Part shown: piece after piece, positions 1 through 64,000 of the stretch
How positions within the stretch are numbered: position 1 is the first letter of the stretch
Layout of the letters: every line of letters begins with the position of its first letter
Assembly: GCA_049318825.1 (NCBI GenBank)
Contig: JBMOFM010000002.1
Location: forward strand, 20,632-84,631
Reading direction: 5' to 3'
DNA length: 64,000 nt
DNA from: Alphaproteobacteria bacterium
GTDB lineage: Bacteria > Pseudomonadota > Alphaproteobacteria > JBMOFM01
Translations under genes and position numbers: made by a program
The notes under the pieces: generated by a model
Database searches by the model: none
Told to the model about the DNA's origin: nothing
The model's input: the letters and a program-made list of their open reading frames with translations, nothing else

Positions 1-95
1 CTTCGGGTTGTTGGGCAGCAGAAAATTGTACGGGCAAGGCGCGTTTGCGCAGTACATCATCGGGGTAGTAACGCAATTGTAAGGTCATTCAGTAA

Positions 96-1670
96 TCAGC
101 CATTTTTATCGTCATCAATCAGCCCATCATCGCTGATTTCCACTCTATTCGTCAATATTTCGCGGGCAGTGAGAGGGCGCGGCAAAAGCTGTCTTGGCTC
201 TAATATACCAATCTCACTTTTTTCTTCCCCTACCCCTAAATCTTTGAATTTGCGTGCTTTGGGTAAAATATTCCCTTCCAGCGAGCCCACCGAATCATTA
301 TAGCCTTTTACGGCTTGTTCTAGGTTTCTACCTAAGCGATTCATGTGCTCAGAAAAAGTACCCATAGCATTATATAATTGTTCCCCTGCTTTTTTAATAT
401 CCATGGCGTTTTTGGCTATTTTTTCTTGATTCCAACCATAAGAGGCGGTTTTTAACAGGGCGATTAAGGTAATGGGGGTGGCCAGTACTACCCGTTCACC
501 AAAACTCATTTCCAACAGGCTGGGGTCACCTTCTAAGGCCGCACGAAACATGGCTTCGGTGGGCAAAAATAACACCACAAATTCTGGGCTGCTTTCTAAT
601 TGTTGCCAGTAGGATTTTTCGGCCAAGGCTTTCACATGCACCCGCACCGCTTTGGCAAAACGCTGCAGCGACTCTTGGCGTTTTCCCACTTCCAATTCAC
701 CATCAATGGCATCCCAAAAAGAATCCATCGGCACCTTAGCGTCCACCGCAATGCTGTGGCCACCTGGTAAATGAATAATCATATCGGGGCGTGAGCGGCG
801 ATCATCGCTAGCAATGCCAGTTTGCTCATCAAAATTGCAATAATTGACCATACCCGATTGTTCAACCACCTTTTTAAGGTGCATCTCCCCCCATTGACCG
901 CGGCTGGCGGGATGATGCAAGGCAGCCGATAAGCGCGATGTTTCACGGCTTAATTGTTCATGCCCCGTTTTCATGGTTTGTAGCCAATTTTCTACATCTT
1001 TATATGCACCTTGGCGGTTTTTTTCTAATTCTTGCACCTGCAATTCCATGCGTTGTAAATTGCTGGCTAAAGGCTGTACCACCGCCGCAAATTCAGCTTG
1101 CCTTTTATCCATATCCTGCTTGGATTGTTCCTGATTCTTCTCAAAACTGAGGCGAGCGAGATTAAAAAACTGATCTTGTGCTTGTTGTAATGCTTGTAAG
1201 GAAAGGCTTTGAAAATGTTCAGAAAGCTGTTGGCGGGCTTGTTCTAATAGTTGGAGTTTTTCATCGCCGGTACGTTTTTCTTGGGCTAAATCAGCTTCCA
1301 ACACCGCCTTTTGTTCACGCAGGCGGGCATTTTCTTGTATGTTCTGATTAATTTGTTGCTCTAGGCTTTGCTTTTCTTGCTGTAATTGTTGTAGCTGCTG
1401 TTCATAACGCTGGGTTTGGCCAATTGAGGCTTTGTTTTCTTGTTCAACAAGGGTTTCTAATACGGCTTTTTGCTGGCGTAACTCTTGAACTTCGCCATTA
1501 ATACTGTGCATTTGCTCTTCTACGAGCTGTTTTTCAGCAGTAAGACGCCCAATATCGCTTTCTTGAGTTTGCAGGCGGGTTTTATATATCCCCAATATTC
1601 TTGATTGCACCAGAAAGCATAATAATGCCCCACCAGCAAAAGATAAAAGGGGATAGATAAAATCTTGCAT
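96..1670 (-). CDS. rmuC: DNA recombination protein RmuC
   Basis: N-terminal TM, long coiled coil, RGQWGEMHL, RPDMIIHLPGG..IAVDAKVP, SPEFVVLFLPTE, ATPITLIALL motifs typical of RmuC. Confidence 0.93.
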   Translation of the reverse strand: MQDFIYPLLSFAGGALLCFLVQSRILGIYKTRLQTQESDIGRLTAEKQLVEEQMHSINGEVQELRQQKAVLETLVEQENKASIGQTQRYEQQLQQLQQEKQSLEQQINQNIQENARLREQKAVLEADLAQEKRTGDEKLQLLEQARQQLSEHFQSLSLQALQQAQDQFFNLARLSFEKNQEQSKQDMDKRQAEFAAVVQPLASNLQRMELQVQELEKNRQGAYKDVENWLQTMKTGHEQLSRETSRLSAALHHPASRGQWGEMHLKKVVEQSGMVNYCNFDEQTGIASDDRRSRPDMIIHLPGGHSIAVDAKVPMDSFWDAIDGELEVGKRQESLQRFAKAVRVHVKALAEKSYWQQLESSPEFVVLFLPTEAMFRAALEGDPSLLEMSFGERVVLATPITLIALLKTASYGWNQEKIAKNAMDIKKAGEQLYNAMGTFSEHMNRLGRNLEQAVKGYNDSVGSLEGNILPKARKFKDLGVGEEKSEIGILEPRQLLPRPLTAREILTNRVEISDDGLIDDDKNG

Positions 1671-1678
1671 CAGCTCAT

Positions 1679-1818
1679 CCTATAGAAAGCACTTAAAAAG
1701 GGGTTAGAGGGGTAAAATTTTTTATTTTTCGCTCGCTACGCGGCGGAAAACCACCATTAACAAAGGCGGTTTTCATAGAAAACTCTTCCAAAAATACTTT
1801 TGAAGAGTTTTCTATAGG
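1679..1818. repeat. 140-bp MITE-like element with 22-bp imperfect terminal inverted repeats and internal hairpins
   Basis: cctatagaaagcacttaaaaag (1679-1700) vs reverse complement of 1797-1818 cctatagaaaactcttcaaaag, 19/22 identical; internal perfect 14-bp IR 1775-1788/1802-1815. Confidence 0.55.
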
Positions 1819-1844
1819 TAATGCCGGCTATTAGTTTTACTGGG

Positions 1845-2552
1845 CTATAACAAATGCTGTTTCAAGAAATGCAGGCTACGGCTATTGGCCAGTTCAGCCG
1901 CTTCTTGATTATAATGCTTGCCGCCTGTACGGGCAAAGGCGTGATCCACCCCTTCATAAATATGCAAGCTAATCTGCGGATGATGGGCAACGGCTTGGGC
2001 AATTAATGCTTGTGCTGCGGGGGGCACAAAGCCATCTTTTTCTGCCATATGCATCAATAAAGGTTTACGAATATTACCAATTTCATTGAGATATTCTTCA
2101 ATGGCCACCCCATAATAGCTTACGCAGGCATCCAATTGTAGGCGGCTGGCGGTAAAATAGGCCAACCTTCCCCCCAAGCAATAGCCAATAGAGCCAATTT
2201 TGCCATTACAGGCAGGGTGTTTTTTCAAAAAATCGGCACTGGCAGATAAATCAGCTACCCCCAATTGTTGATCGAATCCTTGATATAATTCAAAAGCCCG
2301 CCGCCATTCAGCATCGCTTTGGTCGGTAATATCGATATTGGGCTCTTGCCGCCAAAATAAATCGGGGCACAGGGCAATAAAGCCTTGGCTGGCCACCCAA
2401 TCGGTGAGGGTGCGCATTACTGCATTCACGCCAAATATTTCCTGTATCACAATAACTGCGGGTTTTGAATTGGCCGCATCAGCGCCTTCAGGCAAGGCCA
2501 GATAGCCAGAAAACTCACCGCCATCATGGGCATTAATTGTTACGTTGGTCAT
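1845..2552 (-). CDS. Dienelactone hydrolase family protein (carboxymethylenebutenolidase-like)
   Basis: VIQEIFGVN, GYCLGG nucleophile motif, D..VP, YEGVDHAF. Confidence 0.92.
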   Translation of the reverse strand: MTNVTINAHDGGEFSGYLALPEGADAANSKPAVIVIQEIFGVNAVMRTLTDWVASQGFIALCPDLFWRQEPNIDITDQSDAEWRRAFELYQGFDQQLGVADLSASADFLKKHPACNGKIGSIGYCLGGRLAYFTASRLQLDACVSYYGVAIEEYLNEIGNIRKPLLMHMAEKDGFVPPAAQALIAQAVAHHPQISLHIYEGVDHAFARTGGKHYNQEAAELANSRSLHFLKQHLL

Positions 2553-2554
2553 GA

Positions 2555-4399
2555 TTATTTTAACCCCATATTGTTCAGTTGAACCATGCGCGCATATTCA
2601 CCATTATGCTGCAATAACTCTTGATGTGTGCCTTGTTCTAACACACCGCCATGAGAAAGATATAAAATACGGTCGGCTTTTTGAATGGTGCTGAGACGGT
2701 GAGCAATAATTAAGGTAGTTTTTTGATGGGTCATTAAATGATCCAATGCTGCATATACCGCTTGTTCACTTTCAGCGTCCAGAGCCGAGGTGGCTTCATC
2801 CAGCAACAGAATGGGGGCATCGGCTAAAAAGGCGCGGGCAATTGCAATGCGTTGCTTCTGGCCACCAGAAAGGCGTAGGCCGCGTTCTCCCAATACAGTA
2901 TCCAACCCTTGTGGTAAATGTTGAATAAAGTCGAAAGCATAAGCAGCTTTGGCGGCTTCTATCACCATTTCATCGCTAACATTATTGCGGCCAAAGGCAA
3001 TATTATCGCGCACAGAGCCAGAAAATATAACAGGATCTTGCGGTACTAAGGCAAAGCAACGGCGTAAGGCGGATAGGCTGAGTTTGGTGATTTCGGATTC
3101 GCCATATAAAATTTTACCGCTTTGATAATCATAAAAACGCAGCAATAATTGAAAAATGGTGCTTTTACCTGCACCGCTTGGCCCAACTAAGGCTACTTTT
3201 TCACCATGGCGAATGGTGAAAGAAAGATTATTGGCCGCCATTTGTTCTGGGCGGGAGGGGTAAGAAAACCCAACGCTGTGAAAAGAAATAAGCCGAGAAT
3301 TATGCAATACCTCTGGTGCTTCTATGCCCGTATCATTTTCCAGCATGTCGTCTTGGGCGATAAGATTAAATAAATCTTCTACCGCAAAAGCCGCTTTGGA
3401 AAGATCGCCATGCACTTCACTGAGTGCGCCCACCGCCGAAGCCACCAAAATAGCATTAAACACGAATGCTGATAACTCGCCGCCCGTAATATGCCCTTGC
3501 AATACCTCATGGCCACCCATCCACAATACCCCGCCCACCGAAGCAAACACCAAGGTAATCACAAAAGCAGCCATAGAAGAACGCGCTAATATATAACGCA
3601 GCGTGGCCAATAAATTGCTGCGTTGCAGGCCATATTGCTTCTGGCTGGCGTAATTTTCTTGGGTGAATGATTTAATGGTGGCAATATTAGAAAGCGATTC
3701 TGACATGTGCGCATTGGCGAGATTAATATATTCTTGTGCCTTACGGTTTAATTTACCAATCTGGCGGCCAGCCACAATTAATAGCCCAACCACCACGGGC
3801 ACCATGGCAATGGTGATCAAACTTAAAGACGCGCTGGCACTCATCATTAGCAACAAACCACCCACGGCCAACACGATGTTGCGTAAGGCAATGGGCATGG
3901 CCGTGGAGCACACCATCTGAATGACCGAAAGATGGGTATTAATGCGGGTGGTGAGTTCACCAGCATTATGGGTTTCATAAAAAGTGATTCGGTAGCGCAC
4001 CAGGCGCTCGAATAATTGATTTTTGAGGCTTTGCCCCAATGTTTCTGCCGCACGGTTGAATAAATATAAGCGGGCAAAGCTACTTACCGATAATACCAAC
4101 ACGCCCAGTAGCATATAGCCCAGCGCCTTATCCAGATAATCGCTATTACCCGGCAGAAAAGCCTTGTCAATAATCACGCTGAGGCCGCGCCCTAACCCCA
4201 ATACTGATAAGGAAGCAGCCACCAAAGCAATAATGCCCGCCCGTAAATATATAAGGGAAGGGGTTAATAATGGCCATAACAGCAATAAGGGCTTAATATT
4301 AGCGCGTTTTTTCCCTTCAGCTTTGCGTTGCGGCGAGCCAGAAGAAGATTTGGCGGTGCTAGGGCTTAAGCTTTCGGTAACAGAAGGTTCACGAAACAT
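2555..4399 (-). CDS. ABC exporter, fused permease/ATP-binding protein (MsbA-like)
   Basis: Multi-TM ABC membrane domain, Walker A GPSGAGKST, LSGGQKQR signature, LLLDEATSALD. Confidence 0.9.
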   Translation of the reverse strand: MFREPSVTESLSPSTAKSSSGSPQRKAEGKKRANIKPLLLLWPLLTPSLIYLRAGIIALVAASLSVLGLGRGLSVIIDKAFLPGNSDYLDKALGYMLLGVLVLSVSSFARLYLFNRAAETLGQSLKNQLFERLVRYRITFYETHNAGELTTRINTHLSVIQMVCSTAMPIALRNIVLAVGGLLLMMSASASLSLITIAMVPVVVGLLIVAGRQIGKLNRKAQEYINLANAHMSESLSNIATIKSFTQENYASQKQYGLQRSNLLATLRYILARSSMAAFVITLVFASVGGVLWMGGHEVLQGHITGGELSAFVFNAILVASAVGALSEVHGDLSKAAFAVEDLFNLIAQDDMLENDTGIEAPEVLHNSRLISFHSVGFSYPSRPEQMAANNLSFTIRHGEKVALVGPSGAGKSTIFQLLLRFYDYQSGKILYGESEITKLSLSALRRCFALVPQDPVIFSGSVRDNIAFGRNNVSDEMVIEAAKAAYAFDFIQHLPQGLDTVLGERGLRLSGGQKQRIAIARAFLADAPILLLDEATSALDAESEQAVYAALDHLMTHQKTTLIIAHRLSTIQKADRILYLSHGGVLEQGTHQELLQHNGEYARMVQLNNMGLK

Positions 4400-4545
4400 G
4401 GCTGAATAACTATATGGTAATTTATGGGGTGTCGCGTCCTATCGACGCTTAGTCTTATCCCGCGCATTATACAAGTTGCCAAAGCGCGCAGAAGCAATTA
4501 TCTATGTGTTTCGATAAATTTAGTACGAACTTTTTGGTTGGAATT

Positions 4546-4875
4546 ATGAAAGCAGACATTCATCCCGATTATCACCAAATTACCGTTGTTTTAACCGACG
4601 GTTCTTCTTATGTTACCCGCAGCACTTGGGGTAAAGCTGGCGATAGCTTGCGTCTTGATATTGACCCAAGCACACACCCAGCCTGGAGTAAAGATGGTAG
4701 CCGCCGCTTGGTGGATAGCGGTGGTCAGTTGGCACGCTTTAAGAAGAAATTTGATTTCTTGGGTATGTCTGATAAAGACATGAACCCAGAAGTTGCTGCA
4801 TCTGAGCAGCCAGAAGCTGTTGCTGCCCCTAAGGCAGTGGAAAAAAAGGTAGAAGCAAAAAAAGGTAAGAAATAG
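4546..4875 (+). CDS. rpmE: 50S ribosomal protein L31 (Zn-free type) with Ala/Glu/Lys-rich C-terminal extension
   Basis: [10 protein letters not shown]...TRSTWG...LRLDIDP.THPAW...[11 protein letters not shown]; start set at ATG 4546 rather than 4504. Confidence 0.95.
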
Positions 4876-4896
4876 TCATTTTCTTATCGTTATTCT

Positions 4897-4931
4897 AAAA
4901 AAGCAGCCCGCTTGCGTTGGGCTGCTTTTTT
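4897..4931. terminator. Bidirectional intrinsic terminator between rpmE and amiC
   Basis: aaaaaagcagccc-loop-gggctgctttttt between convergent genes. Confidence 0.85.
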
Positions 4932-6240
4932 ATGGTCTTACCTCGCTGGCCATTTGTGGTTGGCGATTCCAGCTATTAATAGCCGCTACAATCGCTTCGG
5001 CAATTTTTTTCTGGTAATCGGGTTTGGCCAGTAAAAAAGCATCTTCAGGGTTGGATAAATAGCCCATTTCAATGAGTACCGAGGGCGTTTTATAAGATTT
5101 AAGCACGGCAAAACGGCCAGCGCGCAGTGGGTTGCTGAGCAAGGGAAGTTTTTTCTCAGCAAATTGCCCTTTCAGTAGGGCGGCTAGAGCCAAGCTTTGC
5201 TCACGATTCTTCTGTTCCGCCAAATCATGCAATACATGGGCAACTTCTATATCATGGTCATCGCTGGGGGAAGAAATAGCTTCAGCACCAGCGCGGTTTT
5301 CTCTTTCAGCATAGGCGGCGGAAAAACTATCGGTTGCCTTATCCGATAAGGTATAAAAGGAGGCCCCGTTGGTGGTATCATTGGCCATCTGGTCGGCGTG
5401 AATAGAAATAAATAAGGCCGCTTTCAGCTGTTCGGCTTTTTGGCGGCGTTCTTCTAAGCTTAAGTAATAATCATTATCGCGGGTGAGGTGGGTAATATAA
5501 TGGCCTTGTTGATCCAGCAATTCTTTTACCCATAAGGCCACTGAAAGCGTGACTTCTTTTTCGGCAAACCCATAGGTGCTGATTGCCCCCGGATCTTTGC
5601 CGCCATGGCCTGCATCAATCATCACAAGAGTTGGTGGAGTTGTGTTGATAATGGGTGTGGGCGGTGGGTTTATGGGAGCGGTGGGCGGTGCATTTTTTAT
5701 AACTGTTGGCGGTTGGGGTGGTGGTGTTTTTTCTTCTGGCTGGGGCTGATTTTTTGCCATTAGGGTAGGACTATTTTTGCTGCTTGTGGTGCTGGCTATA
5801 TCCAACACCAACCGGTGAGAACTGCGATTTTTTTCTCCTTTGATTAAAAAGGCTTTTTGCAGTTGGCTATTTTTTTCTAATACCAGAATCAGTTTCCAGC
5901 CTTTTTGTTTGCTGCCTTGCTCGGCATAAAGCGGATCCACCCGCCAACCGCGTACGGCACCAAAGCCCACCACCGAAGCAGGCGCTGGTTTCCAATTCAT
6001 GGCGGGTAGTTTTACCTCCAACCTTTCTTCTTCCGCGCTGTTTATTATTTGTGCTTGCCACGATAGGGGTTGATCCATATCCAACACCACTCTTGTGGCC
6101 TTTTCACTGCCACCAAAGCGAATATTATAAACAAAAGGCACATTATGGGGAGGAGGGGCTTCATTATTTTGGGCAAGAGCGGGCAGCGGCGTAGCCAATA
6201 ATAAAGTGAATAAGAGCAAGCGAAAGAAATTCAGCAGCAT
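4930..6240 (-). CDS. amiC: N-acetylmuramoyl-L-alanine amidase (AMIN + Amidase_3)
   Basis: Signal peptide, TRVVLD AMIN domain, Pro-rich linker, IDAGHGGKDPGA, FISIHAD, SVLIEMGYLSN. Confidence 0.9.
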   Translation of the reverse strand: MLLNFFRLLLFTLLLATPLPALAQNNEAPPPHNVPFVYNIRFGGSEKATRVVLDMDQPLSWQAQIINSAEEERLEVKLPAMNWKPAPASVVGFGAVRGWRVDPLYAEQGSKQKGWKLILVLEKNSQLQKAFLIKGEKNRSSHRLVLDIASTTSSKNSPTLMAKNQPQPEEKTPPPQPPTVIKNAPPTAPINPPPTPIINTTPPTLVMIDAGHGGKDPGAISTYGFAEKEVTLSVALWVKELLDQQGHYITHLTRDNDYYLSLEERRQKAEQLKAALFISIHADQMANDTTNGASFYTLSDKATDSFSAAYAERENRAGAEAISSPSDDHDIEVAHVLHDLAEQKNREQSLALAALLKGQFAEKKLPLLSNPLRAGRFAVLKSYKTPSVLIEMGYLSNPEDAFLLAKPDYQKKIAEAIVAAINSWNRQPQMASEVRP

Positions 6241-6377
6241 CAGGCCATGTTAGGGCAAAAAGTCATAAAAAGCCAAGATAAGATTTTTGCTATATTCCCT
6301 TTATGCTATTACCCGTGTATAGCTGATGAAGCGGATGAACGACCCCTAAGGGTCAGGAATGATAAAAAGCAATATCA

Positions 6378-9300
6378 ATGGACGATCATTTTATTCATTT
6401 ACGGGTGCATTCGGCCTATTCTTTGTTGGAAGGTGCTATTCCCATCAAAAAATTGCTGGGGCGATGCCGCACAGAAAATATGCCAGCCGTGGCCGTGACG
6501 GATACCAATAATTTATTTGGTGCCATGGAATTTGCAACCCATGCGGCTGAAAACGGCATTCAGCCCATTATGGGGCTACAATTGGCGGTGCGGGCTGCTT
6601 TTAGCCCTGCCAGCCTGAAACAACGGCAAGAAGCGGATCTGGTGCTTATAGCGCAAAATCAGCAAGGCTGGCTCAATTTACTGAAATTAGCCTCTGATTG
6701 CCATTTACTGCGCGATGATAAAGATGCGCCGCATCTGCCACTTGCCCATGTTTTGGCGCATGCGGATGGTTTGATTTGCTTAACCGGTGGCCATGATGGG
6801 CTATTAGAACAGGCCATCCAGTATAATCAGGCTGATTCATTACTGGATGATTTGCAAGCCGTTTTTGCTGATCGCTTATATATAGAGCTGCACCGTCATC
6901 CACAGCCTTTGCGTTATGAAGAGCAAATGTTGGATTTAGCTTATGCGCGTAACATTCCACTGGTGGCCACCAATAATTGTTTTTTTCTGGATGCCAAATT
7001 GCATGAAGCCCATGACGCCCTGTTATGTATTGCTGAAGGGCGTTATGTACAAGAAACAGACCGCCGCCGTGTGACGCCGCATCATCATTTCAAAAATGCG
7101 CCCACCATGCGTCAGCTTTTTGCCGATTTGCCTGAAGCTTGCGATAATACCCTACTTATAGCGCAGCGTTGCTCGTTTTTATTGCGGCCAGAAAAGCCGA
7201 TGTTGCCAGTTTTTCCAGTACCAACGGGCGAAACTGAGGTGGATACATTATACCGTTTAGCCCGTGAAGGGCTGGCCCAGCGTTTGCAAGCCTCTGCCTA
7301 CCTAGCCAAAACCCCAGAAGAACTGGCTATTTATCATGAAAGGCTGGAATATGAGTTGGGGGTGATTGTTTCCATGCAATTTGCTGGTTACTTTCTGATT
7401 GTTTCTGATTTTATTTGTTGGGCTAAAGCGCAAAACATACCCGTGGGGCCGGGTAGGGGGTCGGGCGCGGGGTCATTGGTGGCTTATGCGTTGCTGATTA
7501 CTGATCTTGACCCATTACAATTTGGTTTGCTATTTGAGCGTTTTCTTAACCCTGAACGGGTTTCCATGCCCGATTTTGATATAGATTTTTGTCAAGATCG
7601 CCGCGATGAGGTGATTGATTATGTGCGCCGCCGTTATGGCCAGAATCAAGTAGCACAGATTATTACTTTTGGAAAATTACAGGCGCGAGCGGTGCTGCGT
7701 GATGTGGGGCGGGTGTTGCAAATGCCCTATGGGCAGGTGGATAGAATCTGCAAAATGGTGCCCAATAATCCCGCTAATCCCGTTACCTTGCAGCAGGCTA
7801 TTGATAGTGAAATCGGTCTGCGTGAGGCAAGGCAGGATCCAGCCGTGGCCAAGCTCATGGATATAGCCTTGCATTTGGAAGGTTTATACCGCCATGCCTC
7901 TACCCATGCGGCAGGGGTGGTGATTGGAGCAAAGCCCTTAAATGAGCTGATTCCTTTATATAAAGACCCACGTTCTGAAGGGTTGGTTACCCAATATAAT
8001 ATGGGCGATTGCGAAAAAGCGGGTCTGGTGAAGTTCGACTTTTTAGGCTTGAAAACCCTGACCGTGTTGCAAAAAGCTGAAGGCTTGGTGCGCAGCCAAT
8101 GGGGAATGGATGTGGATATAACGCAGCTGGCATTGGCGGATCCGGCCAGTTATGAGTTGATGTCGCGCGGGGAAACCATGGGCGTGTTTCAATTAGAAAG
8201 CACCGGCATGCGTGATGTGCTGCGCCGCATGAAACCCAACCGTTTTGAAGATATTATTGCCCTAGTATCGCTGTATCGCCCAGGGCCCATGGATAATATT
8301 CCGCAATATATTAAAGTAAAAAATGGCGAAGAAGCGGCTAATTATCTGCACCCCATGCTGCAAAAAGTGTTGGAAGAAACATTCGGCATTATTGTGTATC
8401 AAGAACAGGTGATGCAAATAGCCCAGATTTTGGCGGGTTACACCCTTGGGGGGGCCGATTTATTGCGCCGCGCCATGGGGAAAAAGAAAAAATCGGAAAT
8501 GGATGCCCAGCGCGCTATTTTTGTAGCAGGGGCGGCAGAAAAAGCGGTGGAAGAAGCGCAATCCTCACAAATTTTTGATCTGGTAGAAAAATTTGCTGGC
8601 TATGGTTTTAATAAATCGCACGCCGCCGCTTATGCGTTGGTGGCCTATCAAACAGCGTGGCTAAAAGCTAATTATCCGGTGGCCTTTATGGCGGCTTCCA
8701 TGAGCCTTGATATGGGCAATACCGATAAGCTGGTATTATTTCGGCAAGAATTGCAGCGCATGAATATTCCCCTATTGCCGCCGGATGTTAATTATTCTGG
8801 GGTAGAGTTTCTGGTGGAAAAAATGGCGGATGGTGTTTTTGCTATTCGCTATGCTTTAGCCGCTATTAAAGGGGTGGGGGAAGGGGCAATGCAGGCAATG
8901 ATTACTGCCCGCCAACAGGGGGGGATTTTTACCAGCCTGCAAGATTTTTGTCAGCGTTTAGAAGCAAAAGCGGTGAATAAAAGACAGCTTGAAGCCTTGA
9001 TTGCCGCTGGTGCATTGGATGGGTTGGAAAAAAATCGCGGTTTATTATTCGATAATGTTGAGCTATTATTAAAAACAGCACAATTGGCTGCTGCTGATAA
9101 TCAACATCAAGGCTTGTTTGCAGCGGCTGATTTGCAAACCGAAAAACTCACCCTGCAGCCCAAACAGGGATGGACGCCCCTAGAGCTATTGCGGTATGAA
9201 TTTTCAGCCATTGGTTTTTGCCTTTCAGCCCACCCATTGGATGGTTTTGAGCGGGTATTGCAACGGCTAAAAGTGCATACGCAAGCGGCCATGCGTTTAG

Positions 9301-9854
9301 CCATGGAGCAAGGGGCAACCCATACGCGCTTTCTGTTGGCTGGAGTATTAGTGAGCAAGCAAGAGCGTAAAAGTGCTAAGGGTAACCGTTTTGCTTTCAT
9401 TCAGCTTTCTGATACCAGCGGTGTGTTTGAGGTAATGTTATTTTCTGAATTGCTGGCATTACACCGCGATCATTTAGAAACTGGCAAATTGCTGTTGATC
9501 CAAGCCGATGCGCAAATGCAAGCATCGGGTGGGCAAGAGCAACGGGAAGGGGAGGCCATTCGGTTAACGGCGGTGAATATTCAGCTTTTAGAAAGCGTGG
9601 CGGCAGAACAAAATGAGGGCTGGCGTATTTATTTGCGTGAAACAGGGGTGGATGCGCCAGCCTTGAAAAAATTGCTGGAACAGGGAAAAAACCCCCATGC
9701 TACCCCCCGCCAGAAAAAGCAAAAAACCCAGCTCTGCGTGCCATTAGCTGATGGGGTAGCTGTGCTTACCTTAAAAGATTGCTACCCCTTAACGCCCGAA
9801 GGCAAAAACCAACTATTGCGCCAGAATTATATAGAAAAAGTAGTGGAATTATAA
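6378..9854 (+). CDS. dnaE: DNA polymerase III subunit alpha
   Basis: PHP domain HLRVHSAYSLLEG, GPGRGSGAGS, RVSMPDFDIDF, KFAGYGFNKSH, C-terminal OB fold. Confidence 0.98.
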   Translation: MDDHFIHLRVHSAYSLLEGAIPIKKLLGRCRTENMPAVAVTDTNNLFGAMEFATHAAENGIQPIMGLQLAVRAAFSPASLKQRQEADLVLIAQNQQGWLNLLKLASDCHLLRDDKDAPHLPLAHVLAHADGLICLTGGHDGLLEQAIQYNQADSLLDDLQAVFADRLYIELHRHPQPLRYEEQMLDLAYARNIPLVATNNCFFLDAKLHEAHDALLCIAEGRYVQETDRRRVTPHHHFKNAPTMRQLFADLPEACDNTLLIAQRCSFLLRPEKPMLPVFPVPTGETEVDTLYRLAREGLAQRLQASAYLAKTPEELAIYHERLEYELGVIVSMQFAGYFLIVSDFICWAKAQNIPVGPGRGSGAGSLVAYALLITDLDPLQFGLLFERFLNPERVSMPDFDIDFCQDRRDEVIDYVRRRYGQNQVAQIITFGKLQARAVLRDVGRVLQMPYGQVDRICKMVPNNPANPVTLQQAIDSEIGLREARQDPAVAKLMDIALHLEGLYRHASTHAAGVVIGAKPLNELIPLYKDPRSEGLVTQYNMGDCEKAGLVKFDFLGLKTLTVLQKAEGLVRSQWGMDVDITQLALADPASYELMSRGETMGVFQLESTGMRDVLRRMKPNRFEDIIALVSLYRPGPMDNIPQYIKVKNGEEAANYLHPMLQKVLEETFGIIVYQEQVMQIAQILAGYTLGGADLLRRAMGKKKKSEMDAQRAIFVAGAAEKAVEEAQSSQIFDLVEKFAGYGFNKSHAAAYALVAYQTAWLKANYPVAFMAASMSLDMGNTDKLVLFRQELQRMNIPLLPPDVNYSGVEFLVEKMADGVFAIRYALAAIKGVGEGAMQAMITARQQGGIFTSLQDFCQRLEAKAVNKRQLEALIAAGALDGLEKNRGLLFDNVELLLKTAQLAAADNQHQGLFAAADLQTEKLTLQPKQGWTPLELLRYEFSAIGFCLSAHPLDGFERVLQRLKVHTQAAMRLAMEQGATHTRFLLAGVLVSKQERKSAKGNRFAFIQLSDTSGVFEVMLFSELLALHRDHLETGKLLLIQADAQMQASGGQEQREGEAIRLTAVNIQLLESVAAEQNEGWRIYLRETGVDAPALKKLLEQGKNPHATPRQKKQKTQLCVPLADGVAVLTLKDCYPLTPEGKNQLLRQNYIEKVVEL

Positions 9855-9867
9855 CACGGCGTTTAAC

Positions 9868-9885
9868 GCCCCCCATAAGGGGGGC
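9868..9885. terminator. GC-rich hairpin between convergent dnaE and purH
   Basis: gcccccc-ataa-ggggggc; weak U-tract. Confidence 0.55.
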
Positions 9886-9918
9886 ATTATATCAGTTTGG
9901 CTATAATATAACCCAGTT

Positions 9919-11490
9919 TTAGTGGCGGAAATGGCGGCGGCCAGTGAAAATCATGGCAAGATTTTCCGCATCCGCCGCATCAATTACCTCTTGATCGCGG
10001 ATAGAACCACCCGGTTGAATAATAGCGGTGACACCGGCCTTGGCGGTGGCTAACAACCCATCGGCAAAGGGAAAAAACGCATCCGAAGCAGCCACCGAGC
10101 CTTGGGCTAAACTTTGGGTGAGGCCAGCGTTTTTACTAGCTTCTTCTGCTTTCCATGCCGCAATACGGGCAGAATCCACGCGGCTCATTTGCCCTGCACC
10201 AATACCAACGGTTGCCCCATCTTTGGCATAAATAATGGCGTTTGATTTCACAAAAGCGGCCACCTTAAAGGCAAATAATAGATCGCGCCATTCTTCGGCT
10301 GTTGGCTGCCGCTTGGTCACGCAGCGTAAATTTTCAGGGTTAAGATCCAGCTTATCGGTATCTTGCACCAATAAACCGCCCGTAACGCTGCGATAACTTA
10401 ATGTTGGAGGAGTAGCATGGGCATTGGCCAATAATACCCGTTGATTTTTCTTACTTTCCAAAATGGTAATGGCTTCAGCTTCTATGGCGGGGGCAATCAC
10501 TACCTCTACAAAGCCTTTATTAATCTCACTGGCTAAGGCAGGGGTAATAGGGCGGTTAACAGCAATAATCCCACCAAAGGCAGATACAGGATCGCAGCGA
10601 CGCGCCAAGTGAAAAGCGGTGAGCAAATCAGCATGCTCAGCAATACCACAAGGGTTATTATGCTTTACAATGACAGCGGTGGGTTCGCTAAATGCTTGTA
10701 CTGTTTGCCATGCGGCATCCACATCCAGAATATTATTATAGCTAAGTTCTTTACCGTGAATTTGGGTAAAGGGGGCATTTTTTTCTAATTGATAGAAACT
10801 GGCCTGTTGATGGGGGTTTTCGCCATAACGCAACGGGGTGATGGCTTGTACCGGCAATAGCAAAAGCGGGGTAGTTTTTTCTTGCGTGGCAAACCATTGG
10901 GCTATAGCTGCATCATAAGCTGCTGTATGAGCATAGGCTTTAGCGGCCATTAAACGGCGAAATGCTAAGCTGGTTTGGCCTTGATGGCGCTGCATTTCTT
11001 CGGCCAGAGCCGCGTAATCTTCTGGTGACGTAATAATAGTGACAAACTCATGATTTTTTGCAGCGGCTCGAATAAGGGCTGGGCCACCTATATCAATTTG
11101 CTCCACGCATTCATCAAAGCTGGCTTTGCCTGCTACTGTTTCCACAAAAGGATATAAATTCACTACCACCAGATCAATAGGGGCAATGCCATGCTGTTGC
11201 ATTTCTCCCATATGGATGTCGCGTCGTCCTAAAATAGCCCCATGAATATGCGGGTGCAGGGTTTTCACCCGCCCATCCATCATTTCTGGAAAGCCAGTGA
11301 CATGTGCCACATCTTCAACCGCTAGCCCTTGCTGTTCCAAAGCTTTACGGCTACCACCCGTAGAAATTGGGGCAATAGACCATTGCTTGATTATATCGGC
11401 CAATAAAGACAGATTTTTCTTATCACTGACCGATACCAGCATTTTTTTTACTGGTTTATGGATGGGGTTAATGGCGGCTATGTTTGTCAC
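9919..11490 (-). CDS. purH: Bifunctional AICAR formyltransferase / IMP cyclohydrolase
   Basis: [47 protein letters not shown]. Confidence 0.98.
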
Positions 11491-11548
11491 AATATCACTT
11501 CCTTATTATATGATAAAATACCATATAATAAGGCTGAAAAAGCTACAA

Positions 11549-13252
11549 TCAGGCGACGCGCCGCAAGCACCATTTTATAGTGGTTTCACCAGATTCTGTT
11601 ACCCCATTAATGGTGATGACCTTAGTGGCCTTCGGTTTGTTGCCAGTATAACCAAAATAGGCTGATTTTTCCAACAGAACAGGGCTGAAATTGGCAATAA
11701 ACTCCCACTCCATGCCATCGGCGGTACGCAACATCACCTTGCCTTCTTCCTCCACCTGTGCTTCCACGGAAGGATGAAGATGAAAATGGGCAATAAAATT
11801 AAGATTATCCTGACCAATTAACCGATCTTCACCGCGCAGATCATAACCATCTTGGCTTAAATATAAGCAGCGGCGGTGGGTTGTGCCAAAAATATGTTGG
11901 TAGCCATCATGGGAGCCCTCGGCCACTAAGCCGTCCAACTGCTCTTTTTCAGGGGTGGTGGGTTTATAAATGCTGCCACGGGCATTGCGGCAAATAGCAT
12001 TATGGTTACCCAAGGTAATGGTACTGTGCGCTTTGGTGCATTTCAGCAATTTCTGCCAATCCGCATTCTTCACGCCCATGTTCACGCTGTAACCACCGCA
12101 ATTCACAATTAAACGCTCACGCCCATGGCTAAATTCAAAAGCTAATGGGGCGGCATGGGCTATTTCTTTATTGGCGGGCATGGCGCCCACATCCATCATT
12201 ACCACTGAATCACCCACCGCTAAGCGGTGAAACTGTCCTAAACGATAGTTCTTTTTAATTTTAGTGCCAGATTTTTGTAAAGCGATTTGAATAAAACGTT
12301 GAGCGCCTTCTGTGCCGCCATGAAACAAGGCTAGCCTTCCATCGCCATGGCATAGAAAGGCCAAACATTGGCTAGCGCTTTGTAAGGTGCGGTCTAAAAT
12401 AGTTGGTATTTCCACTCTGGCTTGAGAAAAAGCCATGCGCAGATCAATCAGTAATTTCACGGCTTCCATTTGGGTATAGGGGTTGCGTGAATAATGCATG
12501 CCATCGGCTAAAAATTGGCTGACCAACTCCTTGCGCAATAGTCTGATACCCAGCTGTAAACGGCTTTCACCGCCTTCAATGCATAAACCGCTGATAATTA
12601 ACCCTTTAATGCCTTGTAATAACGGATAACCCTTGGTGTTACCCGGTAAAATACGCGCCAGATGAATGGCTTGACGTTGCATATCTTGATAAATGCGTTG
12701 TTTAAAGCTTTCATTGGCGCTGGCACAGAAGAAATTATGAAAAAATATCCATGAAGAAAGGCGCTCGCCAATAATATCTGCCCGCCAAGAAAGCCCTGAA
12801 TAATCATGGTGATATTCTTTCAACCAGCCATTCACCAAAGAGCGGGCTTTTATTCTGGCTTCATCGCTACCAAGGCTACGCAAACCGCGTAACCAGCTAA
12901 AAGAATGGGCAGATTTCAGCCATAATTCTGAAGCCTTGCTTTCTTGATTCCACGGGTTGCTTAAGCGCCGCCGTTCGCCAGCAAAACCATACACCCCATC
13001 CATAATGGCAGCGCCTTGGTTAATATCATCCGGCCATGAATCAAGCGGGATGAAACGCAATTTGCTCACGGGGCGGGTGCGCAAGCTCATATCATATACG
13101 GGGTTGCGTACAAAACCCATCCAACCATCTTTAGCACTGCTTACTAGCTTTTTGGATGGCATTGCTTTGGTGATACGATTTTTTTCAGCAGTACTGCGTT
13201 GTTGCTGTGTAAAAGTTTCACGTTGAGGCGAAAGAGAAGGGGCAACCAGCAT
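11549..13252 (-). CDS. Heparinase II/III family protein
   Basis: HSFSWLR, DGMHYSRNP, HGDGRLALFHG, AHAAPLAFEFS, LIVNCG, FHLHP motifs; typical alphaproteobacterial position between rpe and purH. Confidence 0.85.
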   Translation of the reverse strand: MLVAPSLSPQRETFTQQQRSTAEKNRITKAMPSKKLVSSAKDGWMGFVRNPVYDMSLRTRPVSKLRFIPLDSWPDDINQGAAIMDGVYGFAGERRRLSNPWNQESKASELWLKSAHSFSWLRGLRSLGSDEARIKARSLVNGWLKEYHHDYSGLSWRADIIGERLSSWIFFHNFFCASANESFKQRIYQDMQRQAIHLARILPGNTKGYPLLQGIKGLIISGLCIEGGESRLQLGIRLLRKELVSQFLADGMHYSRNPYTQMEAVKLLIDLRMAFSQARVEIPTILDRTLQSASQCLAFLCHGDGRLALFHGGTEGAQRFIQIALQKSGTKIKKNYRLGQFHRLAVGDSVVMMDVGAMPANKEIAHAAPLAFEFSHGRERLIVNCGGYSVNMGVKNADWQKLLKCTKAHSTITLGNHNAICRNARGSIYKPTTPEKEQLDGLVAEGSHDGYQHIFGTTHRRCLYLSQDGYDLRGEDRLIGQDNLNFIAHFHLHPSVEAQVEEEGKVMLRTADGMEWEFIANFSPVLLEKSAYFGYTGNKPKATKVITINGVTESGETTIKWCLRRVA

Positions 13253-13258
13253 GAGTTC

Positions 13259-13939
13259 TTACCCTTGTAAGTGAGAGGTTTTTAACTGTTGAATCGCGCT
13301 TTTATAATGAGCAGCACCTTGCGAGAAGAGAGCCGTGCCCGCTACCAGAATATCCACCCCCGCTGCAATTAAGGCTGGGGCGTTATTCAGATTAACACCA
13401 CCATCTACTTCCAGCAAAATTGGCCGGTTGGCGCGGTCAATTTTCTGGCGTATATGAATAATTTTATCGTATAGGGGAATAAGTGATTGGCCACCAAAAC
13501 CGGGGTTTACGGTCATCACCAGCACCAAATCCACCAAATCTAATACATGATCCAATACATCAATAGGGGTGGCGGGATTAAGCGCCAAGCCAGCCTTACA
13601 ACCCAATTGTTTAATGGCCTGTAAGGTACGGTGTGGGTGATGGCCTGCTTCTGGATGAAAAGTGATAATTTGTGCGCCAGCCCCAGCAAATTCAGCCAAT
13701 AAAGGATCAACTGGCGCAATCATCAGATGCACATCAAAAGGGATGGTGCTGATTGGCCGTAACGATTTAATAAGACCGGCGCCAAAACTGATATTGGGCA
13801 CAAAATGGCCATCCATCACATCCAGATGCAAATAATCGGCGCCGGCTTCGGTCATGGCGGTTACTTCTTCACCTAGGCGCGTAAAATCTGCAGCCAATAG
13901 AGAAGGAGCGATGCTAATGGAGCGATGTGGTTTTATCAT
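13259..13939 (-). CDS. rpe: Ribulose-phosphate 3-epimerase
   Basis: IAPSLLAADF, HLDVMDGHFVPN, DVHLMI, MTVNPGFGGQ, EVDGG; start set at ATG 13939. Confidence 0.97.
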   Translation of the reverse strand: MIKPHRSISIAPSLLAADFTRLGEEVTAMTEAGADYLHLDVMDGHFVPNISFGAGLIKSLRPISTIPFDVHLMIAPVDPLLAEFAGAGAQIITFHPEAGHHPHRTLQAIKQLGCKAGLALNPATPIDVLDHVLDLVDLVLVMTVNPGFGGQSLIPLYDKIIHIRQKIDRANRPILLEVDGGVNLNNAPALIAAGVDILVAGTALFSQGAAHYKSAIQQLKTSHLQG

Positions 13940-13953
13940 TATTCGTTCTGTTT

Positions 13954-15342
13954 CTAGCGTGTTTTTTGCAGGCGGCACATAAAAAACCCATCCATACCAC
14001 CTTTTTCGTGCCAAAGGCTAGGTAATGTGCGGATCATACCATCTTGTTTTACACAATCCTTAAGAAAAGTTAAATTTTCTATTTCCCATTTTTTTAACCT
14101 AAAATCGTGTCCAGAATCGTTATTTTGTTGTAAAAACTGGCTGATAATATCCTCGCCCTCTTCTGGTTGTAAAGAACAGGTCATGTAAATTAATTCACCA
14201 CCTATTTTCACCATTTTTGCAGCATGCGCCAGCAATTTTATTTGTAGATCAGCCATTTTTTTAATATCTTGCTGCTCGCGGATATATAAAATATCGGTAT
14301 GGCGGCGAATGGTGCCGGTGGCTGAACAGGGCGCATCCAGCAACACCACGTCGAACAGGGTAGTGGTGGTGATATTGAGGGCATCTTCTTGCTTCAATAT
14401 GGGTTTCATTTGTAGGCGAGCCATATTTTGGCGCAATATATTCATGCGCGCAGGCGATTTTTCAACCGCGGTTACTGTTGCGCCGGCTTGTATCAACTGA
14501 GCAGTTTTACCCCCCGGCGCGGCGCATAAATCGAGAACTGTTTTACCTTGTAAATTGCCCAATAAACTCACCCCTAAACTGGCGGCGGCATCTTGCACTA
14601 GCCAAGCGCCATTCTCATAGCCGGGTAATTCATGAATCATGCCGCTATTTTGACGGCGCAATAAATGGGGCAGCATGATCTCTGCCTCTAATTGTTGTGC
14701 CCAATTTTCTATATCGCCGTGCAAAATCGTAAAATCAGTGGGTGGTTCTTGGGTATGGGCTTCCACAATTTTTTTGGCGGCTTCCTCGCCATAGGCTTTT
14801 ACCCAGCTTTGCCATAACCATTCGGGGGTATTGCGTTTACCAGCATCGGCAGCGCTGGCAATGGGTGGTTTTTCTCTATCCACACGGCGCAATACGGCAT
14901 TTACCAGACCTTTTAGGTGGCTATGCCCCATTTTTTCAGCCAGAGCCACGGCACTAGCCACCGCTGCATGGGGCGGTGTTTCTAAAAATAATAATTCAGC
15001 AAGGCCAAGGCGCAGCAAATGAAACACGCCATTTTTACTGAGTTTTGCGGGGTTATCCAATAAGCCAGCCAGTAAATGATCAATTTCCCGCAGGCGGCGT
15101 AACACCATCATGATGGCCCGTCTGGCAAAAGCCCTATCCCGCGGGGCAAGGCGGGCGAATAAAGGGTTGTTCTCCATGGCCTGATCCAGCAATTGCTGGT
15201 TGTTCAGCACTTCTTCCAGCACCTCTACCACCAATAGCCGCGATAATAACCCAGCCTGATTACCTTGCGACGAGCGGTTATTAGCCGAAGGGGATGATTT
15301 TTTTTCTGAAGAACGACGGGGGGGATGAGAAAATTGTTTCAT
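13954..15342 (-). CDS. rsmB: RsmB/NOP (Sun) family RNA m5C methyltransferase with NusB-like N-terminal domain
   Basis: VNAVLRR, VQDAAAS, LDLCAAPGGKT, LDAPCSATGTIRRH, YMTCSL, DGFF. Confidence 0.88.
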   Translation of the reverse strand: MKQFSHPPRRSSEKKSSPSANNRSSQGNQAGLLSRLLVVEVLEEVLNNQQLLDQAMENNPLFARLAPRDRAFARRAIMMVLRRLREIDHLLAGLLDNPAKLSKNGVFHLLRLGLAELLFLETPPHAAVASAVALAEKMGHSHLKGLVNAVLRRVDREKPPIASAADAGKRNTPEWLWQSWVKAYGEEAAKKIVEAHTQEPPTDFTILHGDIENWAQQLEAEIMLPHLLRRQNSGMIHELPGYENGAWLVQDAAASLGVSLLGNLQGKTVLDLCAAPGGKTAQLIQAGATVTAVEKSPARMNILRQNMARLQMKPILKQEDALNITTTTLFDVVLLDAPCSATGTIRRHTDILYIREQQDIKKMADLQIKLLAHAAKMVKIGGELIYMTCSLQPEEGEDIISQFLQQNNDSGHDFRLKKWEIENLTFLKDCVKQDGMIRTLPSLWHEKGGMDGFFMCRLQKTR

Positions 15343-15401
15343 TGCACTTATTTTATGTCATAAAAAATGTGACTATAAGCACAACGTGTTGGATAAAATA
15401 G

Positions 15402-15584
15402 ATGATTGAGACAAAAAATCCCGAAAATATTTCACCACCCGAAAATATTTCATCAATAAAACCAAGCCAAGAGGTGGTTGTGGATAAATTGAAGCAACCA
15501 GAGGGTGAAAAAGGGGGGCAACAGGGCTTGGAACCTACACGTTATGGGGATTGGGAAAAAAATGGCCGCTGTACTGATTTTTAA
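15402..15584 (+). CDS. DUF1674 / succinate dehydrogenase assembly factor 4-like protein
   Basis: C-terminal EKGGQQGLEPTRYGDWEKNGRCTDF signature; 18-bp tandem duplication at 15420-15455. Confidence 0.9.
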   Translation: MIETKNPENISPPENISSIKPSQEVVVDKLKQPEGEKGGQQGLEPTRYGDWEKNGRCTDF

Positions 15585-15741
15585 GAGTATTGATTTTTAC
15601 ACAGTAGCCAATGGGGCGTGGGGATTAAAGCAGCAATATCGCTTGAAGTGCCGTAATAAATTGTAAAATTAACAATAAATATATTGATTTTGTGGTTGGT
15701 TTTTTATATAAAAAGCGCAGCTTTACCGTTAGGGGCACGCC

Positions 15742-16728
15742 ATGAATCTATCCCACCATTTTAACCAAACAATAGCATTTGCCGTCTCTGCTAGTTTTAT
15801 AGCGGGTAGTTTAGGGGCTGTTAATATGCTGAATGCCGATGAAATATGGGCTAAAGGAAGCACATCAAGTGGAAGATCATCGGCACCAAGTTCGGCTAAA
15901 TCAGCGCCATCATCCAAGAACTCAAACAGGGCTGGTGGAAGAATTTCGGGAAATAAATTTAAGAAATCAGCCGACCTTAAATCTAAAATACCAACCACTC
16001 AAAAAATAGATAAAAATGGTAAGCTTGTTGATCAAGCGACGCCTAATAGTAATGATAAGTCGTTCTTCTTTGGTAGTAATAATCCGGCAAGTTCCACTCA
16101 AAATAAAACCACGGTGATTTTTCCACCTTATCTCACTGGGGGGGTGCCCACACGCTATAACTACTCAACCACTACTACCCCATCTCCCTCTTCGGTTGAA
16201 TCCTTAACTGATAGGGCGCCAGTGGATAACACAACGGGGAGCTATGATAATAGCGGGGAGGAAGAGGAACAGCAGCAACCAAGAGCAGTATGCGATAATG
16301 TTGCCTATGGCTCTGTGGTGTGGAGTGAAATTCCAGATGAGTTTCGTCATGGTCAAGATTTTCACAAAACTGGTGAACTCAGGGACAATAATGGCAAGAC
16401 CGCTTTTATTAAATTCTCGGCAATTCCCAAAAATTGTGAAGAAGCTGGTACGCAAACATTATGGGTTTCTTCTACTTTTAATGATGCCGCCTTTACTAAA
16501 CCGGGTATGTGTGATAAATATCAGAAAGAGATGAAACTTGGTAAACAACCCAACCCAGAAAATTCTAGACAATTATTCAATGCGGTTGAGTGCGTGGATA
16601 AGCTGGAATTTGAATTAACCGATGCTGAAAAAAACCAGAAAGCTTGGGATTCTGCTATACCTTGGCTTGTTGTTGGAGGTGTAGCGGGTGGTTTATTTGT
16701 TATGAATAGACTGCGCCGGCGCTATTAA
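15742..16728 (+). CDS. Hypothetical exported protein with C-terminal membrane anchor
   Basis: Hydrophobic N-terminus, S/T/K-rich low-complexity region, 4 Cys in a globular part, C-terminal TM followed by RLRRR. Confidence 0.7.
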   Translation: MNLSHHFNQTIAFAVSASFIAGSLGAVNMLNADEIWAKGSTSSGRSSAPSSAKSAPSSKNSNRAGGRISGNKFKKSADLKSKIPTTQKIDKNGKLVDQATPNSNDKSFFFGSNNPASSTQNKTTVIFPPYLTGGVPTRYNYSTTTTPSPSSVESLTDRAPVDNTTGSYDNSGEEEEQQQPRAVCDNVAYGSVVWSEIPDEFRHGQDFHKTGELRDNNGKTAFIKFSAIPKNCEEAGTQTLWVSSTFNDAAFTKPGMCDKYQKEMKLGKQPNPENSRQLFNAVECVDKLEFELTDAEKNQKAWDSAIPWLVVGGVAGGLFVMNRLRRRY

Positions 16729-16993
16729 TTGGTAGCGGACTATTGTTGGCACGCTGTTTGCATGGGTAAAATTATCAAAAGGGTTTTTCCAGAAGCGGGG
16801 AAATCAGTAATAAAACAGAATACCAGAACAAGCCCTGATATATTGGATAGAATCATCTGAATGAAGGGTCTGTTATCACGATAAAAGAAAGAAAAAAGAA
16901 GGGATTAACAAGTTTTTTAAGGTTGCTGACATACTGTGCATGTGGTTTTCAACCCCAGAAATGATGTTTAATATCGTCAATTTTCTGATCTTG

Positions 16994-17022
16994 AAAAAAA
17001 GAGCCTGAAGGGCTCTTTTTTT
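16994..17022. terminator. Bidirectional intrinsic terminator
   Basis: aaaaaaagagcc-tgaag-ggctcttttttt. Confidence 0.8.
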
Positions 17023-17773
17023 ATGGTTTATCCATGGTGGAGGAATAGCTATCCACCGCTTGCATGTTGGGTTGTTTTTTCTTACCAGCGGTATAAATAT
17101 TGGCATATACGCGTTTTTGGCACAAAACCAGATGTACCCCTGCCAAAGAGGGGAAAAGTTTTTCATAAAATTTTTCTACCACAATCGATAAACGGAGAAA
17201 AAAGCGGCGGTTGCAGGGCAAAAAATAAAGGGCATGGCTGGTTTTTAATGGGGTGAAGAGGTGATCTTGTAATAAAAATTGCAATTGGCTCATGGTAAAG
17301 GGGGTGCCCTGACCAAAAGGTGTGTGTTCACCATGCGCCCAAAAACCCGTGCGGCTAGGCACCACCAACAGCATTAGCCCTTCTGGGGCAAGCACCCGCC
17401 ATAATTCACGCAAATATTGCCGGCGATTCTCACTCATTTCTAAAGAATGCACCAGCAACAGGCGGTCTATACTATTATCGGCCAAGGGTAGCGATTCTTC
17501 CATGGCCATTAAACCAATATGTTGCCCTGCTGCATTCAACCATGGGCTAGCCCCCATATCGGCAGGCATCAGCGAAAAAACCGCTGTTTTATTCAACATA
17601 TCGCTTAAATAGGGTTGGGTATAGCCAATACCCACAATTTTTTCGGTGGGGAGCGGCGGTCGCCATAAATGGTTGATGGCATGGGCAAGGCGGCGCCGGC
17701 ATAATCTTCCCGCATAGCTACGGTAAAAATGCTGAATATCGTGAATATCGCGGTAAAAAGCAGGTTTAAACAT
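17021..17773 (-). CDS. Class I SAM-dependent methyltransferase (Methyltransf_11-like, alphaproteobacterial type)
   Basis: VGIGYTQPYL, LPLADNSIDRLLLVHSLE, LRELWRVLAPEG, TPFGQGTPF. Confidence 0.85.
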   Translation of the reverse strand: MFKPAFYRDIHDIQHFYRSYAGRLCRRRLAHAINHLWRPPLPTEKIVGIGYTQPYLSDMLNKTAVFSLMPADMGASPWLNAAGQHIGLMAMEESLPLADNSIDRLLLVHSLEMSENRRQYLRELWRVLAPEGLMLLVVPSRTGFWAHGEHTPFGQGTPFTMSQLQFLLQDHLFTPLKTSHALYFLPCNRRFFLRLSIVVEKFYEKLFPSLAGVHLVLCQKRVYANIYTAGKKKQPNMQAVDSYSSTMDKP

Positions 17774-18161
17774 GGCGCAGCCACTGTGTTACCAGTGGTT
17801 GATCGGCGGGTGGCATATGTTCGAGCGGCAAATATTGCACATCATACCACGCCATGTTCTGATTTTCTTGTGGGGTGGGTGTGCCTTGCCATTGCTCACA
17901 GCCATAGAGCAACAGCAAGAAAGGCTTATTATCTTGCCCTGGCCATACCACAAACCCCGCGGGCGAAAAATCACCAATATTAGTGTGGATGCCCAATTCT
18001 TCTTGTAACTCTCGCTGTAAGGCCATTTCTGGATGTTCGCCAGCTTCTACCTTGCCCCCCGGAAACTCCCATAAGCCGCCCATATGTTTATGTAATGGCC
18101 GCTGGGTTAACAGCACCTTTCTCTGGTCATTGAGCAGAGCTGCAGCCACCACAATCAGCAT
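17766..18161 (-). CDS. mutT: 8-oxo-dGTP diphosphatase (NUDIX)
   Basis: Nudix box GLWEFPGGKVEAGE..EMALQRELQEELGI; MPPAD. Confidence 0.9.
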   Translation of the reverse strand: MLIVVAAALLNDQRKVLLTQRPLHKHMGGLWEFPGGKVEAGEHPEMALQRELQEELGIHTNIGDFSPAGFVVWPGQDNKPFLLLLYGCEQWQGTPTPQENQNMAWYDVQYLPLEHMPPADQPLVTQWLRHV

Positions 18162-18172
18162 GGTTTACCCCT

Positions 18173-19120
18173 TCAGCTTAATTCATCGCCCAGACTGCGT
18201 TGATAATATTCAGCAACAATTTCCCGTTCCATTTCATCGCAACGGTTTAAGAAACTAAAGCGGAAAGCCAAGGCTAAATCGTTGAAAATAAGGTAATTAT
18301 CGGCCCATGCAATCACGGTGCGGGGCGACATTACCGTGGAAATATCGCCCGCCATAAAACCATTGCGGGTTAATTCTGCCAAGCGCACCATGGCGGGGAT
18401 ATGTTTATCCAGCATGGGGGTGAGTTTTTTGCCCATTTTACTACGAATAATGTTGGTTTCTTCCTCATGGGGCAAATAATTAAGGCTGGCCACAATATTC
18501 CAGCGATCCATTTGCCCTTGGTTAATTTGTTGCGTGCCATGATACAAACCCGTTGTATCGCCTAGTCCCACGGTATTAGCGGTTGCAAATAAACGGAAAG
18601 CAGGGTGCGGTTCCAGCACGCGGTTTTGATCCAATAGGGTTAAGCGTCCTTCTGCTTCTAGCACCCGTTGAATAACGAACATCACATCTGGTCGGCCAGC
18701 ATCATATTCATCAAACACTAGGGCGCAAGGGTGTTGCAATGCCCAAGGCAGCAGGCCTTCCTTAAATTCAGTGATTTGCTGGCCATCTTTCAACACAATC
18801 GCATCCTTGCCCAATAAATCAATCCGGCTGATATGGCTATCAAGGTTAATGCGCAGGCATGGCCAGTTAAGGCGAGCGGCTACTTGTTCAATGTGGGAGG
18901 ATTTACCCGTGCCGTGAAAGCCTTGAATCAATACCCGCCGATTATGGGAAAAACCCGCCAGAATGGCTAATGTGGTGTTTTTATCAAAATGATAGGTTTC
19001 ATCAATGTCTGGCACATGTTCATGTTTTTCGCTAAAGGCGGGCACGTCCAGCGTGGTATCAATGCCAAAAACTTGGCGGGCAGAAACGCTAATATCAGGG
19101 GTTAAAGCGGCAGAAATCAT
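18173..19120 (-). CDS. cobS: Cobaltochelatase subunit CobS (AAA+ ATPase)
   Basis: QGFHGTGKSSHIEQVAARLNWP, FDEYDAGRPDVMFVIQRVLE, GLYHGTQQINQGQMDRW. Confidence 0.95.
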   Translation of the reverse strand: MISAALTPDISVSARQVFGIDTTLDVPAFSEKHEHVPDIDETYHFDKNTTLAILAGFSHNRRVLIQGFHGTGKSSHIEQVAARLNWPCLRINLDSHISRIDLLGKDAIVLKDGQQITEFKEGLLPWALQHPCALVFDEYDAGRPDVMFVIQRVLEAEGRLTLLDQNRVLEPHPAFRLFATANTVGLGDTTGLYHGTQQINQGQMDRWNIVASLNYLPHEEETNIIRSKMGKKLTPMLDKHIPAMVRLAELTRNGFMAGDISTVMSPRTVIAWADNYLIFNDLALAFRFSFLNRCDEMEREIVAEYYQRSLGDELS

Positions 19121-19164
19121 GGATGTATCATTATATATTAATGTAATTGTTCCGCGATAATGCG

Positions 19165-19719
19165 CTAAAAATCTGCTATTTCCAATTCCTTTTTTAATAA
19201 ATCATAAGCGCGGTTGATTTTTTTTAATTTATCTTCTTTTACTGGATCGGCTTGGTTCAAATCGGGGTGCAGTTCTTTCACCATATCCAGATAACGTTTT
19301 CGTACCTCGCTTAATGAAACATGAGCATTAAAACCCAATATTCTAAGGGCGGCATGTAATTCTGGCTTCATGGGTGGGGCTGGCATATCCCCTGTCTCTT
19401 CTTCTTTGGCCCAGCGAAACGCTTCGGCTTTGCGCCGTAATAACCTATCCATATGTTGATGCATGGCGGGTGACCATGTGGGGCGTTCCCCCAGCACCGA
19501 TTGACGGATCATGATTTCCAATTCCACGGCAGACATACCGGCACAATAATCCCATTGGCGGTTATAAGCTTGCACATGCTGCAGACAAAACCAGTAGTAA
19601 CTGCTTAAATCCTCGCGGGAGCGTGGGGCACGGTAACTGCCTTCTTCAGTGCAGCCTTCTGCATCACAGCAGCGCTTATCCGGTTTCTTGTCAGAAAAAT
19701 TGTCAAAATATGAACACAT
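19165..19719 (-). CDS. DnaJ-class protein with N-terminal Cys motif and C-terminal J domain
   Basis: C..EGC...G.YRAP....YYWFCLQHV.AYN..WDY, LHPDLN; usual bolA-dnaJ-cobS synteny; start uncertain (19719 chosen). Confidence 0.88.
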   Translation of the reverse strand: MCSYFDNFSDKKPDKRCCDAEGCTEEGSYRAPRSREDLSSYYWFCLQHVQAYNRQWDYCAGMSAVELEIMIRQSVLGERPTWSPAMHQHMDRLLRRKAEAFRWAKEEETGDMPAPPMKPELHAALRILGFNAHVSLSEVRKRYLDMVKELHPDLNQADPVKEDKLKKINRAYDLLKKELEIADF

Positions 19720-19763
19720 AAGATTATTATTGTACCCATTATGATTTTTGACAAGGTGAAGAG

Positions 19764-20039
19764 ATGACCACATTGCAACATATTATTGAAGAGAAACTGC
19801 GGCAGGAATTTTTACCAACCATTCTCCGTTTGCATAATGAAAGTCATTTGCATCAAGGCCATGCTGGCGATGATGGCAGCGGCCATAGCCATTTTTCACT
19901 GTTATTGGTTTCTGCTGCTTTTGCTGGCTGTTCCCGTTTGAAGCGCCAACAAATGGTGCTTTCTGTGTTACAACAGGAAATCAGCAAGCTGCATGCTTTT
20001 TCCATGCAGTTGCAAACCCCTCTGGAATATAAGCCCTAG
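19764..20039 (+). CDS. bolA: BolA family protein
   Basis: NESHLHQGHAG, SHF.LLLVS.AF.G.SRL.RQQMV, LHAFS. Confidence 0.92.
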   Translation: MTTLQHIIEEKLRQEFLPTILRLHNESHLHQGHAGDDGSGHSHFSLLLVSAAFAGCSRLKRQQMVLSVLQQEISKLHAFSMQLQTPLEYKP

Positions 20040-20063
20040 GGGGCAGGACTCGTATTCCTGACC

Positions 20064-20663
20064 CTAAGCTCTTCTAGTAAACACTGGTTGTTTTGCAGGT
20101 TGGTAAGAAATAGGAGAGAATTTTTGTTGGTTGAACTGGCTGGTGAGCTGATGCCCAACAATAGCGCTGGTGGCTAATTCTTTTATGTCATCGTCAATTG
20201 GTGTGGGTGCAATGGTGGCTTTAGTATTGACCATGATGGTATCAAACAGTTTCAATTGATTGCTGAAACGAAATTGCTGCAAAATTTGCATGTCCGAGAT
20301 TTTGCTATCTTTAGTGGGTGCTTGACGTGCCAGCAACCGGCTGACTTGATGCACGGCGTTTACATCATATATTTCATGCAGCTGTATCATCGCTATTTTG
20401 CCGGCATATTGCAGGCGTTGCTGCGTGGTAATGTTTTTTCTATCCTCATTAACGGCTATGGCCAATAAGGCAGCCAATTGATCTTCAGTTTGCAATAAGG
20501 CCAATAAGCCGGTGCTGATTGAAAAGACGGCTGATTTATTAAGTTCATGCCAGTAGGTACGTTTAATATCGGCTAAATCTTCTAGTACAAACTGAATTGG
20601 TTGTGTTATAGACAATTTATCGGCAATCTGTTGCATATAATCTTGGAATTTCGTTGTGTGCAA
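20064..20663 (-). CDS. Hypothetical protein resembling an M48 peptidase domain lacking HExxH
   Basis: ISTGLLALLQTEDQLAALLA matches the M48 pre-HExxH helix; AGGAG RBS before the TTG start. Confidence 0.55.
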   Translation of the reverse strand: MHTTKFQDYMQQIADKLSITQPIQFVLEDLADIKRTYWHELNKSAVFSISTGLLALLQTEDQLAALLAIAVNEDRKNITTQQRLQYAGKIAMIQLHEIYDVNAVHQVSRLLARQAPTKDSKISDMQILQQFRFSNQLKLFDTIMVNTKATIAPTPIDDDIKELATSAIVGHQLTSQFNQQKFSPISYQPAKQPVFTRRA

Positions 20664-20694
20664 ACTGTGTCTCCTGTCGTTTAATTATCCATAA

Positions 20695-21543
20695 TTGTGG
20701 AAAAAACTAATGAAAAAACTTGTTAAAGTCAATTTTTATGGGCGTAAGAAAATTGTTTTTGCACTGATTTTTTGCTTCATGCCATTATGGATGACGATGG
20801 TCGAGGGAAAAGCCTTGGCCCGTGAGGCGCAATACCGGATTTATGTGGGGGGCATTCCAGCCATGAATGCCCACATTGATTGGGATAATGCTCAAGAAAA
20901 ATATAAATTGGCGATTGCCGCTGAAACCTATGGCCCATTATCGGGATTATTTACATGGAAAGGTACCTTGGGCAGTGAAGGCCGCATTAATAAGGGGGTG
21001 TTTTTTCCACGGCATTTTATTTCTGAAACTGTGATGGATGGCCAGCAACGCAGCGTGAGCCTATTATATGATGAAGCCGGTGGTTTTAAGGAAAAAATCA
21101 CCACCCCTAAGGCTGAACAAGAGGGCGAAATAGTGCCTGAAGCCTTAACCAACGGCACGGTGGATGTGCTTACCGCGCTGGCTAATGCTTTTGCCCGTGT
21201 AGAAGAAACGGGCTATTGTACGGGGCAATGGGCAGTATTCGATGGGCGGCGGCGTTTTTGGCTGAAAGCCCGCCATGAAGGCAAAACCTTGTTGAAACCA
21301 TCGACCTATAATGTTTTTAGCGGCGAGGCCAGCCTGTGCGATATTACGATTATTCCCCAAGAAGGCGTATGGAAAAAACGCCAGAAACAATGGTTAAAAG
21401 AAGCGCAAGGGGCAGATAATAGCAAACCCCTTGCCAGATTTTATTTGGGCAAGCATCACGGAAAGCTGGTGTTGGCACGGTTTGAAACCCCCAGCCCCCT
21501 AGGCATGGTGATGGTGAATTTGATTGATGATGAAAAGAAGTAG
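20695..21543 (+). CDS. DUF3108 family exported protein
   Basis: Signal-like segment, Y.IYVGG, TVD.LTA, C...W.VFDGRRRF, C.I...P..G; true start probably downstream. Confidence 0.75.
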   Translation: MWKKLMKKLVKVNFYGRKKIVFALIFCFMPLWMTMVEGKALAREAQYRIYVGGIPAMNAHIDWDNAQEKYKLAIAAETYGPLSGLFTWKGTLGSEGRINKGVFFPRHFISETVMDGQQRSVSLLYDEAGGFKEKITTPKAEQEGEIVPEALTNGTVDVLTALANAFARVEETGYCTGQWAVFDGRRRFWLKARHEGKTLLKPSTYNVFSGEASLCDITIIPQEGVWKKRQKQWLKEAQGADNSKPLARFYLGKHHGKLVLARFETPSPLGMVMVNLIDDEKK

Positions 21544-21583
21544 GTAAATAAACGGTGATTTATACAAAAATTTTTATGGGTGG

Positions 21584-21598
21584 TTAACCTCTTGTTAA
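21584..21598. promoter_or_regulatory. CtrA-type binding site upstream of first DUF4402 gene
   Basis: TTAA-cctcttg-TTAA (reads TTAA-N7-TTAACC on the minus strand). Confidence 0.6.
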
Positions 21599-21719
21599 TA
21601 ATAAGTGATTTATTGTTAATTATTGAAATAATTAATGTGTAAATAGCGCTTATTTTTTGTTGTATTGAATTGTTTTCGATTGATTCTTCATCATTTGTTA
21701 GATTTTAGTGCAATCCTCT

Positions 21720-21869
21720 TAGATAGTATCGTCAAATTCGCTAATGCGGAGCGAAAACAGCAGATTTCGAGAACCGCACCGTCAATGTACTTAAAGCGTA
21801 CATGCGTAGCGGAAGCGCAGAAATTTGCTGTTTGCAGCAAGCAGTAGTAGAATTTGACGACACTATCTA
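21720..21869. repeat. 150-bp nested palindromic element (RPE/MITE-like)
   Basis: 20-bp TIR 21720-21739/21850-21869 (1 mismatch), 14-bp inner IR 21755-21768/21820-21833, central atgtac-N7-gtacat. Confidence 0.8.
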
Positions 21870-21908
21870 CCACTATCTCATCATATTCACCATAAAGGAG
21901 TTGGGATC

Positions 21909-22433
21909 ATGAAAAATTTTGCGGCTGTTTTTTCGGTAAAACAAGGGTTGGTGTTGGCTGGCATGTTGGCCATGGCTTCTCATGTGAACGTAGCACAGGC
22001 TCAAACCGCTTCTGCCAATTTTACCGCTAATGCGCAAATAGCCAGCTCTATTACCGTGAGTAATACAAGGGCATTAAGCTTTGGTAATAACACCCCAGGG
22101 GCAGGGGGCACGGTGGTGGTGGATGTTACGGGCACGCGCACGAATGTAGGCACCGTGGCCACTGGTGGTACGGTGAATACGGCGCAATTTTCAATTAGTG
22201 GTGCGCCTTCAACGGCGTATAATGTTACCTTGCCGGCTACATCTACGCTCACGGGACCCGGTACGCCCATGAGTGTGGCTTTTGCGGCCAGCCAATTAAC
22301 GGGTGGGGCACTCACCCGTACCATTAACGGTACGGGTACGGATAGTTTTGATTTAGGCGGTACGTTAAGCGTGGCTTCTAGCCAAACAGCGGGTAGCTAT
22401 TCTGGTTTATTTACCCTTACCGTGGCGTATTAA
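21909..22433 (+). CDS. DUF4402 family pilin-like exported protein, copy 1
   Basis: AGGAG RBS, signal peptide, LSFG..PG..GTVVV, F.ISG, LGGTLSV...Q..G.YSG.FTLTV.Y ending in Tyr. Confidence 0.8.
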   Translation: MKNFAAVFSVKQGLVLAGMLAMASHVNVAQAQTASANFTANAQIASSITVSNTRALSFGNNTPGAGGTVVVDVTGTRTNVGTVATGGTVNTAQFSISGAPSTAYNVTLPATSTLTGPGTPMSVAFAASQLTGGALTRTINGTGTDSFDLGGTLSVASSQTAGSYSGLFTLTVAY

Positions 22434-22452
22434 GCTTTATCTTTATATAGCG

Positions 22453-22483
22453 AAAAGGTCAGCCTATCATGCTGGCCTTTTTT
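22453..22483 (+). terminator. Intrinsic terminator after DUF4402 copy 1
   Basis: aaaaggtcagc-loop-gctggcctttttt. Confidence 0.8.
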
Positions 22484-22544
22484 ATTGTCTACATGTCGTA
22501 TATTGTAGAAGTAATCATTCATAGTTAACAAGTAATCATGGGAA

Positions 22545-22560
22545 TTAACTATTTATTAAC
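22545..22560 (+). promoter_or_regulatory. CtrA-type binding site upstream of second DUF4402 gene
   Basis: TTAA-ctattta-TTAAC(C), full consensus. Confidence 0.65.
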
Positions 22561-22697
22561 CATAGTAAAAATAATTTTCTTGTAAATAAAATACCATATT
22601 TTGTTAATTTACTGATAGTAATTATTGACAAGTTATTACTAATATGTTACATTTTAATTAACATAAGACGGAAAAACAGTAAAACTAGGAGATTATC

Positions 22698-23228
22698 ATG
22701 GTTGAATATGCTTCTCGCAGTCTGTTAAAAAATAACATGGCCTTTGCTGCTATGGTGGCTGTTGGTGTTGTTTTTTCTGTTACCCCTGTGCTTGCACAGT
22801 CCGCTTCAGTAAATTTTACGGCTAATGCCCAAATTGCCAGCTCTATTACCATTAGCAATACAAGGGCATTAAGCTTTGGTAATAACACCCCAGGGGCAGG
22901 GGGCACGGTGGTGGTGGATGCTGCTGGCACGCGCACGAATGTGGGCACGGTTGCAGCGGGCGGTACCGTGGCTTCTGGCCAATTTTCAGTGAGTGGTGCG
23001 CCTTCTACGGCTTATAGTATTACCCTCCCAGCCACATCTACCCTTACTGGCCCTGGTGCACCCATGAGTGTTGCTTTTGCGGCCAGTCAATTAACTGGGG
23101 GTTCTTTAACCCGCACCATTACCAATGCTGGCACAGATAGTTTTAATTTGGGCGGCACATTAAGCGTGGCTTCTACCCAAGCATCTGGTAGTTATTCGGG
23201 AATTTTTACCCTAACCGTGGCCTATTAA
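22698..23228 (+). CDS. DUF4402 family pilin-like exported protein, copy 2
   Basis: Mature region nearly identical to copy 1; different signal peptide; AGGAG RBS. Confidence 0.8.
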   Translation: MVEYASRSLLKNNMAFAAMVAVGVVFSVTPVLAQSASVNFTANAQIASSITISNTRALSFGNNTPGAGGTVVVDAAGTRTNVGTVAAGGTVASGQFSVSGAPSTAYSITLPATSTLTGPGAPMSVAFAASQLTGGSLTRTITNAGTDSFNLGGTLSVASTQASGSYSGIFTLTVAY

Positions 23229-23809
23229 GCGTGGCCTGCTTCCATGGAAAGCATGGCGGGGTGAAAACCCAACTTGCCAATAGCCGCTTCCCATTTATGA
23301 TCAATATCGGTTGAAAAAATCAGGGCAGCATCGGCTGGCACAATCAGCCAGCCATTAGCCTGAATTTCGGTTTCTAATTGGCCAGCCGACCAGCCAGCAT
23401 AGCCTAAGGCCATCAAATGCTGTAAGGGGCCACGATTATCGGCCACGGCGCGCAATATATCCACGGTGTGGGTAACGGCCAGATCATCATCAATAATTAA
23501 AGTATCGGGGCGGCGATAATCGGTGGAATGAACAACAAAACCTCTGGTGCTTTCTACAGGGCCGCCATAATGCACAGGCGGGTTAGAAAAATTATCAGCG
23601 GGGGAAATATTCAGTTGAGCCGCCAGATCATTAAAATGCATGGTGCCATAATGGCGGTTAATCACTAACCCCATGGCGCCTTCTGGGCCATGTGCGCAGA
23701 TTAAAATTACGCTGCGGGCAAAACGTGGGTCTGCCATGCCGGGCATGGCCACTAGCATTTGTCCGGTAAGATTTAAGCTGTTAAGCTGGGTGGTGACATT
23801 CTGGCCCAT
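23225..23809 (-). CDS. YqgE/AlgH family protein
   Basis: LVAMP..DPRF.RSVI, GAMGLVIN, GGPVE..RGFVVH, GYAGWSAGQLE.EI..NGW. Confidence 0.93.
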   Translation of the reverse strand: MGQNVTTQLNSLNLTGQMLVAMPGMADPRFARSVILICAHGPEGAMGLVINRHYGTMHFNDLAAQLNISPADNFSNPPVHYGGPVESTRGFVVHSTDYRRPDTLIIDDDLAVTHTVDILRAVADNRGPLQHLMALGYAGWSAGQLETEIQANGWLIVPADAALIFSTDIDHKWEAAIGKLGFHPAMLSMEAGHA

Positions 23810-23927
23810 GCACGCCTCCTGATAATTTGCGCTACCATATTTATTCTATATTATATGGTAACTTATCTCTTAAATTACTACATAGTTATTAATTTGTCAT
23901 GAATTCTGGATTAAAGGGTGGGGTTAA

Positions 23928-24416
23928 ATGGGGCAAGAAATTACAGTGGGTGCTAATATCCCTGATGTTAGCTTGAAAATTATGGGCGATAATGGCATGG
24001 AAGTTATTTCCACCGCCGCGCTTTTTGCTGGAAAAACCAGCCTGTTATTTGCGGTGCCGGGGGCGTTTACGCCCACCTGTTCACAAAAACATTTACCCGG
24101 CTATGTGAATAATTTCGAGCAATTGAAAGCCAAGGGTATAGAGCAGGTGATTTGCCTTTCAGTGAATGACCCCTTTGTGATGCAAGAATGGGCTAAACAA
24201 GGCGGGGCGGATGGTAAAATTGTGATGCTAGCCGATGGTAATGCTACCTTTACCGAAAGCTTAGGCTTAGCTTTTGATTCTTCTGCTCATGGTATGGGCA
24301 AAAGAGCCCGCCGTTTTGCGATGGTGGTAAAAAATGGCGTGGTAACTGATTTACAAATTGAAGCCCCCGGTAGCTTTGAGGTTTCTGGTGCCGACCCCAT
24401 GATTTGTAGGTTGTAA
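23928..24416 (+). CDS. Peroxiredoxin (Prx5/Redoxin type)
   Basis: FAVPGAFTPTCS.KHLPGY, SVNDPFVM. Confidence 0.93.
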   Translation: MGQEITVGANIPDVSLKIMGDNGMEVISTAALFAGKTSLLFAVPGAFTPTCSQKHLPGYVNNFEQLKAKGIEQVICLSVNDPFVMQEWAKQGGADGKIVMLADGNATFTESLGLAFDSSAHGMGKRARRFAMVVKNGVVTDLQIEAPGSFEVSGADPMICRL

Positions 24417-25735
24417 TGGATAATATGACGGCCATCATCATGGAAAAAGTGCGTGCGGGTGAAGATAAACCCGCCGCCGCTTTATTGCAGCAGATGGTGG
24501 AACAAAGCTTACATCTTCAGGTGGTGGATATAAGATTTAACCGCGATGGTTATAGCTTAAATTCGGTGAATGGTTTTTGTGTAAATAGTGCCGATCAGCA
24601 AAAATTATTCTTTAAGTTTCACCATGAAAAGGGTGAAGAAATACTCAAAGAATATTATCAGGCACAGTTGCTGGAACAGGCTGGTTTTCCAGTGGATGCG
24701 CCCCTATATGCCAGTGCTATTCCGGGTAAACAAATTTTATTTTATCGCTATACCGATAATAAGCGTTTGGCCGATTTATGCATGGAAGAAGAAGCAGCCA
24801 ATTCGCCAAGGGCGCAGCAAATGATTGCCGCCCAGCAGCAACTTGATCAACATATATTACGCTGTTATCAGCAAACCCTCCATCCCATTACTGTTGAGGA
24901 TGTGCGTGAACAGGCTATCATGCAGCTTTTTTATCGCCGGCTAGTGGATAAAGAGGGGGATACGGAATTTGGCGGGCGGGTAAAAAGCTTTTATGTGGGG
25001 CAGGAGTTTATTTTGCCCGGTTTGGTCAAGCCTATTTCTTTTGAACAATTGGCTGCTTTACGATGGGTGGTGAACGGCATTCCCTATCAACAAAATTTAG
25101 GGGAATTATTCAGCGCATCGCGTGAATTACTCTCACCCCAAGGCTTTATGGGGCAATTAGGGGTAACTGCGCATGGCGATGCCCATAATGCTAATATCTG
25201 GTTTGATGAATCGGTGCAGCCGCCCATATTAAAACAATTTGATCCGGGTTTTGCTGGCCAGCATATTCCAGCCTTATTGGCTGAGGTGAAGCCGTTATTT
25301 CATAATATTTTTTCCCACCCCCAATGGTTATATTACCCCACCCAAGCAGTGGATTGGCTAAAGGCCGAAGCGCGTATTGAAGGCGATACCATTCATGTGC
25401 AGCATAATTGGCAATTATCCCCATTACGTGCGGCTTTTTTAGAAAGCAAACGGCAAAACATATTTGTACCATTGCTGCGTTTATTGGCAGAAAATAATGC
25501 GCTGCCAGAAAATTGGCAGCAATATATTCGCCTTGGTTTGTTTTGTTGCCCCACCTTGGTGATTAATATGCGCAGCCAGCAAAAAACTGGGGAAAGCGGT
25601 TGGTTGGGGCATAACCCGCTCACCTCATTATTCGCCTTATCCATTGCTGCTATGGTCGGCTCAAAACCAGAAAATGGGCAACATGATGTGATTTCAACAT
25701 TTTTTGATAATACAAGAAAAGGAATTGGGCTGTGA
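24416..25735 (+). CDS. APH/choline-kinase-fold phosphotransferase, unknown substrate
   Basis: FFKFH lysine, HGDAHNAN catalytic motif, FDP metal-binding Asp; ATG overlaps the prx stop (TAATG). Confidence 0.7.
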   Translation: MDNMTAIIMEKVRAGEDKPAAALLQQMVEQSLHLQVVDIRFNRDGYSLNSVNGFCVNSADQQKLFFKFHHEKGEEILKEYYQAQLLEQAGFPVDAPLYASAIPGKQILFYRYTDNKRLADLCMEEEAANSPRAQQMIAAQQQLDQHILRCYQQTLHPITVEDVREQAIMQLFYRRLVDKEGDTEFGGRVKSFYVGQEFILPGLVKPISFEQLAALRWVVNGIPYQQNLGELFSASRELLSPQGFMGQLGVTAHGDAHNANIWFDESVQPPILKQFDPGFAGQHIPALLAEVKPLFHNIFSHPQWLYYPTQAVDWLKAEARIEGDTIHVQHNWQLSPLRAAFLESKRQNIFVPLLRLLAENNALPENWQQYIRLGLFCCPTLVINMRSQQKTGESGWLGHNPLTSLFALSIAAMVGSKPENGQHDVISTFFDNTRKGIGL

Positions 25736-27036
25736 GCATTAATTACTTGGCGTGGCATGAAACCGATGACGCCATAAAAAGCAAAATTCTACGCCGCTCT
25801 GAAAGTGATATTGGTGATTTAGCTTCAGTGGTGGCGCCCATTATTGCGGCGGTGAAGCAAGAAGGCGATGCAGCCATTGCCCGTTATACGCATCAATTAG
25901 ACGGTGCGCCGCTTGATGCAGGCATCAAGGTAACCGAAGCAGAATTTCTTGAGGCGGAAACCCTTGTTTCTGCTGAAATCAAAGAAGCCCTGAAAGTGTG
26001 TATTGCACAGGTAAAAAGCTTTCACGAAGCGCAGATGGCGCGCATAGAAAAACGCTGGTTGGTGGAAGTAGGGGCTGGTGTTTGGGCGGGGGAGCAGGTG
26101 AACCCATTGCCCAGCGTGGCCTTATATGTGCCGCGGGGTAAGGGTTCTTTTCCTTCGGTGATGTATATGTTATGCGTACCAGCGGTGATTGCAGGGGTTC
26201 GTAAAATTGCCGTTTGTACCCCGCCTAACCCCGATGGTAGGGTGGATGCTGCCTCTTTAGTGGCGGCGCGTTTATGCGGCGTTCATGATATTTATAAGGT
26301 GGGCGGGGCGCAGGCCATTGCTGCATTGGCTTATGGTACAAAAACTGTGCCCAAGGTGGATAAGGTGATTGGCCCCGGTAATGCTTATGTGGCAGCCGCG
26401 CGCCGGCAATTGGCGGATTTAATAGACCCCGGTATGCCCGCTGGCCCCAGTGAAGCGATTATTTTGGCCGATGCTACCGCCAATGTGCATAATACCAGCC
26501 TAGATGTATTGAATGAGGCCGAGCATGGGCCCGATTCTGCTTCGTTATTGGTCACGCCCAGCCGCGCGTTGGCCGAAGCGGTAAGGGATTATCTGCCAGC
26601 CTTAATCGAGGCATTGCCAGAGCCACGCCGTGGTTTTTGTACAAAAGGCATGGGGCATTATGGTGGCATTATTCTTACCCGTACCATGGAGGAAGCCATT
26701 GCTTTTTGTAATGATTATGCGGTGGAGCATTTGCATCTGAAAGTAGAAAATCCAGACGAAATATTGCCCCAACTTACCGATGTGGGGGAAATTTTAATTG
26801 GTGAATATGCACCCATTGCCCTCGGCAATTATGGGATTGGGGTGAATGCTATTTTGCCCACAGGCCGCCATGCACGGACCCATTCTGCTACAGGGGTGTG
26901 GGATTTCTTGAAGCGTACCACCATTGCGAAGGCTAACCGCGAAGGCTATGATCGCTTAGCGGCGCCCGTGGTGGCTTTAGCTGAATATGAAGGTTTCCCT
27001 TCACATTCAGCTACCGTGAAAAAACGCCTATTATAA
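25732..27036 (+). CDS. Histidinol dehydrogenase family paralog (divergent active site)
   Basis: LYVP.G, GGAQAIAALAYGT, GPGNAYV, PAGPSE, EHL; but NEAEH, GNY and NAILPT replace SQAEH, GDY and NHVLPT. Confidence 0.8.
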   Translation: MSINYLAWHETDDAIKSKILRRSESDIGDLASVVAPIIAAVKQEGDAAIARYTHQLDGAPLDAGIKVTEAEFLEAETLVSAEIKEALKVCIAQVKSFHEAQMARIEKRWLVEVGAGVWAGEQVNPLPSVALYVPRGKGSFPSVMYMLCVPAVIAGVRKIAVCTPPNPDGRVDAASLVAARLCGVHDIYKVGGAQAIAALAYGTKTVPKVDKVIGPGNAYVAAARRQLADLIDPGMPAGPSEAIILADATANVHNTSLDVLNEAEHGPDSASLLVTPSRALAEAVRDYLPALIEALPEPRRGFCTKGMGHYGGIILTRTMEEAIAFCNDYAVEHLHLKVENPDEILPQLTDVGEILIGEYAPIALGNYGIGVNAILPTGRHARTHSATGVWDFLKRTTIAKANREGYDRLAAPVVALAEYEGFPSHSATVKKRLL

Positions 27037-27051
27037 TTTTATGGTTCATGA

Positions 27052-27097
27052 TCGCCGCCTACATGCTTTTCAAGAGTGTGTCGGCGGTTTTCTTTTT
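27052..27097 (+). terminator. Probable terminator hairpin after HisD-like gene
   Basis: Imperfect stem cgccgcctacatgc...gtgtgtcggcgg followed by a T-rich run. Confidence 0.5.
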
Positions 27098-27221
27098 ATA
27101 TCGGCTTCTCAATAAAGTTTTTTGGTAAAGCTGAGAGCGAAAAAGTAGCGCTATTATTTCTATACAGCTTGATGAATCCCAATTTTATTGATAGTATTTT
27201 ATAAATATTAATTGGATATGG

Positions 27222-28211
27222 TTGTTGATGTTTTTATCTGATGATGAGAGTTTCGCGCAAAGCTATAGGGGCGATGAAACATTAACCGCGGTAAGTAAAA
27301 GATTTACCGATTCCTTGGGTTTAGCCGGACAAGCGGTTTTTACGTTTACAACCGCTTATACTGGCGTGGATGGATTAAAAGTTAAGGTGAGTGTGCCCCA
27401 TGAATTTCATCATGTGCTAGATTCTTATATCACTGGTGAAGAGCCTAATATTTCAGTAAAGACTGAAATGTTGATTATTATTGGCCAAGATATTCATGAA
27501 TATGCGCATAAAATCAACGGTGGGTATTTTTTAGAGAATGGTGGGTATTTTCTAGAAAAAGAATTACATGAGCTGGATATACCATCCTTTGAAAGCTATT
27601 CAGAAGATTGGCAAAAAGATTTTCAACAGCGTTTTTACCATCAATTTGCTTGCCCAGAATACCCCACTCATCATAAAATGTCTCTGTTGGTTAATAAGAT
27701 AACCGAGCTGGAAGAAAATAGAGCGCAAAAAAATCATCGAAATTATTCACAGCTCTCCATGTTGTGGGACGAAAACTGGGCAGAAAATATAGCCAGAAAT
27801 TTATTTGATGATTATTATAGCTTCAAAGAAAATTATCCTGAAGCGGGTGATTTTTTACGAGAGCTGAAATGTGGTAATGAAATAAACGATAAAATTTATG
27901 ATCAATGGCTACAGGAAAACCCTGCACCCAGCAAAGAAGAAATGGCCTTAACTTATGTTTTTTACCAACACAGCAACAAAGTTGCAGAACAATACATTAA
28001 GGAAAATTCGCAAAAATTTCTCAATGCCAGCCGTTTTTGCGATTTAAGCTTTGAGCAAAGAGAAAAATTTCCTTTTGCGGCGCTGTTGCCAGATATTTCT
28101 CGTCAGCAGTTGCAATATGAAGCTAATATTTTATTGCAAAAATCAGCGCTACTTTCTGCGAAGCCATTTCCCACAACCACATCAACACGCAATCGGCTAT
28201 TAAGGATGTAG
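27222..28211 (+). CDS. Hypothetical orphan protein
   Basis: 329-aa open frame, no recognised motif; 21-bp tandem duplication at 27516-27557. Confidence 0.65.
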   Translation: MLMFLSDDESFAQSYRGDETLTAVSKRFTDSLGLAGQAVFTFTTAYTGVDGLKVKVSVPHEFHHVLDSYITGEEPNISVKTEMLIIIGQDIHEYAHKINGGYFLENGGYFLEKELHELDIPSFESYSEDWQKDFQQRFYHQFACPEYPTHHKMSLLVNKITELEENRAQKNHRNYSQLSMLWDENWAENIARNLFDDYYSFKENYPEAGDFLRELKCGNEINDKIYDQWLQENPAPSKEEMALTYVFYQHSNKVAEQYIKENSQKFLNASRFCDLSFEQREKFPFAALLPDISRQQLQYEANILLQKSALLSAKPFPTTTSTRNRLLRM

Positions 28212-28323
28212 GTAATCGCAGTTATTGACGTCAAAATCCACATCGCTGAACCAGTTCCATGACTTTATGTGCCGTGGCCATGGGATAATACTCTTTGCAA
28301 AAATCTATATTTTGCAGAGGTTT

Positions 28324-28895
28324 TTATAGTTGTGAGCTGATATTATTAGCTTGTTGGCGCAATTTTTTGCCTGTTTGCAATGCTTGCATGGCCACCAATT
28401 GGTTAGTCTTAAGGATATCCACCTCATTGTTGCCTTCGGCAGCCATTTCTACAAAACGGGATACATAAATACTATTCACTAACCCATGATTGGGTGATTC
28501 TGGGCCGGGTAAATCCTTTTTTAATGCTACTAATTCTTTGAATGAGTCAGCATAACCAAGATTACGGAGAAAGGTTTCTTCATTCTCGGTAAGGGTTGCG
28601 GCCTCAAATTGCTGGGTTAAGAAATTTTCTTTTTCTGCTTGAGCCCTATTGGCGCAAAGAGCAGAGACAACCAACGGCATAAAAGTGGAAAGAAGTAGCA
28701 TGTTTGCGGTGGCCGAAACAGCAGCATCAAATTTTTGAACGGCGATACTATTGGCATCCCCCAATTGAGGGCGTTGTATCGCATTTTATAGCCAACTGTG
28801 CCAACTAATCCCATAAGAGACAGGAGACCTACACTAAAAGAAGCTACTGATGCACCAGTCCAATAAGATGATCCAGTTCCATGATCTGATGACAT
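28324..28895 (-). pseudogene. Probable frameshifted membrane protein gene (two overlapping ORFs)
   Basis: ATG 28895 with GAAGG RBS encodes a TM; a second frame picks up at the G5 tract near 28758-28764 and encodes another TM plus a soluble domain. Confidence 0.5.
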
Positions 28896-28993
28896 TATTT
28901 TACCTTCTATGAAAAACCTTTCATCTATTATATCTATTTTTAGCAAATATACAAATATTTTGTGTACAATAATAGGATGGCAATTCTCTTAGC

Positions 28994-29027
28994 AAAAAAA
29001 TAGGGTGTCTTAATAAAAGACACCCTA
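28994..29027 (-). terminator. Intrinsic terminator of ompW
   Basis: tagggtgtctt-aataa-aagacacccta with A7 on + (U-tract on -). Confidence 0.85.
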
Positions 29028-29067
29028 GATGAGGCGATTTCTAATATTATATAAAAATTAAATAATA

Positions 29068-29679
29068 TTAGAAGCGGTAGCCTACGCCCACACCCACTAA
29101 TAATGGGTCAATATCAACCTTAGCAGAAACACCGCTGGGGCTGAATTTTACTTTGGTGCTGATAAAGATTTTCTTTACGTCTAAGTTAAAATACCAATTA
29201 TCTTTAATCGGCACATCCACCCCTGCTTGTAGGGCTAGACCAAAGCTATCATCATAATTCACAGCATTCAGCGCACCACCATCAGCATTAAAGAAATGGG
29301 TGTAGTTAACCCCTGCACCAATATATGGCTTTACAGCCTCAAAATCAGAGAAGTGATATTGTGCGGTAAGGGTAGGGGGCAGTAACCATGCTTTACCCAC
29401 ATTAATCCCGCTATTGGTTTTTACATGGTGCGGGGTGATCCCTGCAATCAGCTCCAATGCAACATTGGGGGTCACAAAATAGCTGAAATCTAGCTCTGGC
29501 ACCACGCTATCATCAATATTCACGGTACCGCCAATAGAAACAGAACTGCTTTCTTGAGAAATAACATCAACAGCGCGGGCACGCACCAAAATATCCCCTG
29601 CTTTGAAATTATTATCCCCTGCTAAAGCTGCCTGTGGTAGCAAAAAAGCTGCAACCAGACCAAGAATAATTTTTTTCAT
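29068..29679 (-). CDS. ompW: OmpW family outer membrane protein
   Basis: Signal peptide, PELDFSYF, LLPPTLTAQYHF, KPYIGAGVNYT, C-terminal GVGYRF; start ATG 29679 with AGGAG RBS. Confidence 0.93.
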   Translation of the reverse strand: MKKIILGLVAAFLLPQAALAGDNNFKAGDILVRARAVDVISQESSSVSIGGTVNIDDSVVPELDFSYFVTPNVALELIAGITPHHVKTNSGINVGKAWLLPPTLTAQYHFSDFEAVKPYIGAGVNYTHFFNADGGALNAVNYDDSFGLALQAGVDVPIKDNWYFNLDVKKIFISTKVKFSPSGVSAKVDIDPLLVGVGVGYRF

Positions 29680-29735
29680 TTTTATCTCCTTATTTGCCAA
29701 TAAACCAGCAGTAGCAATAAGGAAAAGGGCGGGCA

Positions 29736-29749
29736 TTGATTTACATCAA
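29736..29749. promoter_or_regulatory. FNR/FixK-type box upstream of ompW
   Basis: Perfect TTGAT-ttac-ATCAA, 57 bp upstream of the start. Confidence 0.8.
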
Positions 29750-29844
29750 GTGATGTGCGGTGTGTGATATAGACATCAATATCAACAGCTTGCTGTGCTT
29801 TATCGGCAACAGTTAGGGGGTGCCCTCAGTGCTGGTGCTGGTAA

Positions 29845-31392
29845 TCAGCGTGGCAGCAAAAAATAGATAGTGGTGCCTTGATTAAGGTTTGATTCTAACC
29901 AGATTTTACCCCCCAAGCGTTCAATGATTTTTTTGCAGGAGGTAAGACCAATGCCATTGCCAGCTTGATAAAGGCTAGGTTCTAAGCGTCTGAACGGCTC
30001 AAATACACTATCTTTATATTCATTGGCGATGCCTATACCATTATCGGCTACCGTAAATAGCCAATTCTCTGCTTGTAACGCAGCGTTAATTTCAATGATG
30101 AGGGGTCGATCAAGCTGGCGATATTTTATGGCATTATCCAGCAAATTTAACATCACCCGCCTAAACATGGAAGGCACGGTGTGAATAGTGGGCAAGAGCG
30201 CTGCATGAATAGTGGGGTTGAGCTCATCGATCAGGGGTTTCAAATCTTCCAGCACGGCTAAAAATTCTGTTGCACAATCACAAGATTCAATGGCAAGGGC
30301 TTCTTCGCTTACTCTGGTATAGCCTAATAAATCATTGATCATTTCTTCGGCGCGTTTGGCGGTGTTTTCAATAATTTCAATATATTCATGGGTGCTATCG
30401 GTTAAGGCTGGAGCCATTTCATTTTTCAACAGGGTTGCAAAACAGCGCATGGTGCGTACTGGTTCTTTAAGATCATGGGCAGCGGCATGGGCAAATTTTT
30501 CTAAATCGTCATTTTTTTCGGCCAATTGCGTAATAAGCTTTTTACGTTCGTGGGCTAAGCCTTTTTCTTTTTTACTCACATGATTGAGGAATGCCAACAT
30601 GATAGAAGCCACTAACATCACATATAAGGCCATGATAATCGTTACCATGGTACGGTAATGCTGAATTTGTTTTACCAACCGTTCTTGTAAGAAACCCTGC
30701 AACAGGGTGGTGGTGGCCGCCGTAATAGTTTCTATATCGTTGATTAATTTATCAAATGTTTCAACAGGGTGGGGAAGAGTAGTGGATTGTAATAATATAT
30801 TTTTTATGTGAGCAGTAGCCGCAGCAATCTGGTTTGCATATTCTGGCCGGTAGGCGGATATTTTTTTCTGGGCGTGGGTAAGATTTTCTAAATGAAAGGG
30901 TATATCTGGCAGATGATGGCTGGGTGGTTGGCGATAAATCGCTATATGCTCTACTAATAAAGGTACATGGTTCAATAAGGTGGTGGTGGCATAATAGCTG
31001 GGAATTTCTGGGTCTAGAATTAGGTTGGATTGATCGCCAATATCGCGAATTAGTTGGCGCAGCAATGCTGTAAAAGCAGAAAATTCAAGGGGTTGCTGTT
31101 GTAATTTTTCTTGAATTGGCCACCATAAATTGTTTGTACTTTCATGGGGTAGCGCCATAATTTTTTGGCGTATATCTTCTATATTGTGGGTTTTATGCAG
31201 ATCAAGATATAAATCTGCGGCGCTGGTAAATTGTTGCAGGCCTTGCAGTTCTTTTTCAGTGAATTTTATATTGGCCGAATAGGAACGCAGTAAGGTGATT
31301 GCGGCCAATATATAAATTACCGAAATAAAGCCAATAGCCCAAAATGCTGGCCAGAACCCTTGTAAGGGGGAATGAAATTTTATCTTAAACAT
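29845..31392 (-). CDS. Membrane sensor histidine kinase
   Basis: 2 TM, periplasmic SNLILDP..SYY domain, H-box AHDLKEPVR, NLLDNAIKY, DNGIGI, GIGL. Confidence 0.92.
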   Translation of the reverse strand: MFKIKFHSPLQGFWPAFWAIGFISVIYILAAITLLRSYSANIKFTEKELQGLQQFTSAADLYLDLHKTHNIEDIRQKIMALPHESTNNLWWPIQEKLQQQPLEFSAFTALLRQLIRDIGDQSNLILDPEIPSYYATTTLLNHVPLLVEHIAIYRQPPSHHLPDIPFHLENLTHAQKKISAYRPEYANQIAAATAHIKNILLQSTTLPHPVETFDKLINDIETITAATTTLLQGFLQERLVKQIQHYRTMVTIIMALYVMLVASIMLAFLNHVSKKEKGLAHERKKLITQLAEKNDDLEKFAHAAAHDLKEPVRTMRCFATLLKNEMAPALTDSTHEYIEIIENTAKRAEEMINDLLGYTRVSEEALAIESCDCATEFLAVLEDLKPLIDELNPTIHAALLPTIHTVPSMFRRVMLNLLDNAIKYRQLDRPLIIEINAALQAENWLFTVADNGIGIANEYKDSVFEPFRRLEPSLYQAGNGIGLTSCKKIIERLGGKIWLESNLNQGTTIYFLLPR

Positions 31393-31436
31393 TTTGTTTG
31401 AATCTAAATAATAGATATATTGTTATGGTAGTTTTA

Positions 31437-32150
31437 ATGATGGAAGAAAACAATAAACTACTCGATAAACATGTTGGCCATAAAATAAAAGAACGCCGGA
31501 AAATATTGGGCTTAACCCAAGCCGAGTTGGCGGATATTCTTGGCCTATCGCATCAACAAATTCAGCGTTATGAAAGTGGTGAAAACACAGTTTCTATGTC
31601 GCGCATGTTGGAAATTGCTGATGGTTTGAACATAAAAGCAGGCTATTTTTATGAAAATGCCCCATTGGCAAGGCCTTGTGAACAGAAGCAGGCGAATGGA
31701 ATTATTACCAAGGTCATGGAACGCCCTTTGAGGATATTATTGGTGGAGGATACCTCAAGCGATGAGCTGTTATTTCGCAAAGCCGTGAGTAAAAGCAATA
31801 TAGAAGCCGATATTCATGTGATTACTAACCCTGAAAATGTGATGGATTTTTTACATAATCATCAGTTGAAATATGGTGCAGAGCCGCCAGATATAGCAAT
31901 TGTGGATATTAATTTACCCCGCATTAATGGGTTAATGTTGCTCAAGAAAATTAAGAGCGATCATCAATGGAAAAGCCTGCCAGTGATTATGCTGACCAAT
32001 AGTATTCGCAGTAAAGATATGCAAGATGCCTATGCTAACCATGCTAATGGTTTTATTCAGAAAAATTCAGATTTGTTGGGGTTTTATGAAGATGTGAGTA
32101 TTTTACTGCAATATTGGAGTAAAATAGTGATATTGCCCAGCGCCGCATGA
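31437..32150 (+). CDS. XRE-family HTH fused to C-terminal receiver domain
   Basis: LTQAELA..LG.SHQQIQRYESG HTH; ILLVED, VDINLP..NG, VIMLT, F.QK receiver; start 31437 or 31440. Confidence 0.88.
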   Translation: MMEENNKLLDKHVGHKIKERRKILGLTQAELADILGLSHQQIQRYESGENTVSMSRMLEIADGLNIKAGYFYENAPLARPCEQKQANGIITKVMERPLRILLVEDTSSDELLFRKAVSKSNIEADIHVITNPENVMDFLHNHQLKYGAEPPDIAIVDINLPRINGLMLLKKIKSDHQWKSLPVIMLTNSIRSKDMQDAYANHANGFIQKNSDLLGFYEDVSILLQYWSKIVILPSAA

Positions 32151-32199
32151 GGCGTAAGTTGCAGCATGAGGTGGTGAGCTGTGTATGGCCAGCAGTATT

Positions 32200-32394
32200 T
32201 TATTGCCGCATCATAAGCCGCAGCATATCCGCCATTTTTTCATAGCCCCCTTCTTGTGCTAGGCCAGAGGCCAATTTGCGTTTGGAGGCTTCTACCGATA
32301 CGGCATGTTGCAGTTTCTCCAACACTTCTGGCTTTACTTTTTCTTGAATGGCGGCCGTCTGTTTTTTGAGTTTATCATGGTTATTCATGGTCAT
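32200..32394 (-). CDS. Small hypothetical helical protein
   Basis: AGGAAG RBS; coding-like composition. Confidence 0.55.
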   Translation of the reverse strand: MTMNNHDKLKKQTAAIQEKVKPEVLEKLQHAVSVEASKRKLASGLAQEGGYEKMADMLRLMMRQ

Positions 32395-32405
32395 CTTCCT
32401 TGCGT

Positions 32406-32544
32406 TATAGCCGCTGAACTTAAGCAGGCTTATAGTTCAGCGGCTATATATTCTAAAATTTACGGCACAAAAGGTTGGGCAGCGGCAGTCGCCGCTGTAT
32501 ATAGCCCATTCAGTGTATGTAATCATAAACTTAACGGGCTATAT
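32406..32544. repeat. Three consecutive hairpins, outer two bounded by TATAGCC...GGCTATA
   Basis: 15-bp perfect stem 32406-32420/32434-32448; cagcggc-agtc-gccgctg 32480-32497; 16-bp stem 32499-32514/32529-32544. Confidence 0.75.
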
Positions 32545-32580
32545 TGATAACCATGCTACGCATAAAAACTCAAATTCAGG

Positions 32581-33537
32581 TTAAGTATTCAACATTGTTG
32601 CTGGTGGGCACAATGTACTGCCAATAAACTGGTGCTGCCAATACACCGTGCCCCGTTGCTGGTTAATCATTCGATTATCAGAATCACATAATACAAGGTT
32701 AGGATAGCCCTGCTGGCGGATTTTATCAGCAAAATCTTTAGCCTCGGCCACGGGTAATAAATGGTAGCCTATAATCACGGCGGTGGTGGCTATGGGCACG
32801 TCTACGCCGTACACGCTCATATGATTATCATCCTCATGATCGCAATAATAAAGGGTCATCGACTCACGCAAGGGGATATTTAAGGGTAAAAAATCCACCA
32901 ATCCGCCATGCACCAGCCCTGCTTTTTGGGCTAAATTGGCGGAGATAAGGATAATTTTTGGCGGTGTTTTTTCTTCACTGTTGAGATGTTGAGGAAATAA
33001 CAAGGCCCCTTGGTAGGTTGCGCGCTGTAGCTCTATTGGTTTTTGGCTACGAATTTGGTGTAATTTGCCAGCGTAAAATACCATTTGCCCATCACTAGCT
33101 AGGGGGAGAGCTACTTTTTGGCTGTTATGCTGCAAATGGTGAAAGAAGCTTTCCTGTTGGCGGGTGTCACTATAAATAATGCGACGAATATCAACCACAT
33201 CGCCCACGTTAAAAAATTGAGCTGCCCCTCCATTCAGGCAAATATCATCGGTTTTGCCTTCAATTACATAGGTGCTAACATGTTGACCAGTGGCGGCCGA
33301 GCGAATACGCACCATTTCCCCTGGTAAAAATCCTAAGGAAGCAGGCAGGGTGATTGAGCCAACATAATGGGGGTCGGCTTGGGTGATGATGGCATGGTGG
33401 ATAAGAGCGGTGCAATATTCACGGGCTAAAAATTTTTTAGGCCCAGAAGTTGGAGGCAACATAGGAAAACCGTGCGGCGACGCCATGATTTTTTGTTGCA
33501 CAGGGGTGAAAAGTGGAGAAATACAGGCACTATTCAT
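32581..33537 (-). CDS. Tandem-domain aspartate 1-decarboxylase (PanD)-like protein
   Basis: Domain 1: IH.A.IT.AD.HYVGSIT, STYVI, ICLNGGAA, GD.V; domain 2: GKLH, AGL...VD...R.S, VIIGY....EA, P.LV.CD.DN. Confidence 0.8.
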   Translation of the reverse strand: MNSACISPLFTPVQQKIMASPHGFPMLPPTSGPKKFLAREYCTALIHHAIITQADPHYVGSITLPASLGFLPGEMVRIRSAATGQHVSTYVIEGKTDDICLNGGAAQFFNVGDVVDIRRIIYSDTRQQESFFHHLQHNSQKVALPLASDGQMVFYAGKLHQIRSQKPIELQRATYQGALLFPQHLNSEEKTPPKIILISANLAQKAGLVHGGLVDFLPLNIPLRESMTLYYCDHEDDNHMSVYGVDVPIATTAVIIGYHLLPVAEAKDFADKIRQQGYPNLVLCDSDNRMINQQRGTVYWQHQFIGSTLCPPATMLNT

Positions 33538-33688
33538 TAAGCATTACCAAAATATAGATACGCATATTATACAACTATATCTGGTTTTTATCTATTTAGA
33601 ATATTGTCACGGACATTATTTCACCTTGTGTAATGGCATCTAGTGCTCTAACCAATTTTGAAAATATTGATATTATTAGAGGCGTATA

Positions 33689-35110
33689 ATGACCGATTTC
33701 AAAAAATACACCAATTTCTCTGGACGCATAATAATGATTGGGTTTGGGAGTATCGGTCAAGGTGTATTGCCATTAATCTTTCGCCATATTGGTATGAAAC
33801 CAGAACAGGTGCGGGTAATTACGGCGGATGAAGCTGGCCGCGCTGAGGCTGAGAATTTTGGTGTGGATTTTGTGGTGCAGCCATTAACCCGCGATAATTA
33901 CCGCTCTATTTTAACGCCATTGCTACAAAAAGGCGATTTTGTGGTTAATCTTTCGGTGGAAGTATCGTCGCTGGCGTTGGTTGAATTATGCGCAGAAATT
34001 GGTGCTTTATATATTGATACATGTATTGAGCCATGGCCGGGTGGTTATACCGACCCCAATATCAGCGTATCTGCCCGTTCTAATTATGGTTTGCGCGAGC
34101 AAGCCTTAGCATTGCAAGCAACATTGGGTAATAAAAGCCCCACTGCTTTGTTAACCCATGGTGCTAATCCGGGCTTGGTTTCACATTTGGTGAAGCAGGC
34201 TTTATTGGATATAGCACAAAAGCTGGGCGAAAAAATTACTGTGCCCCAAAGCCGTGAAGAATGGGCAAATCTGGCCGCTAATTTAGGGGTTAAGGTAATC
34301 CATATTGCCGAGCGCGATACCCAAACCAGCAATATTCCGAAAGAACCGGGGGAATTTGTTAATACTTGGTCGATTGATGGTTTTGTGAGTGAAGGCAGCC
34401 AACCCGCCGAATTGGGTTGGGGTAGCCACGAGAAACATTTCCCCCAAGATGGGATGCGCCATGATTATGGCAAGGGCAGTGCTATTTATTTGCAGCGCCC
34501 GGGGGCTTCCACAAGGGTGCGCAGTTGGACACCCTTAGAAGGCAGTTTCCATGGTTTTTTGATTACCCATGGGGAGTCTATTTCTATCTCGGATTATCTG
34601 ACTAAACGCCAGAATGATTCGGTGATCTATCGCCCCACGGTGCATTATGCCTATCACCCTTGCGATGGTGCGGTACTTTCCATTCATGAATTGGCAGGTA
34701 AAAACTGGCACATGCAGGAAAAGAAACGCTTGGTGGTGGATGAAATCACCCATGGCATGGATGAGTTGGGCGTATTATTGATGGGGGATCGCCACGGTTC
34801 TTACTGGTATGGTTCGCGCCTGACCATTGAAGATGCCCGTGCGTTAGTGCCTTATAATAATGCCACCAGCTTGCAGGTAACCGTGGCCGTATTGGCAGGG
34901 ATTATTTGGGCCATAGAAAACCCAACCCAAGGCTTGGTGGAGCCAGAGCAAATGGATTTTGCCCGCGCCATGGAAATTATGCTGCCCTATTTGGGCGAAA
35001 TGGCTGGCGTGTTTTCGGATTGGACACCATTACAAGAGCGTGGCCGTTTATTTGCTGAAGATGTGGATAATAGCTGCCCTTGGCAGTTCAAAAATTTCAG
35101 GGTGGTGTAA
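33689..35110 (+). CDS. hss: Homospermidine synthase
   Basis: IGFGSIG, YIDTCIEPW, HGANPGLVS, IHIAERDTQ, FVNTWSIDGF, RPTVHYAYHPC, NATSLQV, PWQF.N. Confidence 0.96.
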   Translation: MTDFKKYTNFSGRIIMIGFGSIGQGVLPLIFRHIGMKPEQVRVITADEAGRAEAENFGVDFVVQPLTRDNYRSILTPLLQKGDFVVNLSVEVSSLALVELCAEIGALYIDTCIEPWPGGYTDPNISVSARSNYGLREQALALQATLGNKSPTALLTHGANPGLVSHLVKQALLDIAQKLGEKITVPQSREEWANLAANLGVKVIHIAERDTQTSNIPKEPGEFVNTWSIDGFVSEGSQPAELGWGSHEKHFPQDGMRHDYGKGSAIYLQRPGASTRVRSWTPLEGSFHGFLITHGESISISDYLTKRQNDSVIYRPTVHYAYHPCDGAVLSIHELAGKNWHMQEKKRLVVDEITHGMDELGVLLMGDRHGSYWYGSRLTIEDARALVPYNNATSLQVTVAVLAGIIWAIENPTQGLVEPEQMDFARAMEIMLPYLGEMAGVFSDWTPLQERGRLFAEDVDNSCPWQFKNFRVV

Positions 35111-35149
35111 TCCATAGATGCCGTGATTTTGTGCTGGTAATCGCAACAA

Positions 35150-37138
35150 TCACGGTGTCAATTTTGCCTGAATGGTTGGGCGCGCTGCTGCTTTTTGGGG
35201 GCAGTTGGCATTTTCAAATAATGATAAGTCAAATAATGCTAGGTTACAGCCCAATGTTTGATTGAAGCTATTAATATAGGCATTGCTGAGTTTGGTAGCT
35301 ATGGCAAGCTCACTGCTATTATTGTTTGTAAAAGTATCCGTAATGATTGCATTTAAGTAGTTGTGAATTTCTCCTACTCTTTCTGCATGGCGGAATATAA
35401 ATGAGTTTCTAAAATCAATATCTTTCATGAATTTTTCAATCAACGATGGGGAATATTCTAGCCTCATTGCGGCTGCTTTTTCTTCTACGGCATTTGCTGC
35501 CAATTCTAAAGATTGGGGCGTTGGCCGTTTGCCAAATTCTGCTTCAAATTCGCTGATGATAGCCTGAGCATGCGCAATTTTTTTGAGAAAATAATCTTCC
35601 AAATGTTGAGTGATACCGTTGCGTAGCTCTGGAGAGATGAGTTGTAATGCATCACAATCTTGCATTTTACTGCACCATTCTCTCACCACATCTTCCAAAC
35701 AATCTTTATCCGATTGTATGGGGTAGCCATCCCTGATTTCCATCACGGGTCTTAAATGGCAGCGCACAGAGTTTAATAATACTTGATGTTGCTGGTAAAA
35801 AAGAATTTCTTGTTGCGTGCGTTGTGGCCAGATAATGGTAGCGGGTTCAGACTGGCAATCTATACGGATATGGGAAAAATAATCGGTAAGTTTTTGTGCC
35901 CCAATTGTTGAAATATAAACCATCTCACCATAGGTATCACTATCCACAGCTTTATCCAATAGTTGGGTGAATGGTTGTAACCCAAGATTATCTAATCTTG
36001 TATGTTTCAATACTCTATCAAGGCTTTCTGGTGGTAAATCAAGGCTATTATCCACTCTTAAAGTAGCGGCGTTGAGTGTGTGCCATAAACGGTTTGCGGT
36101 GGTATCTTCACAGGAAAAATGGGGTGTTATGCCAGCGCTATGGGGAAATTTAATAGTGGGTTGGCCAGAAAGATTATGCTCAAAACCATGAGCAATGGCG
36201 GCATATTGAATGAGTAAGGCCAATGCTAAATGTTCACTGTTCGCTATATGATAGCCGGCTCGTAACTCCCAATGATCATGCGTGGTGCGTAAATCATTTT
36301 GTCGGCCGGGGCCAACCAGAATTTTTTCTGATCCATCATTAATAAATTTTTGTAGCAAAATATAGCCATGGTGAAACCAATTAGCATTGGATTCCAGATT
36401 ATTCAAAAAAGGGTTAAATACATCAATATCGTATAAATCTTCTGCTAAACTCAGGTAGCAATCATTGATGGTTTTACCAATAGTTGCCACCAAATTAGCA
36501 CTTTTATCAGTGCAATGAGGATTGTTGGCAGCACTTAAATTTTCACCGTTTTCCCACACGCTGATATTAATGTGGCGGCGGGTGCTAGAAAATTCTAGGT
36601 CATATTGTGCCGCTTTTTCTTGTATAAATAATACGGCTTCAGAAAAATCGGCCAGAAATTTTCTCAACCCCAAATCATGGTGATTAAACCGAATTTCAAG
36701 AGCATCATTATCACTATGTTCATAATGACCATCATAAGCACCTTCGCCATGGCCTTTTTTGAAAAATCTGGGGTCACGGAATTCTATGACCGTGGGAAAT
36801 TTTTCTTGTAATTGATAAATAATAATCTCGCGCGCATCATAATCTTGAACGGCGCGCAATAATTCAAACATGAGTGCTTGTTCTTGCGCATTACAATTGG
36901 TGTATTGTTGCTCTAATTCATCGATAAGCTGTTGTTTTTCTTCCAGCCATTTTATGTTGCCATTGGCTGGATGAAGTGAGAGGCGAAATTCTAATTCATA
37001 CCCCACTTCAATATGGCGATTTTTTTCGGCCAGTTTTTGCTCAATGGTTTCAATTGCCGCAATAATTTCTTGGTTCAGTGCCCATGTTGCTGGTAATTCA
37101 GTAAAAGGGTGGAGATATTCAAAAGCGAGCGTCATCAC
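35150..37138 (-). CDS. Hypothetical protein with divergent glutamine-synthetase-like catalytic motifs
   Basis: VGYELEF, ALEIRF, RHINISVW..GENL, WELR in GS-domain order. Confidence 0.55.
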   Translation of the reverse strand: MMTLAFEYLHPFTELPATWALNQEIIAAIETIEQKLAEKNRHIEVGYELEFRLSLHPANGNIKWLEEKQQLIDELEQQYTNCNAQEQALMFELLRAVQDYDAREIIIYQLQEKFPTVIEFRDPRFFKKGHGEGAYDGHYEHSDNDALEIRFNHHDLGLRKFLADFSEAVLFIQEKAAQYDLEFSSTRRHINISVWENGENLSAANNPHCTDKSANLVATIGKTINDCYLSLAEDLYDIDVFNPFLNNLESNANWFHHGYILLQKFINDGSEKILVGPGRQNDLRTTHDHWELRAGYHIANSEHLALALLIQYAAIAHGFEHNLSGQPTIKFPHSAGITPHFSCEDTTANRLWHTLNAATLRVDNSLDLPPESLDRVLKHTRLDNLGLQPFTQLLDKAVDSDTYGEMVYISTIGAQKLTDYFSHIRIDCQSEPATIIWPQRTQQEILFYQQHQVLLNSVRCHLRPVMEIRDGYPIQSDKDCLEDVVREWCSKMQDCDALQLISPELRNGITQHLEDYFLKKIAHAQAIISEFEAEFGKRPTPQSLELAANAVEEKAAAMRLEYSPSLIEKFMKDIDFRNSFIFRHAERVGEIHNYLNAIITDTFTNNNSSELAIATKLSNAYINSFNQTLGCNLALFDLSLFENANCPQKAAARPTIQAKLTP

Positions 37139-37201
37139 TGTTAATTATTGGTCTGTACAATAAAGGAATTGTATAAAATTTCTTATAAATGTCCATTGAT
37201 T

Positions 37202-40200
37202 TTATGATGAAGAACCATTGCGGTATTTTTCTAACACGCCCTTAAAGGTATCAATCTCAGAAACTTGCGCCCGTAAATTGGCTAGGGATGATAAGCCTTC
37301 ATCGCCATTGGGGCGGGTGATCAGGTTAAAAGTATCCATATCATTTTTTTCAGCAAATTTGCCGCTATATAAGGTGCGTAGGCCATTCAGCCCTTCTTTA
37401 TCGCCACTCAGAGAAATAGCCACCGCCTGATTGAGTATTATCCTTGCCTGTTCACCTTTAATACCATTTTGCGGTATAGGGCCAGCTAAACGCGCCAGCG
37501 CCGTGGCTACCACATTCCAGCGTTTAGAACGCCAGCCAATATCGGCCCGCAAGCGTTCTACATCATTGCCGCTCAGCCCTTCCAGCTGCTCTAACGCCTT
37601 ATCAACCCGTGCTAGGCGTGAAAAAGCATCAGCCCGCAATAGTTTAATTTCTTGTTTGGTTGGATCATTTGCTGTTTCTTGGTTGATTGAATCCAGCATG
37701 GAAAGGGCTATATCGGCCTTACCATTTAATAAGGATAAACCAGCCGCCCGCAAAGCCAGCCTATTTTTAACCACAAGGTCAGTTTCTTTTTTGAATTGCT
37801 CGGCCAGTAAATTGGCGGCTTGATCCAGTAGTTCTACATCTGCCATGCGGTTAGATAGCTTTTCTACTGCTTTGGTGCGTCCTACCCCTTCCGGCAATAG
37901 GCTATTGAAATCCTTAAATAGGGCGGCAGCTTCCACAATTGGTAGCTTATCCGCGCCACCTTCAATAAATAATTGCTGAAAACTATCAGAAACGGCCTTA
38001 TCGGCGGCTAATAACAGGGTGGATTGAGGGAAACGGTTTTTCACATTACCAATACTAGCAAAACCATCGCGATATTTGCCCATTTGTAATTGGGCAACTC
38101 CCATATCAAAGACCATTTTCTCTTCTAATTCATCGCCACGCCATGCATAAATTAATGACTGATAGCGCTCAATCGCTAATTCCGGGGTAATTTTTTTATT
38201 TTTAATGAGTAGGGGCAGTAATTTTGCTTCAGCCATTACCTTAAAATAGGCATCATGTGAAGCCATGAGTGATTTTAAGTTTTTTTCAGGATCTTCATTT
38301 TTCATTTCAGCCAGTAATGCCTTAAAATAATGCAAGGCTGGTTTGGTGGCCACGCGCATATAGGCACTCTGTTCTGTTTTCTTGTCTTTAGTTTTTTTCT
38401 CATTCGCTGCGGGTTTTTCGATATGTTCGATGGTTTCCAGCACTTCTTCAGCAATTTTGCTATCTTTTAGCTGGATGGCCGCTTGTAATAGGGAGCTAAA
38501 AATAGCTTCCTGCAGTGGTTTGCTGCTATCTTTAAAGGTGGCTACGGCTTTTTCTAGGTCGGGGCTAACCTTATCCCATTGTTTTTGTTGAATATGGGCT
38601 AAGGCGCGCCATAATGCTATATCATCAAACTCATCCATGGCGCTATTGCTTAATAATTTTCTGGCTTCTTCGCCCTTGTGCATTAAGGCTAAAGATGCTC
38701 CTTTTAGCCCTTGCATTTCCAAGGCATTCATGCTGGCTGGGTTATGGCGTATGGTCAGATTAAGATAAGCATCGGCTTCATGGCTATAGCCAAAAGCCAG
38801 ATGTAGCCGTGCCAGATTAATAAATTGATTGATTGATTCTGCGGGTATTTCGCTTTTGGAGGCTTGTCTTTCCAGTTCTTGCCGTCTTTTTTGTAATTCA
38901 GGATAATGGTTGGTTTGCCAATCACCCAATTTTAAGAGGTTAGAATTTTTACGGCCACTAAATATAGAACCCAAAGGATGGCTTGCGGTGAGTAAACCAT
39001 CCTTTGGTAACAGCAACAAATAATGATTTTGTGCATCAACTTTAATATGATCGGTTTTTAATTGCCATACCAACCCTTGGAGGGTGGGCAACACCGATAT
39101 TTGCTGCATATCCCTACTTTCTTGATTGCGCAGACCAGAAGAGGCCACGGGTAACACCAGTAGGCGATTGCCCAAAATAGGATCAACCACATCCAGTGGT
39201 TTTATGTCTTCAGAGGGCATATGGGCGCCTAATACGGTTTTACCATCATGTTCTAACATGCGGTGGGTGATATTAGACGTAATGGCTTTGCTATTTTCAC
39301 CAATCATCCAAGCAAAACCTTGCTGCCAAACCACCATTTTATCGATGATGGATGGTTGATGCGTGGTATTTGTATCTTTTTGCGATAATTTAACGGGTAT
39401 GTTGCTTGAAACATTGCGTAATTCCAATGAAATCACATTGGTGGCACTGTTTTTTTGCGGCCATAGATGGGGAGCGCCAAATATTTCCTTACCCTTTTCC
39501 GTAATTTTTATAGCAGAAGGGTTCAGCGGGTGATCCGTGATGAGTAATAATTGATCAGCCAATTTTACAACGGCAATTTTTAAGGGGATAGGCGGCTGTA
39601 TTTCTAACCATGAGTTAATAATAGCCGCTTCTTCCGCTTTGGTGTTGGCTGTGTTTTCAGCCCCTGCTGGCCCATGAGCCGATGGCGTGGTTTTAGTTTC
39701 TGCATGATGTTCTTCTTTATTATGCCCATCATTTTGGGCGGGCGCTGTTTCAGCTTTTTTTACTTCTGGTTTGGTTTCAGTTTGAGATTGATGGGGATCA
39801 ATAATTTTTACATCGCCCTCATCAACAGGGTTAGCGGCTTGATGTTGTTCTTCTTTAGCGGTGTTTTTATGCCCGTCTTTTTTCTGGAAACCGGGATCTT
39901 TACCGGCTTGAAATTCTTGTACTAAATCCACCACAATTTTATTTCCCATGCGGAAACTGCGGGCCCGCACGCCATTAGGCACAGCAAAAGATACAGTGGT
40001 TTTGCCATTTTTGATGGTAGAGCCAGAAAATTTTTGCAACTGCTTAAAAAAATTGGGACGGATTTGGCTGGCATTAACAGTAATGGCGGTTGGAAACTCT
40101 ATATTAACCCCTGCATTATCTTGGCTGGTGCTGAAGGCTATATTATTAGCAAAATCAAATACCACTCTGGTATGATCGGCATGCTGGCCAGCCCTTATCA

Positions 40201-40351
40201 TCACATTGCGGGCAGAAACTGGTTTAGCGGCTATTGCTGGTGCAGTGTTTTTTTCGGGATTTTTTATAGCTTTATCCTGGGCGATGGCAGCATCCGTCCA
40301 TAGCATAAAACCAGCCATTATTAGCCATAAATAAGAATGTCTTTCACTCAC
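37202..40351 (-). CDS. Large exported protein, AMIN-like N-domain plus TPR-like helical region (possibly flagellar-associated)
   Basis: Signal peptide, IRAGQHADHTRVVFDF, helical repeats, YAWRGDELE motif. Confidence 0.65.
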   Translation of the reverse strand: MSERHSYLWLIMAGFMLWTDAAIAQDKAIKNPEKNTAPAIAAKPVSARNVMIRAGQHADHTRVVFDFANNIAFSTSQDNAGVNIEFPTAITVNASQIRPNFFKQLQKFSGSTIKNGKTTVSFAVPNGVRARSFRMGNKIVVDLVQEFQAGKDPGFQKKDGHKNTAKEEQHQAANPVDEGDVKIIDPHQSQTETKPEVKKAETAPAQNDGHNKEEHHAETKTTPSAHGPAGAENTANTKAEEAAIINSWLEIQPPIPLKIAVVKLADQLLLITDHPLNPSAIKITEKGKEIFGAPHLWPQKNSATNVISLELRNVSSNIPVKLSQKDTNTTHQPSIIDKMVVWQQGFAWMIGENSKAITSNITHRMLEHDGKTVLGAHMPSEDIKPLDVVDPILGNRLLVLPVASSGLRNQESRDMQQISVLPTLQGLVWQLKTDHIKVDAQNHYLLLLPKDGLLTASHPLGSIFSGRKNSNLLKLGDWQTNHYPELQKRRQELERQASKSEIPAESINQFINLARLHLAFGYSHEADAYLNLTIRHNPASMNALEMQGLKGASLALMHKGEEARKLLSNSAMDEFDDIALWRALAHIQQKQWDKVSPDLEKAVATFKDSSKPLQEAIFSSLLQAAIQLKDSKIAEEVLETIEHIEKPAANEKKTKDKKTEQSAYMRVATKPALHYFKALLAEMKNEDPEKNLKSLMASHDAYFKVMAEAKLLPLLIKNKKITPELAIERYQSLIYAWRGDELEEKMVFDMGVAQLQMGKYRDGFASIGNVKNRFPQSTLLLAADKAVSDSFQQLFIEGGADKLPIVEAAALFKDFNSLLPEGVGRTKAVEKLSNRMADVELLDQAANLLAEQFKKETDLVVKNRLALRAAGLSLLNGKADIALSMLDSINQETANDPTKQEIKLLRADAFSRLARVDKALEQLEGLSGNDVERLRADIGWRSKRWNVVATALARLAGPIPQNGIKGEQARIILNQAVAISLSGDKEGLNGLRTLYSGKFAEKNDMDTFNLITRPNGDEGLSSLANLRAQVSEIDTFKGVLEKYRNGSSS

Positions 40352-40424
40352 GCCGACATACTCACTATTAACACGAAAAAATACACCTTCTTACCATTTG
40401 AAGGCAATGTTGGTTAATAGTGTG

Positions 40425-42149
40425 TTAGGATTCAGGTTCTTGTTGCAGTAGGTGAAAATTTTTTATTTTTGTGTCATCTTTCATGGTGCCATCAGTAATT
40501 TCCTGATGCGCTTCTCGGCGGGCGGTATTGTTTTCAATGGTTTGGCGCTTTTCGTGCCATTGATTTTCCCAATTAATCACCAGCGCTTCTTTACCCGCCA
40601 ATTCACGAATAAGTTCTTGGTCATCCAGCATTTTTTTGAGATCAGCCGCACTGATTTCAGGATTTTCTGCCATAATGCCATGAATTTGCTGTAACAACGC
40701 TTCCAAACGGGGATTTTCTGGCCATAAATCCCAATTACTATCGCTATGGTGGTATAAAGAGGGCTGCGAGAGCAATTTGGCCAGCATCACATACCACCAA
40801 CGATCCGCGAGGGGCGGGGTAATATGAGGGGAAGGGGGCAATAATGTGTGTTGCCTTTTGCCCCGTTGGCTGCGTTGCAGGCGCAATTTCTCATAAAATT
40901 GATCCAAGAGACCTTGGCGTAATAAAGGCTTTAAGCTGGCATCGGCTAATTTATCCACAAAGCTTAAGAGTTGCTGTTTTAAGCCCGCTTGACTTTCTGG
41001 CGAATGGAGCCGTGCATCACCTTCCGCTAAATGCCATAAAGCCGCTGAAAAAGGCAGAGCGTCCGCCACCACCCGTTGTAGGGCTTCCATGCCTTGCTTG
41101 TTCAATAGGCTATCAGGGTCTTCATTGGCGGGTAAAAAAGCAATATTCATGGTTTTTTCTGCGGTTATTAGGGGTAATAACCGTTCAGCAAGACGCATGG
41201 CTGCTTTCAAACCCGCTTTATCGCCATCTAAACAGGCAATGGGGGGCGAATCGCTGGTTTTCCATAGAATTTCTATTTGTTCTTCGGTAATCGCTGTGCC
41301 CAATGGTGCCATCGCCCGCCCAAAACCGGCACGGTGCAGGGCAATCACATCCATATAGCCTTCGGCCAGCACTATTTTACCGCTGCGCAATTGGCTGGCC
41401 TTATCCAGCCCATACAGCAACTGGCTTTTATGAAATAGGGGGTGATCGGGCGAATTGATATATTTGGGGCCATCGCCGCTTAAAATACGGCCACCAAAAG
41501 CCACCACGCGCCCTTTACGGTCGCGAATAGGAAACATTAAGCGGTTACGGAAAAAAGCACGGCTTTTCCCTTGCTCATCCTTACGCGCTAAGCCCACATC
41601 AATCAGCAAATGATCGTCAAAACCAGCCTTGCGGCAGGCTTCTAGAAATTCATGGCCATCTTGCGGGGCAAAACCAAGGGTGAATTTTTGTTGCCATTCT
41701 CGTGGCAATTGCCGTTGTTCTAAATAATTTCTAGCAACCCGTGCGCTAGGGGCATGGTATAATTGCTGCGCATACCAATTGGCTGCCATATCCAGCAAAT
41801 TAAACCATTGCTCTTCACGGCTTTTCTTTTTTTTATCATTCTCGCTCAGTTCTTCGCGCTGGGGTAGGGGTAAGCCAGCCATGGTGGCGGCTTCTTTTAC
41901 CGCATCATCAAAACTCAAGCGGTCATGATTAATCAAAAAATCAAGCGCGCTGCCATGCGCCCCGCAACCAAAACAGTGATAAAAGCCTTTAATATCATTC
42001 ACCGTAAAAGAAGGGCTTTTTTCTTCATGAAAAGGGCAACAGCCCTTATATTCACGCCCTGCTTTTACCAGCCGTACCCGCCGACCAACCACCGAGGATA
42101 GTGATAGCCGTTCGCGCAGCTGATCCAGAAACCATGATGGGTAGCGCAT
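40425..42149 (-). CDS. dnaG: DNA primase
   Basis: Zn finger CPFHEEKSPSF..HCFGCG, RLMFPI, KYINSP, EGYMDV, DGDKAG, DPDS. Confidence 0.97.
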   Translation of the reverse strand: MRYPSWFLDQLRERLSLSSVVGRRVRLVKAGREYKGCCPFHEEKSPSFTVNDIKGFYHCFGCGAHGSALDFLINHDRLSFDDAVKEAATMAGLPLPQREELSENDKKKKSREEQWFNLLDMAANWYAQQLYHAPSARVARNYLEQRQLPREWQQKFTLGFAPQDGHEFLEACRKAGFDDHLLIDVGLARKDEQGKSRAFFRNRLMFPIRDRKGRVVAFGGRILSGDGPKYINSPDHPLFHKSQLLYGLDKASQLRSGKIVLAEGYMDVIALHRAGFGRAMAPLGTAITEEQIEILWKTSDSPPIACLDGDKAGLKAAMRLAERLLPLITAEKTMNIAFLPANEDPDSLLNKQGMEALQRVVADALPFSAALWHLAEGDARLHSPESQAGLKQQLLSFVDKLADASLKPLLRQGLLDQFYEKLRLQRSQRGKRQHTLLPPSPHITPPLADRWWYVMLAKLLSQPSLYHHSDSNWDLWPENPRLEALLQQIHGIMAENPEISAADLKKMLDDQELIRELAGKEALVINWENQWHEKRQTIENNTARREAHQEITDGTMKDDTKIKNFHLLQQEPES

Positions 42150-42166
42150 GAATTTGCTAACACTAT

Positions 42167-42628
42167 CTAGGCGGTAAGGGCTTCTTTCACAATTTTATTG
42201 GCAATGGTCATGTCCAAACTACCATCCGCATAGCGGCTTTTTAAGGCGCCCATCACTTTGCCCATGTCTTTCACTGCCACCGCGCCCGTTTCACTGATAA
42301 TAGTTTTAACAATTGTGGTGATTTCTTCTTCGCTCAGCATTTTAGGCAGAAACTGTTCAATTAAGGTAATTTCACGCTCTTCCTTATCGGCCAATTCTGG
42401 CCGGCCACCTTGATGGTATAAAGCCATCGATTCGCGTCGTTGTTTGATCATGCCTTGCATCAGGGTAATAATTTCACTGTCTGATATGCCATCGGTGACG
42501 CCTTTGGGGCGGGCATCAATATCGCGTTGTTTGATGGCTGCTAATACCATGCGCAGGGCACCCGTGCTTTCACTATCACGGGCACGCATAAATTCTTTCA
42601 ATCGTTCATTTAATTGTTCACGCAGCAT
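42167..42628 (-). CDS. GatB/YqeY domain protein
   Basis: LR...AAIK, KQRRES...Y..GGR.ELA.KE, FLP.MLS, KDMGKVMG. Confidence 0.93.
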   Translation of the reverse strand: MLREQLNERLKEFMRARDSESTGALRMVLAAIKQRDIDARPKGVTDGISDSEIITLMQGMIKQRRESMALYHQGGRPELADKEEREITLIEQFLPKMLSEEEITTIVKTIISETGAVAVKDMGKVMGALKSRYADGSLDMTIANKIVKEALTA

Positions 42629-42744
42629 GGCGACTATTTCCTTCTTTTTGCTATTAACCGAGAATATAGCGCCATTTCATCGAAAAACTCAACTTACCTT
42701 TATGCCGAGGGGCGAATGTGAGACAAACAGGCAGTAAACAGCAC

Positions 42745-42767
42745 TTATCCCCAGAATCTGTGGATAA
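42745..42767. promoter_or_regulatory. Inverted DnaA-box pair separated by a GANTC site
   Basis: TTATCCCCA (1 mismatch) - GAATC - TGTGGATAA (perfect). Confidence 0.65.
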
Positions 42768-42809
42768 GCCTGTTTGCGAATCTGTGATCAATAGAATGAA
42801 AACTATCTC

Positions 42810-43643
42810 TTAACCAATATTAATAACGGGATGGGTTTCTTTTTCCGAGGTAATCGACACCAGCAAATTATTAATCAGGCTGATTTTCTTATCATCAGAA
42901 ACCGATAGCAGCCCTTCTTTGCTGAAATGATCCAACACGCTATCCACAATGGTGAGGGCATTTTCTACCAGATATTTTCTGGCTTGCAGTATGGCTTCGG
43001 CTTGTTGACGGCGTAACATGGCCATGGCTATTTCTGGAGCATAGGCCAAATGGGCAATGCGGGCTTCTGTAATAGTAATGCCCACCATGGCCAGTTTTTC
43101 TTGTAATTTTACGGCTAATAAATGGCCTATTTCATCGATATGGCCGCGTAGGGATAGACCATCTTCACTATCATAGGGGTGGGTGGCGGCAATGGCGCGT
43201 AGGGCTACATCGGCCTGATTAGCAACAAAAGCGCGGTAATCATCCACATTAAAGGCGGCTTTGGCTGAATCTTCCACCCGCCAGATAATTACTGCGCCAA
43301 TTTCAATGGGGTTGCCGCGTTGATCGTTCACTTTCAACTTATCGGTAATAAAATTCACCAGTTTGAGGGGGATTTTACGGCGGTTACTAAAGGGAACCGT
43401 CCAGATAAAGCCATTATTATGAATCGTGCCAATATATTGGCCAAAAAAAGTAACCACCCGCGATTCATTGGGGCCCAATACCGAAAAACCAGTGAGGCTA
43501 ACTGCCAGTAAGACGCAGATAACCGACCCAATAATGCTGTGAATAATACCGCTAGTGACTAATAACACCATCACCAAAATCATTAATAACAGCATCACAA
43601 AACCATTGGCAGTAAAAGCCAGTTTATCTTCAATTGACTGCAT
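42810..43643 (-). CDS. SPFH/band 7 domain membrane protein
   Basis: N-terminal TMs, FFG.Y.GT, KVND..GNPIEI, HLAYAPEIA.AMLRRQQA. Confidence 0.9.
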   Translation of the reverse strand: MQSIEDKLAFTANGFVMLLLMILVMVLLVTSGIIHSIIGSVICVLLAVSLTGFSVLGPNESRVVTFFGQYIGTIHNNGFIWTVPFSNRRKIPLKLVNFITDKLKVNDQRGNPIEIGAVIIWRVEDSAKAAFNVDDYRAFVANQADVALRAIAATHPYDSEDGLSLRGHIDEIGHLLAVKLQEKLAMVGITITEARIAHLAYAPEIAMAMLRRQQAEAILQARKYLVENALTIVDSVLDHFSKEGLLSVSDDKKISLINNLLVSITSEKETHPVINIG

Positions 43644-43672
43644 GGTTATATTCCTTAGTATAAAGTGGTTTA

Positions 43673-44158
43673 TTGGTGTTAAGGATGAATGAAATGGAAA
43701 TGGTAGTAATAATTTTTTCGGCCATTATTTTTTCTGAATTATCGGCGGCAGGATTTTTGTTATATAAGGCACTTGATTTTAAGAATAATTCGGCTGAAGC
43801 GGTGGCTAAATTAATTGCCTATGATTCCGCCACAAGAAAATTAACATTTCATTATCGCGATCAATACAGTCAAAGCCATGAGGTGCCAGCACCCATATTG
43901 CCTTTTGCTAAATCGCTTGTGGAAGCAGCGGCCAAGGCTAATATTGTGGGAATTTCTCCTAATAATTTAACCAAGGCTGTGGGCGATAAGCTCAAAAACT
44001 TATCCGTGGATATTTTATACGACATTAGAAACCCAGAAAAAATTAAGCCTAATAATCAGTTGCTATTATTTATTCTGCCCATTGCTTTAGGGTTATCATC
44101 TGTTACCACCTTGATTGCGCTGTTGATTATTAAGCAATTGGGGATAGTGCCTTCTTAA
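43673..44158 (+). CDS. Hypothetical 2-TM membrane protein (DUF3592-like layout)
   Basis: TM - soluble segment ending V.ILYD..NP - TM; start uncertain. Confidence 0.55.
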   Translation: MVLRMNEMEMVVIIFSAIIFSELSAAGFLLYKALDFKNNSAEAVAKLIAYDSATRKLTFHYRDQYSQSHEVPAPILPFAKSLVEAAAKANIVGISPNNLTKAVGDKLKNLSVDILYDIRNPEKIKPNNQLLLFILPIALGLSSVTTLIALLIIKQLGIVPS

Positions 44159-44163
44159 AAAAA

Positions 44164-44197
44164 TAACACCATCCTTTTATGATAAAGGATGGTGTTA
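44164..44197. terminator. Hairpin between convergent genes
   Basis: 14-bp perfect stem taacaccatccttt/aaaggatggtgtta. Confidence 0.7.
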
Positions 44198-44216
44198 AGT
44201 GGTGTTGCGTGCAGTG

Positions 44217-46571
44217 TTAGAACGACATTTTTACCCGTATCATGGCGGCGGCATCGGTAGCCCCCCTGATGTTATCGGCATCGTTGCGGTAGCTTAATTG
44301 AAAACCACCATCAATATTATCGGTGAGGGGGCGGTTATAACCAAGGTTAATATCAGTTTCACTACCATTGGGCACTAGGCTTACCTTTTTATTTTCAATA
44401 ATTGGGTTACCATCCAGATCAGTGCCCACGGGTAGGGCTAAAGAAGCATTACCCGAATAAACCCGCAATGGTTTTTCAAAGCTTATATGCAGTGTGTCTT
44501 TATTACCCGTTACATCCTGCTTGGCCAGAGCCACGCTAAAACCTTTGCTTTGTAGGCGAGAGGTGCCGCTAATTAGGCTGTTTTTATTATCGCTGGCGCT
44601 GGTGCTGGCATACACCGTATCCAACCCCAATTGATAGCCGCTGCCCAAATCGATATTGGCACCCACCCCAAAAGAGGTGCTATTAACCGAAGAACCCAAA
44701 TTCAGCAAATTGCCTTGAGTGGTAGAACCCAGCAACATGTTATTTTCATTCAACATGGAAGAGGTAAAAGAAAATTGCCAGCTTTCTTCTGGTTTCATGC
44801 TGTAAGAAACAGCCACTGCCTTGGCAGAGCGATCATCACTTAAAGTTTGGCTTTGGTAGAAATTTTGTGGGGTGGCTGAACCCAAGCTAACGGCCAGCCG
44901 CTCATTGTCACTTAAGGCAAAGCCAGTGGTGGCGTAGTTGGCTTCATCCACCGTGCTGAGAAGGGCACTGCCTGTGTGAATATCACTATTAAAAAAGGCA
45001 GTTTGTCCATTCCATCTGGCATCATTAAAGGAAAGGGCAGCACCAGATCCTTGGCCAACCCCCACATAGGTACCATTATCAGAAAAACCATAAGACCATT
45101 CAGCCGCAGATTTTCTGGTGGGATCATTGCTAAGATGGCTGGAAATGCTGTCCTTATTGCGGTTAACAGCAGTACTAGAGGCAGAAAAGGCTAGCCAATT
45201 GCCATTATCTTGCAGGGAAACAGTGCGGGCAGCCGCGCCTGTTTCACCCGTAACGCGTAAGGTGGCAGCGGATTGGCTGCTATTGGCGGCCTTAGCGGTA
45301 ACAGGGTTGCTGTTATAAAGGGGGAAGTCGCGGCCAAAATAATCATACCCCACTGCCTTGGTTAAAGCAGAAGAAAGTTGCCCCAAATTACCAAGGGCTT
45401 TACCCGCTACAATGCTGCCACCGCTCACGCTACCCACTTGTACATTTTTACCATTAACGGGTACGGATAATGTACCCACTTGTTGCATGGCTGCCGAAAC
45501 ATTAAGGAACCCACTGCCATAGGTAGCATCTACGCCGCTGGCTCCCAAATCGGTAGCGGTGACGGTTAAAATGCTGGGGATGGTGCCTTTGGATAATAAA
45601 AATGGCCATCTAGCAGCCAATAACCCTGCGGCACCGGTAACTTGTGGCGCGGCCATGGAGGTACCTGATAATTGGGTGATATAGCCATAGCCAACATCGG
45701 CGGTGCTTTTAAGGCTGGCACCCCATATTTTTTCACCAGGAGCCATTAACCACATATTGCTATAGGCATAAAATTGGCCGCTTTTAGAGGTAAAACCAGC
45801 CGTACCCGGTGTATTGCTGAAATAGCTGATTTTTTTATTAGCATCGGTTGAGCCCACAAACAGCATGTGTTTAATCGCATCATCGGTAAAGCCGGTGATA
45901 TTAGAGCCTTTGGCCAGATTTTCAGCAGCATTACCACCAGCAAATACCAGCAATGCCCCTTTAGAAGCAGCGTAATTGACTGCATCGGCAATCGATTTAT
46001 AAAAGGAAGCTTGTTGGCTGGCCGTACCGCTTGGGCCAAGGCTTAAATTCAGTACCTGCGCGCCGCGGTCAACCGCCAATTTAATGCCGTTATAAAGATC
46101 CGTGCCGCTACCAGAGCCATCTGCCCCCAATACTTGTACCGATAATAATTTGGCAGCGGGTGCCACCCCGCGCATACCACTTTTAGAAATAGACCCTACA
46201 ATTTCACTGGCCACAAAAGTGCCATGGCCATTTTGATCGGTAATGGTGGCATTTTTTAATGGGCAGGAACGATACATACAAACAGCACTATTTTTAGTAT
46301 CGATATTAGATGTGCCTGCACTTAAGGTATCATTATATTTGGCATCAAAGCCAATCCATTTAGAAATAATGCCCGTATCAATTACCCCGAAGGTAACACC
46401 AGCACCATTGCTGGCGGCGGCTTGTACATCGGTAGTGGCGCCAATCAATAGATTTTGGGTGGAATATTTATTGGGATCCACATCAGCGGCTGCTGCGTTA
46501 TTAATATGGAGGGTGAAGGATGTTCCAGACAGTAAAATATAGCTAAAAGCGATTATTTTTTTCATGCACAT
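44217..46571 (-). CDS. S8 (subtilisin) serine peptidase with C-terminal beta-barrel-like region
   Basis: Signal peptide, VIDTG, HGTFVA, GTSMAAPQV triad; amphipathic beta strands and terminal Phe. Confidence 0.88.
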   Translation of the reverse strand: MCMKKIIAFSYILLSGTSFTLHINNAAAADVDPNKYSTQNLLIGATTDVQAAASNGAGVTFGVIDTGIISKWIGFDAKYNDTLSAGTSNIDTKNSAVCMYRSCPLKNATITDQNGHGTFVASEIVGSISKSGMRGVAPAAKLLSVQVLGADGSGSGTDLYNGIKLAVDRGAQVLNLSLGPSGTASQQASFYKSIADAVNYAASKGALLVFAGGNAAENLAKGSNITGFTDDAIKHMLFVGSTDANKKISYFSNTPGTAGFTSKSGQFYAYSNMWLMAPGEKIWGASLKSTADVGYGYITQLSGTSMAAPQVTGAAGLLAARWPFLLSKGTIPSILTVTATDLGASGVDATYGSGFLNVSAAMQQVGTLSVPVNGKNVQVGSVSGGSIVAGKALGNLGQLSSALTKAVGYDYFGRDFPLYNSNPVTAKAANSSQSAATLRVTGETGAAARTVSLQDNGNWLAFSASSTAVNRNKDSISSHLSNDPTRKSAAEWSYGFSDNGTYVGVGQGSGAALSFNDARWNGQTAFFNSDIHTGSALLSTVDEANYATTGFALSDNERLAVSLGSATPQNFYQSQTLSDDRSAKAVAVSYSMKPEESWQFSFTSSMLNENNMLLGSTTQGNLLNLGSSVNSTSFGVGANIDLGSGYQLGLDTVYASTSASDNKNSLISGTSRLQSKGFSVALAKQDVTGNKDTLHISFEKPLRVYSGNASLALPVGTDLDGNPIIENKKVSLVPNGSETDINLGYNRPLTDNIDGGFQLSYRNDADNIRGATDAAAMIRVKMSF

Positions 46572-46915
46572 ATTATCCCTTGTTCTTTCTTGGGTTTTTT
46601 TATTTTTCTGAACCCTGTTCTTGGAAGCATGTTGCTATTGCTTCTGTGGTTTAGCCTAGACAGCCCGAATAAAATAAAAGTAAACAAGTTTTGCAAATGC
46701 AACATATCTTACGCTAAAGCGATTCAGCATAAAGGGAGAAAAAACTACCGCTGTTTTCTATTAAGGTCAAAGAAATAGGCATTCTTGAAATAATCACCGC
46801 GGATAAAAAGAAAACAAGACATGCATTTAATGCATAACAGATTATTTTTATTATTATAACGCAACTGCACAGCAAGGGGGTGGTGTAAGGGTTGATAAAG
46901 TAATATAATGAGCAT

Positions 46916-47455
46916 ATGGATAGAGATTTTACCCTTCGCGATATTACCCATGATGATTGGCAGGCTTTTGCCGCCATTCGGCTGGAGGCATTGCGTCTTC
47001 ACCCCGAGGTGTACGCTACCTTGTTGCAAGATGCGGTAAAAAATACAGTAGAAGATTGGCAACGGGTGATTAACCGAATGAAGCCCATTGGCATCTTTGT
47101 GCCAGCCAGCGAGCAAGCAAGCCCAAAAGATAAGCAGCAGGAGTTGGTGGGAATGATGGGCTATCTCTACCCTTCAGAATATTGCTCTGAATCAGCCATT
47201 CCGGTAGCGGTTTATGTGCGCGCCAGCCATCGTGGCTTAGGCTGTAACCAGATGATGATGGATTATATAAAAGAAAAAATCATGCGAGAAACCCCCGCCA
47301 AGCGCATCATCATCGATCATGTGGCGGGGAACGAGGTGGCTGGCCGTTCTTATGTGCGGGCGGGTTACCGCTTGATGGGGGTAAGAAAAAATCTGGATTT
47401 TCGCGCCGATGGCACCAAGGCCGATTTGGTGTTATATGAGTTGCCGCTACGGTAA
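46916..47455 (+). CDS. GNAT family N-acetyltransferase
   Basis: IRLEAL..HPE.Y, VYV..SHRGLG, N..A..SY.RAGY. Confidence 0.85.
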   Translation: MDRDFTLRDITHDDWQAFAAIRLEALRLHPEVYATLLQDAVKNTVEDWQRVINRMKPIGIFVPASEQASPKDKQQELVGMMGYLYPSEYCSESAIPVAVYVRASHRGLGCNQMMMDYIKEKIMRETPAKRIIIDHVAGNEVAGRSYVRAGYRLMGVRKNLDFRADGTKADLVLYELPLR

Positions 47456-47755
47456 AGGGGTATTTTTTTTGTTTTTTTCTAACTCCTGAGCCGTGCGAAT
47501 AATATTAAAAATACCCGCTACAAAGCCCAATAGCACCAGAATCATCATGAAAATAGGTTTAGTGTGCAGCCATTTATCCAAAAAATAGCCCAATACTAAC
47601 CCTACCGCTACCGCTGATAATAGCTCGATGGCCATGCGCATGCCAATGGCCATGCCCGCATTATTAACCGCTGCATTTTTTTTGCCATAAGGATTTTCTA
47701 GTTTTTCTTTAGCTCTGGCAATTTTATCGGTGAGATTATCGTTGTTTTGTTGCAT
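47447..47755 (-). CDS. atpI: AtpZ/AtpI family ATP synthase protein I
   Basis: GMRMAIEL...VGL.LGY.LDKW..TKP.FM....LGF.AG..N..R. Confidence 0.88.
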   Translation of the reverse strand: MQQNNDNLTDKIARAKEKLENPYGKKNAAVNNAGMAIGMRMAIELLSAVAVGLVLGYFLDKWLHTKPIFMMILVLLGFVAGIFNIIRTAQELEKNKKNTPLP

Positions 47756-47817
47756 ATTTTATTGTTTTTATGTATAAATTAAGCAATTACATTATACGCG
47801 CTGCAATGGGATGAGCA

Positions 47818-48600
47818 ATGGATTATTTAGATGATAGTAGGGGCTTTTTGGTGCAAGATTTGCGAAGCACCGCGCAAACTATTATCAGTGAAACTCAAGG
47901 ATTAATGCCTAATCGGTATTTAGATGCAGCCATTGAGAATTTTAATGAACTGTTGAATAGTTTTGAGAATCGTTTTTTGAAAGAACCCAGTTTTCAGCAA
48001 GATCCAGATATTACACCCATCATCGATGGTTTGCAGCAAATGGATGAGGCGTTAAGCCTGCAACAATTGGTGCTGTTTTTTGCCAATGTGCCGGTTGATG
48101 ATGTACCCAATGCTTTTAACGGTGCATTGGATGGTTATAACGGCTATCCCAGAGAAAATACCATCCGAAAAGAAAACACTAAAGAACCAGCAGAATTTTT
48201 GCTATATGATCTGGTGCATAGCTGCACGGAGTTTTATGATAGCTATAGGGATGATTTTGGTGGTTTTGGCAAGCAATTCGTTGATTTAATGCAGCAATTT
48301 AGTCAACGCTATGAGTTAGAGGCTGGTTTTCGGGCGCACCCACAAGTGCAGAAAATGGCGGATCTTATTCGGGAGGGGCTTGAGCAGGAGTTCACCCTTG
48401 AAGATTTAGCTTCAGAGATTGCCAAAAAAATGAGTGAAGCGGACGTAACACCAGCAGATGACATGGTGCGTACTATTAAAAAAGCGCCAGTGACCATAAA
48501 ATCGCCGCTAACAGCCTTATTTAACCAAAATAGCGTGTTGGTGCAATCTCCTCCTCGTTCAACGCCTTCCATTTCGCAAGAACGTGGGTTAATATTTTAG
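47818..48600 (+). CDS. Hypothetical acidic helical orphan protein
   Basis: 260-aa open frame, D/E-rich, no recognised motif. Confidence 0.65.
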   Translation: MDYLDDSRGFLVQDLRSTAQTIISETQGLMPNRYLDAAIENFNELLNSFENRFLKEPSFQQDPDITPIIDGLQQMDEALSLQQLVLFFANVPVDDVPNAFNGALDGYNGYPRENTIRKENTKEPAEFLLYDLVHSCTEFYDSYRDDFGGFGKQFVDLMQQFSQRYELEAGFRAHPQVQKMADLIREGLEQEFTLEDLASEIAKKMSEADVTPADDMVRTIKKAPVTIKSPLTALFNQNSVLVQSPPRSTPSISQERGLIF

Positions 48601-48614
48601 GCGGGATCTTATGG

Positions 48615-49424
48615 CTAGAATAGGTGTTGTTTGGTTTTTTTATTCTTGGGGTTGGCTCGTGTGAGTTCAGAAAAATCCCGCATCAATGATTGATGCAATG
48701 ATTGTAAGCGGGGCGCTTGAGGAAAAAATACATATTGCCCATGGTCTGGGTTAATAATAGGGCAAGCCGATAAAATAAAAGGCAAAGGGCTATGGCGGTG
48801 TTGCTTCAGATTTTGGTATGCATATAGTTTTTCATTCCAGCTATTGGTTTCAAAAGGCATCAGCATTAAGTTATTTTCATTGCCCCCGCCCATAATCCTT
48901 GGTTTGATATGTTCTATCGACCATTGAATATCGTTGGTGAGATGTTGGGGTGGCATGGCTCTATTATCTGTATCTGGCCGATTGCCTTGTAAAAATTTAA
49001 TGGCTGTAGGGCTGAATTTTGCTTCTTGCAATTGCTCTGGAAAATAAGTGGCCAGATTATATAGCCATAATTTTTTGATGGATTTGAATTCTTGATCTAA
49101 GATCTTTTTTTGAACAGGATCAACTGTTTCATTATATAAAAATTGGAAGCGCAGCCCATGGGGTGTTTGGTTTATGTGTTGAATGAGTCTTGCATTCATT
49201 TGTTCAAAAAAACTCAGTAACACAGCGTTAGTATGATCCCCAAAATAAGTGTGCTCGCTATATAATTGATGCACGGCCCATTGAAGGGCGGGAAGATTTC
49301 TTTTATGGAGACTATGTAATCCAGGGTTACGCTGGGAAGCCTTATAAAGAAGCTGGCCAATAGCAGGAGGCCGGCCATTGAAAAGCTGGGTGATGGATGA
49401 TGGGCTATAAAGCTGGTGCTGCAC
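48615..49424 (-). CDS. HNH endonuclease-like protein, paralog 2
   Basis: WSIEHIKPRIMGGGNENNLMLMPFETN. Confidence 0.72.
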   Translation of the reverse strand: MQHQLYSPSSITQLFNGRPPAIGQLLYKASQRNPGLHSLHKRNLPALQWAVHQLYSEHTYFGDHTNAVLLSFFEQMNARLIQHINQTPHGLRFQFLYNETVDPVQKKILDQEFKSIKKLWLYNLATYFPEQLQEAKFSPTAIKFLQGNRPDTDNRAMPPQHLTNDIQWSIEHIKPRIMGGGNENNLMLMPFETNSWNEKLYAYQNLKQHRHSPLPFILSACPIINPDHGQYVFFPQAPRLQSLHQSLMRDFSELTRANPKNKKTKQHLF

Positions 49425-49429
49425 CTTGG

Positions 49430-50350
49430 TTAGATTCTCCCCATGCGGCGTTGCTGTTTAGGAGCGTGCTGGCGATGATGATAGGAATTTTTCATCGGTT
49501 TTTTTATTTTGGGTTGCTCCGTCGGTTCTTCAATCAGCGATGCTTTATCAGCCGCCGGCTGGGCTGAGTTAAATACCACACAGCCCTGTTGGGGGCTATA
49601 TGTTGGTTCTGCCAACAACACCAAAGCATTAGACGCTGTTGCCCCCAAACCATTAGCATTTTGTAACGACATCGCCCATTGATTATAACGTGTTTCCATT
49701 AATATCAGATTGCCATCATCATTATTGCCGCCATAAGCACGGGGGAAAATATGTTCAACCGACCATTTTTTGCCATTGGTTAAATCAGTGTTGGGTAATT
49801 TCCCCTCTTCTTTCAGATATTCAATAGCTTCTTCCGTAAAACCGGCCTCTAATAATTGTTCAGGAAAATCTTCTGCAATATTTTGTAACCAGTCGGCCTT
49901 GGCTATTCGATCAAATTCGGTATCCACTATTTTACGTTGAGCAGCGCCGCAATAATCAACGCGGGTGAAATATAAAGTAAAACCATTAGGGGTATTATTA
50001 AGGGCTTCAATAAATGGCTTCTCCACCCGCAATAGCGATTTCATGAGCGCATAATCAACATCCACTAATGTTTCAGCCAATTCATAAAAATTATCCCGCG
50101 CCTGCATGATGGCTGCATTTAATGCCTGATGACCATTATCATTTAATAGTTTTTTCCATAAGCGGTTTTTGGTTTCAAGATTGGGGTATTTTTCACCAAA
50201 ACGCTCTTCTTTTTGCCCAAAAGCATTGTTATTAAAAAGCACAGCAAGGGGCGATTCACCCTTAGCAAAAAACTGATGAGGATCAGAATTCATGAAGATG
50301 CCCTTTATGGTTGCTTTATGTGAATGGAGGCGTGTTTTTTGGTTATTCAA
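49430..50350 (-). CDS. HNH endonuclease-like protein, paralog 1
   Basis: WSVEHIFPRAYGGNNDDGNLILMETRYN; start may be the ATG at 50293. Confidence 0.75.
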   Translation of the reverse strand: MNNQKTRLHSHKATIKGIFMNSDPHQFFAKGESPLAVLFNNNAFGQKEERFGEKYPNLETKNRLWKKLLNDNGHQALNAAIMQARDNFYELAETLVDVDYALMKSLLRVEKPFIEALNNTPNGFTLYFTRVDYCGAAQRKIVDTEFDRIAKADWLQNIAEDFPEQLLEAGFTEEAIEYLKEEGKLPNTDLTNGKKWSVEHIFPRAYGGNNDDGNLILMETRYNQWAMSLQNANGLGATASNALVLLAEPTYSPQQGCVVFNSAQPAADKASLIEEPTEQPKIKKPMKNSYHHRQHAPKQQRRMGRI

Positions 50351-50401
50351 TCTAATATTTGTAAAAATATAGATATAAAAATAAAAAAAACCAAGTAAAG
50401 C

Positions 50402-50431
50402 GCACTCTACCAGCCTATGACGGTAGAGTGC
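50402..50431 (-). terminator. Hairpin after atpF flanked by 10-bp direct repeats
   Basis: gcactctacc/ggtagagtgc stem; agtaaagcgc at 50394-50403 and 50432-50441. Confidence 0.6.
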
Positions 50432-50440
50432 AGTAAAGCG

Positions 50441-51010
50441 CTATTTTTTTGCTAATACGGAAATAATGGATTGTTCAGCCTGCTGTGTAAGCGATTGGTT
50501 GGCCGCTGTATCATTAGCTGTTTCACTGATAATTAAACGTGTGGCTTTCAAGCTTACAGAAACCATGGCTTCATTAATTTCGTGAATGGCAGATTTTTTA
50601 ATGTGTTCAACATCATTTTTCAATTTTATTTCACGATTATGGGCATAATTTTCAAAATCTTTAATGGCATCCTCACGCAAGGCCGCCATTTCTTTGATGT
50701 GGCTGGTTTTGATTTCTTCTGCATCTTGCATCGCCGCTTCATACAACGCTTCTTGCTTTTGCAAGGATTCTTCTGCTTGTTTTTTGAGAGAAGCAGCTTC
50801 TTCTAGCTGTTTTCTGATCGCATCAATGCGCCCATCCAACATGCCCAATATCGCTTTTTTAGCTGGCTTCCATGCAATAATTACTAAAATAGCCATGGCC
50901 ACGGCCAGCCAAATTTGCACCGGCCAATGCTCGGCATGATGCGCAGCAGCCCCATGGGTGGTTGCGGTTTCTTCTGCTGCTACGGCAGCCTTAATCAGCC
51001 AGTCACTCAT
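50441..51010 (-). CDS. atpF: ATP synthase F0 subunit b
   Basis: TM then LD.RID.IR.QLEEA..L coiled coil; last gene of the atpBEF'F run; ATG overlaps the upstream stop. Confidence 0.88.
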   Translation of the reverse strand: MSDWLIKAAVAAEETATTHGAAAHHAEHWPVQIWLAVAMAILVIIAWKPAKKAILGMLDGRIDAIRKQLEEAASLKKQAEESLQKQEALYEAAMQDAEEIKTSHIKEMAALREDAIKDFENYAHNREIKLKNDVEHIKKSAIHEINEAMVSVSLKATRLIISETANDTAANQSLTQQAEQSIISVLAKK

Positions 51011-51519
51011 GCTGCTTCCTTCCATCCTGCTTGCCATTCGCGTAATGAAGAACCCACGGCTAGACGCAGCTTCTCTTCTGTTACTTGTTGGCCCGTCAGC
51101 TGTTTTAATATGGCGGCTGTTACATCAACCGCATGGGTTTCTATTTCTTGCAAGGCACTCTCCCGTGCTTGATTAACAGCGGAACGGGTGGCTTGCAGTT
51201 GAGCCTCAATTTTTTTCTCTAGCTGCAATTTACGCTGGGTAATATCGGCTTCCACTTGCTTAATCACCTGCTGAAATTCTTGCTGAAACTCAGCATGCAT
51301 CACCGTCAGCCTTTGTTGATAGGAAGCGGCCAACATTTCAGCTTGCTGGTTATCTTGTTCTGCCGAAGCTAAATCCGCCGCAATAATTGCCGATCGATTT
51401 TTAAGAACAGCATTAACAACTGGTAAAGCGCGGCGGGTCATCAAGCGGAAAAAAACGCCAAAAACCAATATAAGCCAGAAAATCTGACTTAAAAAATGAG
51501 CAGGATCAAACTGCGGCAT
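51007..51519 (-). CDS. ATP synthase F0 subunit b'
   Basis: MPQFDP..F.SQIFWL, LP.V..VL..R...I..DL..A. Confidence 0.9.
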   Translation of the reverse strand: MPQFDPAHFLSQIFWLILVFGVFFRLMTRRALPVVNAVLKNRSAIIAADLASAEQDNQQAEMLAASYQQRLTVMHAEFQQEFQQVIKQVEADITQRKLQLEKKIEAQLQATRSAVNQARESALQEIETHAVDVTAAILKQLTGQQVTEEKLRLAVGSSLREWQAGWKEAA

Positions 51520-51629
51520 AAATTGAACATCCTTAGTTTCTTGTGATGGATATATATAAAATAAACACCAAACAAAAAAATTCCCCAAAACATATTTTGT
51601 TATTCAATCTGTTATTGGGGTTTTTTAAG

Positions 51630-51650
51630 TTGGGGGCAAAAAGCCCCCAA
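51630..51650 (-). terminator. Hairpin after atpE (partial terminator or mRNA-stabilising element)
   Basis: ttgggggc-aaaaa-gcccccaa. Confidence 0.6.
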
Positions 51651-51660
51651 TTTGACTGTA

Positions 51661-51894
51661 CTAGCTGAAAAGAATCATCAAGCCAAGCAAGAAGGCGAAC
51701 AAAGCAATAGCTTCAGTCACCGCAAAGCCGATGAAGATACCAGGGCCAATATGTTCTTTGGCGGCTGGGTTACGGGCAATGGCTTGAAAGTAGTTTGCCC
51801 AAACATTACCAACAGCAAGACCTGGACCAATCATGGCCAAAGCAGCCAAGCCAGCACCGATATATTTCAGGGCTTCGAGAGAGTGACCTTCCAT
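51661..51894 (-). CDS. atpE: ATP synthase F0 subunit c
   Basis: IGAGLA, ARNP, FAVTEA with the essential Glu. Confidence 0.96.
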   Translation of the reverse strand: MEGHSLEALKYIGAGLAALAMIGPGLAVGNVWANYFQAIARNPAAKEHIGPGIFIGFAVTEAIALFAFLLGLMILFS

Positions 51895-51955
51895 TTTATT
51901 CTCCTTAACATATAAAAATTAAACTAAAAACTTATTATCCCTGCTGTTGTTTCTG

Positions 51956-52684
51956 TTAATGAAGCTCTAATGCTTCATGCAGATAAACACAGGTTAAAAT
52001 GGCAAATACATAGGCTTGAATAAATGCAATCAAAAACTCAAGCGCTGTGATGCTGACCAAAAATAAAACAGGCAACACACCAAACACACCCAACATGGCC
52101 ACAAAGCCACCAACTACCTTTAGCATCATGTGCCCAACGGTCATGTTAGCAAATAAACGAACCGCCAACGATACAGGACGTGACAGGTAAGAAATAACTT
52201 CAACGGGGATAAGGATAATACCCACCCACCATGGCGCACCAGATGGAAAAAATAGGCTAAAAAAGTGCCAACCGTGGCGCACCAAACCAATAACCAGTAC
52301 GCTTAAAAAAACAGCAAAAGCCATGGCAAAAGTGATAATGATCTGGCTGGTGAAGGTAAAACCACCCGGAATCATGCCCAATAAGTTACCAAATAACACA
52401 AACAAATAAAGGCATAAAATGGCGGGCATGTATTTATAACCATGCTCGCCCACATTTTGATCCACCATTTTGGCAATCATGCCATGAAAATATTCAGGAA
52501 TCATCTGCCATCTGCTAGGAACAAGATGACGACCGCGCATGCCATAAAAAAACATCAGGAAAGCAGAGGCAGCAGCCAAGGTCATGAAGAGGGCGGAATT
52601 TGAATAAGAAAGATCAATCCCCAAAGAAGGAATTCCAATTTGAATAATTGGTTTGATAACAAACTGCTCCTGTGGACTGGCCAC
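51956..52684 (-). CDS. atpB: ATP synthase F0 subunit a
   Basis: NLLGMIP, RPVSLAVRLFANM.VGH, LE..IAFIQAYVF..L...Y; GTG start 52684 with AAGGAG RBS. Confidence 0.96.
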   Translation of the reverse strand: MASPQEQFVIKPIIQIGIPSLGIDLSYSNSALFMTLAAASAFLMFFYGMRGRHLVPSRWQMIPEYFHGMIAKMVDQNVGEHGYKYMPAILCLYLFVLFGNLLGMIPGGFTFTSQIIITFAMAFAVFLSVLVIGLVRHGWHFFSLFFPSGAPWWVGIILIPVEVISYLSRPVSLAVRLFANMTVGHMMLKVVGGFVAMLGVFGVLPVLFLVSITALEFLIAFIQAYVFAILTCVYLHEALELH

Positions 52685-52879
52685 TGACAACTCCTTGAAA
52701 AATGCATACACGAAATTATTAAGTGGCTATCTAGCAGATTTTTATCCAAAGCGGCATGCGGCATAACGCAAAAAAACTGCTCCTTTATGTTGCAGGCGGC
52801 ATAGAGGAGTGGTTTATTATGTTTTTTTAGAATGAAATCTAATGATTGGGTGATAATTGTGAGTTCAATTGATGCTATC

Positions 52880-53953
52880 ATGGCATGGACAGAAGGTCAT
52901 GAAGTCGATACACGCTACTATTTGAAACCAGTTTCTGTGTGCGGGGCTGCTTCTTTTATCGGCGCCACGCCGCTGGGTGGATCGCCCGTAGGCTGTATGG
53001 ATGTAGAAGTTATTGCGCGCACGCCCGCTGGTAAAATCAGCCGCCGCTATTCCCCCATGGAAGGGTTGGTGGCACTGCCAAGGCTGCGTGAAACTCTTAT
53101 TCGCTACGGGGCGCCGCGGCCTGTTGTGGCAGGGTTGGATGTGAATAATGGCATGGTGATCATGGGGGTGGTGAATGTAACCCCTGATAGTTTTTCTGAT
53201 GGTGGGATGTATCATCAAGCCAAAGCCGCTATCGATCATGCTAGATTATTGATGGATGAAGGGGCTGATATATTGGATATTGGCGGCGAATCAACCCGCC
53301 CGGGGGCACTACCCATATCGGCAGAAGAACAAATGGCGCGCATCTTGCCGGTGATTGAAGCGGTGGCTGTTGAAGCTAAAGAAAGAAACATCCTTATTTC
53401 TGTGGATACACAAAGCGCTGTGGTGATGAAGGCGGCCATTGATGCTGGGGCTCATATCATGAATGATGTATCGGCCTTGGTTGGGGATGAAAATAGCACA
53501 AGATTGCTGGCTAATAGTAATGTTCCCGCCATTATCATGCATATGCAAAAACAACCCTCCATTATGCAGCAACAGCCCAATTACGAGAATGTGGTGCTGG
53601 ATATTTATGATTTTTTGGCTGAAAAAATAAAAGCTGCTCAGGAACAGGGCGTTACCATTTTGGCGGCTGATGTGGGCATTGGTTTTGGTAAGTCCTTAAG
53701 TCACAATCTCGATTTATTGGCCTCTATTGGTGTGTTTCATGGTTTGGGGGTGCCGCTATTGTTAGGATGCTCGCGTAAAAGCTTTATTGGCGCGCTCAGT
53801 GGTGCGGATGATAGCCGTGAGCGCTTGGGTGGTTCATTAGCCTCGGCTTTATGGGCGGCTGGCCAAGGGGTGCACATTATTCGGGTGCATGATGTGGCTC
53901 AAACCAGACAGGCTTTAACCATATGGCAGGCTATTCAAAATCCCGTGGCTTGA
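52880..53953 (+). CDS. folP: Dihydropteroate synthase with N-terminal extension
   Basis: MGVVNVTPDSFSDGG, DIGGESTRPG, D.GIGFGK, SRKSFI, RVHDV; start approximate. Confidence 0.95.
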   Translation: MAWTEGHEVDTRYYLKPVSVCGAASFIGATPLGGSPVGCMDVEVIARTPAGKISRRYSPMEGLVALPRLRETLIRYGAPRPVVAGLDVNNGMVIMGVVNVTPDSFSDGGMYHQAKAAIDHARLLMDEGADILDIGGESTRPGALPISAEEQMARILPVIEAVAVEAKERNILISVDTQSAVVMKAAIDAGAHIMNDVSALVGDENSTRLLANSNVPAIIMHMQKQPSIMQQQPNYENVVLDIYDFLAEKIKAAQEQGVTILAADVGIGFGKSLSHNLDLLASIGVFHGLGVPLLLGCSRKSFIGALSGADDSRERLGGSLASALWAAGQGVHIIRVHDVAQTRQALTIWQAIQNPVA

Positions 53954-54003
53954 TCGATGGTGACCCCGCCAATAATATCATCTTTTATGAAAAATAACCC
54001 CTG

Positions 54004-54390
54004 ATGAAAAAAAATCGAAAAGAGCGCGTATTGTCGTTAATTCAAGCCAGTGATACCCCATTAACGGCCTATGATATTCTTGATAAAATGAAAATAGAGG
54101 GGGTGAGGGCACCACCAACCATCTATCGTATCCTTTCACAATTGCTGGAAGATGGCGCTGTACACCGCTTAGAATCGCTCAATGCCTTTGTTGCCTGCGG
54201 CAAAAAAGACCATGACCATTCAGGATATTTTACTATTTGTCTAAAATGCTGTAAAACAACAGAGTTTTCTAGTGAATCCATAGATTCTAGCCTGAAAGAA
54301 TTACTGGCGGTGAGCGGATTCACGGTGAAGCAGGTGGCTTTAGAAGTTAGCGGCGTTTGCGCTGATTGTAGGGCTTCTGTTGAGTGTTAA
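54004..54390 (+). CDS. zur: Fur-family regulator, Zur type
   Basis: AYDIL, APPTIYR.L..L, VHRLESLNAFVAC, C..C, C..C. Confidence 0.85.
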   Translation: MKKNRKERVLSLIQASDTPLTAYDILDKMKIEGVRAPPTIYRILSQLLEDGAVHRLESLNAFVACGKKDHDHSGYFTICLKCCKTTEFSSESIDSSLKELLAVSGFTVKQVALEVSGVCADCRASVEC

Positions 54391-55460
54391 TTTTACAGTT
54401 GGGTGGGCTATTGTCTTTTCCTTTATATAAACGCAAATCTCTAATCTTAATGATGGGGGATTATGGGGCGGGTAAAACCCGTGTTATACAACGGTTACTT
54501 TCTTTTTTGGGGCATGAAGCTGCTGCGTTAATGGATAATGGGCAGGGTTTTTTGGGCGCTGGTTCAGATATGGGCGCGGCCATCGACCATTTGCACATTA
54601 ATAACCAATGTTTTTCTGGTGATATTAACCGGCTATTGCCCCTTTTATCCCATAAAGACAACATTACTCGGTTAGTGGTAGAGTTGCATCCTGCGCGGCC
54701 ATTGGCTGGTGTGGTAAATGATGTGTTGGATGGAAAATTGGGGGATTACCGCCTAGATCGGGTGGTAGGGGTGGTATGCTTAAGCGATTTATTATTGTTG
54801 ATTAATCAACAGCGTGAAGCAGCCATGCTTTCTAGGGATTCATTAAAATTATGCAGCGATATATTATTGGTTCATGATCAAGACCCCCATGCTGAATATT
54901 TGCAAAAGGCTATAGACGTGTTGGCAAAAAATTGTCCACGGGCGCGCATTTCTTCTTTTCATCTCTCGCAAGATTATACGGTTGTAAAAGGCTTAAAATG
55001 GGCCAGTGCTTTATTAAATGCGCCACCTTTTAGCCCAGAGCATTGTGGCTTAGATGCCCGAATTTATTTAGCCAAAAGCCGTGCAGAGGCTAAACAATAT
55101 CGCTTATTGCATGAGGCCAAGCAACATCAGGTGCATGGTGTACGGCAATTGCCTTTTTCCACCGCTGAATATGCAAGATTGCTGGAATTGTTAAAGCTGG
55201 CACGGGCAGGTGGCTTAGTGCGCGCAAAGGGCGAAATTATTTTGGAAGGTGGGGTGGTGCATTCACTGTACATTACCGCCAGAAGAAGCCATGAGCAAAC
55301 TATTTTGGGTAAAGCTTGCGATTCTATTGTGAGCATGGTATTTGATGGTGATGCCCGCCACCATATTAATCGCTTATGGGATTTATGGTGGCCCAATGGT
55401 TTGGAAAGCAGCGAATATAAATTATTACATGAAAAACAACGACTACGGGCTTCGGCATGA
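54384..55460 (+). CDS. Divergent CobW/COG0523-like P-loop protein
   Basis: [21 protein letters not shown]; metal and G4 motifs degenerate. Confidence 0.6.
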
Positions 55461-55822
55461 GTATTGATCATGTGCATAATATTAATCAAGCAACCCTTGA
55501 TGCTTTAGCGTGGAACGAGCAAGGCTTATTGCCAGCTATTGCGCAATGCGCTGACACTGGCAAGGTGTTGATGTTGGCATGGGTGAATAAGCAATCTTTA
55601 GCGTTAAGCATAGAGAAAAAATTGGCGGTGTATTGGTCGCGTTCACGCCGTGGCTTATGGATTAAGGGCGAAACCTCTGGCCATTACCAGCATTTACAAC
55701 GCATCGATATAGATTGTGATAGCGACGCTATATTATTCACGGTAAAACAAGTGGGGCCTGCCTGTCATACGGGTGCATTAAGCTGCTTTTTTTCACCGCT
55801 TGCAGTTTTTGTTGCCGAATAA
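55457..55822 (+). CDS. hisI: Phosphoribosyl-AMP cyclohydrolase
   Basis: GL.PAIAQ, VLMLAW, YWSRSR..LW.KGETSG, DCDSD, ACHTG..SCF. Confidence 0.95.
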
Positions 55823-55828
55823 TCATAA

Positions 55829-55845
55829 ATAGTGTCGTAAAATTC
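55829..55845. repeat. Solo copy of the terminal repeat of the 150-bp element
   Basis: atagtgtcgtaaaattc, 16/17 identical to atagtgtcgtcaaattc. Confidence 0.5.
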
Positions 55846-55854
55846 CCTACAGTT

Positions 55855-57240
55855 TTATGGCGTGGTAGTTTTTTTCCAACCGCCCCCCATCGCGCGAAAT
55901 AAATCAACACTGGCCGCTAGCCTTTGGGCGCGTGCTTCTATTTGAGCGTCCTTAGCTTGTAATAGGCTGCGCTGGGCATCTAACAAAGTAATGCCATCAA
56001 TGGCGCCCGCTTCAAAACGTATATGGCTAGCATTATAAGCTGTTTGCGCTGCTTTTACGGCTTCATTCAGGCTTTCTTCCCGTAATTTCTGGGTTTTTAC
56101 CGCCATCAGAGCATTTTCAGTTTCGCTATAAGCCGTGAGTATGGTTTTACGATATTGAGCCGCTAATTCTTTTTGGCGTGCCGTGGCTTTTTCTATGCCA
56201 GCGTCAATCCTGCCATGGGTAAAAAGTGGCAGGGCAATAGAAGCTGCCAGTGAAGAAATAGTAGCCGCAGGAGCAGAAGCGGGATTGGCCACCAATGCCG
56301 TGCTGGCATCAAGGGTTAAGCTGGGGAAAAAAGCAGCCCGCGCCACGCCAATATCAAAATTGGCGGCTTGTAGGGCGGCCTCTGCTTGGGCTATATCGGG
56401 GCGGCGGCACAACCACTCGGCGGGCATGGTGGTGGGTACGGTGGGCGGGGTTAAATCCTGCAGCTTCTCGGTTTTATATTGCAATTCAAATATTGAAGCT
56501 GGGCTACCCAATAACAGAGCCAGTGCATTGCGTACGTTTTCTTGCTGTTGTTGCAGAGCCAGAAGCGATGCTTTGCTGTTGCTCACAAAATTTTCTTGCT
56601 GTGCTACCTCTAAGGCGGATAAGGAGCCACTTTCTTTGCGAATACGCAAAATGCGCAATACATCGCGCGCATTATTGAGGTTTTCTTCAGCAATGCGCAC
56701 CCGTTCATTAAAGGCAAGCAGGTTGAAATAGGCCTCAGCGGTTTGGGCATTAAGGGCAAGCCTTATTGCCTCGCTATCATATTCACTGGCTTTGCTTTGC
56801 CATAAAGCGGCCCGTTCTGCATCATGATTTTTGCCAAATAAATCCACCTCATAAGCGGCTTGAAAACCACCACGATAGCTATTTTGGGTGGTGGATTGTT
56901 TTGAATGGCTGGCAAAATTACGGCTGCTATTACCATTGGCGGTAATTTCTGGCCATAAGGGGGCGCTGGCAATATGGGCGCTGGCTTTGCTTTGTTCCAG
57001 CCGCGCTAGGGCAGCTTGTAAATCTGGGTTATCAACTTCTGTTTTGGCCAATAGTAAGGGGATTTCGCGGCTGCCAAATTCGTGCCACCAACGGCCATCA
57101 TTGGCAGGCATGTTGGCTTTATTGGCGGCTTCTGGGGTGTTACGCCATGTGGGCGGCGTGTTGATGGAGGGGGTTTGCAATACAGGCGATAGCGAACAAC
57201 CAGAGGCTAGCATCATGGTGAATAAAACTGTTTTTTTCAT
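55855..57240 (-). CDS. Outer membrane efflux lipoprotein (TolC/NodT family)
   Basis: Lipobox LASGC, WW..F, NPDL..A, YE.DLFG, RRPDI..AE, LFRAMGGGW. Confidence 0.92.
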   Translation of the reverse strand: MKKTVLFTMMLASGCSLSPVLQTPSINTPPTWRNTPEAANKANMPANDGRWWHEFGSREIPLLLAKTEVDNPDLQAALARLEQSKASAHIASAPLWPEITANGNSSRNFASHSKQSTTQNSYRGGFQAAYEVDLFGKNHDAERAALWQSKASEYDSEAIRLALNAQTAEAYFNLLAFNERVRIAEENLNNARDVLRILRIRKESGSLSALEVAQQENFVSNSKASLLALQQQQENVRNALALLLGSPASIFELQYKTEKLQDLTPPTVPTTMPAEWLCRRPDIAQAEAALQAANFDIGVARAAFFPSLTLDASTALVANPASAPAATISSLAASIALPLFTHGRIDAGIEKATARQKELAAQYRKTILTAYSETENALMAVKTQKLREESLNEAVKAAQTAYNASHIRFEAGAIDGITLLDAQRSLLQAKDAQIEARAQRLAASVDLFRAMGGGWKKTTTP

Positions 57241-57243
57241 TTT

Positions 57244-59232
57244 TTATCCCAAACTTAAAGCAATAACCGGATCAAGCTTGGCGGCTTTACGCGCTGGTAA
57301 ATAGCCAAAAACAATACCAGTGGCACAGGCACAACCAAAAGCCAATAATGGTGGGCCCAGTGAAAAAATAACCCGCATACCGCTGGCTTGCAAAATAAAT
57401 CCTAACGCAAAGCCAAGGCTAACCCCCAATACACCGCCCACCGCACATACCACCACCGATTCTGTATTAAATTGCAGCATGATGTCTTTCATGCGGGCGC
57501 CAGTAGCCATGCGAATGCCAATTTCTCTGGTGCGTTCTGTTACCGAAACCAACATGATATTCATCACCCCAATACCACCAACAATTAAGGAAATAGCAGC
57601 CACTACCCCCAATAACAAGGTGAGAGTATCTTGCGTGGCGGTAGCGGTGGCAATAACAGAAGCCATGTTGCGAATATTAAAATCTTCCACGCGGTGGCGT
57701 GCCAGCATGGTTTGGCGCACCGCTTCTTGCGTGGTATCAATATTTTTAATATCCGCCACTTTAATTGTAATATCGCTGAGAAAATTTTTGCCGAATAAAC
57801 GGATCAGGCCAGTTGAATAGGGAATAAACACCGCATCATCTTGGTCTGAACCAAAAGCATTAGCACCTTTAGGGCTTAAGGTGCCAATAATCTGCATGGG
57901 AATGTTTTTGACCATAATAAACTGGCCAATGGGGTTATCATCGGGGGCAAATAAAATATTGCGCACTGTTTGCCCCAATAAAGCCACTGGCGCATAGGTA
58001 GCAATATCGCGTTCAGTAAAAAAAATACCTTCAGCCACTGGCCAATCCCGCACATCAGGAAAAGCAGCGCCCACCCCTTGAATGATGGTTTGATAGTCTG
58101 TTTCCTCATAGCGCACGGTCATGCGGCTGCTGCGGCCGGGCACGGCAGCCATTACGTTGGGCAAATGGCTAAGGGCTATGGCATCGGCAGGCACAAGGGT
58201 GGCAATATCCCCGCTGGAACGCATCCCCGGAGCGCCCGTGCGCACAAATAATAAATTGGTGCCCATGGCACTAATCTGATCCAGCACGCTTTGTTTACTG
58301 CCAGTCCCAACCGCTAGCATGGTAACTACTGCCGCCACCCCAATAATAATGCCCAATAATGTAAGAGCGGTGCGGTATAAATTCATGCGCAACGATTTTA
58401 AGGCCATATGCACCGCTTCTTCCATGCTTTTTAGCGAAGAAAGTTCAGCCTGTTGCGGAATTTGTGCTGCATTAATTGGCGGCATGGTGGAAAGAGTAGA
58501 AGAGGGAGGAGTAATAATTTCTTCCTGCACAATTTTACCGTCTTGCAGGCGAATGATGCGCTCTGCGTGGCGGGCAACTTTTTCATCATGGGTAATCAGC
58601 ACAATGGTGTGGCCTGCACTGTGCAGATCATGCAGCAACGCCATCACATCCTGCCCGCTTTTACTATCTAAAGCGCCGGTTGGTTCATCGGCTAAAATAA
58701 GTGGTGGGTTGTTCATTAAGGCTCTGGCAATGGCCACGCGTTGTTGTTGGCCGCCGGAAAGCTGATTGGGGTGATGATTATTGCGTTCCGCCATGCCCAA
58801 TTTTTCAAGCAGCAATGTTGCCCGTTCTGTGCGTTGGCGGCGTTCTGTGCCCGCATAAATGGCGGGAATTTCCACATTTTCTAGCGCCGTTTCATTGGAT
58901 AACAGATGGTAACGCTGAAAAATAAAGCCAAAAGTTTCGCGCCGTAACCGTGCTAAGGCATCGGCATCAAGCTGGCTAACATCTTGTCCTAGCACATGAT
59001 AACTACCACCGCTTAAACGATCAAGGCAGCCAATAATATTCATTAAGGTGGTTTTGCCTGAACCCGATTGCCCCATAATGGCAATATATTCGCCTTGATG
59101 AACGGTAAGGCTAACATCATCCAGCGCTTTTACCTCATTATCCCCGCGGTTAAAAAAGCGCTGGGCGTGCTGAATGTCCAATAAAGGCACGTTCATCACA
59201 ATAGGATCATCATGTTGTGGGGGCTGGCTCAT
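57244..59232 (-). CDS. macB: MacB-type ABC exporter (ATPase + permease)
   Basis: GQSGSGKTT, LSGGQQQRV, DEPTGALD, RTALTLLGIIIG, GGIGVMNIMLVSVTERTREIG. Confidence 0.93.
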   Translation of the reverse strand: MSQPPQHDDPIVMNVPLLDIQHAQRFFNRGDNEVKALDDVSLTVHQGEYIAIMGQSGSGKTTLMNIIGCLDRLSGGSYHVLGQDVSQLDADALARLRRETFGFIFQRYHLLSNETALENVEIPAIYAGTERRQRTERATLLLEKLGMAERNNHHPNQLSGGQQQRVAIARALMNNPPLILADEPTGALDSKSGQDVMALLHDLHSAGHTIVLITHDEKVARHAERIIRLQDGKIVQEEIITPPSSTLSTMPPINAAQIPQQAELSSLKSMEEAVHMALKSLRMNLYRTALTLLGIIIGVAAVVTMLAVGTGSKQSVLDQISAMGTNLLFVRTGAPGMRSSGDIATLVPADAIALSHLPNVMAAVPGRSSRMTVRYEETDYQTIIQGVGAAFPDVRDWPVAEGIFFTERDIATYAPVALLGQTVRNILFAPDDNPIGQFIMVKNIPMQIIGTLSPKGANAFGSDQDDAVFIPYSTGLIRLFGKNFLSDITIKVADIKNIDTTQEAVRQTMLARHRVEDFNIRNMASVIATATATQDTLTLLLGVVAAISLIVGGIGVMNIMLVSVTERTREIGIRMATGARMKDIMLQFNTESVVVCAVGGVLGVSLGFALGFILQASGMRVIFSLGPPLLAFGCACATGIVFGYLPARKAAKLDPVIALSLG

Positions 59233-60446
59233 AATCTGGGCCCGCCCATACCAGCGGGGGGCATCCCACCCGTTTTTGTGCTGCTATTGGTTTTGTTGTT
59301 GCGCGCAGGAATTTGCACCACATCCCCCACGGTGAGGCCTTGGGTAATTTGGGCATGGGTGCGGTTGCTAAGCCCTGTGAAGATGGTACGAGCTTCGGTT
59401 TTTTTGTTGATGTATAATTGTATTTGGTAGGCCTTGCCTTGATCACTATCTTCTTTAGCAAGCCGCCGCCCTAAGGCTTCCAGCGGTAAAATCGGCACAT
59501 TTTCTACCTTGCCCAATTGAAAGAAAAGCTGGGTGCTCATGCCATTCATTAATAGATGTTCTGGGTTTTCTACATCAATCAACACATTATACAAAACCAC
59601 ATCATTAATCACTTCAGGGGTAGGCTGAATAAGCCTTACACGGCCTTGCCATTTTCGCTCCATATCCCCTAGGGTGGTAAAATAGGCGGGCATATTCAAT
59701 TGAATATGCGAAATATCGGCCTCAGCCACTTGTGCCCTTACGGTCATTACATCCAAATTGGCCAATTGCATCAGGGTAGGGGCCGATTGTACAGAATTGA
59801 TGGTTTGCCCTTCTCGCACTGGCAAGCTGGCCACCACCCCATCCATTGGGGCGTAAATGCGGGCAAAATCAAGATTGGTTTTATCGGCTGCTAGCTGTGA
59901 TGCTGCTTGTTCAGCTTGTGCTTTTAAGGATTTTAATTTGGCCTGCGCTTCTTTCAAGGCTGTTTCTGCCTGATCCAACGTATCTTTACTGATGGCGTGC
60001 TGCTGAAATATGGCTAAGTTGCGTTGATATTGGCGGCGGGTAAGTTCTAGGCTAGCGGCTTGGGCTTCAGCCTGTGCTTTTAAGGATTTTAATTGAGCCG
60101 TATCTTCTTCCACTTTCGATTGATAAATGCGCGAATCGATTTCTGCCAGCAATTGCCCTTTTTGAACAATATTGCCAACATCCACATGCAGTTTTTTAAT
60201 TTGCCCTGAAACCTGTAGCCCCACATCCACAAATTTACGCGGTTCCAGCTTGCCTTGAGCCGTTACAACATCGGTGATGCTACCATTTTCAACCGTGGCG
60301 GTGCGTGTGCCTGTTGGGGGATTATGGCTGGATTGATGGATAAAACCGAATAGAGCCGCACCAACCGCGATTATAATCAATAGCCCGACCCAAAAATAAC
60401 GGCGGCTCAATAAGCCCTTGGAGAAAGAATGGAGCGACATGATCAT
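59229..60446 (-). CDS. macA: MacA-type periplasmic adaptor
   Basis: N-terminal TM, VDVG.QVSGQI, IYAPMDGVV, GQTIN..Q.APT, V.EADI; start 60446 or 60440. Confidence 0.9.
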   Translation of the reverse strand: MIMSLHSFSKGLLSRRYFWVGLLIIIAVGAALFGFIHQSSHNPPTGTRTATVENGSITDVVTAQGKLEPRKFVDVGLQVSGQIKKLHVDVGNIVQKGQLLAEIDSRIYQSKVEEDTAQLKSLKAQAEAQAASLELTRRQYQRNLAIFQQHAISKDTLDQAETALKEAQAKLKSLKAQAEQAASQLAADKTNLDFARIYAPMDGVVASLPVREGQTINSVQSAPTLMQLANLDVMTVRAQVAEADISHIQLNMPAYFTTLGDMERKWQGRVRLIQPTPEVINDVVLYNVLIDVENPEHLLMNGMSTQLFFQLGKVENVPILPLEALGRRLAKEDSDQGKAYQIQLYINKKTEARTIFTGLSNRTHAQITQGLTVGDVVQIPARNNKTNSSTKTGGMPPAGMGGPRL

Positions 60447-60587
60447 ATCTATTATTGTTATGGTGGGGGCAACCAATAACTGATCTAGTGGATAAGTGTG
60501 GCAATTCAATGGAGATGATTACAGCATAATGTTGCACTGCATAAATCTCATTTGCGCTTTGTGCTTGATGTGTCGTATAATAATAAA

Positions 60588-61316
60588 ATGCACAGTCTAT
60601 TGAAACAGCCAATTTACGAATATCCAGTTTTTCGCGATCATCAGGAAATCTGGCAGCAAGTTGCCCCTAGCCTCCATAAAAAAACATTTCATAAAAATAA
60701 TGTTGTTTTTCATCATGGAAATCCAGCCCATCATTTATGGGTGGTGCTGAGTGGTTGGGTGAAAATTATACGCCAAACGCCAGATGGTAAGGAAACGGTG
60801 ATTTCTTTATGCACGGCGGGCGATTTATTTGGCGAAGCCGCACTTTTTGCTGAGGCGCATTACCCCTATAATGCCGAGATTATTGGTGAAAGCGCAGAAT
60901 TACTGGCCATTCCATCCGATATATTGCGCCAGCTTGTGAATAATCATCCATCGCTTGCAAGCAGTATTATGGCCTTGTTAAATGAGCGCACATCGCAAGC
61001 GCAGCTTAAGCTTGAGCATATGAGTACCATGTCGGCCGCCCAGCGTTTGGGATGTTTTTTCCTGCGGCTTTGTCAAAGCCAGTTGGTGGGAGAAAAAACA
61101 TTAGAAATTCCCATCGAAAAACATTTATTAGCGGCTTATTTAGGCATGAAGCCAGAAACCCTATCGCGGAGCCAACAACAGCTAAAAAATCTGGGTGTTG
61201 CTATCGATGGTCACCTGATTACCATAGAAGAAATAGCACGCTTACGCCATTTTGTGTGTAATAGCTGCTCAGAATCGGGGACTGGTGGCTGCGGTGTGGA
61301 TAGTTTAGAGCTGTAA
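60588..61316 (+). CDS. Crp/Fnr family transcriptional regulator with C-terminal Cys cluster
   Basis: cNMP-like domain GDLFGE, HTH LAAYLGMKPETLSR, tail CNSCSESGTGGC. Confidence 0.9.
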   Translation: MHSLLKQPIYEYPVFRDHQEIWQQVAPSLHKKTFHKNNVVFHHGNPAHHLWVVLSGWVKIIRQTPDGKETVISLCTAGDLFGEAALFAEAHYPYNAEIIGESAELLAIPSDILRQLVNNHPSLASSIMALLNERTSQAQLKLEHMSTMSAAQRLGCFFLRLCQSQLVGEKTLEIPIEKHLLAAYLGMKPETLSRSQQQLKNLGVAIDGHLITIEEIARLRHFVCNSCSESGTGGCGVDSLEL

Positions 61317-61481
61317 TCGGGGTGTGGGGGCGGCTGTTCTGGCTAGGCCTTATGTCACAGCTCTTATGGCTGAAAATACCCCTCAACCACAAAAAAATAC
61401 CTCCCCCAAAAAAGCCATATCACCCAAAAATTCCCCATGATATAAGGGTGGGGTGAATAGTTTGTGGCGGTGGTAGGGGTA

Positions 61482-62063
61482 ATGGCGGAAATATTGCTAA
61501 GGAAACGGTATCATGCAGCCGCTATTTTGTTGCATTGGTTGATGGCGATTGCTTTTTTGGGCATGTTAGCCAGTGGCTTGGTGATGACCGAAGATTTCTT
61601 GGATAAAAGCCAGAAATTTCAATTATATCAATGGCATAAATCCTTGGGTGTATTGCTGCTATCACTATTTTTTGTGCGCTTGATGGTGCGTTTTGTCGCC
61701 CGTAAGCCTGCCTTATCGATAAGGATGAAACCATTAGAAAAAAAAGCCGCCAATCTGGTGCATGGGCTGTTATACGCCATCATGCTATTATTGCCGTTGA
61801 GTGGTTGGGTGATGGTATCCAGCAGCCCTTATGGTTTGCCAACCATTGTATTTGGTGTGTTTGAATGGCCGCATATTCCCAAAATTGCTGCCAATCTGGC
61901 CATTGAACATAGAGCCAAAGAAGCCCATGAAATATTAGCCAATTTTTTTATGGTGCTGATTGCCTTGCATATAGGCGCGGTGCTGAAACATTGGCTGGTG
62001 GATAAAGAAAATTTATTGCCCCGCATGGGCATAGGAAAGCAACAAGAGGAGAAGAAAGCATGA
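61482..62063 (+). CDS. Cytochrome b561 (YceJ type)
   Basis: LHWLMA, WHKSLG, HGLLY, PLSGW, HE..A, LHIGAVLKH, LL.RM. Confidence 0.92.
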   Translation: MAEILLRKRYHAAAILLHWLMAIAFLGMLASGLVMTEDFLDKSQKFQLYQWHKSLGVLLLSLFFVRLMVRFVARKPALSIRMKPLEKKAANLVHGLLYAIMLLLPLSGWVMVSSSPYGLPTIVFGVFEWPHIPKIAANLAIEHRAKEAHEILANFFMVLIALHIGAVLKHWLVDKENLLPRMGIGKQQEEKKA

Positions 62064-62629
62064 AAATGTTATTATGCGCGGCTTTCTTTTGGGCAAGTAT
62101 TTCCACACAATTTTCTGCCTTGGCCATTGAATATAAGGTGGATGAGGCGCAAAGCGCGTTAAAATTTAGTGGTGTGCATGCGGGCAATCATTTTAATGGG
62201 CATTTTACGCAATGGCAGGCACATATTAATTTCGATGCTAATAATCTACCGGCCAGCCATGTGGAAGTGGAGGTGAACACAGCCAGTGCCCAAACGGGGA
62301 ATGCTATGTATGATGGCACCTTGCCCACGCTGGATTGGTTTGATGTAAAAAACTACCCTCAAGCCATTTATAAAAGCCAGAGCTTTAGCGATAATGGTGG
62401 CGGCAAATACACGGCTAAGGGCAGCTTAACCCTGCGCGATAAAACTTTGCCCGTGGAATTTACGGTGCAATTACAATTTCCAGAACAGAAAAACACCCCC
62501 ACCAAGGCCGTTTTGGCGCTTGATATTGATCGCCTAGCCTTTGGTATTGGTGGAAAATCTGACCCCAAGGCAGAATGGGTGGATAAAAATATTAAGCTGG
62601 AAGCTATTATTCTGGCGCATCCATTATAG
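62060..62629 (+). CDS. YceI family exported lipid/polyisoprenoid-binding protein
   Basis: Signal peptide, S.LKF, G.F..W, WFDV..YP.A, G.LTLRD, IDRL.FGIG. Confidence 0.9.
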   Translation: MKMLLCAAFFWASISTQFSALAIEYKVDEAQSALKFSGVHAGNHFNGHFTQWQAHINFDANNLPASHVEVEVNTASAQTGNAMYDGTLPTLDWFDVKNYPQAIYKSQSFSDNGGGKYTAKGSLTLRDKTLPVEFTVQLQFPEQKNTPTKAVLALDIDRLAFGIGGKSDPKAEWVDKNIKLEAIILAHPL

Positions 62630-62669
62630 AAAGCTCTTTCAATAGTATTTTTTGAAGGAGGTTTCTATA
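62625..62669. repeat. 45-bp palindromic repeat related to those at 1775-1817 and 28287-28329
   Basis: tatagaaagctctttcaatagtattttttgaaggaggtttctata aligns to the reverse complement of 1775-1817. Confidence 0.65.
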
Positions 62670-62689
62670 GATCATATTAGGCACATTCC

Positions 62690-63658
62690 ATGGGTGTAAA
62701 AATAAACAAGCTTAAAAAACTCGTACAGGAAGTTTTATACTGGATTCAGGGAAAGAGACGTGCCCTTAAAAAACGCAAACAGGAAGTTCTATCCTGTATT
62801 CAGGGAGAGAGACTTGCCTTTGAAACAATGATGCAACGTGTGAAAATAGCTAGCGAGCCCTTCGATAACCGCATTACTCATGATGTACTTGAAAAGATAG
62901 AAGAATACGAACAAAAAGCAAAAGAGGCAAAAAATATTGACGAACTCGACGACTTGCTTGCTGATGCTCAAGAACAGGGACAATTAAGAGCATATATCTG
63001 TCCATTTGCAGAAATACGTCATGAGGCTGATATGTCTATTGATAGAATAGAAGAATGGAATGTGCCTAAGGAAAAAATTTCTAAACTGCGAAACCTTATT
63101 GAGAATGCTAAAGACGACCCAAAAGTGGCTCGCAGTGCATTGCGCTCAATCTATGAGGAATATGATTCTTGGAATGACTACACAGATCATTATGAAGATA
63201 CAATGTCGGAATGTACCTTCTGGCTCTTCTTTGCGATTGTTGGATTGCTGGGGGCAGCATCCTTGTTGATTTGCTGTGTGCCCTTGTGCTCTGCTCCAAT
63301 TGTAGTAGTATTATTATCTGGTATGGTTGGCAGCTGTGTTAGCGTTATGGCAAAGATGCCAACACTAGAGATAAAATCATCTGGTGAACTTGTAAGTTAT
63401 CGGCGCCTGATTTTGGTGCGAATTGGCACTGGGAGTGTTGCTAGTTTGATAGGCTGTGGATTGCTTGGGTGGGGGGTATTACCTATTTCTATTCAGGGTC
63501 AAACTTTTGCTGACATATTAAACAGTTGTACAGTACCCCAACCTATATCTTGTACAGGTGTAAGCAAACTAATCTACTTAGCTGTTCCCATGATATTCGG
63601 CTTCAGTGAACGTGCACTGGCATCTTTTGAACATCATTTCGTACCAAAAAAATCTTGA
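62690..63658 (+). CDS. Hypothetical protein: helical N-domain plus about 4 TM segments (G.VGS..S / R...G..A / FGFSER pattern)
   Basis: 322-aa ORF; 54-bp tandem duplication at 62711-62818. Confidence 0.65.
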   Translation: MGVKINKLKKLVQEVLYWIQGKRRALKKRKQEVLSCIQGERLAFETMMQRVKIASEPFDNRITHDVLEKIEEYEQKAKEAKNIDELDDLLADAQEQGQLRAYICPFAEIRHEADMSIDRIEEWNVPKEKISKLRNLIENAKDDPKVARSALRSIYEEYDSWNDYTDHYEDTMSECTFWLFFAIVGLLGAASLLICCVPLCSAPIVVVLLSGMVGSCVSVMAKMPTLEIKSSGELVSYRRLILVRIGTGSVASLIGCGLLGWGVLPISIQGQTFADILNSCTVPQPISCTGVSKLIYLAVPMIFGFSERALASFEHHFVPKKS

Positions 63659-63833
63659 TCTTTACAGCTTCCTACAGCCCCATAAACAACTTTTTCCGAG
63701 ACAAGTGCTTTCCAGCTGATGGGGGATTCTTGGGGGGATGGGCGAAGGTAAGAAGGGCTGAACAATCTTATATAGCTGATTGACAATAGAATGAGGTCAT
63801 CATTTTCAATTTACCAAAATCTCCTTCTTACTT

Positions 63834-63950
63834 CCCCTTCTCCCTTTGGGAGAAGGTAGGGATGAGGGCAAAAAACAAATTCCTTTTTTCCCTCATGATC
63901 GCAAATCGTAACGCCCCCTCACCCTGCCCTCTCCCTCAAGGGAGAGGGGG
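63834..63950. repeat. Inverted pair of BoxC-like CCCTCACCC...CCCTCTCCC-N-GGGAGAGGG repeats
   Basis: ccccttctccctttgggagaaggtagggatgaggg ... ccctcaccctgccctctccctcaagggagaggggg. Confidence 0.75.
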
Positions 63951-64000
63951 TGATAGAAAAATGAAGCCATTCCCTGCTTATGTAATTTTTCCCTTTCTCT

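What the first reader, a model, noticed from the sequence alone, without database searches (positions are those of the whole stretch)
32581..33537. Two-domain PanD with reciprocal loss of active-site residues (fused pseudo-heterodimer)
Seen, by manual alignment to E. coli PanD (about 126 aa): domain 1 keeps the self-cleavage site YVG|S (G60-S61), T89-Y90 and N102-G103, but has Leu45 at Lys9 and His86 at Arg54. Domain 2 keeps GKLH (K158) and, in a gap-free alignment, R224 at Arg54, but its cleavage site reads YQGA and the TY and NG motifs are lost. Established: PanD is a homotetramer whose active sites lie between subunits, with pyruvoyl, Thr57, Tyr58 and Asn72 from one chain and Lys9 and Arg54 from the neighbour. 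Inference: duplication, fusion and division of labour gave a dimer of two-domain chains with half the active sites. The dead interface and the roughly 18-aa insert in domain 2 may be regulatory or act as a built-in activator. I know of no described PanD with this layout.
Basis: partly seen in the sequence, partly recalled or inferred. Interest (0 to 1): 0.85.

Follow-up and report, generated by a model that had tools for sequence, protein, structure and literature searches.

The report
Fused two-domain PanD with split active site
This gene encodes a very rare double version of the vitamin-B5 pathway enzyme aspartate decarboxylase, in which the first half keeps the self-made cofactor site and the second half keeps only the substrate-gripping residues normally lent by a neighbouring subunit.

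Summary
The 318-aa ORF (32581-33537, minus strand) has two PanD-derived domains.

- **Domain 1 (39-127):** matches Pfam Asp_decarbox. It keeps Y58, G60-S61, T89-Y90 and N102-G103, but has L45 at Lys9 and H86 at Arg54.
- **Domain 2 (150-290):** Pfam does not detect it. Its profile matches a PanD profile (95.8%, E 6.9e-9). Two AlphaFold models hit only PanD at the top (Z 11.6 and 13.6). K158, H160 and R224 sit at Lys9, His11 and Arg54. The cleavage Ser, Thr57, Tyr58 and Asn72 are gone.
- **Family:** the split is invariant in all 8 full-length relatives plus one fragment, at 25-33% identity. Only about ten sequences turned up in the collections searched.
- **Correction:** "YQGA" lies in an insert that only this protein has. 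Profile and fold alignments place Ser25 at I195.
- **Function:** probably aspartate decarboxylation. This genome has panB and panC and no other PanD gene. Three other genomes also carry a canonical panD, so another role is possible.
- **Untested:** processing, oligomeric state and domain geometry. The dimer prediction gave no verdict.

This is a new variant of a known enzyme.

The parts
32581..33537 (-). Whole ORF, 318 aa plus stop (P0001): two-domain PanD-family proenzyme
33424..33537 (-). N-terminal extension, residues 1-38. Predicted disordered. Contains His22, invariant in 8 of 8 full-length family members
33157..33423 (-). Domain 1, residues 39-127: PanD-type domain that keeps the pyruvoyl (cis) half-site
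   Evidence: PF02261 E 4.2e-18; hhalign to PanD 99.6%, E 7.1e-25
33355..33360 (-). Codons G60-S61, the predicted self-cleavage and pyruvoyl-forming site (GGC TCA)
   Evidence: Invariant in 8 of 8. Processing itself not tested
33268..33273 (-). Codons T89-Y90, at PanD Thr57-Tyr58
33220..33234 (-). Codons N102-G-G-A-A106, at PanD Asn72-Ala76
33091..33156 (-). Linker, residues 128-149: predicted helix 126-137, then a low-confidence stretch
32668..33090 (-). Domain 2, residues 150-290: uncleavable PanD-fold domain that keeps only the trans half-site
   Evidence: hhalign 95.8%, E 6.9e-9; Z 11.6; Z 13.6
33058..33066 (-). Codons K158-L-H160 of the invariant Y-x-G-K-x-H motif, at PanD Lys9 and His11
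32956..33042 (-). Residues 166-194: insert in place of the PanD activation loop, about 21 residues longer than in PanD and mostly pLDDT below 50. Contains the YQGA look-alike at 175-178
32866..32868 (-). Codon R224 (CGT), at PanD Arg54; invariant in 9 of 9
32584..32667 (-). C-terminal tail, residues 291-318: predicted disordered and not conserved
33566..33594 (-). Promoter-like site (TAGATA-17-TATAAT, 10 of 12) 29 nt upstream of the ATG, in the 151-bp gap shared with the divergent hss gene
   Evidence: The number of such sites in the region is not above the shuffles, so this is a consensus match only

Best explanation
The gene encodes a tandem-duplicated, fused member of the PanD (pyruvoyl-dependent aspartate 1-decarboxylase) family. 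The two halves have divided the composite PanD active site between them.

Proposed mechanism, with each step marked shown or inferred:
1. **Processing (inferred).** The 35.2-kDa proenzyme cleaves itself between G60 and S61 of domain 1, helped by T89 at the PanD Thr57 position. This gives a 6.6-kDa beta chain (1-60) and a 28.7-kDa alpha chain (61-318) with an N-terminal pyruvoyl group.
2. **Domain 2 (fold shown, role inferred).** Domain 2 has the PanD fold but no cleavable serine and none of T57, Y58 or N72. It cannot make a cofactor. It supplies K158, H160 and R224, the residues a canonical PanD site borrows from the adjacent subunit. Lys9 pairs with the substrate alpha-carboxylate and Arg54 binds the distal carboxylate.
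3. **Packing (inferred).** Domains 1 and 2 pack like neighbouring PanD subunits and form one complete site per chain. The reciprocal interface is catalytically dead: domain 2's former pyruvoyl side meets domain 1's L45/H86 side. Two chains could close a PanD-like four-domain ring with two live and two dead sites.
4. **Substrate (inferred).** Every known substrate-contacting residue is kept, so the substrate is most likely L-aspartate or a close acidic analogue. In this genome the protein is the likeliest source of beta-alanine for PanC.
For: **Both domains derive from PanD.**
- D1: PF02261 E 4.2e-18; hhalign 99.6%, E 7.1e-25.
- D2: hhalign 95.8%, E 6.9e-9 over PanD 4-126.
- D2 fold matches: Z 11.1-11.6 for model residues 150-290; Z 13.6, 12.6, 12.3 and 9.2 as the four best of 48,161 chains for an independent D2-only model.

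**The residue split is reciprocal and under selection.**
- Across 8 full-length relatives plus one fragment at 25-33% identity, the 13 invariant D1 positions are H22, Y58, G60, S61, G73, T89, Y90, N102, G103, G104, A105, A106 and D113. This is essentially the PanD cis half-site.
- The 16 invariant D2 positions include K158, H160 and R224.
- K9 and R54 equivalents are present in 0 of 8 D1s.
- D1s and D2s each form one clade (8 of 8, support 0.84; 9 of 9, support 1.0). This points to a single origin for the architecture.

**Literature (passages read).**
- PMC3314653: Lys9* and Arg54* come from the other subunit, and the conserved set is K9, H11, Y22, G24, S25, R54, T57, Y58, G73, A74, A75.
- PMC6969166: the site lies at the interface of adjacent subunits, and R54A is inactive.
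- PMC4410942: Thr57 is the only proximal residue needed for activation.

**Role in this genome.**
- It has intact panC and panB (E 6.8e-93 and 1.4e-107).
- There is no other PF02261 match (1 of 1 match is this gene).
- There is no group II PLP decarboxylase.
- There is no hydantase-type beta-alanine synthase above cut-off (24.9 bits against 204).

**Domain packing.** The full-length model has pTM 0.62 with only about two thirds of residues ordered. That is what a rigid two-domain unit would give. This is my inference from the score, not a measurement.
Against: - No geometry was available, so I could not measure whether S61 faces K158 and R224.
- The models are of modest confidence (mean pLDDT 59.5 and 66.2).
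- Processing, activity and oligomeric state are untested.
- Three of the four genomes that carry the family also have a canonical single-domain panD (E 1e-46 to 1e-48) alongside panC. The two-domain protein is therefore not needed there for pantothenate and may do something else.
- It scores below the NCBIfam panD equivalog cut-off (58.1 against 106 bits).
- D1 and D2 profiles show no direct similarity to each other (probability 1.1%), so duplication is inferred only through PanD.
- Other beta-alanine routes or uptake in this genome were not excluded exhaustively.
- Gene neighbourhood gives no functional support. The neighbours differ in all four loci.
Confidence: 0.6

Rival explanations
1. 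Same split-site architecture, but a neofunctionalised pyruvoyl decarboxylase. Its physiological substrate or role is not L-aspartate to beta-alanine for pantothenate. It might act on another acidic amino acid, or be a differently regulated second isozyme. In this genome its presence without a canonical panD would then be coincidental, with beta-alanine obtained another way.
For: - In 3 of 3 other genomes examined, the two-domain gene coexists with a canonical panD (E 1e-46 to 1e-48) and with panC.
- It scores below the panD equivalog cut-off.
- The branches are long and the inserts lineage-specific.
- The distribution is patchy: 1 of 401 genomes of the class sampled, and 2 strong matches among 14 in one order.
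- From recall, not checked here: PanD homologues with altered substrates exist, for example a beta-methylaspartate decarboxylase in cryptophycin biosynthesis.
Against: - All residues known to contact aspartate are kept, including the specificity-determining Arg54 equivalent, in 9 of 9 members.
- In this genome it is the only PanD-family gene beside intact panB and panC.
- There is no conserved neighbouring gene to suggest another pathway.
Confidence: 0.25
2. Domain 2 does not complete domain 1's active site. It is a pseudo-enzyme module that acts as a scaffold, a built-in maturation factor in the manner of PanZ/PanM, or a ligand-binding regulator. Its conserved K, H and R would bind an effector rather than the substrate. 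In the extreme case the whole protein is non-catalytic.
For: - Domain 2 carries a long, poorly ordered insert exactly where PanD has its activation loop.
- Dead paralogues do regulate another pyruvoyl enzyme, AdoMetDC with its prozyme (passages of PMC5201418).
- E. coli PanD needs an external activator (passages of PMC4410942).
Against: - Domain 1 lacks Lys9 and Arg54 in 8 of 8 members. R54A PanD is inactive (PMC6969166 passage). Domain 1 alone should therefore be a poor enzyme unless these residues are supplied, and the only conserved candidates are those of domain 2.
- The complete cis half-site is invariant, which argues against a non-catalytic protein.
Confidence: 0.1
3. The gene belongs to polyamine metabolism together with the divergently transcribed homospermidine synthase gene, for example by decarboxylating ornithine or arginine to feed putrescine to that enzyme.
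For: - The neighbour at 33689-35110 (+) is a homospermidine synthase (E 3.7e-168 to 2ph5_A), separated by a 151-bp shared upstream region.
- Domain 1 has His instead of Arg at the specificity position.
- Pyruvoyl enzymes of another fold have been recruited as ornithine and arginine decarboxylases (PMC10407285, abstract only).
Against: - The pairing with hss is not seen in the three other loci.
- An invariant Arg (R224) and Lys (K158) are predicted to line the site, which would disfavour a basic side chain.
- The genome already has four Orn/Arg/DAP-decarboxylase-family matches.
Confidence: 0.05

Closest known systems
Canonical PanD, aspartate 1-decarboxylase (Pfam PF02261, NCBIfam TIGR00223; e.g. 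PDB 1ppy, 1aw8, 2c45)
   Same: - Both domains share its fold and ancestry.
- Domain 1 keeps the Gly-Ser cleavage site, Thr57, Tyr58 and the Asn72-Gly-x-Ala-Ala motif.
- Domain 2 keeps Lys9, His11 and Arg54, plus the C-terminal segment up to about PanD residue 115.
   Different: - Canonical PanD has one domain of about 115-140 aa. It forms a homotetramer with four identical sites, each built from two identical chains.
- Here two diverged copies sit in one 318-aa chain, and neither copy has a full residue set.
- Domain 1 lacks the PanD C-terminal segment.
- Domain 2 has a longer loop (about 21 residues more) in place of the activation loop.
- There is a 38-residue N-terminal extension with an invariant His.
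- It scores below the equivalog cut-off.
Eukaryotic S-adenosylmethionine decarboxylase (AdoMetDC)
   Same: It is another pyruvoyl enzyme whose single chain arose by duplication and fusion of two bacterial-type half enzymes (PMC5201418, passages of section 12 and the legend of Figure 7). Only one pyruvoyl site is kept per chain. From recall: the remnant of the second site became the putrescine-binding regulatory site.
   Different: - The fold is unrelated (alpha-beta-beta-alpha sandwich, not a double-psi beta-barrel).
- The substrate is different.
- This is an analogy of evolutionary route, not homology.
Trypanosomatid AdoMetDC with its prozyme
   Same: A catalytically dead, unprocessed paralogue pairs with the active pyruvoyl enzyme and is needed for full activity (PMC5201418, abstract and introduction passages).
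   Different: - The two are separate genes, not a fusion.
- The dead partner acts allosterically and does not donate active-site residues.
- The fold is different.
PanD with PanZ/PanM
   Same: An additional protein surface next to the activation loop controls the maturation of PanD (PMC4410942 passages).
   Different: - PanZ is a GNAT-fold, CoA-binding protein unrelated to PanD.
- No PanZ-like part is present here.
- Any activator role for domain 2 is speculation.

Membership tests
PanD / Asp_decarbox (Pfam PF02261) | Match to the family HMM above the gathering score | tested here: met
   65.7 bits against a cut-off of 25, residues 39-127. This covers domain 1 only. Domain 2 is not detected in P0001, and only 1 of 9 family D2s matches, at E 0.0086.
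panD equivalog (NCBIfam TIGR00223) | Whole-protein score above the curated equivalog cut-off | tested here: not met
   58.1 bits against a cut-off of 106.
PanD | Gly24-Ser25 self-cleavage site with Thr57, Tyr58 and Asn72 in the same domain | tested here: met
   G60-S61, T89, Y90 and N102 in domain 1; invariant in 8 of 8 members. This is sequence evidence only; see the next row for cleavage.
PanD | Actual autoproteolysis to a pyruvoyl enzyme | not testable with these tools
   Needs protein work. Expected fragments are 6.6 and 28.7 kDa.
PanD | Lys9, His11 and Arg54 in the same polypeptide domain as the pyruvoyl site, so that a homo-oligomer completes every site | tested here: not met
   Domain 1 has L45 and H86. 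K9 and R54 equivalents are present in 0 of 8 D1s. They are found instead in domain 2 as K158, H160 and R224, in 9 of 9.
PanD | Double-psi beta-barrel PanD fold, tested for domain 2 | tested here: met
   Z 13.6, rmsd 2.6 A, 114 of 117 residues to 1pt0_A. The top 4 of 48,161 chains are PanD, and the next hit has Z 8.3. Also Z 11.6 from the full-length model. Model confidence is moderate.
PanD | Single-domain protomer forming a homotetramer with four equivalent sites | tested here: not met
   The chain has two domains and 318 aa. The oligomeric state itself could not be tested.
PanD | L-aspartate alpha-decarboxylase activity supplying beta-alanine to PanC | not testable with these tools
   Indirect evidence for: it is the only PF02261 gene in a genome that has panB and panC. 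Indirect evidence against: it coexists with a canonical panD in 3 of 3 other genomes.
Duplicated-and-fused pyruvoyl enzymes with one live site per chain (functional analogy to eukaryotic AdoMetDC) | Two homologous halves in one chain, with only one half carrying the pyruvoyl-forming serine | tested here: met
   There is no homology to AdoMetDC, so this is an analogy only.

The most novel reading that the evidence does not exclude
This small family is a natural single-chain 'heterodimer' of PanD. A homo-oligomeric shared-site enzyme has been fixed into an obligate intramolecular live site plus a dead pseudo-site. The dead interface, together with the long domain-2 insert and the invariant His22 of the N-terminal extension, has been recruited as an allosteric or maturation-control site. 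That would repeat, in a second and unrelated pyruvoyl-enzyme fold, the route that produced eukaryotic AdoMetDC and its putrescine site.
Probability: 0.2. Interest if true: 0.75.

Novelty: new variant of a known kind. Interest (0 to 1): 0.6.

Why it matters
PanD is a textbook shared-site homotetramer and a drug target. A natural fusion whose two copies have each kept a complementary half of the site would matter in several ways:

- It would be a clean, sequence-readable case of subfunctionalisation inside an oligomer.
- It would be a natural half-of-the-sites design. It would show directly which residues act in cis and which in trans.
- It would be a second, independent example among pyruvoyl enzymes of duplication and fusion with loss of one site. 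The other is eukaryotic AdoMetDC, where the lost site became regulatory.
- It flags an annotation problem. The protein is labelled only by its N-terminal Pfam domain and falls below the panD equivalog cut-off. Pantothenate pathway reconstructions for such genomes may therefore wrongly call panD absent, or wrongly call it present.

The family is very rare. About ten sequences were found in the collections searched, all from small-genome uncultured bacteria where a label exists. Its general biological reach is therefore limited.

Tried and rejected
- **Dimer prediction.** I sent two copies of residues 30-296 with alignment A3. The verdict was 'no answer' (score 0.00, controls not run). It counts neither for nor against binding.
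- **ESM Atlas on residues 145-295.** No usable feature hit. The structure rows all had TM below 0.5, to unrelated families, from a poor Atlas model. Uninformative.
- **Word-indexed homologue search with the single protein.** It found only the query itself. With profile A1 it found only one two-domain relative (P0011) plus canonical PanDs. The relatives came from the exhaustive search.
- **Direct D1-against-D2 profile comparison.** Probability 1.1%. The link between the halves is visible only through PanD.
- **Pfam on the nine D2 pieces.** One weak PF02261 hit at E 0.0086; the rest is noise.
- **Sequencing runs.** No RNA holder is listed, so nothing can be said about expression. I did not lay reads.
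- **The search of earlier findings.** No earlier findings were seen.
- **Polyamine idea from the hss neighbour.** Considered and ranked low, because the pairing is not conserved and the predicted site is basic.
- **Assembly or frameshift artefact.** Rejected. The same two-domain architecture occurs in independent assemblies.
- **YQGA as the relic cleavage site.** Not adopted, because it lies in a segment only this protein has. MAFFT does pair it with Y-x-G-S, so a relic cannot be excluded.
- **Supplementary files of the papers.** Not opened. They could hold PanD family surveys that list unusual architectures.
- **Other beta-alanine routes.** I did not test CN-hydrolase-type beta-ureidopropionase or transaminase routes in this genome.
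Full report
**1. What is there**

The finding's coordinates are those of a 318-aa ORF on the minus strand, 32581..33537, with an ATG start. A promoter-like site (TAGATA-17-TATAAT) lies 29 nt upstream of the ATG. The region as a whole has no more such sites than shuffled sequence. Pfam finds one domain only, Asp_decarbox PF02261, at residues 39-127 (E 4.2e-18, 65.7 bits, cut-off 25). The NCBIfam panD equivalog scores 58.1 bits against a cut-off of 106. Nothing is reported for the C-terminal 190 residues.

**2. Domain 1**

| PanD residue | This protein |
|---|---|
| Lys9 | L45 |
| His11 | H47 |
| Tyr22 | Y58 |
| Gly24-Ser25 | G60-S61 |
| Arg54 | H86 |
| Thr57-Tyr58 | T89-Y90 |
| Asn72-Gly73 | N102-G103 |

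A profile of the family's first domains matches a 108-sequence PanD profile at 99.6%, E 7.1e-25, over PanD 4-91. Domain 1 therefore lacks the C-terminal quarter of PanD. A predicted helix (126-137) follows instead.

**3. Domain 2**

Three independent lines show it is a PanD domain.

- **Profile comparison.** hhalign of a 9-row domain-2 profile against the PanD profile gives probability 95.8%, E 6.9e-9, 103 aligned columns covering PanD 4-126.
- **Full-length model.** This AlphaFold model came from alignment A3 (9 rows), with mean pLDDT 59.5, pTM 0.62 and domain cores at pLDDT 70-83. Foldseek's displayed top-ranked matches are all PanD chains (E about 1e-4, TM by target 0.72-0.79, 13-17% identity; 20 matches with E <= 0.001). 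VIA-align places model residues 150-290 on whole PanD precursors 1-115 at Z 11.1-11.6, rmsd 2.3-3.0 A, 104-115 residues.
- **Domain-2-only model.** This was built from an alignment with no canonical PanD row (A4; mean pLDDT 66.2, pTM 0.63) and compared with all 48,161 PDB representatives without Foldseek. The four best are PanD (Z 13.6, 12.6, 12.3, 9.2). The fifth is a designed DPBB at 8.3.

The profile and fold alignments agree on the register: 150 to PanD 1, and 195 to PanD 25.

| PanD residue | Domain 2 |
|---|---|
| Lys9 | K158 |
| His11 | H160 |
| Ser25 | I195 |
| Arg54 | R224 |
| Thr57 | M227 |
| Tyr58 | T228 |
| Asn72 | Y243 |
| Gly73 | G244 |

Single-sequence HMMs miss this domain. Only 1 of 9 D2 pieces hits PF02261, at E 0.0086. 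D1 and D2 profiles do not match each other directly.

**4. Corrections to the observation**

It lies inside a 13-residue segment that the other eight family members lack. hhalign and the structural alignments put the Ser25 position 17 residues further on. A plain MAFFT alignment does pair YQG with Y-x-G. It may therefore be a relic kept only here, or it may be chance. In either alignment there is no serine.

The loop between the Lys9 and Ser25 positions is 37 residues here against 16 in PanD, an insert of about 21 rather than 18.

**5. The family**

- The exhaustive search of 1.84 billion representatives gave 431 hits at E <= 1e-3. Among the 150 listed, nearly all are single-domain PanDs matching only residues ~17-150. 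Six others match beyond domain 1: P0005, P0008, P0011, P0023, P0122, and the C-terminal fragment P0027.
- Pattern scans added three genome loci. Of 24 pattern matches, 3 were confirmed. One of them encodes P0008 itself. Their records are titled as an uncultured Rickettsiales MAG and two Alphaproteobacteria MAGs.
- One metagenome fragment was added: of 58 pattern matches, 1 was confirmed.
- Identity to the query is 25-33%.
- A domain-2 profile found the family in 1 of 401 genomes sampled from the window's class, namely the window's own genome.
- It found the family in 2 of 14 genomes of the order of one MAG, plus one weak hit at E 4.5e-4 in a 110-aa frame.
- It found the family in 1 of 400 genomes for the class of the Rickettsiales-labelled MAG, which was that MAG itself.
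- The genome lists are the same, judged by sizes and candidate counts. I therefore infer that the window's genome belongs to the same class as that MAG. It has no relative closer than class level among those held.
- In a FastTree of D1s, D2s and 108 PanDs, the 8 D1s form one clade (support 0.84) and the 9 D2s another (support 1.0, long branch). The architecture arose once.

**6. The reciprocal pattern is conserved**

In the 8 full-length members, the invariant positions of the first 146 residues are H22, Y58, G60, S61, G73, T89, Y90, N102, G103, G104, A105, A106 and D113. Apart from H22, G73 and D113, these are the PanD cis half-site.

None of the 8 has Lys at the Lys9 column (L, S, S, W, F, N, N, L). 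None has Arg or Lys three residues before the T-Y pair (H, L, W, N, W, W, L, L, read). The MAFFT column used is shifted by an insert for the other members.

In the 9 second domains, 16 of 172 positions are invariant. They include K158, H160 and R224 (p about 7e-4 for all three by chance). The Ser25, Thr57, Tyr58 and Asn72 positions carry other residues. One member has Thr-Ser at the Gly-Ser columns.

**7. Why this implies a split active site**

Passages I read give the following.
- PMC3314653: the strictly conserved PanD residues are Lys9, His11, Tyr22, Gly24, Pyr25, Arg54, Thr57, Tyr58, Gly73, Ala74, Ala75, Ile86 and Asn112. Lys9* and Arg54* come from the other subunit. Lys9 pairs with the alpha-carboxylate and Arg54 sets specificity.
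- PMC6969166: the site lies at the interface of two adjacent subunits of the tetramer, Arg54* binds the ligand carboxylate, and R54A is inactive.
- PMC3975893: malonate bridges Lys9 and Arg54.
- PMC4410942: Thr57 is the only proximal residue required for activation.

A domain 1 without Lys9 and Arg54 should be a poor enzyme. A domain 2 without serine cannot make a cofactor. Yet exactly the complementary residues are invariant. The simplest reading is that domain 2 stands where the neighbouring subunit stands in PanD and completes domain 1's site, while the reverse interface is dead.

This step is inference. I had no coordinates, and the homodimer job returned no verdict. The only indirect hint is that pTM 0.62 is about the fraction of ordered residues, as expected if the two domains are modelled as one rigid body.

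**8. Function**

*For aspartate decarboxylation in this genome:*
- panC and panB are intact and adjacent on another contig and are followed by a ChaC-like gene, not panD.
- The only PF02261 match in the 100%-complete genome is this gene.
- There is no group II PLP decarboxylase.
- There is no hydantase-type beta-alanine synthase above cut-off.

*Against a simple panD replacement:*
- All three other genomes carrying the family also have a canonical panD (E 1e-46 to 1e-48) as well as panC.

*Neighbourhood:*
- Here the gene is divergent from a homospermidine synthase gene (E 3.7e-168 to 2ph5_A). It lies beside a two-component pair and two large ORFs without families.
- In the other loci it follows rpoBC, or sits between an amino-acid-binding-protein-like gene and a TolB-like gene. 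These names are my reading of the ORF translations and were not tested.
- The hss link is therefore probably incidental, and a basic site (K158, R224) fits an acidic substrate, not a basic one.

**9. Comparison with what is known**

It is a PanD-family member by Pfam and fold. It fails the equivalog cut-off, the one-domain and homotetramer definition, and the 'all residues in one domain' criterion.

The closest analogy in evolutionary route is eukaryotic AdoMetDC. That pyruvoyl enzyme was formed by duplication and fusion of bacterial half enzymes (PMC5201418, passages). The trypanosomatid dead paralogue 'prozyme' is described in the same paper.

Literature searches for tandem, fused or PanD-like variants, and passages of a PanD phylogeny paper (PMC4537548, no mention of fusion, duplication or paralogues), found no description of this layout. 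The searches cover only the held library, and supplements were not opened.

**10. Verdict**

The division-of-labour interpretation is well supported by conservation and fold. The dimer, half-of-the-sites and regulatory parts are untested. This is a new variant of a known enzyme family. It is rare, mechanistically attractive, and directly testable with ordinary protein work.

Noticed in passing
window 33689-35110 (+): A homospermidine synthase gene (E 3.7e-168 to PDB 2ph5_A) is transcribed divergently from the two-domain PanD gene across a 151-bp gap. The pairing is absent from the three related loci.
   Followed up: partly
window 33472-33474 (-), His22 of P0001: A histidine in the otherwise unconserved, predicted-disordered N-terminal extension is invariant in 8 of 8 full-length family members, usually as H-G. 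No canonical PanD counterpart is known to me, and its role is unexplained.
   Followed up: no
window 32406-32448 and 32499-32544: Two hairpins lie downstream of the gene: a perfect 15-nt stem and a 21-nt stem at 86%. They share a TATAGCC(G/C) motif and also pair with each other at 75%. They could be terminators or a small repeated element.
   Followed up: partly
window 31398-32150 (+) and 29845-31392 (-): A response regulator has an unusual domain order, with an N-terminal XRE-type HTH_3 domain and a C-terminal receiver domain. It is divergent from a histidine kinase gene.
   Followed up: no
window 35150-37138 (-) and 37202-40351 (-): Two large ORFs (662 and 1049 aa) have no Pfam or NCBIfam family. 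The second has only a sub-threshold TPR hit.
   Followed up: no
G000 as a whole: The window's genome (2.25 Mb, 32 contigs, 100% complete) has no held relative closer than class level. All 60 'relatives' offered are 'same class'. The class sample is identical to that of the Rickettsiales-labelled MAG G061.
   Followed up: partly
L017:7890-9230 and P0122 (alignment A3): Some family members carry large lineage-specific inserts inside domain 1. P0122 has about 55 residues before the T-Y pair, and the L017 protein has about 80 residues between Tyr58 and Asn72. Most members also have a 30-35-residue insert in domain 2 that the window's protein lacks. The window's protein is the most compact member.
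   Followed up: no
G000:C15:3-164: One of the four Orn/Arg/DAP-decarboxylase-family matches in the genome is cut off by a contig end, so the decarboxylase inventory of this genome is slightly uncertain.
   Followed up: no
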